A stretch of 64,000 bases of DNA from Alphaproteobacteria bacterium. Lineage in GTDB: Bacteria > Pseudomonadota > Alphaproteobacteria > CAAHEQ01 > UBA3637. Positions within the stretch are counted from its first letter, which is position 1, and every line of letters starts with the position of its first letter. Under the pieces are notes generated by a model. The model was not told where the DNA came from. It did no database searches and saw only the letters and a list, made by a program, of their open reading frames with translations. Positions 1 through 64,000 of this stretch are shown here, piece by piece. The stretch spans positions 613 through 64,612 of the forward strand of contig JAGDDD010000018.1 of the NCBI GenBank assembly GCA_017958225.1, given 5' to 3'. Made by a program: the position numbers and the translations under genes.

Positions 1-971
1 CTCAGGCGGGAGAATTTACGCGCCGAGCACTTTACAACAATAAGATGGATTTAACACAGGCAGAAGGTCTGTTGGATCTGATTCACTCTCAAACAAAAGA
101 GCAGGCGCGTTGGGCAATGCGCCAAATGGGCGGCGAATTAGGTCAGATTTATCAAAACTGGCGTCAAGACCTGATTAAAATATGTGCTCAAGTTGAAGCC
201 TATATTGACTTTCCGGAAGAAGAAATTACCGGCCAATACGCGGCAGATATTCAAAAATTACTCAATCAAATACATCAGCACATTGAACAAGGCGAAAAAG
301 GCTTAAAACTGGCACAAGGGTTATTGTGTGTGATTGCTGGCGAACCTAATGTCGGCAAATCGAGTTTGTTGAATGCTTTGTTAAAAAAAGATGTGGCGAT
401 TGTATCGACCACAGCCGGCACAACACGCGACGTAATTCAGGCTCAAGTTGATTTAGAAGGCTATCCGGTCATTATTGCCGATACGGCCGGGTTGCGTAAA
501 ACACAGGCCAGTCTTGAAAAAGAAGGTATTCGCCGCGCGAAAGACTATGTCAAGAAGTCAGATATTTTGATTTATGTCATGGACAGCACACAAAAGGCGC
601 AAGTCATACCGGCATGGGTGCAAAAACATCCCTGCGCGCTGATTGTCTATAACAAGGGAGATAAAAAAGAACACGACGGACTGTGTATCAGTGCTAAAAC
701 AGGCAAAAATATAGATGTTTTGCAAAACAAGTTGCGCAAAAAAGTGGTTGACATGATGTCCTCATCAACACCCTTTTTGACACATGAAAGATACAAAGAA
801 ACACTACAAAAATGTTGTGAAAGTCTGCAACAATCCCTTAAAGCCTCAGAGATAGAACTGATTGCCGAACACTTGCATAGAGCCATACGCCTGCTGGGCG
901 AAATAACAGGTTATGTTCGGGTGGATGAGATTTTGGATCAAGTGTTTTCGACATTTTGCATAGGAAAATAA
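1..971 (+). CDS. mnmE: tRNA modification GTPase MnmE, C-terminal part (5' end cut by window edge)
   Basis: The frame stays open from nt 3 (QAGEFTRRALYNNKMDLTQAEGLLDLI). G1 motif GEPNVGKSSLLN, then DTAGLR, NKGD and the C-terminal FCIGK typical of MnmE. It directly precedes mnmG. Confidence 0.9.
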   Translation, partial: QAGEFTRRALYNNKMDLTQAEGLLDLIHSQTKEQARWAMRQMGGELGQIYQNWRQDLIKICAQVEAYIDFPEEEITGQYAADIQKLLNQIHQHIEQGEKGLKLAQGLLCVIAGEPNVGKSSLLNALLKKDVAIVSTTAGTTRDVIQAQVDLEGYPVIIADTAGLRKTQASLEKEGIRRAKDYVKKSDILIYVMDSTQKAQVIPAWVQKHPCALIVYNKGDKKEHDGLCISAKTGKNIDVLQNKLRKKVVDMMSSSTPFLTHERYKETLQKCCESLQQSLKASEIELIAEHLHRAIRLLGEITGYVRVDEILDQVFSTFCIGK

Positions 972-2813
972 ATGGAAAAGTATGATGTCATTGTTGTGGG
1001 CGGAGGACATGCCGGCTGTGAAGCCGCTGCGGCCGCTGCACGCATGGGCGCACAAACGCTTTTAATGACTCATAAAATCAGTTCCATAGGCGATATGTCT
1101 TGCAATCCGGCTATTGGCGGTTTGGGTAAAGGCACGGTTGTTCGTGAAATTGACGCGTTAGACGGGCTGATGGGCAAAATTGCCGACAAAGCCGGCATAC
1201 AATTTCGTGTGCTCAATGCCTCAAAAGGCGCGGCTGTGCAGGGGCTTCGCGCGCAAGAAGACAAAAAAATCTATCAAAAAGAAATGCAAAAAGCCCTGCT
1301 CTCCTATCCGCGTCTGACGGTTAAAGAAGGGCAAGTGGCTCACCTGTTATACGATAAAAAACAAATACAGGGCATTGAAACAGACGATGGGGCGCGGTTT
1401 TATGCGCCGGCTGTTGTTTTAACAACAGGCACTTTTTTTAACGGGCTGATGCATCAAGGGCCGGTAAAAACACAGGGTGGTCGCTATGGAGATCCGGCCT
1501 GCACAACTTTGACGGACGATTTGAAAAAATTGGGCTTAACCGTGTCGCGGTTGAAGACAGGCACGCCGGCGCGTCTGGAAAGAGATTCAATTGACTGGTC
1601 ACAAACACAGCGACAAGACGGGGACATGGAGCCGGTATTTTTCTCTTATACCACATTTCAGACAACCCAGCGCCAAGTGCCTTGCTATATCACACACACA
1701 ACTCAAGAAACACATAAAATTATTCGTGATAACCTGGACAAAGCGCCCATGTATTCCGGACAAATTAAATCTGTCGGACCGCGTTATTGTCCCAGCATAG
1801 AAGATAAAATAGTCCGCTTTGCTTCGCGCACATCTCATCATATTTTCTTGGAGCCGGAAGGGCTGGACAGTCCGTCTATTTATCCGAATGGCATATCAAC
1901 TTCACTGCCTGTGGATGTGCAAGACGCCTTTTTGCGCACGATTCCCGGCTTGGAAAACGTTAAAGTGATTCGCTATGCGTATGCGATAGAATATGATTTT
2001 GTGGATCCGCGTCAAATATACAGAACGTTAGAGACAAAACAATGTTCCGGTTTGTTTTTGGCCGGTCAAATCAACGGAACAACCGGCTATGAGGAAGCCG
2101 GCGGACAAGGGCTTATAGCTGGTGTCAATGCCGCGCTGAAAGCACTTAAAACGGGCAAAAACTTCACGCTCAGCCGCACCAACAGTTATATCGGCGTGAT
2201 GATAGACGACATTTGCACCTTTGGCATAGATGAGCCCTATCGGCTTTTTACCTCGCGCGCGGAATACCGGCTGTCTGTGAGGGCGGATAATGCCGACTTG
2301 CGCCTAACGCCTTTAGGGATAGAGATTGGTTGTGTCGGTAAAGAAAGACAGGAATTGTTTGAAAGCAAAAAGAGACTTTATGAGCAAACATCAGCGCAAA
2401 TGAAAAAACAGCGCCTAACCGCACAACAACGCAAACAACTGACCTATACAACGCCGATCCATCCGTCAAAAAGCCTGTTTGAACAATTGGCCTTTATTGA
2501 AGATGGGGAGCAGGTGAAAAAAGCGTGTCCGGAATATGCCCATCTGCCTCAATCTTTAATGTATGTTTTAATGACGGAAAGCAAGTATGCAGGCTATTTG
2601 GCGCGCCAACAACAAGACATAGAGGCCTGCCAAAAAGACGAATCGTTTCCTATTCCTCAAGATATAGATTATGCGCGCGTGGCTAGCCTGTCTTCGGAAA
2701 TGATTCAGCGCCTCAACAAGGCGCGTCCGGAAACGTTGGGTATGGCATCACGCTTGCCAGGCATAACCCCTGCCGCCTTGACATCTTTGTTGGCCTTTTT
2801 GAAAAAGCATTAA
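972..2813 (+). CDS. mnmG: tRNA uridine 5-carboxymethylaminomethyl modification enzyme MnmG (GidA)
   Basis: 613 aa. N-terminal FAD motif [16 protein letters not shown], then [12 protein letters not shown] and [11 protein letters not shown]. Start abuts the mnmE stop. Confidence 0.95.
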
Positions 2814-3598
2814 AGAGAACAGTCTTTTTTCAAGACATTTTCGGGATTGACGCGTACGCCTTGCCAATCTAGCACAAAATGAACATGAGGGCCGGTTGCG
2901 CGGCCTGTGGCGCCAACTTCACCGATAATATCCCCTTGTTTAACCTTGTCCGATTCTTTCACATATAACTTTTGCATATGCGAATAACTGGAAAACAAGC
3001 CGGAGCCATGCTCGATTAAAATTGTGCCGCCGGTGTAAAATAAATCTGGCTCAGCCAACACGACAACGCCATTTGCCGAGGCTTTAATAGGCGTGCCGGC
3101 TGGTGCGGCAATATCCGTTCCGCTGTGCGATGAGCCTGTAATGGTTTTGTTATATACGCGCCGATACCCAAAACGACCGGAAATACGCCCTTCTACGGGC
3201 CAGATAAAGCACAAAGGCAATGCCTGCACGGACGATTGCTGGCGGGCTTTGGCCAACTTTTCTCTTTCGGCTTTGATTCGTTTTTGCGCCTTAGCCGGCG
3301 GTTGAACTGTTTCCGGCGGCACGCCATCCACATAATCTGTCGGCCACTTTTCCGCTTTGACAGGAACGGTAAAGGTTGTGCCATTAAAAATAATTTTCAC
3401 CGGCTCGGTCACGTCTCGACCCACGCCAAAAACAAAATGATTATTAAAGGGGGTCAGTGTTTTATCGCCGACCGTCAAGGAGTCGGTTTTGCTTGCTGGC
3501 ACATACACCAACTGTCCTTGGGTAAAAAAGGCCGGGAAAGGTCCTTGTTCTGCGAAAACAGGGCAAGCCAACAATAAAAAAAGCCACAAATATTTCAT
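2810..3598 (-). CDS. M23 family (LytM-type) metallopeptidase, secreted
   Basis: N-terminal signal peptide [17 protein letters not shown]23 motifs [14 protein letters not shown] and [13 protein letters not shown]. Confidence 0.8.
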
Positions 3599-4833
3599 TT
3601 AAAAAGTTCCTGTTGTTGAGGTAACGTCAGCGCCTTGATTTGTCCGTCGGCAAAGTGCAAAGTTATGGTTTTGTTGGGCATAATCGATTCGGCGCGTGTC
3701 AAGGGATTGTTTTTGTGGTCGGTAACCAACGCAAAACCTTTTTCCAAAACGCGCACATACGAGACAGCGTCCAGCAAGTTTTTTGTGGCATTTAGGCGCG
3801 CCTGCGCTTGTCCAAACAGATTTTTCCACGCCATCCGCAAACGATTTTCTTTGTCATCCAGCCGTTGAATCCATTGTTCGACAGTTGAGCTTAAAGACGG
3901 CATACGATATTTCAGCGTTTCCGCCGCCGCTTTCTTTTCGCGGAGAATGTGGCAGGTTTTATCTATCAACGCCCGCTTTTGTTGTAACAGGCGCGATTGC
4001 AGATCCGAGCGCACAGGCACCGCGATTTCGGCCGCTGCCGTCGGTGTGGGTGCGCGCAAGTCGGACACAAAATCAATCAAAGTGGTATCTGTTTCATGAC
4101 CGACCGCCGAAATAACAGGGATGTCTGACGCCGCCACGGCTCGAGCCACATTTTCTTCATTAAAACACCACAAATCTTCCAGACTGCCACCACCACGTGC
4201 CACGATTAAAAGATTGGGGCGCGGCACTAAACCGGAAGGAAGAGACAGCCCTTCGGCCGGTATAGCGTTAAACCCGCTTACTGCTTGACAAATCTGTTCG
4301 GCGGCACCGTCTCCTTGCACAGCCACGGGCCACAAGACAACATGGCGGGCAAATCTTTCATCCAGGCGATGCATAATATCGCGAATAACCGCGCCCGTCG
4401 GCGAAGTAATCACACCGATAACCGACGGTAAAAAGGGTAAAGGCTTTTTGCGCGCCGGATCAAACAGCCCTTCTTTTTGCAGCTTTTCTTTTCTTTCTTG
4501 CAACAGTTGTAGCAAGGCTCCCTGTCCGGCCGGCTCGGCTCGGGAGACAATCAATTGATAATGCGAGGTGGCCCCATAAGCGCTGATACGCCCATAACAG
4601 ACAACTTCCAAACCTTCTTTTAACAAGGGGAAAACCGTTTCGGCATTACCGCGCCAACACACCGCGCTTAAACTGTTTTCTTTGTCTTTGAGTGCAAAAT
4701 ACACATGTCCGGAATTGTTGCGCTTGGCTCCAAAAACTTCGCCGCGCACCGCCACCTCCGGAAAAGCCCCCTCCATTGTTTGACGAACCAGGGTGGAGAT
4801 TTCTCCCACAGAAAAAACAACAGGCTCATCCAT
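3595..4833 (-). CDS. xseA: exodeoxyribonuclease VII large subunit
   Basis: 412 aa. OB-fold N-terminus (VGEISTLVRQTMEG...VRGEV), ARGGGSLEDLW motif, coiled-coil C-terminus. Confidence 0.9.
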   Translation of the reverse strand: MDEPVVFSVGEISTLVRQTMEGAFPEVAVRGEVFGAKRNNSGHVYFALKDKENSLSAVCWRGNAETVFPLLKEGLEVVCYGRISAYGATSHYQLIVSRAEPAGQGALLQLLQERKEKLQKEGLFDPARKKPLPFLPSVIGVITSPTGAVIRDIMHRLDERFARHVVLWPVAVQGDGAAEQICQAVSGFNAIPAEGLSLPSGLVPRPNLLIVARGGGSLEDLWCFNEENVARAVAASDIPVISAVGHETDTTLIDFVSDLRAPTPTAAAEIAVPVRSDLQSRLLQQKRALIDKTCHILREKKAAAETLKYRMPSLSSTVEQWIQRLDDKENRLRMAWKNLFGQAQARLNATKNLLDAVSYVRVLEKGFALVTDHKNNPLTRAESIMPNKTITLHFADGQIKALTLPQQQELFK

Positions 4834-5275
4834 TTCTTAACCCCTTAAAAAAGCGCGTGAGTAAAGCCTGACATTTCTTTTCTTCCAGTCCGCCGATAAT
4901 TTCGGGCTTGTGGTGGGTATGATTAAACACACGCGCGTTGTGTTCTACGCCGCCGGATTTAGGATCATACGCCCCGAACAACACTTTATCCACGCCTGCC
5001 CACGCCAACGCTTGCGCGCACATGGCACAAGGTTCAAGCGTGGTATAGCAACTATAACCTTGCAAATGGGTTGTTTTTAGTTTTTGACAGGCCTTTTGTA
5101 AGGCGCGTATTTCCGCATGAGCTGACACATCACATTTGGTAATAGTTTGATTGTGTCCTCGCGCTATGATTTGATAGGTTTTTGTATTAAAAACAACCGC
5201 GCCCACAGGGATTTCTTTGGCGTCAAAAGCCTTTTGAGCTTCTTGAAGAGCGGCGTCGGCGATTGTTTTATACAT
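4826..5275 (-). CDS. tadA: tRNA-specific adenosine deaminase
   Basis: 149 aa. CDA zinc motifs HAEIRAL and TLEPCAMCAQAL. Confidence 0.85.
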   Translation of the reverse strand: MYKTIADAALQEAQKAFDAKEIPVGAVVFNTKTYQIIARGHNQTITKCDVSAHAEIRALQKACQKLKTTHLQGYSCYTTLEPCAMCAQALAWAGVDKVLFGAYDPKSGGVEHNARVFNHTHHKPEIIGGLEEKKCQALLTRFFKGLRNG

Positions 5276-5319
5276 TTTTTTATACCTTTTTTCTTATATT
5301 GCCTTATAATAACATAATT

Positions 5320-6051
5320 ATGGAGCCAGGCAAAGAAAGAATCGCAAAATATATCGCCAGATCCGGCGTTTGTTCTCGTCGCCAAGCGGAAGAAAAAATC
5401 TTGCAGGGCGCGGTGTCTGTCAATGGTCAGCGCATAGATACGCCGGCCTTCTTTGTTTCTGATACGGATAAAATTGTTGTGGATGGCCACCTTGTGCAGC
5501 CGCAAGAGGCGGTGCGCTTGTGGTTGTATCACAAACCTAAAGGCTTGATGACAACGTATAAAGATCCGCAAGGACGTCCGACGGTTTTCGAAAAATTGCC
5601 GGCAGATATGCCTCGCGTGGTTTCTGTCGGACGGCTGGACCTAAACTCGGAAGGGTTGTTGCTTTTGACTAACAGCGGTGCTTTGGCGCACAAGCTGGAA
5701 GCGCCCTCACAGGGCTGGAAGCGCAAATATCGCGTGCGTATTCGTGGCGCTTTAACCGACGAACAAATCAAACAATTACAAAAAGGCATAACGGTCGAAG
5801 GTGTCCGCTATGCGCCGGCACTTGTTGAAAAAGACGAACAACAAGGCTCCGGAACGAATCAATGGGTTACCTTGACACTTACAGAAGGTAAAAATCGCGA
5901 GATCAGAAAGATGATGGCGCATTTTCATCATCCGGTCAGCCGGCTGATTCGCATAGCCTATGGTCCTTTCCAGTTAGGCTTGTTGCCGACGGGTGCGGTC
6001 AAGGAAATCCCCTCAAAAGTGATAAAGGAGCAAATATCATGCGTGTCGTAG
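5320..6051 (+). CDS. pseudouridine synthase, RsuA/RluB family with N-terminal S4 domain
   Basis: S4 domain (RIAKYIARSGVCSRRQAEEKILQGAVSVNG) and catalytic GRLDLNSEGLLLLTN motif. Start moved to the ATG at 5320, because the upstream part of the tracked ORF is a low-complexity translation of the divergent promoter region. Confidence 0.75.
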   Translation: MEPGKERIAKYIARSGVCSRRQAEEKILQGAVSVNGQRIDTPAFFVSDTDKIVVDGHLVQPQEAVRLWLYHKPKGLMTTYKDPQGRPTVFEKLPADMPRVVSVGRLDLNSEGLLLLTNSGALAHKLEAPSQGWKRKYRVRIRGALTDEQIKQLQKGITVEGVRYAPALVEKDEQQGSGTNQWVTLTLTEGKNREIRKMMAHFHHPVSRLIRIAYGPFQLGLLPTGAVKEIPSKVIKEQISCVS

Positions 6052-6617
6052 GCGGTCAATATAAAAACAGAAAACTTGTCGCTCCCAAAGGCGATAATAC
6101 GCGTCCGACGTTGGATAAAACGCGGGAAGCATTGTTTGACATTTTAAATGCGCATTTGAAGAAAAAAGGGCAAAAGTGGCAAGATATCGTTTTCTTGGAT
6201 GTCTTTGCAGGCACCGGCGCGGTGGGCATAGAAGCCTTGTCGCGGGGCGCGAAAAAAGCCTTTTTTGTAGAAAATAACGCCGAAGCGTTAGATTGTATTC
6301 GTCAAAACACGCAAGGGATGGACAACGCGGTTATTTGTGCGCTGGACGCGGCTTTGCCGCCCTTTACTTCTGTGCCGGCCGACATCGTGTTCTTGGACGC
6401 GCCCTATTATCTGCAGTTGTGGGAAAAGGCGCTGATTGCGCTGAAAAACAACGGGTGGCTGACAACGCAAACAACGATTGTGGTTGAAGTGGCCAGCAAG
6501 GAAGATGTCGTATTTCCCACAGATTTCGAAGCTGACAGCGAACGCGTCTATGGCAAAAACAAATTGTTGTTTTGTCGCTTAAAAGAGCTTAAAAAATTAA
6601 ACAATAAAGGAGAATAA
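6039..6617 (+). CDS. rsmD: 16S rRNA (guanine966-N2)-methyltransferase RsmD
   Basis: MRVVGGQYKNRKL..PKG.NTRPT.DKTREALFDIL, FAGTGAVGIEALSRGA and the DAPY motif. Confidence 0.85.
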   Translation: MRVVGGQYKNRKLVAPKGDNTRPTLDKTREALFDILNAHLKKKGQKWQDIVFLDVFAGTGAVGIEALSRGAKKAFFVENNAEALDCIRQNTQGMDNAVICALDAALPPFTSVPADIVFLDAPYYLQLWEKALIALKNNGWLTTQTTIVVEVASKEDVVFPTDFEADSERVYGKNKLLFCRLKELKKLNNKGE

Positions 6618-6618
6618 C

Positions 6619-7680
6619 ATGTCTTTAATTACTTTACGTCAATTGTTGGACTGCGCGGCCGAGGATAACTATGGAATCCCCGCCTTTAATGTGAATAATA
6701 TGGAACAGGTCTTGGCAATTTTAGCAGCAGCGGACAAAACGCAATCGCCGGTCATTATTCAGGCCAGTAAAGGCGCGCGCGCCTATGCCAATGACGCGGT
6801 ATTAAAGCATTTGATGTTGGCGGCGGTTGAGATGTATCCGCATTTGCCTATTTGTGTGCATCAAGATCACGGACCCACGCCGGATGTGTGCTTTTCGGCC
6901 ATAGCCAACGGATTTACCTCTGTCATGATGGACGGATCTTTGACGCCTGACGGCAAGCCGGCCAGTTATGATTACAATGTCAGCACAACGCGTCAGGTGG
7001 TGGATGCCGCGCATCAAGTCGGCGTCTCTGTGGAAGGCGAATTAGGTTGTATCGGCTCTTTGGAAACAGGCAAAGGAGATAAGGAAGACGGACACGGATT
7101 TGACGGCGCTATCAGCAAAAAGCAACTTTTGACCGATCCGGATGAGGCTGTGGCTTTTGTAAAAGCCACAAAAGTAGATGCGTTGGCGGTAGCCATCGGC
7201 ACGTCTCATGGCGCCTACAAATTCACACGCAAGCCGGACGGAGCGGTGTTGTCTATTGACACAATCAAGCGCATACACGCAAAACTGCCGAACACGCACT
7301 TAGTAATGCACGGCTCATCTTCTGTGCCACAAGATTTGCAAGACATCATCAACGCCAATGGCGGACAGATTCCGCAAACATACGGCGTGCCTGTTGAGGA
7401 AATACAGGAAGGCATTAAAAACGGCGTGCGCAAAATCAATGTAGATACGGACTTGCGGTTGGCCTTGACCGGCGCGATTCGTCAGGTCTTTACCTCTCAA
7501 CCGGCCGAGTTCGACCCGCGCAAATACTTGAAACCGGCGATGGCCACTATGCAGAAAGTTTGTGAAGAAAGATACGAACAATTCGGCGCGGCCGGACATG
7601 CGCCGTCGATTCGTCCTTTGTCGTTGGATAAAATGGCTCAACGTTATAGCACAGGAGAATTGGATCCGAAGATTCAATAG
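6619..7680 (+). CDS. fba: fructose-bisphosphate aldolase, class II
   Basis: 353 aa. Class II hallmarks YGIPAFNVNNMEQ, HQDHG and the GTSHGAYKF region. Confidence 0.9.
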   Translation: MSLITLRQLLDCAAEDNYGIPAFNVNNMEQVLAILAAADKTQSPVIIQASKGARAYANDAVLKHLMLAAVEMYPHLPICVHQDHGPTPDVCFSAIANGFTSVMMDGSLTPDGKPASYDYNVSTTRQVVDAAHQVGVSVEGELGCIGSLETGKGDKEDGHGFDGAISKKQLLTDPDEAVAFVKATKVDALAVAIGTSHGAYKFTRKPDGAVLSIDTIKRIHAKLPNTHLVMHGSSSVPQDLQDIINANGGQIPQTYGVPVEEIQEGIKNGVRKINVDTDLRLALTGAIRQVFTSQPAEFDPRKYLKPAMATMQKVCEERYEQFGAAGHAPSIRPLSLDKMAQRYSTGELDPKIQ

Positions 7681-7688
7681 GAGAATAC

Positions 7689-8339
7689 ATGTTTTTTGTT
7701 GCCCCCAGTCTTTTAGCTGCCGATATGTCCCGCTTGCCGCAAGAGGTTAAAAGCCTTTGCGATGCGGGCGCTGACTTTTTACATATAGACGTCATGGACG
7801 GTCAGTTTGTGCCGAATCCTACCGACTTTACGCCGGATTGTGTGGCTGAAATTAAAAAGCACGCGACGGTGCCGTTGGATGTGCATTTAATGGTCCAGGA
7901 CCCGATGCCGCTCATAGACGATTATGTCCAAGCCGGCGCTGACAATATTACGATTCATGTGGAAAGCCAGGGCGATATTTACAAGACGCTGGAGCATATA
8001 CATCATAACAAATGCCATGCGGGGTTAAGTTTAAAACCGAACACAGCAACAGAAAAGATTCTGCCCTATCTGTCTTTGTTAAACCGCGTGTTGGTAATGA
8101 CGGTTGAGCCGGGCAAGGGCGGGCAAAGTTTTATGCCCAACCAAATCACAAAAATCAAACAGTTAAAAGAGTTAAAAACCGCCGGACGTGGCTTTCAAAT
8201 CGAAGTTGATGGGGGAATCAATTTGGAAACAGCGGTTTTGGCGCGCGTAGCAGGTGCCGATATTTTGGTGTCGGGCACCTATGTCTTGTCCGCGCCGGAT
8301 CGCGCCCGCGCCATGCGCTTGTTACGAGGTGACCTATGA
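7689..8339 (+). CDS. rpe: ribulose-phosphate 3-epimerase
   Basis: 216 aa. PSLLAADMSRL, HIDVMDGQFVPN, VHLMV, MTVEPGKGGQSF and EVDGGI motifs. Confidence 0.9.
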   Translation: MFFVAPSLLAADMSRLPQEVKSLCDAGADFLHIDVMDGQFVPNPTDFTPDCVAEIKKHATVPLDVHLMVQDPMPLIDDYVQAGADNITIHVESQGDIYKTLEHIHHNKCHAGLSLKPNTATEKILPYLSLLNRVLVMTVEPGKGGQSFMPNQITKIKQLKELKTAGRGFQIEVDGGINLETAVLARVAGADILVSGTYVLSAPDRARAMRLLRGDL

Positions 8340-9019
8340 CAAAAATTATGATTATAGAAGACGAAGATAATTTGCAGACCATCTTGCAATACAATTTGTC
8401 TCAACAAGGTTACGAGGTGGCCTCGGTGCTGGATGGGGGCAAAGCGTTGGCCGAGATTCAAAGTCAAATGCCGGATCTGATATTGTTAGATTGGATGTTG
8501 CCGCATATGTCAGGCGTTGAGATTTGCAAGCGTGTGCGCCAAAATCAAAACTTAAAACACATTCCGATTTTAATGCTGACCGCGCGAGGCGAGATTTCTG
8601 ACAAGGTGTCCGGCCTGTCGGTGGGCACGGATGATTATATGACGAAGCCTTTTTCGTTGGACGAATTGCACGCGCGTATCAAAGCCTTATTGCGTCGCGC
8701 TCAACCCAAACCGATGGAAGCGCCTGTGCAGGTCGGTGCGCTGCAGATAGATAGTGCTAAAAAGCAAGTGATTCGCGCCGGTAAAATCATTCATTTGGGC
8801 CCGACGGAGTGGCGCCTGTTGCTGGCGTTATCTTCGTGTCCCGAGAAAGTTTTTTCGCGTCAAGAGTTGTTAAAACAGGTGTGGGGAGACGCGATTCATG
8901 TGGAAGAACGCACGCTAGACGTGCATATTAAACGCTTGAGAAAAGCCCTGTGTGCCGACGGACAACCGGACATTATCCGGACAGTTCGCTCCGCAGGCTA
9001 CGCTTTGATGAAACAATAA
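8336..9019 (+). CDS. OmpR/PhoB-family response regulator (PhoB-like), no adjacent kinase
   Basis: Receiver domain (IIEDE...DLILLDWMLPHMSG...MLTARGE...GTDDYMTKPFS) plus winged-helix output (TLDVHIKRLRKAL...RTVRSAGYAL). Close to my recollection of E. coli PhoB. Confidence 0.75.
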   Translation: MTKIMIIEDEDNLQTILQYNLSQQGYEVASVLDGGKALAEIQSQMPDLILLDWMLPHMSGVEICKRVRQNQNLKHIPILMLTARGEISDKVSGLSVGTDDYMTKPFSLDELHARIKALLRRAQPKPMEAPVQVGALQIDSAKKQVIRAGKIIHLGPTEWRLLLALSSCPEKVFSRQELLKQVWGDAIHVEERTLDVHIKRLRKALCADGQPDIIRTVRSAGYALMKQ

Positions 9020-9020
9020 A

Positions 9021-9485
9021 TTATGAACGCATTTGCTGGATGGCTTTGCTCATGACCGCATTGACAAGGCCGACTTCCGGTCCGTCGTAAAACGCGTGCG
9101 CCAAGTCGGTGTATTCTTTAATCAGGATGGCCGCGTCCGTTGCAGGATACAAAAAAGCCTCGGCCAAACCAGTGCGAATAATAGCCTTCAAAATAGGATC
9201 GATGTAATCTTTGTGCCAATTGTCAGACAAACAGGCGTTGAGCATCGTTGAAAAACGTTCTTCTTGGGCCGTCTTGACCAATTGCGTAAATAACGCGGGG
9301 TCAAAATCGTCCAAAGGCACTTCTGTTTCGTGACCTTCCGCGTCTTCCTGGACAACATTTTGTCCGACTTCGTGGTGCAAAAACTGATAAATCAAGCGTG
9401 TGTCGGCGTCCGGATTGACTTCAAACGCATAAAGGGCCTGAACGGCATGTAAGCGAGCATTAGTTTGTTTTTGAAAAGGTTTCAT
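9021..9485 (-). CDS. nusB: transcription antitermination factor NusB
   Basis: 154 aa. ARLHAVQALYAFE at the N-terminus. Located downstream of nrdR and glyA, as in many alphaproteobacteria. Confidence 0.8.
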   Translation of the reverse strand: MKPFQKQTNARLHAVQALYAFEVNPDADTRLIYQFLHHEVGQNVVQEDAEGHETEVPLDDFDPALFTQLVKTAQEERFSTMLNACLSDNWHKDYIDPILKAIIRTGLAEAFLYPATDAAILIKEYTDLAHAFYDGPEVGLVNAVMSKAIQQMRS

Positions 9486-9946
9486 TTTGGATTCTCTTGT
9501 CTAAGCAAGGCGATAAAATCTTCAAAATCTTGCGCCTTGGTAAAGTTGTTATAAACAGAAGCATAGCGAATATAGGCCACTTTGTCTATGGCTAATAGTG
9601 CCTGCATGACATAGCGACCAATCAGTTCACTGGAAATCTCCCCTTGGCCTAAACGTTCCAATTTTTGTTGAATCTGATTGACTAACAGTTCCACATCTTC
9701 GGATGAAAATTGACGTTTGCTGGTGGCGACATACACAGATTTTGCCAGTTTTTCCCTGTCAAAAGGTACGCGCGAATTGTTCTTTTTAATGACCGTCATT
9801 TCGCGAATCTGGACGCGCTCACAGGTGGTAAAGCGGGCATGGCAGTGCGGGCAAATGCGCCGACGACGAATAGCCGCTCCTTCCTCAACGGTTCTGGAAT
9901 CTTTCACTTGTGTGTCTTCGTAAGCGCAAAAAGGACAACGCATCAT
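9482..9946 (-). CDS. nrdR: transcriptional repressor NrdR
   Basis: Zinc ribbon MRCPFC...CPHC followed by an ATP-cone (VIKKNNSRVPFDREKL). Confidence 0.9.
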   Translation of the reverse strand: MMRCPFCAYEDTQVKDSRTVEEGAAIRRRRICPHCHARFTTCERVQIREMTVIKKNNSRVPFDREKLAKSVYVATSKRQFSSEDVELLVNQIQQKLERLGQGEISSELIGRYVMQALLAIDKVAYIRYASVYNNFTKAQDFEDFIALLRQENPK

Positions 9947-11202
9947 AGACCTCCTTTTGTGTTGATGGGGAATTGTAACGTCAGTTCGCGCACTTTATCT
10001 TGCGCAACTTTTATCATGGTAGCGATATGATCCGGCTGTGTTTGCAAAGTATCCAGCACGTCGGCAACAATGCGCGCCACCACGCGACAATCGTCTTCTT
10101 TAAAGCCGCGTGTCGTCAAAGATGGTGTGCCCAACCGAATCCCCGAGGTAATAGACGGCGGTTGTGTATCAGCCGGCACAGAGTTTTTGTTGCACACCAA
10201 ACCGGCCTGTTCCAAGGCCTCGGCTGCTTGTTTGCCGGTCAGATTTTGTGCGCGCAAATCAACCAATATCACATGTGTATCTGTGCCCTGTGTGGTCAAA
10301 GAAAAACCGCGTTGCAGTAACGTGTCGGCCATCGCCTTAGCATTGGCGACAACCTGTTGCGCATAGCGGGCAAAATCAGGCGACAACGCCTCTTGAAACG
10401 CCACCGCTTTGGCTGCGACAACTTGAGGCAAAGGACCGCCCTGCAAGCCCGGGAAAACTGCCGAGTCGATGAGGCGCGCCAATTGAGGGTTGTTGGTTAA
10501 AATCAAGCCGCCTCGCGGGCCGCGTAATGTTTTGTGCGTTGTGGATGTGATAACATCAGCATAGGGTGCAGGCGACGGATAAACACCACCAGCCACCAAG
10601 CCGGCAAAATGTGCCATATCGACCACCAGATAAGCGCCTACGGAAGCCGCAACTTCTTTGAACTTTTTGAAATCTATAATGCGCGGATACGATGACCCGC
10701 CGGCAATAATCAGTTTAGGATGATGCTGTTCAGCCAAGGCTTTGACTTGTCCATAATCTATCCAACCTTTGTCATCCACACCATAACCGACGGCGTGATA
10801 AGTTTTGCCGGAAAAAGACACAGACGCACCATGCGATAAATGTCCGCCCGCGCCCAATTCCATGCCTAACAGGGTATCGCCGGGTTGCAGCAAAGCCATA
10901 AAAACAGCGGCGTTGGCTGCGCTTCCCGAATGAGGTTGAACGTTGGCATACGCACAGGAAAATAATTTTTTGGCGCGCTCAATAGCACACGCTTCAATCG
11001 TGTCTATGTTTTCACAGCCTTGATAATAGCGATGTTGCGGATACCCTTCGGCATATTTGTTGGTCAAAACAGACCCTTGCGCCTGCCTGACCGCGGGTGA
11101 GGCGATGTTTTCAGACGCAATCAAATCCAGCGTCGATTCTTGTCGTCTTTCTTCCGCTTCTATGGCTTGAGCAATAACAGGATCTTCTGACAACGCGCGC
11201 AT
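9943..11202 (-). CDS. glyA: serine hydroxymethyltransferase
   Basis: 419 aa. LIASENIASPAV, NKYAEGYP and TSTTHKTLRGPRGG (PLP lysine) motifs. Confidence 0.95.
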   Translation of the reverse strand: MRALSEDPVIAQAIEAEERRQESTLDLIASENIASPAVRQAQGSVLTNKYAEGYPQHRYYQGCENIDTIEACAIERAKKLFSCAYANVQPHSGSAANAAVFMALLQPGDTLLGMELGAGGHLSHGASVSFSGKTYHAVGYGVDDKGWIDYGQVKALAEQHHPKLIIAGGSSYPRIIDFKKFKEVAASVGAYLVVDMAHFAGLVAGGVYPSPAPYADVITSTTHKTLRGPRGGLILTNNPQLARLIDSAVFPGLQGGPLPQVVAAKAVAFQEALSPDFARYAQQVVANAKAMADTLLQRGFSLTTQGTDTHVILVDLRAQNLTGKQAAEALEQAGLVCNKNSVPADTQPPSITSGIRLGTPSLTTRGFKEDDCRVVARIVADVLDTLQTQPDHIATMIKVAQDKVRELTLQFPINTKGGL

Positions 11203-11642
11203 TACACAGGCTCTCCCAGTTGTTGAACGCGCGGGATGTGTCTCCCACCCTCAAAATCGGTGGATAAAAAAGCGCGCACGCAGGCCATGGCGGTATTTTT
11301 GTCTGTCAGACGAGCGCCTAAACACAAAACATTAGCGTCGTTATGTTGGCGTGCCAATTTAGCCGCTTCTTCCGTATAAACAAGCGCTGCGCGAATAAAC
11401 GGATAACGATTAGCCTGAATGCTCATGCCAATGCCCGACCCGCAAATAAAAATGCCGGCCGTATCGGGCTTCTTGACCGCCTGTGCGGCCTGTTTTGCCA
11501 TTTTAGGATAATCTTGCTTGTCGTCTTCGCTGGTAGCACCCAAAACGGTTACTTGATAATTTGTCGCTAATTCTTTAGCAATTTGCTGTTTAAGAACTGC
11601 GCCGGCGTGATCTGATGTCAGGACAATATTTTTAACTTGCAT
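11202..11642 (-). CDS. rpiB: ribose-5-phosphate isomerase B
   Basis: 146 aa. SDHAG and ICGSGIGMSIQANR motifs. TAATG stop/start overlap with glyA. Confidence 0.85.
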   Translation of the reverse strand: MQVKNIVLTSDHAGAVLKQQIAKELATNYQVTVLGATSEDDKQDYPKMAKQAAQAVKKPDTAGIFICGSGIGMSIQANRYPFIRAALVYTEEAAKLARQHNDANVLCLGARLTDKNTAMACVRAFLSTDFEGGRHIPRVQQLGEPV

Positions 11643-11689
11643 TTGCGTTCAAACTCCTACACAATATGCGTATATTATAAAGGAAAAAA

Positions 11690-12127
11690 ATGCAAAGACA
11701 AGATATTTCCGATTTTTTGAAATCTGTTGAGCCCGCAACGGCGCTGGTGGGCATAGATTATGGGCAAAAGCGTATCGGTGTGGCGGTGTCTGATTTAGGA
11801 CGCATGATTGCGACTCCTTTGTCTATTGTTTCTTCCCTGGATGAATTGTCGCGCATTTTAGGCGATAGAAAAATCGGCGGCTTTGTTGTCGGCTTGCCGG
11901 TCCAAATGAACGGACAAGAAGGATCACAGGCGCAACTGACACGCGCTTGGGCCAAAAAATTAGAAAAGAAATATCAATTGCCGATATTTTTTTGGGATGA
12001 GCGCTTGACTTCGGCGGCCGCAGATCGCTTTTTAATCGGACAAATGGACGCATCGCGCAACAAGCAAAAACGCCTGCGCGATCAAATTGCCGCCAGTTTG
12101 ATTTTACAAAGTTTTTTAGACGCGTAA
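11690..12127 (+). CDS. ruvX: Holliday junction resolvase-like putative pre-16S rRNA nuclease RuvX (YqgF)
   Basis: 145 aa. GIDYGQKRIGVAVSD, VVGLPVQMNGQEG and WDERLTS motifs. Confidence 0.85.
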   Translation: MQRQDISDFLKSVEPATALVGIDYGQKRIGVAVSDLGRMIATPLSIVSSLDELSRILGDRKIGGFVVGLPVQMNGQEGSQAQLTRAWAKKLEKKYQLPIFFWDERLTSAAADRFLIGQMDASRNKQKRLRDQIAASLILQSFLDA

Positions 12128-12697
12128 TTATTCAATACAGCAATCAACCGCTTTACGCACGACAGATTTTATTTTGCCGAACAAGCCTGTTTCTTCTTTG
12201 TGCGGAATCCGGGTAGATTGTAAAGCCTGCGCAATACGTTCTGTTTTTTCCACATCGTCGTTAGCCCATTTCACGTCTTTGGTGTCGACCAGATTCATAT
12301 TCAGGCCCCAGAACAGGCAATACAAATCATAGGCCTGAGAAAACAACTGATAGGCCTTGTCTTTGTTGCCCATGCTTTGTTGTTTTGTGCCCACTTCCAT
12401 CAAGCGCATGGACGAGGCCAACAAGTGTTTGGAAATGCACCACACTTCCCCTTCATACGTCGGGATGACTTGTAACATCAGGTTTTTGCGCAATTCGCGG
12501 ATATCTTGCACCATGTCATAGAACTTGTTTTTGCCGGTTTTTGCGCCGGAGAAAATCAAATGTTCCTCAATGGAAATCAAGTTCATAATCGCGATAGTCA
12601 GGTCTTGATCCGACGATAAATCTTTCGGATTTTTCTTTTTGGACTCATCAACGCGTTCAACAAACTCTTTAAGGGAAGCCGCTTTCTTCATAAACAT
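12128..12697 (-). CDS. hypothetical soluble helical protein (ends ...DCCIE), last gene of a 3-gene operon
   Basis: 189-aa ORF with no recognised motif. Lies 5 nt downstream of the preceding gene on the same strand. Confidence 0.55.
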   Translation of the reverse strand: MFMKKAASLKEFVERVDESKKKNPKDLSSDQDLTIAIMNLISIEEHLIFSGAKTGKNKFYDMVQDIRELRKNLMLQVIPTYEGEVWCISKHLLASSMRLMEVGTKQQSMGNKDKAYQLFSQAYDLYCLFWGLNMNLVDTKDVKWANDDVEKTERIAQALQSTRIPHKEETGLFGKIKSVVRKAVDCCIE

Positions 12698-12702
12698 CTC
12701 CT

Positions 12703-13242
12703 TTATCCTAAAATCTCTATTTCTTTACAGGCGCACAAATCTGTGCCCCAAAAAACGTAACACACCAAAATGTCGCACAACAAAGGCACCACCACTTTTT
12801 CAAACGGAAAGTGCGCATGTCCGCCATTTTTCTTTTTCAGCCAGGCATACAAATGCACGCCGGCAATATGCGCTGCCGCGCCACAAAGCGTCGCCAGCAG
12901 GAAAGAATCAATATACAACAAATGCCAATGCAGCATAGGCTTGTAAGTCAAAGTGTTGGTATAGACAAAACCGACCGACGCAATCGACAGTAACATCAAA
13001 ATGAAATTGCTGCCGGGGAATGTCCATTTTCTTTTTTCACAAAAGCGAATAAGCCAGTAACCGATGACCGCCAAGAACGCGCCGAACAACACGCCGACCA
13101 CTTCATCTTTAACGCCCAGTTGCCGCGCGATACCCAAAGACGCACCTAATAAAACAGGACAGACCGCCGTGCAGGCCGCCGGATTAGCCATCGCGTGTTT
13201 TGTGATAAAGGCGCCGAGCAGGCCAAGAAAAAATCTTATCAT
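12703..13242 (-). CDS. hypothetical multi-pass membrane protein with conserved-looking Cys pairs
   Basis: 179 aa with about 5 hydrophobic segments. CTAVCP near the N-terminus and CDILVC...CAC near the C-terminus. Lies 3 nt downstream of the ferredoxin gene. Confidence 0.55.
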   Translation of the reverse strand: MIRFFLGLLGAFITKHAMANPAACTAVCPVLLGASLGIARQLGVKDEVVGVLFGAFLAVIGYWLIRFCEKRKWTFPGSNFILMLLSIASVGFVYTNTLTYKPMLHWHLLYIDSFLLATLCGAAAHIAGVHLYAWLKKKNGGHAHFPFEKVVVPLLCDILVCYVFWGTDLCACKEIEILG

Positions 13243-13245
13243 CTG

Positions 13246-14190
13246 TTATCCTTTCTTGATGTTTTCACAAGCAATGCGGTTACGGTTGGCAAACAACGGT
13301 GTTTGTGCCACTTTGCGATATATTTTTTGTCCGACAGCCACGCCGGCAACACAACCATAGGCCAAACCGACCAGGCCGACAAAAGCGCTTAAAAATGCGC
13401 CGAGCCAACCAAAGAACCAACGCACGAATATCCAGCCGATAACAGCACCGCAAGCACCTAAGATCCAACTAACCGCCGACATGTCTATGGCGTGCGCCGG
13501 ACAGGCATTGACGCAGCGGAAACAGGCGGTGCAATTGTGCTTCCACACGGGTCGCCCGTCTTTTAAATGAATACAGTGCATGGGGCAATTCTTTTCGCAC
13601 AGGCCGCAATGTGTGCAGGCGTCTGTGGAAATAAACGACAGGCCGAAGGCGTGCCGAAATACCCATAAAAATGGTAAAGCGATAAAACTATAAGCGCGGG
13701 ATCTATCGCAAGAAAAAGGCTCTGTGCCGACAATTTTTTTGCACAAGGCTTTCAATTCGTCCTCGGCCTTTTTCAAACGGGCCACACGTTGTGCGCTGGT
13801 CAATTGCGAAGATTTTAAGCCGATGAAGGTGTCCGGCAAGGTCAAGTCAGCGGTGCCGATAACCTTGTAGCCGCGAGAGGTCAGCAAACTGCGCGTATAA
13901 ACCGTAGTCAGCCCTTGTTGTCCGCCCTTTGTGGCAATCACAACCGCTTCTTTGTCCGCGACCATGGGGATTTTATGCAACGCTTTGACAAACAAAGCCG
14001 GTGGCGCGAAAAAATAAGTCGGCGTTAAAAAAATATGGCGTTCTGAACGTTCCTGTTCAGCCGGCGCATACTTTTCAATATCCAGCACGCCGGACACCGT
14101 ATGTCCTTGTGCCTTCAAAAGCGTGGCCAGTTTTTGCGCTGTCCAAAATGTGTATCCGCAACCGGAAAAATAAACCAAAAGAACCTTCAT
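13246..14190 (-). CDS. flavodoxin-like / 2x[4Fe-4S] ferredoxin fusion (EFR1-type) with C-terminal membrane anchor
   Basis: N-terminus MKVLLVYFSGCGYT (flavodoxin-like). Two ferredoxin motifs, CTHCGLCEKNCP and CTACFRCVNACP. Gly-rich hydrophobic C-terminus. Start set at the ATG at 14190, which has a GGA-rich RBS. Confidence 0.7.
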   Translation of the reverse strand: MKVLLVYFSGCGYTFWTAQKLATLLKAQGHTVSGVLDIEKYAPAEQERSERHIFLTPTYFFAPPALFVKALHKIPMVADKEAVVIATKGGQQGLTTVYTRSLLTSRGYKVIGTADLTLPDTFIGLKSSQLTSAQRVARLKKAEDELKALCKKIVGTEPFSCDRSRAYSFIALPFLWVFRHAFGLSFISTDACTHCGLCEKNCPMHCIHLKDGRPVWKHNCTACFRCVNACPAHAIDMSAVSWILGACGAVIGWIFVRWFFGWLGAFLSAFVGLVGLAYGCVAGVAVGQKIYRKVAQTPLFANRNRIACENIKKG

Positions 14191-14308
14191 AGGACCATCC
14201 TTTGCCTTTACCCTACCACGAAAGAGAGAGCAAGGCAAGAGTTTTTACTTGATTTATTTTTAAGAACATTTTATCCTGGACGACATATAAACAGTAAAGG
14301 GGCGCGAT

Positions 14309-15187
14309 ATGCCAAAAACATCCGGTCAAATCCTTAGTGATTACTTTATTCAGATCACGGATACATTTTTTTGCAGCATTAAAAACAACCTGATTGATCA
14401 AATGAATCAGGCGACATGCCAGTTATTAGGCTATGCGCCGGAAGAATTGCAAGGTCGGTTAGCGTTGAAAATTGTGGCTGAGCCGGATAAAGAACGCGTT
14501 GCGGATATGTTGTTGCAAAGATCCAGAACGCCCTATCAATTGATTCGTCTGCAAACAAAAAAAGGCGAGATTATCGCTATGAATATGCGCGCTATCCCGC
14601 TGTTTGTGAATAAAGAGCAAGTGGTGTTGTTAGAGGCGTATAACGAAACAGCCTTGTTACAAAGCCAACGCAAGTGCGCCGCCTTGGAAAAAGAAAAACA
14701 AATGTTGGCCCCCTTTGATGCTGCCACGGGTTTGCCCTCAACTATTTTGTTGGCCGATCGCTCTGAACAGGCCTTGTTGCGCGCTTTGCGTGAGGCGCGT
14801 GGGCATGTGTCCGAGGTCAATGAACATGTGGTCTTGATGTATGCGGTTGTGCAAAATGCCGACGCTATTGTGGAAAAGCACGGACAGGCCGGTTGGCAGG
14901 AAGTGCGCAGTGTGCTGATTTCCCGCTTGCAAAATGCTATTCGCAGTGTGGATACCTTGGCGATGGCGCGTGAGCCGAACGCGTTTTGGTTGTTATATGA
15001 GCGCGTTCATACAGCGGACAATGTGTATATTATTTTAGACAGATTGAAGGGCGCCTACGCGTTGCCCATTCCCTATAAAAAGGCCAAAGTGCGCATCAAA
15101 TTACAAATCGGTTGGGCGATTTACCCCGACCACGGAACAACCGTTCCTGCTTTGTTAAAATGGGCTAAGGTCAATAATATATCCTAG
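14309..15187 (+). CDS. PAS domain protein with degenerate GGDEF domain
   Basis: PAS-like segment (MNQATCQLLGYAPEELQG...) followed by a GGDEF-fold segment (FDAATGLPSTILLADRSEQAL ... QIGWAIYPDHG). REPNAF replaces the GG[DE]EF signature. Confidence 0.7.
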   Translation: MPKTSGQILSDYFIQITDTFFCSIKNNLIDQMNQATCQLLGYAPEELQGRLALKIVAEPDKERVADMLLQRSRTPYQLIRLQTKKGEIIAMNMRAIPLFVNKEQVVLLEAYNETALLQSQRKCAALEKEKQMLAPFDAATGLPSTILLADRSEQALLRALREARGHVSEVNEHVVLMYAVVQNADAIVEKHGQAGWQEVRSVLISRLQNAIRSVDTLAMAREPNAFWLLYERVHTADNVYIILDRLKGAYALPIPYKKAKVRIKLQIGWAIYPDHGTTVPALLKWAKVNNIS

Positions 15188-15287
15188 GATACACCGTATC
15201 TGGATTATGTGGCGCATTGCGACGACCGCAGGCTGCCAGAGAGGCGACAATCAGCAAAACACATAAAAAACACAGCCACTTTTTCAT
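15171..15287 (-). CDS. small putative lipoprotein (38 aa)
   Basis: MKKWLCFLCVLLIVASLAAC has a signal peptide plus lipobox (LAAC). The gene starts 2 nt after the hisS stop. The longer tracked ORF upstream overlaps hisS and is not credible. Confidence 0.45.
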   Translation of the reverse strand: MKKWLCFLCVLLIVASLAACGRRNAPHNPDTVYPRIYY

Positions 15288-15288
15288 T

Positions 15289-16527
15289 TTAATCTCTTTT
15301 TCCCAGAGGTTTTTCTGTTCCGTCGGCAAAAGAAATAAAGGATGTATAGCCTTCTTGTGCATAGACATCCAATTGCTTGCCCAATTTTTTGCTTTTGGCA
15401 CACAGGGCCACGGTGTAGCCTTGCTTGCGCAATTCGGCAGCCTTTACAAACACATCCGTTAAATTGTCTTCCGGCGCATACACCAGGACGGTATATTTTT
15501 GCACTTTCGGCGGCGTGAAGCCCTTTTCAAGCAACAGGTCGCAAATACGTTCAAAGCCAATGGAAAAGCCGACGGCCGGCACTTGTTCGCCGCAGTATTG
15601 GCCTATCATATTGTCATAGCGGCCGCCACCGCCCAAAGCTGTCGCGTATTGCGCACTATGAATCTCAAACACAATACCCGTGTAATAGCCCATGCCCCGC
15701 ACCAAGGATTTGTCAAACACAACCTGGAACTTGTCGCCGGCCAGGCGTTGTGCCACATCTATCACTTGTTTTAGGCGTTGGACAACCTCATCGTCCGCGT
15801 TCGGCAAGACGGACATATCTTTCATAACAGAACCCATAAAGGCCTCGACAACATCAGGCTTAAAGCCTTTTTCTAACAATTCGGCGCGCACGCCTTCGGC
15901 CCCGATTTTGTCTTGCTTGTCAAACGTCATACAAACGGACGGAACGTCGGCAGACGCAAAACCGGCCTGCTCTATCTGACGGGTCAGCAAGCGACGATCA
16001 TTGACGCGCACGGTAAAACCGGAAAAGCCCAAGTTCAACAAAGTGTGCGTTACGGTATCAATCAACTCTATTTCGCTGGCCACAGACGAATCACCCAAAA
16101 TATCCACGTCGCACTGATAAAACTCGCGCAAGCGGCCCTTTTGAGGGCGTTCGGCGCGGAACGATTGTCCGATTTGAATACACTTAAAAGGCGTGGGCAA
16201 AGCCATGCGATTGTTGGCAAAAAAGCGCGATAAAGGCATGGTTAAATCATAACGCAGCCCGCTATCCACCAGGTCGTTTTCAGTCAGATTCGGCTGATTG
16301 AGTTGTAACTTTTCGCCTCTTTTCAAGATTTTGAAAATCAAGGAGAGGTTTTCACCGCCTTCGCTTTTGCTCAAGCGTTCAATGCTTTCCATAATCGGTG
16401 TTTGAATATGCTTAAACCCATGCGCCTGATACGTCTGTAAAATGACATTTTGGACATAATCGCGGACAATCATTTCTTGCGGCAAAAAGTCCTTCGTGCC
16501 GCGGACGGGCAAAACAGATACGGACAT
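15289..16527 (-). CDS. hisS: histidine--tRNA ligase
   Basis: 412 aa. PVRGTKDFLPQE, class II motif 2 FRAERPQKGRLREFYQCDVDILG, GGGRYD, and a C-terminal anticodon-binding domain. Confidence 0.85.
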   Translation of the reverse strand: MSVSVLPVRGTKDFLPQEMIVRDYVQNVILQTYQAHGFKHIQTPIMESIERLSKSEGGENLSLIFKILKRGEKLQLNQPNLTENDLVDSGLRYDLTMPLSRFFANNRMALPTPFKCIQIGQSFRAERPQKGRLREFYQCDVDILGDSSVASEIELIDTVTHTLLNLGFSGFTVRVNDRRLLTRQIEQAGFASADVPSVCMTFDKQDKIGAEGVRAELLEKGFKPDVVEAFMGSVMKDMSVLPNADDEVVQRLKQVIDVAQRLAGDKFQVVFDKSLVRGMGYYTGIVFEIHSAQYATALGGGGRYDNMIGQYCGEQVPAVGFSIGFERICDLLLEKGFTPPKVQKYTVLVYAPEDNLTDVFVKAAELRKQGYTVALCAKSKKLGKQLDVYAQEGYTSFISFADGTEKPLGKRD

Positions 16528-16530
16528 AGG

Positions 16531-17121
16531 TTACTCCTTTTTTTCTGTATTTTCTGCTTGAGGCTGTTCGCCTAAATGATCCACATCGGGCAACACGACA
16601 TCCTGAATAGCAATCAGATCTTGAGAGGTAATGTGCCACATATCGGCCACCAGGGATGTCGGGAACGTTTGCACCAAATCATTGATGAGTTTGGCTGTTT
16701 TGTTATACAAACGTATAGAAGCCAGTATTTGATTGGAGATGGACACAAAATCTTTCAACGAATCCATAAAGGGTTTATCTTCTTTTAATTCCGGATATTT
16801 TTTTAACAAAGCACACACATCCGGAACGGCGGCGGTAATCATATTTTCCTGGAAAGAACGATCTGCACCTTTCTTTTGCAGCAACAAAGCGGCATAGCGC
16901 AGATCAACTAACTTTTGGACCAAGCTTTGTTCGCGATTGGTAAAGTTGGCAATTTTGCGAATCAGGTCGGCCAAAATCTGATAACGTTGAGACAACAAAA
17001 CATCTAATTCGCCCCAGGCTGTCTGAATATATTGACTTGCGCTGGCCAGTTTGTTGTAGGTATATAGGCCGAAATAGCCCAATACAGCCACAAAAACAAG
17101 AACTAATACCAATGTAAACAT
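16531..17121 (-). CDS. LemA family membrane protein
   Basis: N-terminal TM helix followed by YNKL....I..AWGELDVLLSQRY, typical of LemA. Confidence 0.8.
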   Translation of the reverse strand: MFTLVLVLVFVAVLGYFGLYTYNKLASASQYIQTAWGELDVLLSQRYQILADLIRKIANFTNREQSLVQKLVDLRYAALLLQKKGADRSFQENMITAAVPDVCALLKKYPELKEDKPFMDSLKDFVSISNQILASIRLYNKTAKLINDLVQTFPTSLVADMWHITSQDLIAIQDVVLPDVDHLGEQPQAENTEKKE

Positions 17122-17221
17122 TTTTTCCTCTCTATCGGTTTTTCTACTCTACCACAAAAAGATTTTTATGTCTTTACTTTTTTTTATACATCGCCTACCC
17201 TAACAAAATCAGAGGTGCTTT

Positions 17222-18076
17222 ATGAAGACGATTCAGTCGTTGTGTGATATTGCCGACCAGGCGCAAACGTTTTTTTTAGACTTGTGGGGCGTGGTTTTTG
17301 ACGGAGAAGCATTTTACCCTAAAGGCCTGGTTGTGCTGAAGAAATTGAAAGAACAAGGCAAGACAATCGGCCTGTTGTCCAACTCTACGCTGATGAACGA
17401 GGTTTTGGAAAAACGATACGCGGCGTTAGGCCTGATAAAAGGCGTGTATTACGACCGCATCATTACATCGGGCTCATTGTTACAAACATGGATGAATACG
17501 ACGGATTATCTGGACAAAATCGCCGGCAAAGAAGGCAAAATATTTGTGTTGGGCATAGACAATCCGGAATTGTTTGAAGGCCTGCAAGCGCGCTTGACAA
17601 AGGACATCCGTCAAGCGTCGGTCGTGTATGTCAGTTCGCTCAGGCATTTGGGGCGGTCGTGTTCCACCGTTGATCCTTTTATCCCTATGGCGCAAAAAGC
17701 GCTGGACAAGGGGCTTCCCATGATTTGTGCCAATCCGGATCATTTTGCGTTTGAAGGCGGCACGCGTTATGTCACACCCGGCTCTTTGGGCACATGGTAT
17801 GAACAACACGGCGGGCGTGTTTTTTGGATAGGTAAGCCCTATGCGGATATTTATTTGCATGCGTGCGCCTTGCTGAAGGCTGAGCCGTCAGACAGCGTGA
17901 TGGTGGGCGATACGATTCGCACCGACATCAAGGGCGGACAGCAAGTCGGCATGAAAACAGTCTTGATTATGCAGGAAGGTATCACACACGACGCGATTGT
18001 GCGCGGCAAAACTTTGCAAGAGCTGATACAAGAATCGGGCGCGCAGCCGGACTATTTATTAGATGAAATTGGTTGA
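17222..18076 (+). CDS. HAD-superfamily class IIA hydrolase (TIGR01459-like)
   Basis: FFLDLWGVVFDG (DxxG nucleophile motif), LSNS, and MVGDTIRTDIKGG at the C-terminus. Confidence 0.7.
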   Translation: MKTIQSLCDIADQAQTFFLDLWGVVFDGEAFYPKGLVVLKKLKEQGKTIGLLSNSTLMNEVLEKRYAALGLIKGVYYDRIITSGSLLQTWMNTTDYLDKIAGKEGKIFVLGIDNPELFEGLQARLTKDIRQASVVYVSSLRHLGRSCSTVDPFIPMAQKALDKGLPMICANPDHFAFEGGTRYVTPGSLGTWYEQHGGRVFWIGKPYADIYLHACALLKAEPSDSVMVGDTIRTDIKGGQQVGMKTVLIMQEGITHDAIVRGKTLQELIQESGAQPDYLLDEIG

Positions 18077-18089
18077 TAAGGAGAACATC

Positions 18090-18863
18090 ATGTCAAAAAC
18101 AGCAGTCATTATTCCGACAAGATTAAAATCAACGCGCTTGCCCAACAAGCCGCTAGCGCTCATCAATGGCAAACCCTTGATACAGCACGTATATGAGCAT
18201 GCGGCTAAAGTGCATACGGATGACGATATTTACATTGCTTCCGGTGATAAAGAAATACAAGATGTGGCCGCGACTTTTGGTGCGCGATGCCGTTTGACCG
18301 ATCCCAGTTTGCCTTCCGGCACAGACCGAATCGCCGCCGCTTTACAGCAAATCGATCCCGAAGGTGTGAAATACGACACAATTGTCAATTTTCAAGGCGA
18401 CGGCATCAACGTCAATCCCGCTCTTGATTTGGAATTGATTGACATTATGCATAAAACCGGCGCAGATATCGTAACTGTCGGCATGAAATTGACCGATCAG
18501 GCGCTGATTCAAAATCCGTCGTATGTCAAAATCGCTATGGGACTGGGAGAAGGGGAAAGTGTGGCGCGTGCGCTGTATTTTTCGCGCAACCCGGTGCCGC
18601 ATTATCGCGATAACCCCGTCGCTACACCGCAAGCCTTTTGGCATATCGGTATTTACGTTTATAATGCCGCCTCGTTACAAAGATTTGTGCGGCTGCCTGT
18701 CGGGCAATTGGAGCGCATCGAAAAGTTGGAACAATTGCGCGCTTTGGAAAACGGGATGAGCATTTATGCGAAAATCGTGTCCTCTGTCAAATTGATAGAA
18801 GAAGCGCCGGCAGACATCAACACGCCGGAAGAGTTAGAACTGGCGCAAAAGTTTATGCGTTAA
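18090..18863 (+). CDS. kdsB: 3-deoxy-manno-octulosonate cytidylyltransferase
   Basis: VIIPTRLKSTRLPNKPL, GTDRIA, VNFQGD and EKLEQLRALENG motifs. AAGGAG RBS 7 nt upstream of the ATG at 18090. Confidence 0.9.
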   Translation: MSKTAVIIPTRLKSTRLPNKPLALINGKPLIQHVYEHAAKVHTDDDIYIASGDKEIQDVAATFGARCRLTDPSLPSGTDRIAAALQQIDPEGVKYDTIVNFQGDGINVNPALDLELIDIMHKTGADIVTVGMKLTDQALIQNPSYVKIAMGLGEGESVARALYFSRNPVPHYRDNPVATPQAFWHIGIYVYNAASLQRFVRLPVGQLERIEKLEQLRALENGMSIYAKIVSSVKLIEEAPADINTPEELELAQKFMR

Positions 18864-19471
18864 AGTTGTTCAATCAGCTTGTCCATCGCCTTGCGTTGTA
18901 ATTCGTCGTAAGGCGAAACATCAGGCGCCGGCTTGGCCTCTTTGTCAGCCTTGTGGTGCGCTTTCGGCGGCTCTCTGCGCATATCCGAAAAATAGGCGGC
19001 TGCGCTGTCCGGTAATGCTTTTTCCACAAACGAATCGCAGGTTTGTAACACCGATGACAGATGACTTTCTTCCAGATAATCTTCCCACTCTTTCGGTGGT
19101 AAGGCGCGAGTAACGGCAAAGAAAATCAGCGACACGACCAACATACCGCGCAACAGGCCAAAAACGAATCCCAACATTTGATCGGGCGTTTTCAAAAAGG
19201 TTTTCCGCAGTTTGTGGGCAATAATGGCGTTGATCAGGGTGCAAACAATTAAAATGGCTAATGCTAACGCGGCAATAGACGCCCATTTTGCCACATCGGG
19301 ATGAGAGATAAACTTTTCAAAAAGTGGCTGAACAAGGGCACATCCATACCACGCCCCAAAAAACACAATCACCCATGACGCCAAGCCGAGTAATTCGCGC
19401 ATCAGCCCGCGATACCAGGCAATCAGGCCGGAAATACCAACAATCAACAAAATAGCAATGTCCAACGTCAT
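18860..19471 (-). CDS. cvpA: CvpA family membrane protein
   Basis: 203 aa with four TM segments. N-terminus DIAILLIVGISGLIAWYRGLMRELL is typical of CvpA. Adjacent to radA, as in alphaproteobacteria. Confidence 0.8.
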   Translation of the reverse strand: MTLDIAILLIVGISGLIAWYRGLMRELLGLASWVIVFFGAWYGCALVQPLFEKFISHPDVAKWASIAALALAILIVCTLINAIIAHKLRKTFLKTPDQMLGFVFGLLRGMLVVSLIFFAVTRALPPKEWEDYLEESHLSSVLQTCDSFVEKALPDSAAAYFSDMRREPPKAHHKADKEAKPAPDVSPYDELQRKAMDKLIEQL

Positions 19472-20832
19472 TCTCTTGTTCCTTTCATAAACAAATCAAC
19501 CAACGTGCGAATATGCCCAATGGCGCAAATATTCATAGTTTTGTGTGTGGCCTTTGGCATAAAGGCGCGTGAAAAGCCCAATTTTTTAGACTCTTTTAAG
19601 CGCAAATCTTGCAAAGGAACAGAGCGCACTTCGCCGGACAGGCCGACTTCCCCAAAGACAACCGCATCCGCCGGCATCGGCTTTTGTGTCAGCGCCGAAA
19701 TCAAAGCGGCAGCCACCGCCAAATCTGCGGCCGGTTCTGTCACTTTTAAGCCTCCAGCGACGTTCAAATAAATATCGCGCGAGCCCAACGACAGCCCGCA
19801 ACGCGCTTCCAAAACCGCAACCAGCATATTCAGCCGGTTGGCATCCCAACCGACGACCGCGCGACGCCCCATACCGTTGCCGGCTGGCGCAACAAGCGCT
19901 TGAATCTCCACCAACATCGGTCGCGAGCCTTCTACGCCGGCAAACACGCATGAGCCGGAAATGTTACCCTGTCATTCCGCCAAAAACAGCGCGGACGGGT
20001 TTGGCACTTGCTTTAAGCCTTGCTCGGTCATCTCAAACACGCCGATTTCATCCGTGGCACCAAAACGATTCTTCACCGCGCGCAAAATGCGGAAATGGTG
20101 GCCTCTGTCGCCTTCAAAGTAAAGAACAGTATCGACCATATGTTCCAACACACGCGGGCCGGCCAACGCGCCTTCTTTGGTGACATGGCCGACCAGGAAC
20201 AAAACACAGTTGCGCCGCTTGGCCATTTCGATGAGTTCATGACCGGCTGCACGCACTTGACCGACGGTGCCGGGCGCCGAGTCGAGCGTATCCACAAACA
20301 TAGTTTGAATCGAGTCAATCACCACGACATCAGGTGCCGACGCTGTGTCTAAAGAGGCCAAAATATCGCGTACGTTCATAGCACTGGCCAATTCGACGGA
20401 TGAGCCTTCCAAGCCTAACCGTTTGGCGCGTCGCTGTATCTGTGCCACCGACTCTTCGCCGGAAATATAAACGCAACGTAAGGGATCTTTGCCCGAGGAC
20501 AATTGTGCGACCGCCTGGAGTAATAAGGTTGATTTGCCGATGCCCGGGTCGCCACCGACCAAAATGACCGAGCCTTGCACAAAGCCGCCACCGCACACGC
20601 GATCCAACTCTTGAATGTTGGACAGATAGCGCGCGGGTAACTCAACTTTGCCTTGTAGTGAGGTAAAGTCCAATTGTCGTCCGCCTTTAGAGCCGACAGA
20701 TTTTGCCGGAGTGGTCGGCAACGCCTCTTCCACCAAACAGTTCCATTGGCCGCACGAATCGCACTTGCCGGCCCATTTCGCATAGGTCGCTCCGCACGAT
20801 TGACAAACAAAATGTGATGTCGGCTTGCTCAT
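19468..20832 (-). pseudogene. radA: DNA repair protein RadA/Sms interrupted by one in-frame TGA (at 19972..19974)
   Basis: N-terminal ORF (19972..20832) carries the zinc finger CQSCG...CDSCG, Walker A GGDPGIGKST and KNRFG. C-terminal ORF (19468..19947) carries the Lon-like domain (EGSRPMLVEIQALV). My reading of the minus strand gives ...ALFLAE-TGA-QGNISGSCVFAGVEGSRP, all in one frame. Confidence 0.85.
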
Positions 20833-21593
20833 GATTCCTCGATGGTTGGCAGTTTAATCGGGCCTTCGCTGGAGCCTTGAATAAATTGGCGAACATAGGG
20901 GTTGTCCGTCTTGTCTAACTCTTTGACGGTGCCGATCCAAATAATTTTGCCCTGATACAACATAGCGATTCGGTCGGCAATTTTGCGCGCTGAGGCAATA
21001 TCGTGTGTAATCGTCAAGGCGGTGGCGCCGATATTTTTCACGCACGAAACAATCAATTTATTGATGACGTCGGACATAATCGGATCCAGACCTGTTGTCG
21101 GCTCATCAAAAAACAAAATCTCCGGCCGAGAAGCAATAGCACGCGCCAAGCCGACACGTTTTTGCATACCGCCGGACAAATCTGACGGGAACAGGTTTGC
21201 CACATCTTTTGTCAGGCCGACTTGCGCCAACTTATCATACACCAACTGCATCAGCGTTGTTTTATCTCTTTTCAGTCCAAAGACAATGTTGTCGGCGACG
21301 TTCATACTGTCGAACAAGGCCGCGCCTTGGAACAACATGCCGATTTTACGAATAATCTGCACGCGCGTCGATCCGTTGGCATGCACCGATTCCAGCCCAT
21401 CCACCAAAATAGAGCCCTGTTCCGGCGTAATCAGGCCTAAAATACATTTCAGCATAACCGATTTGCCCGAACCGGACGCACCTAAAATCACCAAAGACTC
21501 GCCCTCGTAAATATCTAAATTGCAATCGTCAAGCACGACTTTGGGGCCAAAGGCTTTACACACATTATGAAGACTGATTTTGACTTTACTCAT
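20829..21593 (-). CDS. mlaF: ABC transporter ATP-binding protein, MlaF-like
   Basis: Walker A GASGSGKS, signature LSGGMQKRVGLARA, Walker B ILFFDEP. Follows the mlaE-like permease. Confidence 0.8.
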   Translation of the reverse strand: MSKVKISLHNVCKAFGPKVVLDDCNLDIYEGESLVILGASGSGKSVMLKCILGLITPEQGSILVDGLESVHANGSTRVQIIRKIGMLFQGAALFDSMNVADNIVFGLKRDKTTLMQLVYDKLAQVGLTKDVANLFPSDLSGGMQKRVGLARAIASRPEILFFDEPTTGLDPIMSDVINKLIVSCVKNIGATALTITHDIASARKIADRIAMLYQGKIIWIGTVKELDKTDNPYVRQFIQGSSEGPIKLPTIEES

Positions 21594-21596
21594 GAT

Positions 21597-22370
21597 TTAC
21601 CCCTTGAAGAACAATTCGGTCAAAATGTAGTTGGAAATCAAGATGAGAATAGACGCTGACACCACAGCGTTTGTGGTGGCCGATCCCACACCCTGTGCGC
21701 CACCTTTGGAATTATAACCGTGATAACAACCTAACAAGGCCACAATAAAGCCGAAAACGGCGGCCTTAGCCATGCCGGTCGTGATATCTCCCGTTGTTAA
21801 ATTGGTCCAGGTGCTGTTCAAATAAGATACCGAGTTAAAGTCCAGTTTATAAATACCGACCAGGTAGCCACCGCAAATACCGATAACGTCGCCAATCAGC
21901 ACCAAAACGGGCAGAATAATCACGCTGACCACAATGCGCGGCACAATCAGGTATTTGAAAGGGTTCGTTGATAAAGTAATCATGGCGTCAATTTGCTCGG
22001 TTACGCGCATGGTTCCGATTTCTGCCGCCATGGCAGCACCGATACGTCCGGCCACCATCAAGCCGGCCATGACCGGCGCCAATTCGCGCAACACCGCTAT
22101 CAGCACCACCAAAGCCACCGAGCTTTCCGCCGAAAACTGAGAAAATCCTTCGTAAGTTTGCAGGGCAATTACCGCGCCGGAGAAAAAAGTTGTCAGCGCG
22201 ACTACCGGCAACGAATAAAAGCCGATTTCCACAAACTGTTCCACCATTTGTTTGACATAAACGGGCGGTGTAAAGCAATTATAAACGGCTTGCAGGGTAA
22301 AAAGGCCCAGGCGGCCCGTCGCCCTTAAAAACCTTAAAACAATCTTTCCGACACGAATAAAAAAGTCCAT
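21597..22370 (-). CDS. mlaE: ABC transporter permease, MlaE-like
   Basis: 257 aa polytopic protein. LRELAPVMAGLMVAGRIGAAMAAEIGTMRVTEQIDAM is typical of the MlaE/Ttg2B family. Confidence 0.8.
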   Translation of the reverse strand: MDFFIRVGKIVLRFLRATGRLGLFTLQAVYNCFTPPVYVKQMVEQFVEIGFYSLPVVALTTFFSGAVIALQTYEGFSQFSAESSVALVVLIAVLRELAPVMAGLMVAGRIGAAMAAEIGTMRVTEQIDAMITLSTNPFKYLIVPRIVVSVIILPVLVLIGDVIGICGGYLVGIYKLDFNSVSYLNSTWTNLTTGDITTGMAKAAVFGFIVALLGCYHGYNSKGGAQGVGSATTNAVVSASILILISNYILTELFFKG

Positions 22371-22423
22371 AGCAACCTCTTATATAAAGTGTATGTAAAA
22401 GCCCTGCCGATTGCAAGTCATTT

Positions 22424-22729
22424 TTACAATGCAAACAACTTCTGCAAAAGCGCACAAATCGTCTCTTGGCAAGCACTCGGGAGCACCCCGATTTTGCGTA
22501 TCAGTTGCGATTTGGGCAGGGTTTGCAGTTGGTCCAACATAATTTGTCCTTCCTGTTTATCCAACAACACAGTGACGCGAAAAGGCAGCGGGCGCAGTTG
22601 CGATGTAATCGGCGCCACGCAGACATAAGGCAAATGCTTGTTGAGTTCATCCGGAGACACAACGACGCAGGGCTTTTGCTCGCCTTCTTCTTGTGTCATA
22701 TACAACATAAAGCGTTTTACCATTGCCAC
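22424..22729 (-). CDS. type II toxin, MazF/PemK family
   Basis: 101 aa. PCVVVSPDELN...VCVAPITSQ...DQLQTLPKSQL matches the PemK/MazF pattern. Overlaps the upstream antitoxin gene by 13 nt. Confidence 0.7.
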   Translation of the reverse strand: MAMVKRFMLYMTQEEGEQKPCVVVSPDELNKHLPYVCVAPITSQLRPLPFRVTVLLDKQEGQIMLDQLQTLPKSQLIRKIGVLPSACQETICALLQKLFAL

Positions 22730-22935
22730 TCTCCTTCTTCATGAAAAGGTGTGTTTTGTGCTTCCAGCTCCACCAACACATCCCAGTTGTGACGCTGCCG
22801 GTCAGCTGGTTGCAAAATCAGCGCATTGTTTTGAACGGTGGCCTCTAATACTTTTTTAAAGCCACATTGAGAAATAACGCCCGCCGGAATGCGCACGCCT
22901 TGTGAATTGCCGATACGAATTAAAGACAGTTTCAT
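22717..22935 (-). CDS. type II antitoxin, AbrB/MazE (SpoVT-AbrB) family
   Basis: 72 aa. IRIGNSQGVRIPAGV is the swapped-hairpin AbrB motif. The C-terminus is acidic with Trp residues. Confidence 0.7.
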   Translation of the reverse strand: MKLSLIRIGNSQGVRIPAGVISQCGFKKVLEATVQNNALILQPADRQRHNWDVLVELEAQNTPFHEEGEWQW

Positions 22936-24464
22936 GAGGCGTCTCCTTTCGTTGTCGGTGCGCTATGGCACTGTTTAAGAATCATGTAAAGCCGTCCGGC
23001 GTCAGAGCCGACCAACAAAGGCAGCAACAACTCCTTTTTCCCGTTGGTTTGTATCTTGGCCGAAAAAGCGTCAAACTCCGCCAAATAGCGCGTGACCGCA
23101 ATGCGATAAGAGGTATCTGTCTGATACAGTTTCTGCAACTTGTCGCGCTTTTCTTTGGACAAGGCGGTCAGCAAGTGCCGCATGAACGCGCTGACATCGC
23201 CAGCATAATATTTTTTCCACAAGCCCTCTTCCGCTTTCGGCGAGAAAATGTGAGTCATATCAATGGAAAACTGCGACAGGTGCGACAAGATAAGACGCGC
23301 GTCTGTCATAAACGAATCCAACTGTAAGGAATCCAAATTGTCTTTGGTCGCGCTGATATGTTTGGCCGCCTCTTGAGAAATCTTTTTCAGCTGGTCCAAC
23401 TGGGGCGCCAGGTCCGTTTTTTGTAAAATCGACAGGTGTTCTTCCAGCCCATCCACCGATTGCTGTATGTTTTCGGCCTGTAGGCTGATTTGCGTGTTGA
23501 ACTTGTTGAGCTGTTGCAACGCCTGATCGGTGTGAGATTGCACCTGTTGTGCCTGTTCCAACGTTTGTGTTTGCGCTGTGGTTAGGCGGCCGAGCAGTTT
23601 GTCGGTTTCGGCCTCTAAAATACGCCCTTGTTCCTGCACGCTGTGAATCAGTTGTTGTGCGTTGTTGGACAATCTTTCCTGGCATTGTTGCGTGTCGGCC
23701 TCATAGCGCGTCAAAATAGCGTCAAGCCCTTGATTGTTGGCAGCAAAAGCCTGCGCAATCGTGCGGGCCTGCCCCAAACCTTCTTGCGCGCGATCCACCG
23801 AGGTCAAAACCGTGTGCGTTACCGCCTCAATTTGCTCTTTATTTTTGGCCAGTAAAGCGGTAATTTGTGCGGCTGTTTGAACAGTGTTGTCGGCGGCTTT
23901 TTGCAAGATAGTGGAGCGCATTTGCAAAGATTGTGTCACTTCCTGCGTGGTCGCATTGGCCTTTTCCATGGATTTAGCCAATATTTGCACGTGACGCGCC
24001 ATTTGACGAATAGAAGTCAGGGTATGTTTGTCCGCGTGGTCGATAATGCGCGCCAATTCCTGTAACCAGGTGCGCAAATCAGTGCGCATATTTTGGCTTT
24101 GTTCGGCGACCAGGGCAAATACCTTTTTAAACTCTTTGATTTGATCGCGCAGCGTGGATGTCAGCGCCTGGGTATAGGCCGCTCCCTCTTCCGTCGGAAA
24201 CATCAGCTGTTGCATATAATTTTGCAGCATCTGCGTTTCTTCCTGCAATTGCTTTTTATGCAAGATCCAGACGACCACAAACCAAATCAGCGCTAACGGC
24301 AGGCATTGGCTGAGCAAGGTGCCGACAAACTCCGCGGGCGCTAACTCATAACGGTGACTCCACCAGCCTGCTTGGCTGAGGTAATCGAGCGCCAGACCTA
24401 TCCAGACAAGGCTGACAATACAGGCGCCTAAAACGACGGGTTTTTTCCATAAAGACGAGTTCAT
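22932..24464 (-). CDS. membrane-anchored coiled-coil protein, function unknown
   Basis: Two N-terminal TM helices followed by about 350 aa of Q/L/E-rich heptad-like sequence. Start set at the ATG at 24464, which has a GGAG RBS. Its stop overlaps the mazE start (ATGA). Confidence 0.6.
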   Translation of the reverse strand: MNSSLWKKPVVLGACIVSLVWIGLALDYLSQAGWWSHRYELAPAEFVGTLLSQCLPLALIWFVVVWILHKKQLQEETQMLQNYMQQLMFPTEEGAAYTQALTSTLRDQIKEFKKVFALVAEQSQNMRTDLRTWLQELARIIDHADKHTLTSIRQMARHVQILAKSMEKANATTQEVTQSLQMRSTILQKAADNTVQTAAQITALLAKNKEQIEAVTHTVLTSVDRAQEGLGQARTIAQAFAANNQGLDAILTRYEADTQQCQERLSNNAQQLIHSVQEQGRILEAETDKLLGRLTTAQTQTLEQAQQVQSHTDQALQQLNKFNTQISLQAENIQQSVDGLEEHLSILQKTDLAPQLDQLKKISQEAAKHISATKDNLDSLQLDSFMTDARLILSHLSQFSIDMTHIFSPKAEEGLWKKYYAGDVSAFMRHLLTALSKEKRDKLQKLYQTDTSYRIAVTRYLAEFDAFSAKIQTNGKKELLLPLLVGSDAGRLYMILKQCHSAPTTKGDAS

Positions 24465-24542
24465 GCTATCTCCTATATCATGGGTTGTTACAGGAATGAT
24501 AACAGGCTTTAAGATAAAAAGCAAGAAGTAATTACAAAGTAA

Positions 24543-25394
24543 TCACAAATATTTTTTAATTGTGCAAATGTCTGATTTTTCTATAATTTTTTTGAAAACC
24601 ATTTGATGTCTAAACCAAGTCAGTTGACGTTTGGCGTAATGACGCGTGGCTTGAGCGGCACGTGCGCAAGCGGTATCCAAATCGGCCCCCTGTTCGATGA
24701 CTTCAGATAATTCTTTTACGCCTAATGCCTGAAAAACGCCGCCTGTTTTTTGCGGGTTGGCGCGCAACAGGTCGCGAACCTGGTTCAATGCCCCCTGCTC
24801 TACCATTTGTTGAAAGCGCGCGTCAATGCGTTGATACAGCGTCTGCCGATCCGGCTCGATGAAAATAGTATAAAAATCGGCGATCAGTGCGGGCTTTTTG
24901 GGCCGGTTGTGAAAATAGGAAGGCCAATGCCCGCTCGCCAAGAACACTTCCAAAGCCCGACGCGCACGTTGCGGATCGCGCAAACTGTCGTTGGGCAGTT
25001 GCGCCAATACCTCGTCTAAAGGCATCTGCCGAACCCGAGTGCGAATGTCGTCGGGAATGTCGGGCAAAGAGGCCAAGCCTTCTGTCAGCGCCTTTAAATA
25101 CAGACCCGTGCCACCGACAAAAATGGGCGTTTCTATGTTTTTGACAGCCTCGACAGCGCGCTGCAACCATCCGTAACAATTTTCTCTCTCGGTAGCGCCT
25201 AAATACGCATACAAATGATGAGGAGCTTGTTGTTTGTCTTCATCGCTCGGCTGGGCAGTCAATAACGGCACATCCCGATAGACTTGCAGGGAGTCAGCGT
25301 TGACAATCTCGCCATGCAGATATTCAGCCATCTGTAAAGCCAGATGACTTTTTCCGGATGCGGTCGGTCCCGCTATGACAAAAACGCGCTTCAT
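24543..25394 (-). CDS. miaA: tRNA dimethylallyltransferase
   Basis: P-loop IAGPTASGKS, then VNADSLQVYRD and GGTGLYLKAL. Confidence 0.9.
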   Translation of the reverse strand: MKRVFVIAGPTASGKSHLALQMAEYLHGEIVNADSLQVYRDVPLLTAQPSDEDKQQAPHHLYAYLGATERENCYGWLQRAVEAVKNIETPIFVGGTGLYLKALTEGLASLPDIPDDIRTRVRQMPLDEVLAQLPNDSLRDPQRARRALEVFLASGHWPSYFHNRPKKPALIADFYTIFIEPDRQTLYQRIDARFQQMVEQGALNQVRDLLRANPQKTGGVFQALGVKELSEVIEQGADLDTACARAAQATRHYAKRQLTWFRHQMVFKKIIEKSDICTIKKYL

Positions 25395-25560
25395 GGCTTA
25401 TAGCCTACACGAAAAGAGACAGTTTGTCCAGACTTTTTATAACATAATTACAATGTAATTACATAGGGCGTAACTTTAGGGAAAACAAGGCCTTTATTGG
25501 TCGGGTTGTGGTCCGTTTGGCTTTAAGATTTAATTAAATAAAATCGGTTACATTATCTGT

Positions 25561-26340
25561 ATGTATCAAGAAAGGTATCCTTTACAGGCGGCGGAAGCGC
25601 GGGCGCAAGAGTTGTGGGCGGGCCAAGTGTGGCCGTTGCCCGATGCGCCGGGCATAACGCAGGCAGTCAGGGCGGATATACGAGCGCGCTATCAGGGCAT
25701 GGATCTTGTTGCCGGGCAGCCTTCGCTTCTCCGGTTGGGTGTTTTGATTTCGTCGCACGCCCCGTTGCCGGACAATTTGTTTCAAGGGGCCGATGCCTTC
25801 CGTTTATCTTGCGTCTTGTCCGAAAAAACGAACGCGTGCCCGCCGGCGTCTTGTTGGCGCTTGGTCCATCAACTGGTGCATAAACTGCGCGGCGCCGAGC
25901 CATTTTCAGACGGTGTAATTACAATGTATATACAGCAAAATCCAGGGGATGCCGCCATCGTCAAAGCCCTGCAAAACGGCAACTTTTATCAAGCCTTATC
26001 GTTGGTGCGTGCCGGCCTGTCCAAGCCAGTATCAGTCGCACAAAAAAGTTTTTATTTGGCGGTGGTGTATCCGATGGTGCCGCACGCTGCCTTGTATCTT
26101 TTGCCAAATGCACAACAGCAAGCGGCCGCCTTTTATCGTTGGGTGGCAGTTCAGGCGTTGCCCCTGCCCGTCTTGGTGGGTGGTCGTTTTTGCGCTTGGT
26201 ATTGGGAAGGCGCAAAAGCCTCACAGGCGCAGCTTGAAAAAGAAGTCTTGTCTTTACCCGCTGTTTCGAATAAAATAAAAGGCAAATCGGTTCAACGCAT
26301 TATTTATAAAAAAGGAAGAGTCGTTCATGTGGTTGTATAA
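25561..26340 (+). pseudogene. leuS: leucyl-tRNA synthetase relic: in-frame fusion of LeuRS N-terminal about 60 aa to the C-terminal anticodon-binding/C-terminal domains; catalytic core absent
   Basis: MYQERYPLQAAEARAQELW resembles E. coli MQEQYRPEEIESKVQLHW. ADIRARYQGM resembles GDVIARYQRM. GADAFRL resembles GADTVRL. The C-terminus KSVQRIIYKKGRVVHVVV resembles VRKVIYVPGKLLNLVV. No HIGH or KMSKS motif, no CP1 domain. It sits upstream of lptE-holA, where alphaproteobacterial leuS normally lies. Confidence 0.7.
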
Positions 26341-26839
26341 AGGCATCATGGTGTTAGGATTGGCGGCATTGACGGCGTGTCAGTGGTCTCCCGTTTATGA
26401 AAAGCAAGACGCGCAGGCCGACGCGGTGACGGCACAAGTTCAAATTGAGCCTATCCCCGAAGAAATCGGGCGTGTGATTCGCCAAGAGTTGATCAACACC
26501 TTAAATCCGAAAAACGAGGACGCCAAAAAGGCCTATCGATTGACGGTCAGTCGCGTGCAGGAAACGTCTTCCAATGTGGGTATCGTCACAGACAACACCG
26601 CAACGCAAGCGATTATGCACTTGTCGGCAACCTATCAATTAACGGAAATGGCAACCAAGAAGGTTTTGTTGAGTTCAGCGGCGCGCGTGGCGAGCAACTA
26701 TAACATTTTGCGTAAAGACCCGTATGCGACGGTAACGGCCCGCGAAAATATCAAAAAGACGCTCAGCTTGATGTTGGCAGATCAAATTGCCTTACAGGTG
26801 GCCCAAACACTTAAACAATTGAAAAACAATGGAAATTAA
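26327..26839 (+). CDS. lptE: LPS assembly lipoprotein LptE
   Basis: Lipobox LAALTAC and about 170 aa. Position between leuS and holA is conserved in proteobacteria. Confidence 0.7.
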   Translation: MWLYKGIMVLGLAALTACQWSPVYEKQDAQADAVTAQVQIEPIPEEIGRVIRQELINTLNPKNEDAKKAYRLTVSRVQETSSNVGIVTDNTATQAIMHLSATYQLTEMATKKVLLSSAARVASNYNILRKDPYATVTARENIKKTLSLMLADQIALQVAQTLKQLKNNGN

Positions 26840-27836
26840 AAGGCCTTTTTTAACGGCGGACGCCCTCAATCGTATGCCCAGCCTGTTTATTTTTGGCGCG
26901 GATGTCGGCGGTATAGCCGATGCGGCGCAAACGGCGCTGAACTTGTTGGGCGCTAAAAAAGGCGGCTTTGATGTGATTAAAATTACGCCCGACGATTTAA
27001 AGGCGACGCCTTCTTTGTTTTGGGATGAAGTCTCGTCGATGAGTTTATTGGCATCCAAACGCATTGTTCACTTGTGCAATCCGTCAGATACGTTTGAAAA
27101 AGAGCTGGCTCTTTATTTGCAAAAGCCGGCTCCCGGCGTGTTTGTGTTGGTTACATCCGATACGCTCAATACGAAGTCGGCCATTTATCGCCTGTATAAA
27201 GCCGACGCCAAAGCGGCCGCCCTGGGCTGTTATTTGCCTTCGGTTGCCGAATTAAAGAGCCTGATACAAACATTTTTGTCGCAACAGGGTCTGTCCATAG
27301 AGCCCAACGCGTTAGCCCAACTGGCCGCCTATGAGGGCGCGGACCGGCAAGTCACCTTGTCTGATTTAGACAAATTGTGTGTGTATATGGGCGACAAAAA
27401 GCAAGTTACCTTGGCGGATGTGGAAGCGTTGATTGGCAATAACGCCAAAGTCAGCACGGATGATGTCTTTTTCGCGCTGTTGAGGGGGGATGATTTGAGC
27501 GTTCAACGCTCTGTTGAGCTGTTGTGGCAAGACGGAATCAACAGTGTGTCTTTGGTGCGTGCGGTCTTGTCTCGCATGATGCAGATGTTATCGATTCGTG
27601 CGAAAGTCGCTAAAGGCGCCGACATAGATTCTGCCTCACGCGCCGCCGTTCCCTTTATTCCATTCGCTTACAAGGACACATGGCGATCGGCGTTGAGTGT
27701 GCTGTCCGGCCCGCAGATTCAAAATATGATTCATACGCTGTTGGAAACAGAAAAGCAGATGAAGTCGGGTTTGCCGATGGATTTGATGGCGCAACGCGCC
27801 CTGTTACAACTGACAGAGCAGAGAAAAAAGCGCTAA
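26829..27836 (+). CDS. holA: DNA polymerase III subunit delta
   Basis: 335 aa. Length, synteny (lptE-holA) and the helical C-terminal region with LLETEKQMKSG-type segments. Confidence 0.75.
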   Translation: MEIKRPFLTADALNRMPSLFIFGADVGGIADAAQTALNLLGAKKGGFDVIKITPDDLKATPSLFWDEVSSMSLLASKRIVHLCNPSDTFEKELALYLQKPAPGVFVLVTSDTLNTKSAIYRLYKADAKAAALGCYLPSVAELKSLIQTFLSQQGLSIEPNALAQLAAYEGADRQVTLSDLDKLCVYMGDKKQVTLADVEALIGNNAKVSTDDVFFALLRGDDLSVQRSVELLWQDGINSVSLVRAVLSRMMQMLSIRAKVAKGADIDSASRAAVPFIPFAYKDTWRSALSVLSGPQIQNMIHTLLETEKQMKSGLPMDLMAQRALLQLTEQRKKR

Positions 27837-28714
27837 TCTTCGACTGGCCCGCCGGTTGTCAGACGTTGTAAAATCGTATCCAACTTTTCCAAATTGTTGC
27901 AGGCGACCGTAATTTTGCCGGATTTTCCTGTCCATTTAATAGATACCGCTGTCTTCAGCAAGGCGGACAATTCGGCCTCCAATGCCAAAATATCCCGATC
28001 TTTATGCTCGTGGGCCGGTGCGGCGCCTGTCGCGCGCGGTTTCTTTGTTTGCATAGCCAACTGTTCGGCCTGTCGGACGTTGAGTCCTTGCGCAATAATT
28101 TTTTTAGCCAAGGTTTCCGGATGGGCGGTGTTTAACAAAGCACGTGCATGTCCGGCGGACAATTCGTTGCTTTCCAACAATTTTTTGACACTGTCAGGCA
28201 GGTCCAGCAAGCGCATCATATTGGCCACATGACTGCGGCTTTTGCCTACCACTTTGGATAATTCTTCCTGCGTGTATTGAAACTCCTTCATCAAGCGCGC
28301 ATAGGCCGCCGCCTCTTCCAACGCATTTAAATCTTGGCGTTGCAAGTTTTCAATCAAAGACACTTCCAAAGTTTCTTTGTCGGAAAAATGTCGGACAATG
28401 GCCGGCACCTGTTTTAAACCGGCTTGAGAGGCCGCCCGCCAACGACGCTCGCCGGCAATAATTTCATATTTGTTGTCGGCAATCGGACGCACAAGCAGTG
28501 GCTGTAACACGCCTTTGGCGGCAATTGAGGCGACCAAGTCCGCCAACTGTTCCGGCGCAAACACCTTACGCGGCTGATACCGTCCGGGTTGCAGGCTTTG
28601 CACGGGCACCAACTCAACAACATCCGCCTTTTCGCCGGCCTCTTGCACCGGGTCAATTTCTCCCAAAATGGCCGACAGGCCTTTTCCTAAACCGATTTTA
28701 TCCATGAGATACAA
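27833..28714 (-). CDS. parB: chromosome partitioning protein ParB
   Basis: LGKGLSAILG, ParB box GERRWRAA, and HTH QEELSKVVGKSRSHVANMMRLL. Confidence 0.9.
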   Translation of the reverse strand: MYLMDKIGLGKGLSAILGEIDPVQEAGEKADVVELVPVQSLQPGRYQPRKVFAPEQLADLVASIAAKGVLQPLLVRPIADNKYEIIAGERRWRAASQAGLKQVPAIVRHFSDKETLEVSLIENLQRQDLNALEEAAAYARLMKEFQYTQEELSKVVGKSRSHVANMMRLLDLPDSVKKLLESNELSAGHARALLNTAHPETLAKKIIAQGLNVRQAEQLAMQTKKPRATGAAPAHEHKDRDILALEAELSALLKTAVSIKWTGKSGKITVACNNLEKLDTILQRLTTGGPVED

Positions 28715-29489
28715 ACTCCTTTTCTCGTTTTAAAAACTCTTTAGCCAGTTGCAAATAAGCTTGCGCACCGACGCATTTAAAATCATACAAAAGAACAGGC
28801 TTTCCATGTGAAGGCGCTTCCGGGATACGCACGTTGCGCGGGATGACTGTCTCATAAACCTGTTGCTTGAAAAAGTCGCGCACATCTTGGCACACTGAGG
28901 AAGATAGACGGCTCCGCTTGTCAAACATCGTCAGCAAGACACCGTGCAGGGCAAGGCGCGGGTTAAAGTTCTTTTGAACGCGCTCAATGGTCTTGATCAA
29001 GTCGGCCACACCTTCCAGAGCCAGATATTCGCACTGGATGGGCACAATCACGGCATCCGCCGCCGTCAGCGCATTGATCGTCAGCATACCGACGGCCGGC
29101 GGGCAGTCTATAAATATATAGTCAAAGTCCAGTTGCGTATTCTGCAGAGCTTGTTTCAGGTAAAACTGCGGTTTTTCCACCTGCGCCAGCTCGATGTCCA
29201 AGCCGAGTAATTCTTTGGCCGACGGTAAAACAGACAGACAGGGAATCTGTGTCGGCACAATCGCACTGTCCAGCGTGTCTTGTCCGGTCAACATGGTATA
29301 GGCGTTGTGTGGCGCATTTTGGCGCGAGATGCCTAAACTGACAGTGGCGTTGCCTTGCGCATCCAAATCAATCAACAGGACCTTTTTGCGCAAAGCCGCG
29401 ATGGCAGTCGATAAATTGACGGTTGTGGTGGTTTTGCCGACGCCGCCCTTTTGGTTAGCAATGGCAAAAACGCGAGGGAACAGACTCAT
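28698..29489 (-). CDS. parA: chromosome partitioning ATPase ParA
   Basis: Deviant Walker A NQKGGVGKTTT, then IDLDAQGNAT and IDCPP. Confidence 0.9.
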   Translation of the reverse strand: MSLFPRVFAIANQKGGVGKTTTTVNLSTAIAALRKKVLLIDLDAQGNATVSLGISRQNAPHNAYTMLTGQDTLDSAIVPTQIPCLSVLPSAKELLGLDIELAQVEKPQFYLKQALQNTQLDFDYIFIDCPPAVGMLTINALTAADAVIVPIQCEYLALEGVADLIKTIERVQKNFNPRLALHGVLLTMFDKRSRLSSSVCQDVRDFFKQQVYETVIPRNVRIPEAPSHGKPVLLYDFKCVGAQAYLQLAKEFLKREKEFVSHG

Positions 29490-30118
29490 GAGTCCTCCTT
29501 TCTGATATCAATAATAACGCCCGAAGGGTCGGTTTGACTGGGGATAGACTGAACAGTAAAGCCGGCAGGCAACCGGGCCTGTTCTTCTTGAACGCGCGCT
29601 CCTTTCAAAAATAAAGCGTGCGTCGTGTCTTTCCAAAAAGCCGCGCTCAAGCGCAATAGCGTAGGCAAATCGGACAAAGCGCGGGCCGTGATGATGTCAG
29701 CCGGCAAGGCAGGCATGTCCTCTATCCGACAATTATGGATGGTCACGGGCACAGACAATTGGCGCGCACACTCTTGTAAAAACGCACACTTACGGGTATC
29801 GCTTTCCACCAGATGAACATGTAAAGACCGGCCAGCGTCGTGGGCCATCAGGGCTAAAACAAGACCGGGGAAGCCTCCGCCGCTGCCCAGATCCACCAGC
29901 GTTTCTGCGTCTTTCGGGACAAAGGCGAACAGTTGGGCGCTGTCCAGGATGTGTCTTTCCCATGCGTCTTTCAGCGAATTGTTGCTAACCAAGTTGACGG
30001 CTTTTTGCCACTTTTTGAGCAAAGTTTCAAATGTTTGAAGCTTTTTTTGTAGTTCTTTTGATAAAATTATCTCTTGTTTCACGTGAAACTTTCCCCGTTT
30101 TTGTTTCATGTGAAACAT
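29486..30118 (-). CDS. rsmG: 16S rRNA (guanine527-N7)-methyltransferase RsmG (GidB)
   Basis: LVDLGSGGGFPGLVLA SAM motif and RHILDS. First gene of the rsmG-parA-parB operon. The exact start is uncertain because the first about 15 codons are the parS sites. Confidence 0.85.
   Translation of the reverse strand: MFHMKQKRGKFHVKQEIILSKELQKKLQTFETLLKKWQKAVNLVSNNSLKDAWERHILDSAQLFAFVPKDAETLVDLGSGGGFPGLVLALMAHDAGRSLHVHLVESDTRKCAFLQECARQLSVPVTIHNCRIEDMPALPADIITARALSDLPTLLRLSAAFWKDTTHALFLKGARVQEEQARLPAGFTVQSIPSQTDPSGVIIDIRKEDS
30075..30090. promoter_or_regulatory. parS: parS centromere-like site 1 (TGTTTCACGTGAAACT)
   Basis: 15/16 match to the canonical palindrome TGTTTCACGTGAAACA. Immediately upstream of, and inside the 5' end of, rsmG-parAB. 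Confidence 0.85.
30102..30117. promoter_or_regulatory. parS: parS centromere-like site 2 (TGTTTCATGTGAAACA)
   Basis: 15/16 match to the canonical parS, with a central C to T change. Starts 27 bp after site 1 starts. Confidence 0.8.
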
Positions 30119-30352
30119 TGTGTCAAAAAATCTAAAAAATGTAAAGTTCTTTTTTTAATGTGTCAGATTACTTTTATAAGTGTCTGATTTTTATAGAAAA
30201 TACGCGACGCCAAAAATGAAGCGTTTGTCGGCGGGAACAAAAATGATAGTGTTTTTGGCTGATTTCGGTGTCCCAAAAGGACCTCTGTTGTTCAAAAGTT
30301 CATTTTGTCGCAGAAGCAGTAAGTGTTGAGGGCTTATTTTTGGGCTATTTTG

Positions 30353-31057
30353 TTACCGCAGAGGGAGAAAATCCCCTGCCCGCATGATGCTCTCGGCCGC
30401 GTCGGTAAATCGATCCGAATCGTGTAAAACCAAGCCCGGTGCCAGGACAAAGGGTTGTTTTGAGCCCAATGTGCCTTGCACAAGACAGCGTTTGGCGCCC
30501 TCGCCTGCCTTTGACCACAGGGGGAAAACGGTCAAACGCCCTAACCTGCCCTGCAAGCAGGCCAAAATTTCGGGAACGCACTCCGTCCGGTGTATCAGTG
30601 TCAGCGTGCCGCGCGGGCGCAAACGTTTCACGCAAAAATCTAACCACGTCGCCAAAGGCACGTTGGTGTGCGCCGTGTGCGCGTATTTTTGCCGTGGCGG
30701 CAATTGCGAAAAGTAAGGCGGATTCGTGACAATATGGTCAAATTGTTCGCCTTTGAGTGTTTGTTTGTTTTGAACGCTACCACGCACCCACTGCGCCTCA
30801 ATCTTGTTGATTTTGGCGTTTTCCTGCGCATAAGAGAGCATTTCCGGATCGTTGTCCATGCCTGTTAAAATAATCCCGGGGATTCGCGCCGCCAGGCACA
30901 GCCCGACCGCCCCTGTTCCGCATCCGACGTCCAATACGCGTTGGCCGGCTTTGGCCGGAACGGCAGCAGCGACAAAAACAGCATCATTGGTGGCCTTATA
31001 CCCGGTTTGGTGAAGGTGTAAGCGGCCGCCTAAAAAAGCATCATAAGCATTTGACAT
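30353..31057 (-). CDS. N6-adenine-type SAM methyltransferase (TrmN6/YfiC-like)
   Basis: VLDVGCGTGAVGL SAM motif and IVTNPPYF catalytic motif. Confidence 0.7.
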   Translation of the reverse strand: MSNAYDAFLGGRLHLHQTGYKATNDAVFVAAAVPAKAGQRVLDVGCGTGAVGLCLAARIPGIILTGMDNDPEMLSYAQENAKINKIEAQWVRGSVQNKQTLKGEQFDHIVTNPPYFSQLPPRQKYAHTAHTNVPLATWLDFCVKRLRPRGTLTLIHRTECVPEILACLQGRLGRLTVFPLWSKAGEGAKRCLVQGTLGSKQPFVLAPGLVLHDSDRFTDAAESIMRAGDFLPLR

Positions 31058-31060
31058 AAA

Positions 31061-31498
31061 CTAGCGCTCGTTTCCTTTGTTAGCAGGGAAGCGTCCAAAG
31101 TTGCCTAACAGCTCTTCCATCGAGCTGAGGTCTTTGCCATAGGTTTTGGTGGTGGTCGAATCTGGCACAATATCGTTTCCGTCGTCCAAGGTATAAAAAC
31201 GCGTTGCCTCAACAATATCGCGCTTGTTAAAAGTTACGACGAAAATCTGTCGATCAATTTCTTTGGGCGGTAAAAAGCCGCGCGTTTGTTCTTTAGAGGC
31301 AATATAGATCCATGATTCTTTTTCAAATAATGAAATTGTTGCCGGCGAGCCGATCAGGCGTGTTACGTCCTCTTTGTTGCTTTTGCCCACGCGAATCTTG
31401 ACGCGATCTTCGGTCAAAGGCACGTGTCCAACTTCATTGACGGGCAACCAAGAGCAGCCGGCTAACAGAAGACATAAAAGCAAACAACGCTTGAACAT
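31061..31498 (-). CDS. bamE: outer membrane protein assembly factor BamE (SmpA/OmlA)
   Basis: Lipobox LLLAGC, then the SmpA/OmlA-like segment KIRVGKSNKEDVTRLIGSP...ESWIY. Start set at the ATG at 31498. Confidence 0.7.
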   Translation of the reverse strand: MFKRCLLLCLLLAGCSWLPVNEVGHVPLTEDRVKIRVGKSNKEDVTRLIGSPATISLFEKESWIYIASKEQTRGFLPPKEIDRQIFVVTFNKRDIVEATRFYTLDDGNDIVPDSTTTKTYGKDLSSMEELLGNFGRFPANKGNER

Positions 31499-31556
31499 AA
31501 ACTTAAATACTCCTATGATTATCATAGGTATTTTTGGTCAAAAAGGAAAGCAAAAA

Positions 31557-32021
31557 ATGACAAAAAGCGAGTTATGTTACGATGTTGCGGTCCAACACAT
31601 CCCCGCGCAAGGATACAAAATGCAGTTTGAAGCGACAAAGGAAGAGTGTGCGAAAATCGCAAAACGACTGGGGTTGCGCGCCTTAACATCTTTTCAAGGC
31701 AAGGCGGAAATCAAGCGCGGCGACCTAATTTGTGGCCGGCTGTCTTTCCAAGCGCAAGGCGAACAGACCTCGGTTGTCAGTTTGCAACCGGTTGCGCTAA
31801 AAGTCAAAGATTCCATCGATTTGATATTCGTTGACAAGGAGCCGGAAGAGGCGTCTTTAGAAGAAATTGCGCTGATAGAGCAGGGCGTTATTCATTTAGG
31901 CGAGCTGTTTATTCAATATTTGTCGTTGGCGCTGCCCGATTATCCGCGCAACAAGGGCGAAGTGTTTGAAAGTCACGAAGACGCAACACCTAATCCGTTT
32001 GCCGTATTGAAAAAACTTTAA
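31557..32021 (+). CDS. YceD/DUF177 family protein
   Basis: 154 aa. Acidic C-terminal half with HLGELFIQYLSLALPDYPR and a C-terminal NPFAVLKKL, typical of DUF177. Start set at the ATG at 31557. Confidence 0.65.
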   Translation: MTKSELCYDVAVQHIPAQGYKMQFEATKEECAKIAKRLGLRALTSFQGKAEIKRGDLICGRLSFQAQGEQTSVVSLQPVALKVKDSIDLIFVDKEPEEASLEEIALIEQGVIHLGELFIQYLSLALPDYPRNKGEVFESHEDATPNPFAVLKKL

Positions 32022-33079
32022 TTCCAAATACGTTGGAAGGGTGCTCCCTGTCCGAATCGCAACAAGATTTCATAAGGAATAGTGCCGGCGTCCTGTGCCA
32101 TATCGTCGGCGGTATAAACATCATTTAAAATATCGACCATGTCTCCCGCGTGCACATCGGGAATATCTGTGATGTCGCACATCAGGTTGTCCATACAAAC
32201 ACGCCCGATAATAGGAGCTGCCTGGCCGTTGACATAAACCTTTCCGACGTTCGACAACGAACGGAACATACCGTTGCCATAGCCAAACGCTAAAACAGCG
32301 ACCTTGCGGTCTGTGGCGGCGGTATAAGTTGCGCCATAACTGACGGATTGATGCGCCGGGACGGTGGCGATTTGTAATATAGGTGCGCGGACAAATAATA
32401 CAGGCTTGACATCCGCGCCTTTTGGGGCCTGTATGCCATACAACAACGCGCCAATACGCACCAAATCAAAGACAAAATCTTTGCCTAACGCCGTGCCGGC
32501 TGATTGCGCTAAAGAGGCTTGTGCATTGGGGAAAAGTTGCTTTTGTTGGACAAAAGACGTCAATTGTTGTGTATTGAGCGGATGATCAGGCGTGTCAGAA
32601 CAGGCCAGATGCGAAAAACACATGGTGACCGAGGCTTTGTCTTCGGGCGACAACTGTGCCACATCTTGAGGTCTCAAGCCTAAGCGATTTAAGCCCGTTT
32701 CAACAAACAACGCCGGCTGAATATCTTTAATGTCTTGCTTTTTCCAATCTTGCCAGGTCGGCAACGAGGAAATCACGGGCGTTAAATGATATTGGCGGAC
32801 AATGTCTAACGTGTCAGCGCCAATTTCCTGCAAAACATAAATGTGAGCATTCGGCGCCATTTGGCGAATCGCTTTGCCTTCATCGGCCCAGGCAACGCAA
32901 AAATGACGCGCGCCTTCCGCTAACAGGGCTTTGACGACGTGTTCCACTCCCAAGCCATAGGCATCGTCTTTGACAACGCAGGCGACTTGAGCCGGCTGCG
33001 CCAACTGCGTAGCCACTTGATAGTTGTGGCGCAGATTGCCTAAATGAATATGCATTTGCGGATAAGTCGTCTGAATCAT
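32018..33079 (-). CDS. alr: alanine racemase
   Basis: 353 aa. PLP-lysine region ACVVKDDAYGLG, then VSYGATYTA and MDNLMCDIT. Confidence 0.85.
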   Translation of the reverse strand: MIQTTYPQMHIHLGNLRHNYQVATQLAQPAQVACVVKDDAYGLGVEHVVKALLAEGARHFCVAWADEGKAIRQMAPNAHIYVLQEIGADTLDIVRQYHLTPVISSLPTWQDWKKQDIKDIQPALFVETGLNRLGLRPQDVAQLSPEDKASVTMCFSHLACSDTPDHPLNTQQLTSFVQQKQLFPNAQASLAQSAGTALGKDFVFDLVRIGALLYGIQAPKGADVKPVLFVRAPILQIATVPAHQSVSYGATYTAATDRKVAVLAFGYGNGMFRSLSNVGKVYVNGQAAPIIGRVCMDNLMCDITDIPDVHAGDMVDILNDVYTADDMAQDAGTIPYEILLRFGQGAPFQRIWN

Positions 33080-33176
33080 AAAAACTCTCTTTTTTGATAA
33101 GCGGGCTTACTGTATCTTTTTTTACCCGAAAAGTCAATATGATTTTGCTTTTTTATCGTTTCGCGGTATAATCAAT

Positions 33177-33836
33177 ATGTCAACGAACGTTAAGGAGCCG
33201 CAAATGACAACAAATTCAATATCTGCCGCAATGGAAAGAACGCGCAAACATATCGTGCAGCGCCGCTTGAAAGCACAAGGCGTTTTTATGGACGGCGTCG
33301 TTACGGCCGACGAAATGAAACGATTGAGAGACGATTTTAACGAAGCGTATTATGAACTGTTCATTCTGCGCCACATGTTGCGTCAACAAAAAGGCAACAT
33401 GGACAAGATGTCCGAGGCACAACGGGCGGAGCTTGCCAATCAGATGAATGCTTTGAAAACAACGGAGATGTTAGTGTTCAAAAGTTTTTGTCATGCGGCA
33501 GAAGCCTTGAAAAAAGCCCGAACAATGCGCTCGCAAGATCAAGTGGTGCGGTCGCGCGACAAAACAGTAAAGCCTGAGCGGAAGGTGCGCAATGCTGCGT
33601 CTCGGGGCGTCAGTTTGTCACCGCGCAATGCGTTGCGACGTCTGCGGATTCGTTTGACGCCGGAAGAAATGGCGTTGTTGAGCGGCTGTGTTCTGCATGT
33701 GCTGGAACCGCGCAGAAGCCGCGACGCCCGGATGGACGTTGAGCGCAATTTGTTGCGTGTCGCGCGCATGATTCGTAGCGGAGAACGGCGCAAGGATGTC
33801 TTGATGGCTGCGTTGCGCGAAGGCCGCACGCGATAA
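33177..33836 (+). CDS. hypothetical Arg/Lys-rich protein
   Basis: 219-aa ORF, very basic, with no recognised motif. The only long ORF in this interval. Confidence 0.45.
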   Translation: MSTNVKEPQMTTNSISAAMERTRKHIVQRRLKAQGVFMDGVVTADEMKRLRDDFNEAYYELFILRHMLRQQKGNMDKMSEAQRAELANQMNALKTTEMLVFKSFCHAAEALKKARTMRSQDQVVRSRDKTVKPERKVRNAASRGVSLSPRNALRRLRIRLTPEEMALLSGCVLHVLEPRRSRDARMDVERNLLRVARMIRSGERRKDVLMAALREGRTR

Positions 33837-33909
33837 AAAAGACTTGACTTTTGTGTAAAATTAAAGTAAAAAGTCAGCCTGACAGAAAAGAAAAAACGGA
33901 GTGATATCA

Positions 33910-34044
33910 ATGAAACGTACATTTCAACCTTCTCAATTAGTTCGTTCTCGTCGCCACGGTTTCAGAAGTCGTATGGCTACAGCCGACGGACGCAACGTGC
34001 TCAGCAAACGTCGCGCCAAAGGGCGTAAGGTTCTCAGCGCTTAA
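33910..34044 (+). CDS. rpmH: 50S ribosomal protein L34
   Basis: Translated by eye as [44 protein letters not shown]. Below the ORF-track length cutoff. GGAG RBS upstream. Precedes rnpA. Confidence 0.95.
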
Positions 34045-34053
34045 GAGGCTCTC

Positions 34054-34398
34054 GTGCCGGTTGTTCCTACCACGCGCCTTAAAAAAAGACACGATTTTGT
34101 TAAAATCTCTCAACAAGGCCGGCGCTTTTTTGCAACGGCTTTTGTTTTGCAGGTTCTTGACAGGGGAGAAAATGACCCGTTAGGACCTGTGGCGCGAGTT
34201 GGCTTTACCACCAGTCGCAAGGTTGGCTCGGCCGTTCAACGCAATCGGGCCAGACGTCGCCTGCGTGAATTGGCGCGTTTGACTTTGCCGGCGATAGCAC
34301 AGCCCGGATACGATTATGTTTTTGTCGGCACAAAAGCCGCCATCGATTATCCCTTTGCGCAAATGCAGCAGGAATTAGCCAAATTATTGAGCTCGTGA
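34054..34398 (+). CDS. rnpA: ribonuclease P protein component
   Basis: 114 aa, GTG start. Motifs RLKKRHDF, RVGFTTSRKVGSAVQRNRARRRLRE. Confidence 0.85.
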   Translation: MPVVPTTRLKKRHDFVKISQQGRRFFATAFVLQVLDRGENDPLGPVARVGFTTSRKVGSAVQRNRARRRLRELARLTLPAIAQPGYDYVFVGTKAAIDYPFAQMQQELAKLLSS

Positions 34399-34409
34399 GG
34401 AAATATATC

Positions 34410-34655
34410 ATGAATCCTGCACAATATCTGGCTATAAAATTAATTCAGTGCTATAAAGTATGTGTATCTCCTTTTTTGGGAAAACATTGTCGTTTTGAGC
34501 CGACGTGTTCTGCCTATACGCAAGAGGCTATACAAAAATACGGATTCGTGAAAGGTTGCTATATGGGCGCTTGCCGAATCTTGCATTGTCATCCCCGGGG
34601 CGGCAGCGGTTACGCACCCGTTCCGGAAAAGAAAGAGGTTTATTATGAAAAATAA
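34410..34655 (+). CDS. yidD: membrane protein insertion efficiency factor YidD
   Basis: YKVCVSPFLGKHCRFEPTCSAYTQEAI and CHP.GGSGYAPVP. GAGGAA RBS before the ATG at 34410. Confidence 0.85.
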   Translation: MNPAQYLAIKLIQCYKVCVSPFLGKHCRFEPTCSAYTQEAIQKYGFVKGCYMGACRILHCHPRGGSGYAPVPEKKEVYYEK

Positions 34656-36258
34656 AGATGTTTTGTTAGCCATTGTTTTAGGCTTGTTGGCGTTTATGGT
34701 GGTCGATTTTTTCTTTCCCAAGACGGCCCGACAATCCGTTGTTCAAACGCAGGCTGTTGTTGAAAACGCGGAAGAAGTCAAACCTGTTGTTGCCCAAGAT
34801 CAACCCTATGTGCCGGTGCATAACAAGCGCGTCGATGGTCGTATTTCTTTGCGTGGCGCAGCTCTCATAGATTGGAAATTGTTGGATTATAAAGAGACCT
34901 TGGCGGCCGATAGCCCGAAAGTTCAAGTGTTGTCCGCGCACAATACAGCGCAAAGCGGTTTTTCCTCGACAACCACAGACGTGCCCCAGGCGGACACCCT
35001 ATGGAAAGCCGATCAAAAAAAATTGACCGAGAATCGCCCTCTGACATTGCGCTGGCGTAATGCCCAGGGCGTTGAGTTCGTGCGTGTGTTCCTGTTGGAT
35101 GATAACTATATGCTGACCGTGACCGATCGCGCTATCAACCGTTCTCAACAAAAAGCGGTGGTGCGGTGGAGAGGGCAAATTACCGCCGTCAATCCGTCTA
35201 CGGAAAGATCAACGGTTCATCAAGGATTCGTCGGCGTGATGGATGATGTGTTGCAGGAAGAAACGTTTGAAACAGTCAAAAAAGACGGACAAAAGCGCTT
35301 TTCCACGCAAAAAGGTTGGTTGGGGATTACGAGCAAATATTGGCTGACAAGCATAGCGTTTGAAAGCACAGGCATGATTCAAACAGACTATCGCTATCAG
35401 CAACAACAAGCCGACGATGTCTATACAGCGCAGGCGTTGAGCGAAGAAAGAGTTTTGGACCCCGGCCAAAGCACGGAGCAAGTGTCTTATGTGTTTGTCG
35501 GACCGAAAGAATACCGCCTGTTGTCGTCTTATCAGCAAGCGTTGAATATTCCCAAGTTTGATTTGGCTATCGACTTTGGTTGGTATTTCTTTTTAACAAA
35601 ACCATTCTTGCTGTTGCTCGGCTGGTTTTATCAGTGGATAGGCAACATGGGCGCGGCCATTTTGTTGTTGGCGACGATTGTGCGTCTGTTGATGTTGCCG
35701 GTGGCCTCTAAATCATTCGAAAGCATGGCCAAGATGAAGAAGTTGCAACCGGAAATGGCACAGCTGCAAGCGATGTATAAAAACGACAAAATGCGCCTCA
35801 ATCAAGAAATGTTGCTGCTGTATAAGAAACATCATGTCAGCCCGGCCTCTGGTTGTTTGCCTGTCTTTATACAAATCCCGGTGTTCTTTTCCTTGTATAA
35901 AGTGTTGTCGGTCGCCATAGAAATGCGGCAAGCTCCGTTTATTTGGTGGATTCATGATTTGTCTGCGCCCGATCCCAGTTCTGTTTTCACACTGTTTGGG
36001 CTTGTTCCCTGGCCGATTCCGTCCTTCTTGAACTTGGGCGTGTTGCCGGTCTTGATGGGTGTGACGATGTATATTCAACAAAAGATGACGCCGACCACGA
36101 ATCCGGATCAGAAAACCAATCCGGCGCTGCAGTGGATGCCGATTTTATTCACCTTTATGTTTGGGCGCATGGCCTCCGGTTTGGTGCTCTACTGGACATG
36201 GAGCAATATTTTGTCCATGATTCAGCAAAGGTATATTATGCGTAAAACAAAGGCATAA
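34645..36258 (+). CDS. yidC: membrane protein insertase YidC
   Basis: 537 aa. Periplasmic domain followed by the Oxa1 core (GWYFFLTKP, LQPEMAQLQAMYKNDK, GCLPVFIQIPVFFSLY). Confidence 0.9.
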   Translation: MKNKDVLLAIVLGLLAFMVVDFFFPKTARQSVVQTQAVVENAEEVKPVVAQDQPYVPVHNKRVDGRISLRGAALIDWKLLDYKETLAADSPKVQVLSAHNTAQSGFSSTTTDVPQADTLWKADQKKLTENRPLTLRWRNAQGVEFVRVFLLDDNYMLTVTDRAINRSQQKAVVRWRGQITAVNPSTERSTVHQGFVGVMDDVLQEETFETVKKDGQKRFSTQKGWLGITSKYWLTSIAFESTGMIQTDYRYQQQQADDVYTAQALSEERVLDPGQSTEQVSYVFVGPKEYRLLSSYQQALNIPKFDLAIDFGWYFFLTKPFLLLLGWFYQWIGNMGAAILLLATIVRLLMLPVASKSFESMAKMKKLQPEMAQLQAMYKNDKMRLNQEMLLLYKKHHVSPASGCLPVFIQIPVFFSLYKVLSVAIEMRQAPFIWWIHDLSAPDPSSVFTLFGLVPWPIPSFLNLGVLPVLMGVTMYIQQKMTPTTNPDQKTNPALQWMPILFTFMFGRMASGLVLYWTWSNILSMIQQRYIMRKTKA

Positions 36259-36260
36259 GC

Positions 36261-36872
36261 ATGACGCCGGCGCAAAAGTTATTTCGTTCTCCTTGTGCTT
36301 TTATCGGCTCGGTCGCACAATGGCATCAGTTGCCCCCGTGTGACAAGCCTGAGTTTGCGTTTGTCGGGCGCTCTAACGCGGGCAAATCCAGTCTGCTCAA
36401 TGCGCTTGTCGGACAACAGGTGGCGCGCGCTTCTGCCACGCCCGGACGCACACAGCAATTGAACTTTTTTTGCCTCAATCAGCGAATCTATTTGGTCGAT
36501 TTGCCGGGCTACGGGTTTGCGAAAGCGCCGAAAGCCCAAGTTAAAAGTTGGCAGTCGTCCATGCGCACTTATTTGCGCGGTCGACCTAATTTGCGCCGCG
36601 TTTTTTTGCTGATGGACGCACGCCAAGGCGTGATGAAAAGTGATGAGGACATGATGACTTTGCTGGACGAAACAGCAGTGGTTTTTCAAATCGTGCTAAC
36701 CAAAGCCGACAAGTTGTCTGCCGCTCAACAAGAGCAGGCGATTCGCCAAGTGCAACAAGCGTCTGAAAAGCATGTGGCGCGTTATCCGGACATTGTGCTG
36801 ACCAGCGCGCAAACGGGGCAGGGCGTCGAATCTGTCCAAGAAGCTGTCTATACGGGCATACAACATAGATAA
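36261..36872 (+). CDS. engB: ribosome biogenesis GTP-binding protein EngB/YihA
   Basis: G1 motif GRSNAGKSSLLNAL, then TPGRTQ, DLPGYG and TKADK. Confidence 0.85.
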   Translation: MTPAQKLFRSPCAFIGSVAQWHQLPPCDKPEFAFVGRSNAGKSSLLNALVGQQVARASATPGRTQQLNFFCLNQRIYLVDLPGYGFAKAPKAQVKSWQSSMRTYLRGRPNLRRVFLLMDARQGVMKSDEDMMTLLDETAVVFQIVLTKADKLSAAQQEQAIRQVQQASEKHVARYPDIVLTSAQTGQGVESVQEAVYTGIQHR

Positions 36873-36877
36873 AATTG

Positions 36878-36906
36878 TTGACAAATTGAACAAAATCGGT
36901 TATCTT
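36878..36906 (+). promoter_or_regulatory. putative sigma-70 promoter of mipZ (TTGACA-17-TATCTT)
   Basis: Read directly: TTGACA at 36878..36883, 17-nt spacer, TATCTT at 36901..36906. Confidence 0.45.
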
Positions 36907-36938
36907 GCATTTCTACGTTTTTTGAAGGAAGGAACACT

Positions 36939-37709
36939 ATGCGTGCAAAAATAGTCGTTATCGGTAATGAAAAAGGGGGAACGGGAAAATCAACATTGGC
37001 CATGCACTTGGCGGTGCTTTGGCTGCGTCAGGGTAAAAAAGTTGTAACCATGGATTTGGACGGCCGGCAAGGCACATTATCCAAATACTTGGAAAACAGA
37101 AAGGCTTTTGCGACACGTCGGCAGATAGATTTGCCTATGCCGGAGCATGTGCGTATGAGCAATATTTCGAACGAAGTGTTGTTTTTGCGGGCTCAACTGG
37201 ATCGTTTGCGCAACGACTTTGATGTCATCATTTTAGACACGCCGGGTGCGGATACCGCTTTAAGTTCCGAAGCTATTTTCCAGGCAGATTTGCTGGTTAC
37301 CCCCATCAACGACAGTTTAGTCGATTTGGATGTGTTGGCGTCCATTGATCCGCAGAGCATGACATTAAGAGGGCCCAGCCACTACACAGAACGCTTGTTT
37401 TCTGTGTCACAGAAACGCAATCTGATGCAGAAAACGCCGTTGCGTTGGTATGTGGTGCGCAACCGTATGTCGCCCTTTAAGAACAAGAATCGCCAGGCGA
37501 TTGACGCTTTGATGCCGCAATTGGCCTCTAAATTAAAATTCACCTTGTTGCCCAATTTGACAGAGCGTATTATTTTCCGCGAACTGTTCTTGAACGGGCT
37601 GACGATGTTAGATTTGCGTGAAAATGGGCTGCATTATCCGTTGTCCATGTCGCATTTGGCGGCGCGGCAAGAGGTGAGGGCGTTGGCGTGCCAGTTGCCT
37701 TTGACATAA
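36939..37709 (+). CDS. mipZ: division-plane positioning ATPase MipZ
   Basis: VVIGNEKGGTGKST...DLDGRQGTLSKYLENR...DTPG...HLAARQEVRAL tracks my recollection of Caulobacter MipZ along its whole length. Confidence 0.8.
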   Translation: MRAKIVVIGNEKGGTGKSTLAMHLAVLWLRQGKKVVTMDLDGRQGTLSKYLENRKAFATRRQIDLPMPEHVRMSNISNEVLFLRAQLDRLRNDFDVIILDTPGADTALSSEAIFQADLLVTPINDSLVDLDVLASIDPQSMTLRGPSHYTERLFSVSQKRNLMQKTPLRWYVVRNRMSPFKNKNRQAIDALMPQLASKLKFTLLPNLTERIIFRELFLNGLTMLDLRENGLHYPLSMSHLAARQEVRALACQLPLT

Positions 37710-37729
37710 CGAGCAGATAGGGGGAAAAG

Positions 37730-39346
37730 ATGCAGATACAACACATAGCCACACAGCCGATTGCCAACCAGCAAATGGGCACATCCGGCCTGCGTCGTAA
37801 GGTGTCAGAGGTCACAAGCACACCTCATTTTATGGAAAACTTTATTCAGGCGATTTTTAACGCTGTGGATGCCAAAGGCAAAACATTTGTGGTTGGTGGC
37901 GACGGGCGTTATTTGAATAAGCCGGTCCTTCAGTTGATTTTGAAAATGGCGATTGCCAATGGTGTCAAGAAGTTGATAGTCGGTCAAGACGGCCTGTTTT
38001 CGACGCCGGCGGTGTCTTGCGTGATTCGCAAATACAAAACGGACGGCGGCTTTATTTTGTCGGCCAGTCATAACCCGGGCGGCCCTAAGGGCGATTTTGG
38101 CTTGAAGTTTGACGTGGAAAACGGCGGTCCTTGCCCACAGGAAGTGTCGCAACGCATTTACGAGCACACACAAAGTCTGACCGAGTATGTGATTGCTGAT
38201 ATGCCGGATATTGATGTCCATACACAGCAAACGCAAAAGTTTGGTGATACGGAAATTGCCGTTATCGACTCGATAGACGATTACGTTGAGTTGATGAAAG
38301 CTTTGTTTGATTTTGAACAGATTCGTGCATTGTTGGCGTCGGGCTTTCGTATGGTCTATGACGCGATGAATGCCTCGACAGGCCCGTATGCGCTGCGTAT
38401 CTTTGAGCAAGAATTAGGCGCACCTAAAGGCACGGTCCATCACGCGATTCCTTTGGAAGATTTTGGCGGGCTTCATCCGGATCCCAATTTGACCTATGCG
38501 CGCGATTTAGTGGAAATTATGAACGGAGATAAGGCGCCGGATTTTGGTGCTGCGTCAGACGGCGATGGCGACCGCAATATGATTTTAGGGCCGCACTTTT
38601 TTGTCAATCCCAGCGACAGCCTGGCGGTGTTGCTGCATTATGCGGTGCAAAGAAATCCAAAAGGCGTCGTAGGCGTTGCGCGCTCTATGCCGACCTCAAT
38701 GGCGGTGGATCGTGCGGCCAAAGATTTAGGCTTGCCCGTCTATGAGACGCCGACGGGGTGGAAGTTCTTCGGGCATTTGTTGGATGCGGGCAAAATTACC
38801 TTGTGCGGAGAGGAAAGTTTCGGCACAGGCTCTTGCCATTTGCGCGAAAAAGACGGCCTGTGGGCGATTCTGTTTTGGTTGAGCATTTTGGCGCAAACGC
38901 GGCAATCTGTGCAGGCTATTGTGGAAGAGTTGTGGCACAACTATGGTCGCTCTTATCAGATGCGTTATGACTTTGACGGGGTCGATAAGCAGGTGGCCGA
39001 TAATATGATAAAGGCGCTGCGTGAAAAAATGCCCAGCCTGGTCGGTCAAACCTTCGGGCGTTGGCACGTGAAAAAGGCGGACGATTTCGCCTATACGGAT
39101 CCTGTAACAGGTGAGGTGACCGAGCACCAGGGCTTGCGCGTTGTGTTGAACGGCGGGCGCTTGCTGTGTCGCTTGTCAGGCACCGGCACACAGGGCGCAA
39201 CGGTGCGTGTCTATGTGGAAGGCTTTGAGGCGGAACAGGTGCATCAGGAGCCGGCCGACGTTTTGGCGCCTTATATGGAATTGGCGCTGTCTGTTTTTGA
39301 GGTGGAAAAATGGACAGGGCGCACACAACCGTCTGTGATTACATAA
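37730..39346 (+). CDS. pgm: phosphoglucomutase (alpha-D-glucose phosphate-specific)
   Basis: 538 aa. GTSGLR, active-site SASHNPGG, GAASDGDGDRNM and GEESFG motifs. Confidence 0.9.
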   Translation: MQIQHIATQPIANQQMGTSGLRRKVSEVTSTPHFMENFIQAIFNAVDAKGKTFVVGGDGRYLNKPVLQLILKMAIANGVKKLIVGQDGLFSTPAVSCVIRKYKTDGGFILSASHNPGGPKGDFGLKFDVENGGPCPQEVSQRIYEHTQSLTEYVIADMPDIDVHTQQTQKFGDTEIAVIDSIDDYVELMKALFDFEQIRALLASGFRMVYDAMNASTGPYALRIFEQELGAPKGTVHHAIPLEDFGGLHPDPNLTYARDLVEIMNGDKAPDFGAASDGDGDRNMILGPHFFVNPSDSLAVLLHYAVQRNPKGVVGVARSMPTSMAVDRAAKDLGLPVYETPTGWKFFGHLLDAGKITLCGEESFGTGSCHLREKDGLWAILFWLSILAQTRQSVQAIVEELWHNYGRSYQMRYDFDGVDKQVADNMIKALREKMPSLVGQTFGRWHVKKADDFAYTDPVTGEVTEHQGLRVVLNGGRLLCRLSGTGTQGATVRVYVEGFEAEQVHQEPADVLAPYMELALSVFEVEKWTGRTQPSVIT

Positions 39347-39351
39347 AAGCC

Positions 39352-39379
39352 TTGACATTTGCACCATAAGGTGTATAAT
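39352..39379 (+). promoter_or_regulatory. putative sigma-70 promoter of tRNA-Ala (TTGACA-16-TATAAT)
   Basis: Consensus hexamers read directly. The -10 hexamer ends 16 nt before the mature tRNA 5' end. Confidence 0.55.
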
Positions 39380-39395
39380 AGGCCTCGTCTTCTGT

Positions 39396-39471
39396 GGGGA
39401 TATAGCTCAGTTGGTAGAGCGACGCGTTCGCAATGCGTAGGTCAGGAGTTCGAATCTCCTTATCTCCACCA
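39396..39471 (+). tRNA. tRNA-Ala (anticodon CGC)
   Basis: Cloverleaf folded by hand: acceptor GGGGATA/TATCTCC with the G3:U70 Ala identity pair, anticodon loop TTCGCAA, T-loop TTCGAAT, encoded CCA. Confidence 0.9.
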
Positions 39472-39521
39472 TTTTTCTTTTTTAGACTAATCGATAAACA
39501 TCAAAGCCAACACAGGACGAA

Positions 39522-48786: not shown

Positions 48787-50940
48787 TTATTCCTGCGTCG
48801 CTTTTTCTTTCAAGGTGCGATAGTCGGTCTTGCCGTTGGCTAAGACGGGGATAGCCTCAATGTGCATCAGGCGCGTGGGCAAGAACAATTCGTTATAGCC
48901 TTGTTTTTGCAGGTAAGCACGCATGACGTCCAAATTGGCCGAGGCATCATCGGTCCATAACACAATCTGCTCGCCTTTGGCCGCATGTGGCACATTGACC
49001 GCGACAAAGGAAGCGTCGTTGTGATACGCTTCGCGCGCTAACTGTTCTATAGCAGTTAAAGAAATCATCTCCCCGCCGATTTTGGCAAAGCGTTTTAACC
49101 TGTCTTTGATATACACAAAGCCCATGTCGTCCATTTCGACAACGTCGCCCGTTTCATACCATCCGCCGGGGCAAGGATGCAGCAAGCCGGGCTTGTCTTC
49201 CTGCAAGGTACCCATCATGACATTCGGCCCTTTCACACACAAAACACCTTGATTGTTCGGAAAATCGGGTAGGGGTTTAATTTTGTATTGCAGGCCGGGC
49301 AAAAATTGTCCGACAGAGCCGAAGCGACAGAAAATATGATTGTTGATGGTTAAAATAGGGCTTGTTTCTGTTGTGCCGTAACCTTCCAACAGACGAATCC
49401 CGAACTGTTCCATCCACATGTGGCGGGTATCTTCTCGCATAGGCTCGGCGCCACCTAACACCACGCGTAAGGTGTGGAAATCATAAGGGTGCGCCACACG
49501 CGCATAGCCGCGCAAAAAAGTATCTGTGCCAAACAGGATGGTGGCGCCTGTGCTGTAAATCAACTCGTCAATAATACGGTAATGCAAGGGAGACGGATAC
49601 AAAAAGAGCCGGCCTCCACATAACAGCGGATACAAGGTGCCGGCCGTCAAACCAAATGAGTGGAACATCGGCAGAATATTAAACAGGGTATCTGACGGTG
49701 TAATGTTGATGAGCGAAAACAACTGATACACATTGGCCAACAGATTTTGGTGGCTGAGCACAACCGCTTTAGGTCGGCTTTCCGTGCCGGATGTGAATAA
49801 AATAGCCGCCCGTTTCGGACCGCTGAACGGATAAGGCACATAGGCCGTTTTGTAACTGACCCACGCTTTGATTTTTTGGAAAATATGGAAAGATTTTTGC
49901 ATATCTTCCGTGTATAGAATGCGTATATCTTTTTCCTTCAGAGCGTCAATCAGACCGGTCAAATTGAGCTCTTCAATCCATTGACGTGAGGTCAGAACGG
50001 TTTTGACAGACGCGGTTCGTAGGGCAGATAAAGCCTGCGTTGCCGACAAGGTCGGATTGAGCATCACCGCGACACGCTCATACGCGGTCAGCCCAAAGAA
50101 CGCATACACAGCCTCTAAACTGTTCGGCAATAAAATGCCGCAGCCTTGTTGTCGGGCGACATAGCGTTTGAACGCGCGCCCATAAAGAAAGATTTGCACC
50201 AGGATGTCTTTGTAAGATTGAAAAGGATGCGTAGCGTCGGCAACAAAAGTCGGCCGATGGAACCAATCACTTTTGCTGTAGATTTTCGCCGTGCGCATCA
50301 AGGTGTCAAACAGAGATTTTTTCGGCTGATAAATCACCTCAAACGACAAATTGACCATCAGGCGATACAGCGCATGGCTGATGGCATTTCTGTCTTTGCG
50401 TTTAGAGGGCGGGATGGAAAAGGCCTGTTCTTTGCCAAACGTTACCTTCGTTAGAGGGAAAAGTCGGCGTGGCAAGGGGCTGTTGGCGTGCGCAAAATAG
50501 TTGTATTGTGAGCCGCTGATCCACACCGGCACCAAGGGGGCGTGCGTTTTGTCGGCCAAAAAGCCGGGCGCTTCGTAAAGTTTGAGCAATTCACCCGTTA
50601 CACTCATACGCCCTTCGGCGAACAGGACAATGGAACGGCCCTTCTGGGCTTGTTCCAACAGTTTCTTTAAGGCACCGACATCTAATGGTTGAAAAGGCAC
50701 GATATCTTTTTGAGGAATAATCCAGCGAATTTTATGCTTGTGATAAATGTCGCGGGTCAGCGCAAACAAAGGCCGATTGGGCAAAAACGCATATAAAATT
50801 AAAGCGTCCAGCACAGAGCATAAATTAGATACAAAGACACGCGGTTTTTTGTTTCGTTTATAAGGCGCTAATCCATAAACGCGCACATGGCACAGCCGAA
50901 ACAGCACGCGCAGCAAAAAACGCTGGAAACGGTTGATCAT
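48787..50940 (-). CDS. aas: bifunctional Aas-like protein: PlsC-type acyltransferase domain plus acyl-ACP/AMP-dependent synthetase domain
   Basis: 717 aa and collinear with my recollection of E. coli Aas. The AMP-binding motif is FTSGTESRPKAV, followed by GYGTTE, GWYETGD and RLKRFAKIGGEM. The HX4D motif reads NLCSVLD instead of NHVSFID. Confidence 0.8.
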   Translation of the reverse strand: MINRFQRFLLRVLFRLCHVRVYGLAPYKRNKKPRVFVSNLCSVLDALILYAFLPNRPLFALTRDIYHKHKIRWIIPQKDIVPFQPLDVGALKKLLEQAQKGRSIVLFAEGRMSVTGELLKLYEAPGFLADKTHAPLVPVWISGSQYNYFAHANSPLPRRLFPLTKVTFGKEQAFSIPPSKRKDRNAISHALYRLMVNLSFEVIYQPKKSLFDTLMRTAKIYSKSDWFHRPTFVADATHPFQSYKDILVQIFLYGRAFKRYVARQQGCGILLPNSLEAVYAFFGLTAYERVAVMLNPTLSATQALSALRTASVKTVLTSRQWIEELNLTGLIDALKEKDIRILYTEDMQKSFHIFQKIKAWVSYKTAYVPYPFSGPKRAAILFTSGTESRPKAVVLSHQNLLANVYQLFSLINITPSDTLFNILPMFHSFGLTAGTLYPLLCGGRLFLYPSPLHYRIIDELIYSTGATILFGTDTFLRGYARVAHPYDFHTLRVVLGGAEPMREDTRHMWMEQFGIRLLEGYGTTETSPILTINNHIFCRFGSVGQFLPGLQYKIKPLPDFPNNQGVLCVKGPNVMMGTLQEDKPGLLHPCPGGWYETGDVVEMDDMGFVYIKDRLKRFAKIGGEMISLTAIEQLAREAYHNDASFVAVNVPHAAKGEQIVLWTDDASANLDVMRAYLQKQGYNELFLPTRLMHIEAIPVLANGKTDYRTLKEKATQE

Positions 50941-51719
50941 TCCGCCCTCTTTTCGTATTCAATCTTATAGCCTTCGTTTTCGGCCAGAGCAATAACTTGT
51001 TGTGCCAATTCGCTTTCTTCCGGCGTGATTGTCATATCTTTGGTAATCAAGGAAATCATATGTTCGATGAACATTTGTAAAATCCAATCTTCTCGCTTGA
51101 CAATCTGACGGATGGCGGTGTTAAAGCTGTCGGGATCCGGCGCTAGAGCCATCAAATATTTTCTTAAATCTTCGTCTTTGAAGGTCAGGTGCTGACAGCG
51201 CTGGTGCACATAGTCTATGACCACATCTACTTCGCCGTCGGCCACATCATGATCCGCACGCGAAAAGAACATCAAGGCCGTAATTTCCGCACGCGCCAAA
51301 CGTATAGCGGTAAATAATTCATCATCCAACGGTTTGGAGTCGCTACCGGCAATGTCAGGGGGCAACTCAATTTTCAAGCATTGTTCTATAAAGGCAAACG
51401 GGTCTGTGTAGACGCGTTGCGACACAGAATCTTCAATGCGGGAGATTTGATCGACCTTTATCAGACGCGGTTGATTGATGGCCACGCAGAGCGCTTCCAT
51501 AAACAAGTGCCGTCCGCTTTTTAACAGGCGCCGAATGATGACATCGCGCTGCTTGTTTTCGCCGGAAAGCGAGGTGTAGTGAATAGACGCTTTCACCGAA
51601 ATGGCATCCGCTAACACATTACCTTGTAAATGTTTGCGCACAGCCGCCGGGGCCGAGACAGGCGCGGCGTGTATTTTGTTTTGGGCTAATTGCTCGATGG
51701 CTTGTTGTAATAACGACAT
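50937..51719 (-). CDS. hypothetical protein, N-terminal WYL-like beta domain plus C-terminal TerB-like helical domain
   Basis: IHYTSLSGENKQRDVIIRRLLKSGRHLFMEALCVAINQPRLIKVDQISRI fits the WYL-domain pattern. The C-terminal acidic helical segment (ADHDVADGEVDVVIDYV) is TerB-like. Pattern-level call only. Confidence 0.45.
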   Translation of the reverse strand: MSLLQQAIEQLAQNKIHAAPVSAPAAVRKHLQGNVLADAISVKASIHYTSLSGENKQRDVIIRRLLKSGRHLFMEALCVAINQPRLIKVDQISRIEDSVSQRVYTDPFAFIEQCLKIELPPDIAGSDSKPLDDELFTAIRLARAEITALMFFSRADHDVADGEVDVVIDYVHQRCQHLTFKDEDLRKYLMALAPDPDSFNTAIRQIVKREDWILQMFIEHMISLITKDMTITPEESELAQQVIALAENEGYKIEYEKRAE

Positions 51720-51729
51720 AGAAAACCCC

Positions 51730-52176
51730 TTATAAATTATGTTTCAGCCACACAGAAGCGCACCGATGAATATGCTTTCTTTGTGCGCTGCTCATTTTGG
51801 CAGACCCAGTATATAACCTTTTTGCAAACAAGGCTATATCTTCTTGTGTAAAATGCACACCTTTGGTTTGGTTGAGAAAGTTAAACCACTTGTCGCCATA
51901 CCAAGACGCGACTTGGGTGTCTTTGCGCATGGCCACGCGTTTTAACAGGCGATTGACCGCCGGCAAATAGGCCTTGTCGGGCAGGCGCTTCAGCTGTTTA
52001 AATTCGCGACGGATGGCGCGACGCACGCCCGTCCAGTAAAGTGTGATGATCACGCAGACAAGTATAAAGACGAACAAGAGACCTAACAACACCAACCACC
52101 ATCCGGCCGCCAAAGGCCAAACGGAAGGCGTTGTCGGAATGTGCAGGTCTTTCAGTTGCGATAAATCAGCGTTCAT
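51730..52176 (-). CDS. DUF4381 family membrane protein
   Basis: The N-terminal segment PSVWPLAAGWWLVLLGLL is typical of DUF4381. Follows DUF58 in a MoxR operon. Confidence 0.65.
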   Translation of the reverse strand: MNADLSQLKDLHIPTTPSVWPLAAGWWLVLLGLLFVFILVCVIITLYWTGVRRAIRREFKQLKRLPDKAYLPAVNRLLKRVAMRKDTQVASWYGDKWFNFLNQTKGVHFTQEDIALFAKRLYTGSAKMSSAQRKHIHRCASVWLKHNL

Positions 52177-53090
52177 TTATCTTTCTCCAACAGCGCTTTA
52201 ATCACAACATCCGTGGCATCTTGTTCTGTCGAAACAGGAATATAGCGCGCATGATATTTTTGTTGTAGCGTCTGTAAATATTGGCGTCTTTGTTCAAAGA
52301 ATTGTTGGTAGGTGGCTTGTGATTTCGCCGATTGTGTGTTCAGCACCAATACCTTTTTGCCGTCGGTAACGCGATACATATTGGGCGGTGGCGCTTTCTG
52401 TTCTGTGGGATCAAACACATGGATACAGACCAATTCGTTGGTTTTGGCAATCGTGCCGAGTGTCGCCATAGTCTGTTCGTTCAGTTGCGAAAAGTCAGAA
52501 ATGACAAAAACAATATTGCTGTTTTTGCACATGTAACGCAGCATGGTGCAGGCTTGGGCAAACGAGGGCGGATTAGTGACCGCTTCGGCTGGACGCGTGC
52601 CAAAACACATGGCTTCCAACAGGTGCATTAAATTGCGCCGATAGCGTGAAGGCTTGAAAGATTTCAGGTCTTTCTGCGTTAAAATGATGCCACCGATTCG
52701 GTTGCTTTCTTCTTGAAAAGCCCAAGCCAACAGCGCGGCGATATGTGAGGCAATCACCGACTTAAAGGCTTGGCGAGTCGCAAAGTGCATGGATGTGCTT
52801 AAATCAACCAAAAAGCCGACACAATGTTCGCGCTCTTCATGGAAAATCTTGGTGTAAGTTTTGTGATATTTGGCGCTTAAACGCCAGTCAATCAAACGGA
52901 CATCGTCGCCGGTCTTGTATTCGCGAGCTTCGACAAACTCCATACCGCGCCCTTTAAACAAAGATTGAAACAGGCCGGCGCCGACATGAGATGTTGTTTT
53001 ATTGTGAGGCATCCTCAGCCGATGTGTGTTGTTTTTTTCGGCTAACAGGCCTGACAATGTCGCGATGGCCGCTTCTTGTTTGCTCAGCAT
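52173..53090 (-). CDS. DUF58 (vWA-like) protein
   Basis: FKGRGMEFVEAREYKTGDDVRLIDWRLSAK is the DUF58 signature. Follows moxR. Confidence 0.75.
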   Translation of the reverse strand: MLSKQEAAIATLSGLLAEKNNTHRLRMPHNKTTSHVGAGLFQSLFKGRGMEFVEAREYKTGDDVRLIDWRLSAKYHKTYTKIFHEEREHCVGFLVDLSTSMHFATRQAFKSVIASHIAALLAWAFQEESNRIGGIILTQKDLKSFKPSRYRRNLMHLLEAMCFGTRPAEAVTNPPSFAQACTMLRYMCKNSNIVFVISDFSQLNEQTMATLGTIAKTNELVCIHVFDPTEQKAPPPNMYRVTDGKKVLVLNTQSAKSQATYQQFFEQRRQYLQTLQQKYHARYIPVSTEQDATDVVIKALLEKDK

Positions 53091-53105
53091 AACAATCCTT
53101 TTTGA

Positions 53106-54074
53106 TTAGGGCATAGGCACTTTTTGTAACAACAAATCAATAAAGCTGTCTGTTGTCATACCTTGGGCTTCGGCCTCATAGGTCAAAATGATTCTGTGGC
53201 GCAACACTTCATGAATAACCGCATGAATATGTTCGGGCAAAACGCAAGTGCTGCCCTTTAACCAGGCATAAGCGCGTGCGCAAATATCCAAAGAAATCGT
53301 GCCACGCGGGCTGGCCCCATATTCCACATAGTTGGTGAGTAACTTGTCATAAGTCTCCGGTTTGCGCGTCGCAATAATGAATTGGACAATGTATTCGGCC
53401 AACTCTTCGGACAGGTGAATACCTAACACTTCTTGACGTGCCTGTCTGACGGTGGCTTGGGATATTTTCTCAAATGCCGGCGGCTCAGCGTTCAAGGTTT
53501 CGTTGCGCACTAACTCCAAAATCTTGCGTTCAGATTGTGCATCCGGATGCGATAAGCGCACATACAACAGGAAACGGTCAAGCTGTGCTTCCGGCAACGG
53601 ATACGTTCCTTCGTGCTCAATCGGGTTTTGCGTCGCCATCACCAAGAACAGTTCGGGCAAAAGGTAAGTTTGTGAGCCGACGGTGACTTGATGTTCCGCC
53701 ATGGCTTCCAAAAGCGCAGATTGCACTTTGGCGGGAGAACGGTTGATTTCATCCGCCAGAATCAAGTTATGGAAAATAGGTCCTTTTTGAAAGGAAAAAG
53801 AGTTGCTTTCCGGACGGAAAATATCACTACCCGTAATATCGGCAGGCAACAAGTCAGGTGTAAATTGAATACGGTGCGAATCGCAATCCAATGCCGAGGC
53901 CAATTTTTTAATCGCTTTTGTTTTGGCTAAACCGGGCGCACCTTCCACCAACAGGTTACCATTGGCCAATAGGGCGATGAGCAGGCATTCAATCAGTTTT
54001 TCCTGCCCGATAATTTCCGAGTTCATAAAGGTTTGTAAGCGCGCGAATTCTTCTTGAATAGGTAACATAAGCAA
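53106..54074 (-). CDS. MoxR-family AAA+ ATPase
   Basis: 322 aa. Walker A EGAPGLAKT, Walker B LILADEINR, ATQNP, and GASPRG at the C-terminus. Confidence 0.9.
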   Translation of the reverse strand: MLMLPIQEEFARLQTFMNSEIIGQEKLIECLLIALLANGNLLVEGAPGLAKTKAIKKLASALDCDSHRIQFTPDLLPADITGSDIFRPESNSFSFQKGPIFHNLILADEINRSPAKVQSALLEAMAEHQVTVGSQTYLLPELFLVMATQNPIEHEGTYPLPEAQLDRFLLYVRLSHPDAQSERKILELVRNETLNAEPPAFEKISQATVRQARQEVLGIHLSEELAEYIVQFIIATRKPETYDKLLTNYVEYGASPRGTISLDICARAYAWLKGSTCVLPEHIHAVIHEVLRHRIILTYEAEAQGMTTDSFIDLLLQKVPMP

Positions 54075-54198
54075 CTCCTGTTTGTAAAGGCCTGACCCCC
54101 TACAATATAGAATAAAATGAAATCTATTGCAAATAATAAGTTACCGACAAGGCATTATATGCGCACATAACACCCTGTTGGACCGTCTAAGCGCCCGT

Positions 54199-54357
54199 TT
54201 AGCGCGTGCGTTGCCGCCCTTTTTTCGGGGTATTCTGCTTTGTGATTGTTTCAGGATGCTGCTGGGGATAGGCAGTGCCATCTCCCTCTTGTTGGACGGC
54301 TTTCCGTGGATCGATTTGTTCAGGTTTTTTTGGGGGGAAAATAGTGAATTTTATCAT
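54199..54357 (-). CDS. candidate small protein (52 aa, Pro/Lys/Gln-rich)
   Basis: Translated by eye as MIKFTIFPPKKPEQIDPRKAVQQEGDGTAYPQQHPETITKQNTPKKGRQRTR. AGGAG lies 7 nt upstream of the ATG, with a consensus promoter upstream. Below the ORF-track cutoff. No homology evidence. Confidence 0.4.
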   Translation of the reverse strand: MIKFTIFPPKKPEQIDPRKAVQQEGDGTAYPQQHPETITKQNTPKKGRQRTR

Positions 54358-54380
54358 AATATCGCTCCTTGTATGCGTCT

Positions 54381-54409
54381 ATTATACACATTTTTTTGTA
54401 AAAAGTCAA
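54381..54409 (-). promoter_or_regulatory. putative sigma-70 promoter (TTGACT-17-TATAAT on minus strand) upstream of the small ORF and the moxR operon
   Basis: Read directly on the reverse complement: cTTGACTttttacaaaaaaatgtgTATAAT. Confidence 0.5.
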
Positions 54410-55323
54410 GACGGGTTACCCAGGCTGATTAAATAGGCAGCATAGAGCACTAAAAACAACGCGCCCATCGGCCGCGAAATCACTTTGCGATAGCCACTGA
54501 GTATAAACAACAGCACGGTGCCTGTCATCACAAATGCACTGGCGGTCATATCTCCCGGCACAGTGATGGGACAAACCAGAGCCACAACGCCCAAAATGAA
54601 AAAGGCGTTATAAATATTACTGCCGACAATGTTGCCGATAACCATGGAATTGTTCTTGTGCAGGCCGGCCATAATGGAGGAAATCAACTCGGGCAGCGAG
54701 GTGCCTATGGCAATGACGGTCAGGCCGATCACCGTATCGGATACGCCCCAATGTTGCGCGATAATCACCGCATTATTGACCATCATTTTGGCACCCAACA
54801 GCGTGCCGATAATACCGCCGACAGCCAACAGCAAACTGCGCCATAGGGACATGGTCGGCGCCTCTAAACTGTCTTGCCTTTCCGTGGCCAATGTATAGCC
54901 CATATAGCCCGCCAAAAGCGCGATAAACACCAGGCCGGTCAGGCGCGACAACACGCCCCAATAACACACCAAATCCAGCCCGATAATCGTCAAGAACAAG
55001 AACAGGGCGTCTCGATGAAAGGGCGCTTTGGGAAACTTGATAGGGCACAACAGAGCCGTGCAACCCAACACCAACAGGACGTTTGCGATATTACTCCCCA
55101 TAACATTACCGATGGCAATGCCGGCCGCTTTTTGCTCGCCCAAGACAGCAAACAAGCTGGCTACCAGTTCCGGAGTCGAGGTGCCAAAGCCGACCAACAC
55201 CACGCCGATAAACAAGGCCGAAACTTTTAAGCGTTGCGCTAACGGAATCGCACCGCGCACCATGCTGTCACCGCCAAAAATCAGTAAAACCAAACCGAGC
55301 AAAAATAAAATATAAGGCATCAT
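54406..55323 (-). CDS. CaCA family Na+/Ca2+ exchanger (YrbG-like)
   Basis: 305 aa with about 10 TM segments. Two alpha-repeats, GTSTPELVAS and GTSLPELISS. Confidence 0.8.
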   Translation of the reverse strand: MMPYILFLLGLVLLIFGGDSMVRGAIPLAQRLKVSALFIGVVLVGFGTSTPELVASLFAVLGEQKAAGIAIGNVMGSNIANVLLVLGCTALLCPIKFPKAPFHRDALFLFLTIIGLDLVCYWGVLSRLTGLVFIALLAGYMGYTLATERQDSLEAPTMSLWRSLLLAVGGIIGTLLGAKMMVNNAVIIAQHWGVSDTVIGLTVIAIGTSLPELISSIMAGLHKNNSMVIGNIVGSNIYNAFFILGVVALVCPITVPGDMTASAFVMTGTVLLFILSGYRKVISRPMGALFLVLYAAYLISLGNPS

Positions 55324-55459
55324 TTGTCCTCCATAGCCTCATCTTACATACAAACATCGTTTTGTCAATAACCTGTCAGTCGGCGCGGCGTGCAAAAACA
55401 ACTTGACAAGCGACATAAATTCTTTACACTGGAAGATATTCTTACAAAAAGGAGAGATT

Positions 55460-56677
55460 ATGAAACGTTATCTGTCAATTTTCTTTTATAGTTTTTGTTG
55501 TGTGGCTTTGTGGGCAACCGCTGCGTTGGCGTCTTCGCCCCTGATGGATGCCATCAATAAGTATGCCGACATTTTCATTGATTTAAAGCCGTTGGTATAT
55601 ATCTGCGGCGCCTTTGGTATTATGGCGGTTGCGTGCGCAGCTTTCTTTGGAAAGATGGACTGGTTGCGCTTGGCCTTTATCGGTATAGCGTTGATGTTCT
55701 TGTCCTTGGCCGGCGCGATTGTGGACTATTTAATCGACGACGATTCCTTGTTTGACGGTGGCCAGTCATTTGCCAGCAAACTGGACAGCAACAGCAAAGA
55801 TCCGTTGACGATGGGCGGAGGCTCCGGTGGCGGTAGTGGTGGCAACGGAAATGGGAATACAGAACCAGATTCTAAGAACAATGACTCCGACCCTGTGGAT
55901 GGGAAAAGCGCCAGGGACGCTCTGAAACAACAGATAGAAGGGGATAAAAACAGGGGATATGATCAATATGAAATTGTAGAAAATGTTGATAAAAATCTTC
56001 CACCGACCCGCGCGGTTTCTCCGTATGAATATGATCAAAATAAAGTGGAGAGACAAAAGGCTTTACAAGAAGCCCTTAAAAATGTGGCGCCCAAGACAGG
56101 GCTTGATCCATTGTTGAACAAAAAAGATTCTGAGACGCGGCGGCAAGAAATGTTGCAGACGTTACAAAATCGGCATGTGAATCAGTATCAAAGTCCGGCA
56201 AAAAGCCATGGTGGTAGTGCTGGTACAGTTAAACCTCTTGGCTCGGCATCAGCAGGAGGAGGGGCTGGCGGATCCGCAGGCTCTGTGTCTGCGCCTATAT
56301 TGAGTTCGGATGAGGAAGATAAGAATTTGTCTTTAGAAGAGTGGCAGGAGAAAAAACAAAAAGAGATGGAAGATTATGCTAAAAAAGCAGAATACAAGAC
56401 CAATGCGCAGAACATAGGCCAATGGAAATACTTATCTCCTGAAGAGCAAGCTGAGTACATCAAACAACAGCAACAGGTATTGGATGTTTATAATGATCAA
56501 AATAAAACAGAAGGGTTTGCATTTGATCAAAACGCGCCAACCTTTGAATCTGCACAAGATCCCGCAGATCGTATCACTCAGGAGGGCGCGCAAGCTCTAA
56601 GAGAGCAAGTAGAGAAGGTTGCTCCTGGTGGGCCTCCATCCTATATACAAGATGCTTTAAATGGGTTAAACAAATAA
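55460..56677 (+). CDS. VirB2/TrbC pilin-like N-terminal domain fused to a long Gly-rich/charged C-terminal region
   Basis: Signal peptide MKRYLSIFFYSFCCVALWATAALA, followed by two hydrophobic helices separated by FFGKMDW (LVYICGAFGIMAVACAAFFGKMDWLRLAFIGIALMFLSLAGAIVDYL), as in T4SS pilins. Then GGGSGGGSGGNGNGN and a KE-rich tail. GGAGAG RBS. Confidence 0.5.
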   Translation: MKRYLSIFFYSFCCVALWATAALASSPLMDAINKYADIFIDLKPLVYICGAFGIMAVACAAFFGKMDWLRLAFIGIALMFLSLAGAIVDYLIDDDSLFDGGQSFASKLDSNSKDPLTMGGGSGGGSGGNGNGNTEPDSKNNDSDPVDGKSARDALKQQIEGDKNRGYDQYEIVENVDKNLPPTRAVSPYEYDQNKVERQKALQEALKNVAPKTGLDPLLNKKDSETRRQEMLQTLQNRHVNQYQSPAKSHGGSAGTVKPLGSASAGGGAGGSAGSVSAPILSSDEEDKNLSLEEWQEKKQKEMEDYAKKAEYKTNAQNIGQWKYLSPEEQAEYIKQQQQVLDVYNDQNKTEGFAFDQNAPTFESAQDPADRITQEGAQALREQVEKVAPGGPPSYIQDALNGLNK

Positions 56678-56720
56678 TTTTGTTGTATCCCAAGTTCTTA
56701 AAGGGCAACTTTATAAACGA

Positions 56721-56751
56721 ACAGCGGAAGGGGACTTCCGCTGTTTTTTTT
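56721..56751. terminator. rho-independent terminator (possibly bidirectional)
   Basis: ACAGCGGAAG-GGGA-CTTCCGCTGT is a perfect 10-bp stem followed by T8. It lies between convergent genes. Confidence 0.65.
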
Positions 56752-56765
56752 ATCCGTTGCGCAAA

Positions 56766-57020
56766 TCAACTGCTATACATATTGAGTTTCTTTTGCGCCC
56801 GCTCGATTTTGGCTTCAATATTTTTGACCATTTCGGAACGGTTGGAGGCCTTAGCCCACGTGCGCAATTTCTCTAAAACGGCAATTTTCTGTTGCGCCAG
56901 GCTGCGCAGCATATCTTTCAGCTGATCGGGCACTTCTCCCCAATTTTGTTGCAGTTCCTGCATCAAGGGGCAGCACGGTTTGTCGCTGTCGCATTTTTTT
57001 GTTTCGCATGTTTGGTTCAT
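56766..57020 (-). CDS. hypothetical small protein, Cys-rich N-terminus plus helical C-terminus
   Basis: 84 aa. CETKKCDSDKPCCP followed by a coiled-coil-like segment. AGGAG RBS 8 nt upstream. Preferred over the overlapping plus-strand ORF at 56680..56925. Confidence 0.5.
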   Translation of the reverse strand: MNQTCETKKCDSDKPCCPLMQELQQNWGEVPDQLKDMLRSLAQQKIAVLEKLRTWAKASNRSEMVKNIEAKIERAQKKLNMYSS

Positions 57021-57110
57021 GATACTATCTCCTTTTGTTAAACAATGAACACAAAACTACGTAGATAGCGCCGTCCGCGAAATCAAGGAACACGACATAC
57101 AACTTTTGTT

Positions 57111-57138
57111 TTGCTATTTTCAAAAAAATCGGTATAAT
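57111..57138 (+). promoter_or_regulatory. putative sigma-70 promoter of dnaB (TTGCTA-16-TATAAT)
   Basis: Read directly. Confidence 0.4.
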
Positions 57139-57158
57139 GTGAGCCAAAAGGAAAAACG

Positions 57159-64000: not shown

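Follow-up and report, generated by a model that had tools for sequence, protein, structure and literature searches.

Several proteins derived from aminoacyl-tRNA synthetases (aaRSs) have lost aminoacylation and are maintained by selection. HisZ, a catalytically inactive aaRS paralogue, is the HisRS-like regulatory subunit of ATP-phosphoribosyltransferase, and LeuRS-I of Sulfolobus is a non-catalytic LeuRS duplicate; both retain the fold of the catalytic domain and are additional copies encoded outside the ancestral locus. In Aquifex, active LeuRS is divided between two polypeptides, of which the β-subunit starts before KMSKS, carries this motif and constitutes half of the enzyme, while the α-subunit carries the rest. 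The two-subunit LeuRS of Aquifex aeolicus goes back to Xu et al. (2002, JBC 277:41590), as cited in PMC2377443. In-frame domain deletions of LeuRS have also been described: the natural enzyme of Mycoplasma mobile (3ZIU; PMC3643597) has lost CP1, and the engineered LeuAC urzyme (bioRxiv 10.1101/2025.04.05.647346) has lost both CP1 and the anticodon-binding domain, yet both keep the catalytic signatures and are active.

The 259-aa ORF described here, which we refer to as mini-LeuRS, is very probably a selected, LeuRS-derived, non-catalytic protein. It resembles HisZ and LeuRS-I in its synthetase ancestry, the loss of aminoacylation and its maintenance by selection, but it lacks the whole catalytic domain and stands at the ancestral locus, which implies that, once functionally displaced, the original gene was itself turned into the short form. 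Like M. mobile LeuRS and LeuAC, it arose by in-frame domain deletion of LeuRS, though as their reciprocal, with the anticodon-binding domain and the C-terminal domain (CTD) kept and the catalytic core lost. With the Aquifex β-subunit it shares the separate C-terminal tRNA-binding part of LeuRS; it differs in having lost KMSKS and in carrying fused N-terminal LeuRS segments, and a search of about 73 kb found no α-like partner. When set beside bacterial LeuRS (TIGR00396; 1H3N/2BYT from T. thermophilus, 4AQ7/4ARC from E. coli), it has homologous retained parts, the same genomic slot and the same 14-nt overlap with the next gene, but its net charge is basic instead of acidic and the tRNA-contact residues of its CTD are changed. 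A literature search retrieved no paper on leuS, lptE and holA together and no description of a core-deleted LeuRS, nor did we find a described case of a class I synthetase that lost its entire catalytic core in situ and persisted as a conserved, folded protein at its ancestral locus, which here has apparently happened twice.

The leuS slot and the ancestry of the ORF

The window (the whole stretch of DNA analyzed, 64 kb) contains mini-LeuRS between a divergent miaA and an lptE-like gene followed by holA (cf. Table 1). In more than 25 Rhodospirillales-like genomes, the slot 5' of lptE-holA is occupied by a LeuRS of 845-870 aa, which represents the ancestral arrangement. From its ATG onwards, lptE shares 14 nt with the mini-LeuRS gene, and the overlap is identical in full-length leuS loci, so that the original prediction was right in placing the ORF in the leuS slot with an overlapped lptE start. 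In GenBank and RefSeq, mini-LeuRS is annotated as a "hypothetical protein". The L090 orthologue of the lptE-like lipoprotein gave a weak match to Pfam LptE, and no RNA families were detected by Rfam at the mini-LeuRS locus. At the beginning of the window, ORF 45-971 is a truncated mnmE.

Table 1. Coordinates of mini-LeuRS, its segments, its neighbors and local DNA elements (positions in the window)
Feature	Position	Strand	Evidence or remark
mini-LeuRS gene (ATG start, 259 codons plus TAA)	25561..26340	+	ORF; 10 orthologues; hhalign; PDB; AF2; Foldseek; dN/dS
N-terminal helix remnant, codons 1-27, M..ERYP....E...Q..W	25561..25641	+	LeuRS 1-30 match; invariant columns
Helix collinear with LeuRS post-HIGH helix, codons 32-44	25654..25692	+	alignment A3; AF2 helix
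Deletion junction and degenerate KMSKS strand/loop remnant, codons 45-74	25693..25782	+	hhalign
Post-KMSKS helices and anticodon-binding bundle (GADAFRL, WRLV, PMVPH), codons 75-200	25783..26160	+	hhalign, PDB, AF2
LeuRS CTD fold, β-β-α-α-β-β, codons 201-259	26161..26337	+	NCBIfam, hhalign, PDB
miaA, divergent upstream neighbor	24543..25394	-	Pfam IPPT 2.7e-55
lptE-like lipoprotein gene, 170 aa, lipobox LTAC	26327..26839	+	BLAST to lptE-position ORFs, ~50 loci
holA, DNA polymerase III δ subunit	26829..27836	+	TIGR01128, 1.5e-39
Shine-Dalgarno-like AAGGAAGAG for lptE, within codons K250-K251-G252-R253	26312..26320	+	kept in L004, L006, L008
19-nt motif TAATTACAATGTAATTACA, miaA/mini-LeuRS intergenic, putative operator	25445..25463		100% conserved in L004, L008
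Motif copy 2, two mismatches, inside the ORF over codons V119-I124	25916..25934		motif scan
Motif copy 3, two mismatches, 3' end of miaA	24529..24547		motif scan
Promoter-like TTGGCT-16-TAAAAT, 17 nt 5' of the mini-LeuRS ATG	25517..25544	+	count not above chance

Searches with the single mini-LeuRS sequence gave an NCBIfam leuS_bact match confined to the C-terminus (E 0.026) and a PDB phmmer match with E 1.2, and the score against TIGR00396 was 12.6 bits, the curated cut-off being 548.4. No Pfam family was matched by any of the 17 mini-family members, and a profile of the close subgroup was weak against the PDB (E 1.8). Comparison by hhalign of the mini-family alignment A3 with 24 syntenic LeuRS yielded 98.7% and E 4.1e-16, and alignment A1 alone gave 93.1% and E 3.2e-7. 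In a PDB search with the family profile, LeuRS was the only significant match (1h3n, 6.1e-11; E. coli, 7e-9), with residues 74-261 of the mini-protein aligned by hmmsearch to residues 651-876 of T. thermophilus LeuRS. The mini-family HMM scored alphaproteobacterial LeuRS at up to 67 bits versus 39-46 bits for the T. thermophilus or E. coli enzyme, and the residues invariant across the family are positions invariant in LeuRS. An AF2 model built on a 17-sequence alignment predicted a compact fold (pLDDT 90.8, pTM 0.86), replacing an earlier one from 10 close sequences (pLDDT 54), and the first 29 Foldseek matches of this model were all bacterial LeuRS, with E down to 1.2e-7. The ORF is a derivative of a native bacterial-type leuS, and this descent is statistically proven. 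The alignment to both LeuRS termini is significant, as judged from the N-terminal comparison described below and from hhalign and the PDB search over the C-terminal part; together with Foldseek, these results agree with the predicted origin from leuS at its ancestral locus by an in-frame deletion of the catalytic core.

The segments proposed from the sequence as LeuRS-like were recovered to different degrees. A profile of the family N-terminus, in which R5, Y6 and E12 are invariant, matched 24 of 25 LeuRS best at residues 1-30, scoring up to 16 bits, where 1000 shuffles reached 5.8 bits at most, in line with the N-terminal similarity noted earlier. The proposed post-HIGH segment, ADIRARYQGM, is collinear with LeuRS and contains the invariant D39..R43, but the similarity of codons 32-44 to LeuRS 57-69 is a positional match only and is non-significant by itself; the HIGH strand is deleted, and the stretch from the N-terminal helix to the D39..R43 helix is about 22 residues shorter than in the LeuRS alignment A2. 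Across the junction, hhalign placed residues 40-74 against LeuRS columns 607-640, where SLLRLGVL stands opposite the KMSKS segment. GADAFRL, the anticodon-domain helices and the CTD were confirmed by hhalign, the PDB profile and Foldseek; the CTD matches model positions 730-842/843 of NCBIfam leuS_bact and keeps the motifs V..NG[K/R] and KEALS.. as well as the terminal β-strands.

No H[ILMV]GH was found in the mini-LeuRS sequence, KMSKS is absent from it and from every family member aligned, and the catalytic Rossmann fold and CP1 editing domain are missing (259 aa vs ~860 aa), so that the reported loss of HIGH, KMSKS and about 600 residues was correct. Since the Rossmann β-sheet, HIGH, KMSKS, CP1 and the Zn/leucine-specific modules are missing, the protein cannot activate leucine or charge tRNA. 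Thus, among the features of a leucine--tRNA ligase, it possesses the homologous anticodon-binding helical bundle and the LeuRS-specific CTD, and neither the two signatures, the CP1/catalytic fold nor a score above the cut-off.

Conservation of the short form and its counterpart in Thalassospira

Ten close orthologues, all of 259 aa, were aligned without gaps or frameshifts, and a family search among 1.84e9 representatives yielded 15 more clusters at 50% identity, mostly of 241-263 aa, the few shorter members being probably partial; a word-indexed search with A3 added almost no members. The length of 241-263 aa is held across members less than 30% identical. The order miaA, mini-LeuRS, lptE, holA is kept in loci L001-L009 and in the distant L090-L094, and the adjacency of miaA is a hallmark of the gut-clade locus. 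Throughout a whole clade of uncultured Alphaproteobacteria, probably from the ruminant gut, the short form is fixed, always in this gene order. The closest GTDB genomes by ParB (L010-L013, 63-65% identity) have a rearranged parB neighborhood and are not informative for this locus.

In the close subgroup, dN/dS of mini-LeuRS was 0.14-0.27 at dS of 0.8-1.5, which is two- to ten-fold above the values for lptE, miaA, parB and holA. This estimate and the gap-free alignment with relatives, both proposed in the original prediction as checks, indicate purifying selection. The term "relic" used there does not fit a length-conserved family with such dN/dS values, no indels in the close subgroup and a compact AF2 fold, and the same length conservation, dN/dS and predicted fold speak for the alternative given alongside it, that of a retained mini-protein. 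The possibility that the ORF is a decaying pseudogene or an assembly collapse of a full-length leuS could draw on the single-sequence searches, which lack a Pfam match and show a weak, C-terminal LeuRS similarity. We regard it as practically negligible, because the identical gene is present in three independent assemblies, so that it is no assembly artefact, and because every related lineage has it at a conserved length, free of stop codons and frameshifts at dS of about 1 and with dN/dS well under 1; the near-neutral dN/dS and the erratic presence and length expected of a pseudogene were not observed. The locus shows two traits of a pseudo-synthetase, namely aaRS ancestry with loss of the catalytic signatures and purifying selection as a protein, as seen in its dN/dS, length, alignment and fold; for a non-catalytic function, the basic charge and the operon position are indirect hints.

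A LeuRS-derived mini-ORF of about 220-230 aa, with invariant residues in the NPH..L.R.W motif and in HWRWLR, occupies the same slot in cultured members of the marine genus Thalassospira, where it is likewise called a "hypothetical protein" (WP_022733621.1, WP_033070329.1 and WP_133125054.1). It matched the LeuRS anticodon-binding domain (94.6%, E 7e-8) and the gut mini family (96.1%, E 3e-9), and its stop codon overlaps the lptE start as ATGA in seven of eight species. Like the gut family, it combines the N-terminal LeuRS motif with anticodon-binding helices in the leuS slot and a stop/start overlap with lptE; unlike it, the Thalassospira protein has no CTD, contains indel-rich linkers and is not consistently basic, and its upstream neighbor is DUF3576, in contrast to miaA in the gut clade. 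In a ParB+HolA tree, Thalassospira is placed apart from the gut clade, with many lineages carrying full-length leuS in between, and therefore its short form probably originated independently, i.e. there were apparently two origins of mini-LeuRS. As the Thalassospira protein is devoid of the CTD, anything common to both lineages cannot be mediated by this domain.

tRNA-Leu charging and candidate RNA binding

A functional LeuRS encoded elsewhere, one of the alternatives in the original prediction, must presumably charge tRNA-Leu in these organisms. No second LeuRS-like sequence was present in the window or in a further 9 kb of the contig (~73 kb in all), no leuS was found on Thalassospira or gut-clade plasmids, and no sequence named Thalassospira stood among the 120 best-ranking relatives of a LeuRS from Thalassospiraceae, which is a weak negative. 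A swarm of 865-aa LeuRS sequences from ENA belongs to marine Rhodospirillales with a canonical DUF3576, leuS, lptE, holA locus. An extra 474-aa gene in L006 and L007, considered as a leftover N-terminal part of LeuRS, encodes an unrelated Cys-containing LRR-like repeat protein.

Mini-LeuRS might instead supply its anticodon-binding domain and CTD in trans, as a subunit of a split or heterologous LeuRS of the Aquifex β type. The retained region corresponds approximately to the C-terminal LeuRS part that is a separate tRNA-binding subunit in Aquifex (PMC2377443; PMC3561953), and the surface exposed by the loss of the Rossmann fold, on which it once packed, could dock on a partner. This arrangement is nevertheless very improbable: KMSKS is lacking, neither the window nor the 9 kb next to it contains a catalytic LeuRS fragment that could act as the α partner, the N-terminal LeuRS segments are kept, as expected of an internal deletion and not of a gene split, the tRNA-contact residues have diverged, and the Thalassospira form is without CTD.

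The protein is strongly basic, with a pI of 9.6 and a net charge of +10.9 (CTD: pI 10.1, +6.8), and 16 of 17 family members have a pI of 8.2-9.8, as compared with a pI of 5.3 and a net charge of -6.7 for the equivalent 225 residues of LeuRS. Both the LeuRS CTD and the Aquifex β-subunit bind tRNA-Leu (PMC3561953). In Mtb LeuRS, charged substitutions of the G19-facing Gln (T. thermophilus Q822, Mtb Q915) abolish charging, and R921, which recognizes the variable arm of tRNA-Leu, is functionally critical (PMC3561953). Among 21 mini-family members, the Gln position is occupied by E in 6, Q in 2, F in 2 and a gap or L in 10, and the position of the variable-arm Arg by C in 11, S in 3, V in 3 and a gap in 3, and it is never basic; the two residues that define the canonical elbow-binding CTD are thus not conserved in the family.

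These data bear on the idea, put forward with the original prediction, of a retained tRNA-binding mini-protein, which gains weak support from the basic charge and the preserved CTD fold, and against which stands the lack of conservation of the G19-facing Gln and the variable-arm Arg. In its strictest form, the anticodon-binding domain and CTD would dock on the tRNA-Leu elbow exactly as in LeuRS, and the free-standing protein might sequester, chaperone or deliver tRNA-Leu. We consider both this docking and such roles improbable: the fold and motifs of the CTD are retained, its relatives bind tRNA-Leu and the family is basic, but the Gln is replaced by Glu, Phe or Leu or is missing, equivalent charged or Asp substitutions abolish aminoacylation by Mtb LeuRS (PMC3561953), and in Thalassospira the CTD is absent altogether. 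It is somewhat more likely than not that mini-LeuRS has a function beyond that of a translated spacer, and RNA binding is our tentative candidate for it, which we would put forward with some reserve. In the gut family, the best guess would be that RNA (tRNA-like or mRNA) is bound via the basic CTD in a manner altered from canonical elbow docking.

The junction with lptE, local DNA elements and a proposed history

The original prediction also offered a translational-coupling spacer for lptE. Such a constraint is supported because the ancestral leuS/lptE overlap junction is preserved, and part of the conservation at the 3' end of mini-LeuRS comes from dual coding with lptE; as a co-existing constraint the proposal thus stands, but alone it does not explain conservation at the level of residues. 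In its exclusive version, the protein would be inert and the ORF kept solely for the expression of lptE and holA, which would need the leuS promoter and ribosomes delivered via the overlapping stop/start and the embedded Shine-Dalgarno sequence, any constraint on sequence being mere avoidance of a toxic or misfolded product. We think that this is unlikely, though it deserves serious consideration. It agrees with the preserved 14-nt overlap and embedded Shine-Dalgarno sequence, with the ATGA overlap independently kept in Thalassospira, with the retention in both lineages of the native N-terminus, to which the native initiation region presumably belongs, with a dN/dS above all neighboring genes and with the loss of canonical tRNA-contact residues. 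However, a spacer needs an open frame only, and neither a dN/dS of 0.14-0.27, a constant length among members less than 30% identical, a confidently predicted compact fold, nor the invariance of LeuRS-signature residues distant from the 3' end (R5, Y6, E12, D39, R43, G76, D78, A79, R81, W99, P171 and P174) is required by it. Moreover, bacterial deletion bias should shrink a functionless ORF, and no shrinkage is seen in either lineage.

The reading that we favor as probable is that mini-LeuRS is a pseudo-synthetase under selection, which stands as first cistron at the head of the lptE-holA operon and is coupled to it by translation. An ancient in-frame collapse would have removed about 600 residues, comprising the Rossmann β-sheet with HIGH, CP1, the Zn/leucine-specific modules and KMSKS, and would have left the N-terminal helix, the post-HIGH helix, the post-KMSKS helices, the anticodon bundle and the CTD, predicted to form one compact fold, while charging of tRNA-Leu would have been taken over by a LeuRS encoded elsewhere. 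The leuS locus presumably shrinks by in-frame deletions only, because it is the first cistron and the essential lptE and holA are translationally coupled to it. The surviving module would then have acquired a non-catalytic function of its own.

A more far-reaching and rather doubtful extension is that operon architecture drove a convergent exaptation at least twice, in which displaced leuS collapsed in frame and gave rise to an RNA- or partner-binding regulator. Here, whenever another LeuRS displaces the native leuS of an alphaproteobacterium in function, only an in-frame collapse of the gene would be compatible with its common promoter and with the coupling of the lptE start, and the N-terminus, the anticodon-binding bundle and sometimes the CTD would be recruited for binding; in the gut clade, the product is basic and a conserved DNA motif with three sites flanks it. 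If true, such a regulator could make the expression of two essential genes, lptE for the envelope and holA for replication, depend on tRNA-Leu or on the status of translation. The implied replacement of an essential synthetase bears on the evolution of LeuRS-targeting antibiotics and on horizontal transfer of aaRSs, and the leuS-lptE-holA linkage of Proteobacteria, which outlasts the gutting of leuS, is a natural experiment on the persistence of linkage. The unannotated family, which has no Pfam match, includes the cultured and genetically tractable Thalassospira.

The 19-nt motif occurs at three sites versus 0.01 expected; in four lineages, the synonymous sites under its copy inside the ORF are conserved, and this DNA motif may account for some of the conservation in the middle of the gene. 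An AT-rich block upstream of mini-LeuRS, TTAAGATTTAATTAA, is conserved in L004 and L008. Promoter-like matches in a scan of the locus were not above chance, and the sequence before the mini-LeuRS ATG contains no canonical Shine-Dalgarno element. Concerning composition, the segment had been described as richer in GC than its flanks, and indeed positions 25600-25899 are the GC-richest 300-nt stretch of the window (0.61 vs a mean of 0.485); as GC3 of mini-LeuRS is ordinary, the excess reflects amino acid composition. The many long antisense ORFs noted at the same place proved to be nothing unusual, the longest stop-free run in the other frames being 119 codons, compared with 79-138 in the neighboring genes.

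The ORF in the leuS slot and its conservation

Among 80 genome loci retrieved with ParB as the anchor, more than 25 Rhodospirillales-like genomes carried a full-length LeuRS (~850-870 aa, with HIGH and KMSKS) directly 5' of lptE-holA, and the canonical order in marine relatives was DUF3576/leuS/lptE/holA/parB. The mini-LeuRS ORF, labeled as a hypothetical protein in GenBank (MBP5160852.1), therefore occupies the leuS slot; its ancestral position and 14-nt overlap with the lptE start, both originally predicted, were confirmed. The order miaA(-)/mini-LeuRS/lptE/holA was found in every family member with readable context, four distant ones included. Assembly collapse of a full-length leuS was excluded because three independent metagenome assemblies carry the identical gene. 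From the sample labels XIEF21-1 and TONG22-1 alone, we infer the ruminant gut as the biome of this clade.

Coordinates of the mini-LeuRS locus and of the features compared with it
Feature	Position	Strand	Remarks
mini-LeuRS ORF	25561..26340	+	ATG start, 259 codons
lptE-position lipoprotein gene, 170 aa	ATG at 26327, 14 nt inside mini-LeuRS ORF		directly 3' of mini-LeuRS
miaA	5' neighbour of mini-LeuRS	- (opposite)	Pfam IPPT, 2.7e-55
holA	3' of the 170-aa lipoprotein gene		TIGR01128, 1.5e-39
parB, parA, rsmG	beyond holA	-	
PemK-family toxin gene with 72-aa partner; coiled-coil protein gene	~22300-24524	-	upstream of miaA
19-nt motif TAATTACAATGTAATTACA	24529-24547, 25445-25463, 25916-25934		three copies
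Cys/His cluster (C-x8-C-x4-C-x4-H)	25810-25872		codons 84-103
474-aa protein gene (one gut lineage)	L006 8569-9993; L007 2305-3729		between miaA and mini-LeuRS
Thalassospira mini-ORF loci	L037-L039, L042-L044, L047, L032		
T. australica example (NZ_CP085258.1)	L039 12928-13629	-	

The first homology search returned ten proteins, all exactly 259 aa long, which shared 61-100% identity and aligned without gaps. Scanning 1.84 billion representatives exhaustively with HMMER added 15 clusters (<50% identity to each other) of mostly 241-263 aa and the same architecture, the remaining matches being genuine LeuRS or LeuRS fragments only. Pairwise dN/dS among four lineages was 0.14-0.27 at dS 0.8-1.5, with lower values for the neighbours (lptE 0.10-0.15, miaA 0.06-0.10, parB 0.02-0.08, holA 0.01-0.04). 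Residues R5, Y6, E12, D39, R43, G60, G76, D78, A79, R81, W99, P171 and P174 were invariant down to 24% identity; they map to motif blocks homologous to LeuRS, and LeuRS itself is invariant at several of these positions. The constant length, absence of gaps, dN/dS and conserved synteny contradict the view of the ORF as a decaying relic: it is a functional gene, long fixed in a clade.

Within the close 259-aa subgroup, C84, C93, C98 and H103 are invariant, as is C211 at the LeuRS variable-arm Arg position, and these cysteines are missing from distant members; the residues may form a subgroup-specific metal or disulfide site.

Several observations concern the surroundings. The PemK-family toxin pair and the 510-530-aa coiled-coil protein (N-terminal membrane segment, no Pfam family) are kept throughout the gut-clade loci, even in the distant L092. 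The 474-aa protein of gut-clade loci L006 and L007, restricted to this one lineage, is encoded by a gene that stops 8 nt short of the mini-LeuRS ATG; it has ~14 LRR-like, Cys-containing repeats of 23 aa in tandem (TSLEGAPQEVGGxFxC), with no Pfam match on record. The block rho-mnmE-mnmG-rsmG-parA-parB, usual in alphaproteobacteria, is here divided in two (1-2813 vs 27833-30118), with rho-mnmE-mnmG at the window start (L098 and 1-2813) and rsmG-parA-parB ~25 kb away, adjoining holA; in L092, rho-mnmE is still close to rsmG-parAB. The closest GTDB representatives by ParB among the matches listed (L010-L013) share only 63-65% identity and have parB without adjoining lptE-holA, and the window's own species is apparently missing among the ParB matches listed from GTDB species representatives.

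Descent from LeuRS

Single-sequence searches with mini-LeuRS gave no match in Pfam, leuS_bact as the sole match in NCBIfam (E 0.026) and LeuRS at E 1.2 in PDB. When 10 close orthologues were aligned with 24 syntenic LeuRS, hhalign gave 93.1% (E 3.2e-7); a 17-sequence alignment with distant members raised this to 98.7% (E 4.1e-16), LeuRS columns 607-864 pairing with mini-LeuRS residues 39-259. Against PDB, the latter profile matched LeuRS of T. thermophilus (6.1e-11) and E. coli (7e-9), with no significant match other than LeuRS. An AlphaFold2 model built from it (pLDDT 90.8, pTM 0.86) had bacterial LeuRS as all of its 29 best PDB structure matches (E down to 1.2e-7). The N-terminal profile found its best match within residues 1-30 in 24/25 LeuRS, at up to 16 bits, compared with a 5.8-bit maximum across 1000 shuffled LeuRS. 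The post-HIGH short helix (D39..R43) was collinear with LeuRS, as predicted, but not significant by itself. HIGH and KMSKS were absent in every family member, and ~600 LeuRS residues are missing. Descent from LeuRS is thus settled by the family profiles, single sequences being nearly blind, and since the profile, structural, N-terminal and missing-signature results agree, the predicted anatomy was essentially right. The predicted GC-rich segment was also found (25600-25899, the highest-GC 300 nt in the window), its excess being due to amino-acid composition and not GC3, whereas the antisense ORFs proved unremarkable.

The closest relative is bacterial LeuRS itself, from which the protein is set apart by the lack of HIGH, KMSKS and CP1 and by its score; no family member matched Pfam. 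Conceptually close are the Aquifex LeuRS beta-subunit and catalytically dead aaRS paralogues such as HisZ. The natural M. mobile LeuRS and the engineered LeuAC urzyme are also close deletion forms, but reciprocal ones, retaining the catalytic core and losing the appended domains. A literature search found no core-deleted LeuRS family described, and we rated mini-LeuRS as an undescribed form among the known non-catalytic synthetase-derived proteins.

A second lineage and probable coupling to lptE-holA

All fetched loci were scanned with LeuRS and mini-family HMMs. Cultured Thalassospira, including the complete T. australica chromosome, have no leuS upstream of lptE; the slot between the DUF3576 gene and lptE holds an ORF of about 220-240 aa, annotated in RefSeq as hypothetical proteins (WP_022733621.1, WP_033070329.1, WP_133125054.1) and without a Pfam match. 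Eight of these proteins showed conserved blocks separated by indel-rich linkers: Y.S..YNPH.L.R.WG matches the LeuRS N-terminus, VG.D...L.LL.DVP matches YGAD..RLF.LSDSPP, and HWRWLR..W and LFCP.I..LL follow. They share homology with the anticodon-binding domain of LeuRS (94.6%, E 7e-8) as well as with the gut family (96.1%, E 3e-9) and stop short of the C-terminal domain. In a rough ParB+HolA neighbour-joining tree without support values, the gut clade and Thalassospira each formed a monophyletic group, and many lineages with full-length leuS lay between the two. They also differ in upstream neighbours and domain content, and these observations together favour an independent origin.

The window junction …CAT GTG GTT GTA TAA embeds the lptE ATG, its Shine-Dalgarno sequence AAGGAAGAG lying within the last mini-LeuRS codons, and full-length leuS loci have the same junction (…AAT GTG GTC GTT TAG). 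In 7/8 Thalassospira species the mini-ORF stop TGA and the lptE start overlap as ATGA, with GAAGG or GAGGA ahead of it. These overlaps suggest that both lineages retain an open, translated cistron running straight into the essential lptE-holA. Once another LeuRS had made the native enzyme dispensable, such coupling would tolerate only in-frame collapse of leuS. No functional LeuRS was found in the 64-kb window or the 9 kb beyond it, none was recognisable for Thalassospira among the 120 top-ranked relatives of a Thalassospiraceae LeuRS, and plasmids of both taxa carried no leuS. The predicted role as a coupling spacer fits the preserved junction and Shine-Dalgarno sequence, but does not explain the residue-level conservation, constant length and compact fold.

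Possible function and a repeated DNA motif

Mini-LeuRS cannot aminoacylate. In LeuRS, the C-terminal domain contacts tRNA-Leu at its G19:C56 elbow, and in Mtb LeuRS charging is abolished by charged substitutions at Q915 or by loss of R921 (PMC3561953). The mini family keeps the fold motifs of this domain; however, at the Gln position its members have Glu, Phe, Leu or a gap, and at the Arg position Cys, Ser or Val, which makes canonical docking appear doubtful. The pI was basic (8.2-9.8) in 16/17 members, with a net charge of +10.9 for the window protein, whereas the equivalent 225 LeuRS residues are acidic (pI 5.3, net charge -6.7); this charge argues for nucleic-acid binding of some kind in the gut family. 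The Thalassospira counterparts have no C-terminal domain and are not consistently basic, and what both lineages have in common may be that the N-terminus and anticodon-binding bundle act structurally or in protein-protein contacts. We are highly confident that mini-LeuRS is a selected, LeuRS-derived, non-catalytic protein, and lean towards its doing more than a spacer would; RNA binding as that function is put forward tentatively. Our overall reading is of a selected pseudo-synthetase that forms the first, translationally coupled gene of the lptE-holA operon and, in the gut clade, may bind RNA.

Three copies of the motif TAATTACAATGTAATTACA, within which lies the perfect palindrome TGTAATTACA, are present in the 64 kb against 0.01 expected, all of them around miaA and mini-LeuRS. 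The motif is probably an operator for a DNA-binding protein. Its intergenic copy is unchanged (100% identity) in the diverged gut-clade loci L004 and L008, and the in-ORF copy (codons VITMYI) has been preserved down to synonymous sites and can be recognised in the distant L090 and L093.
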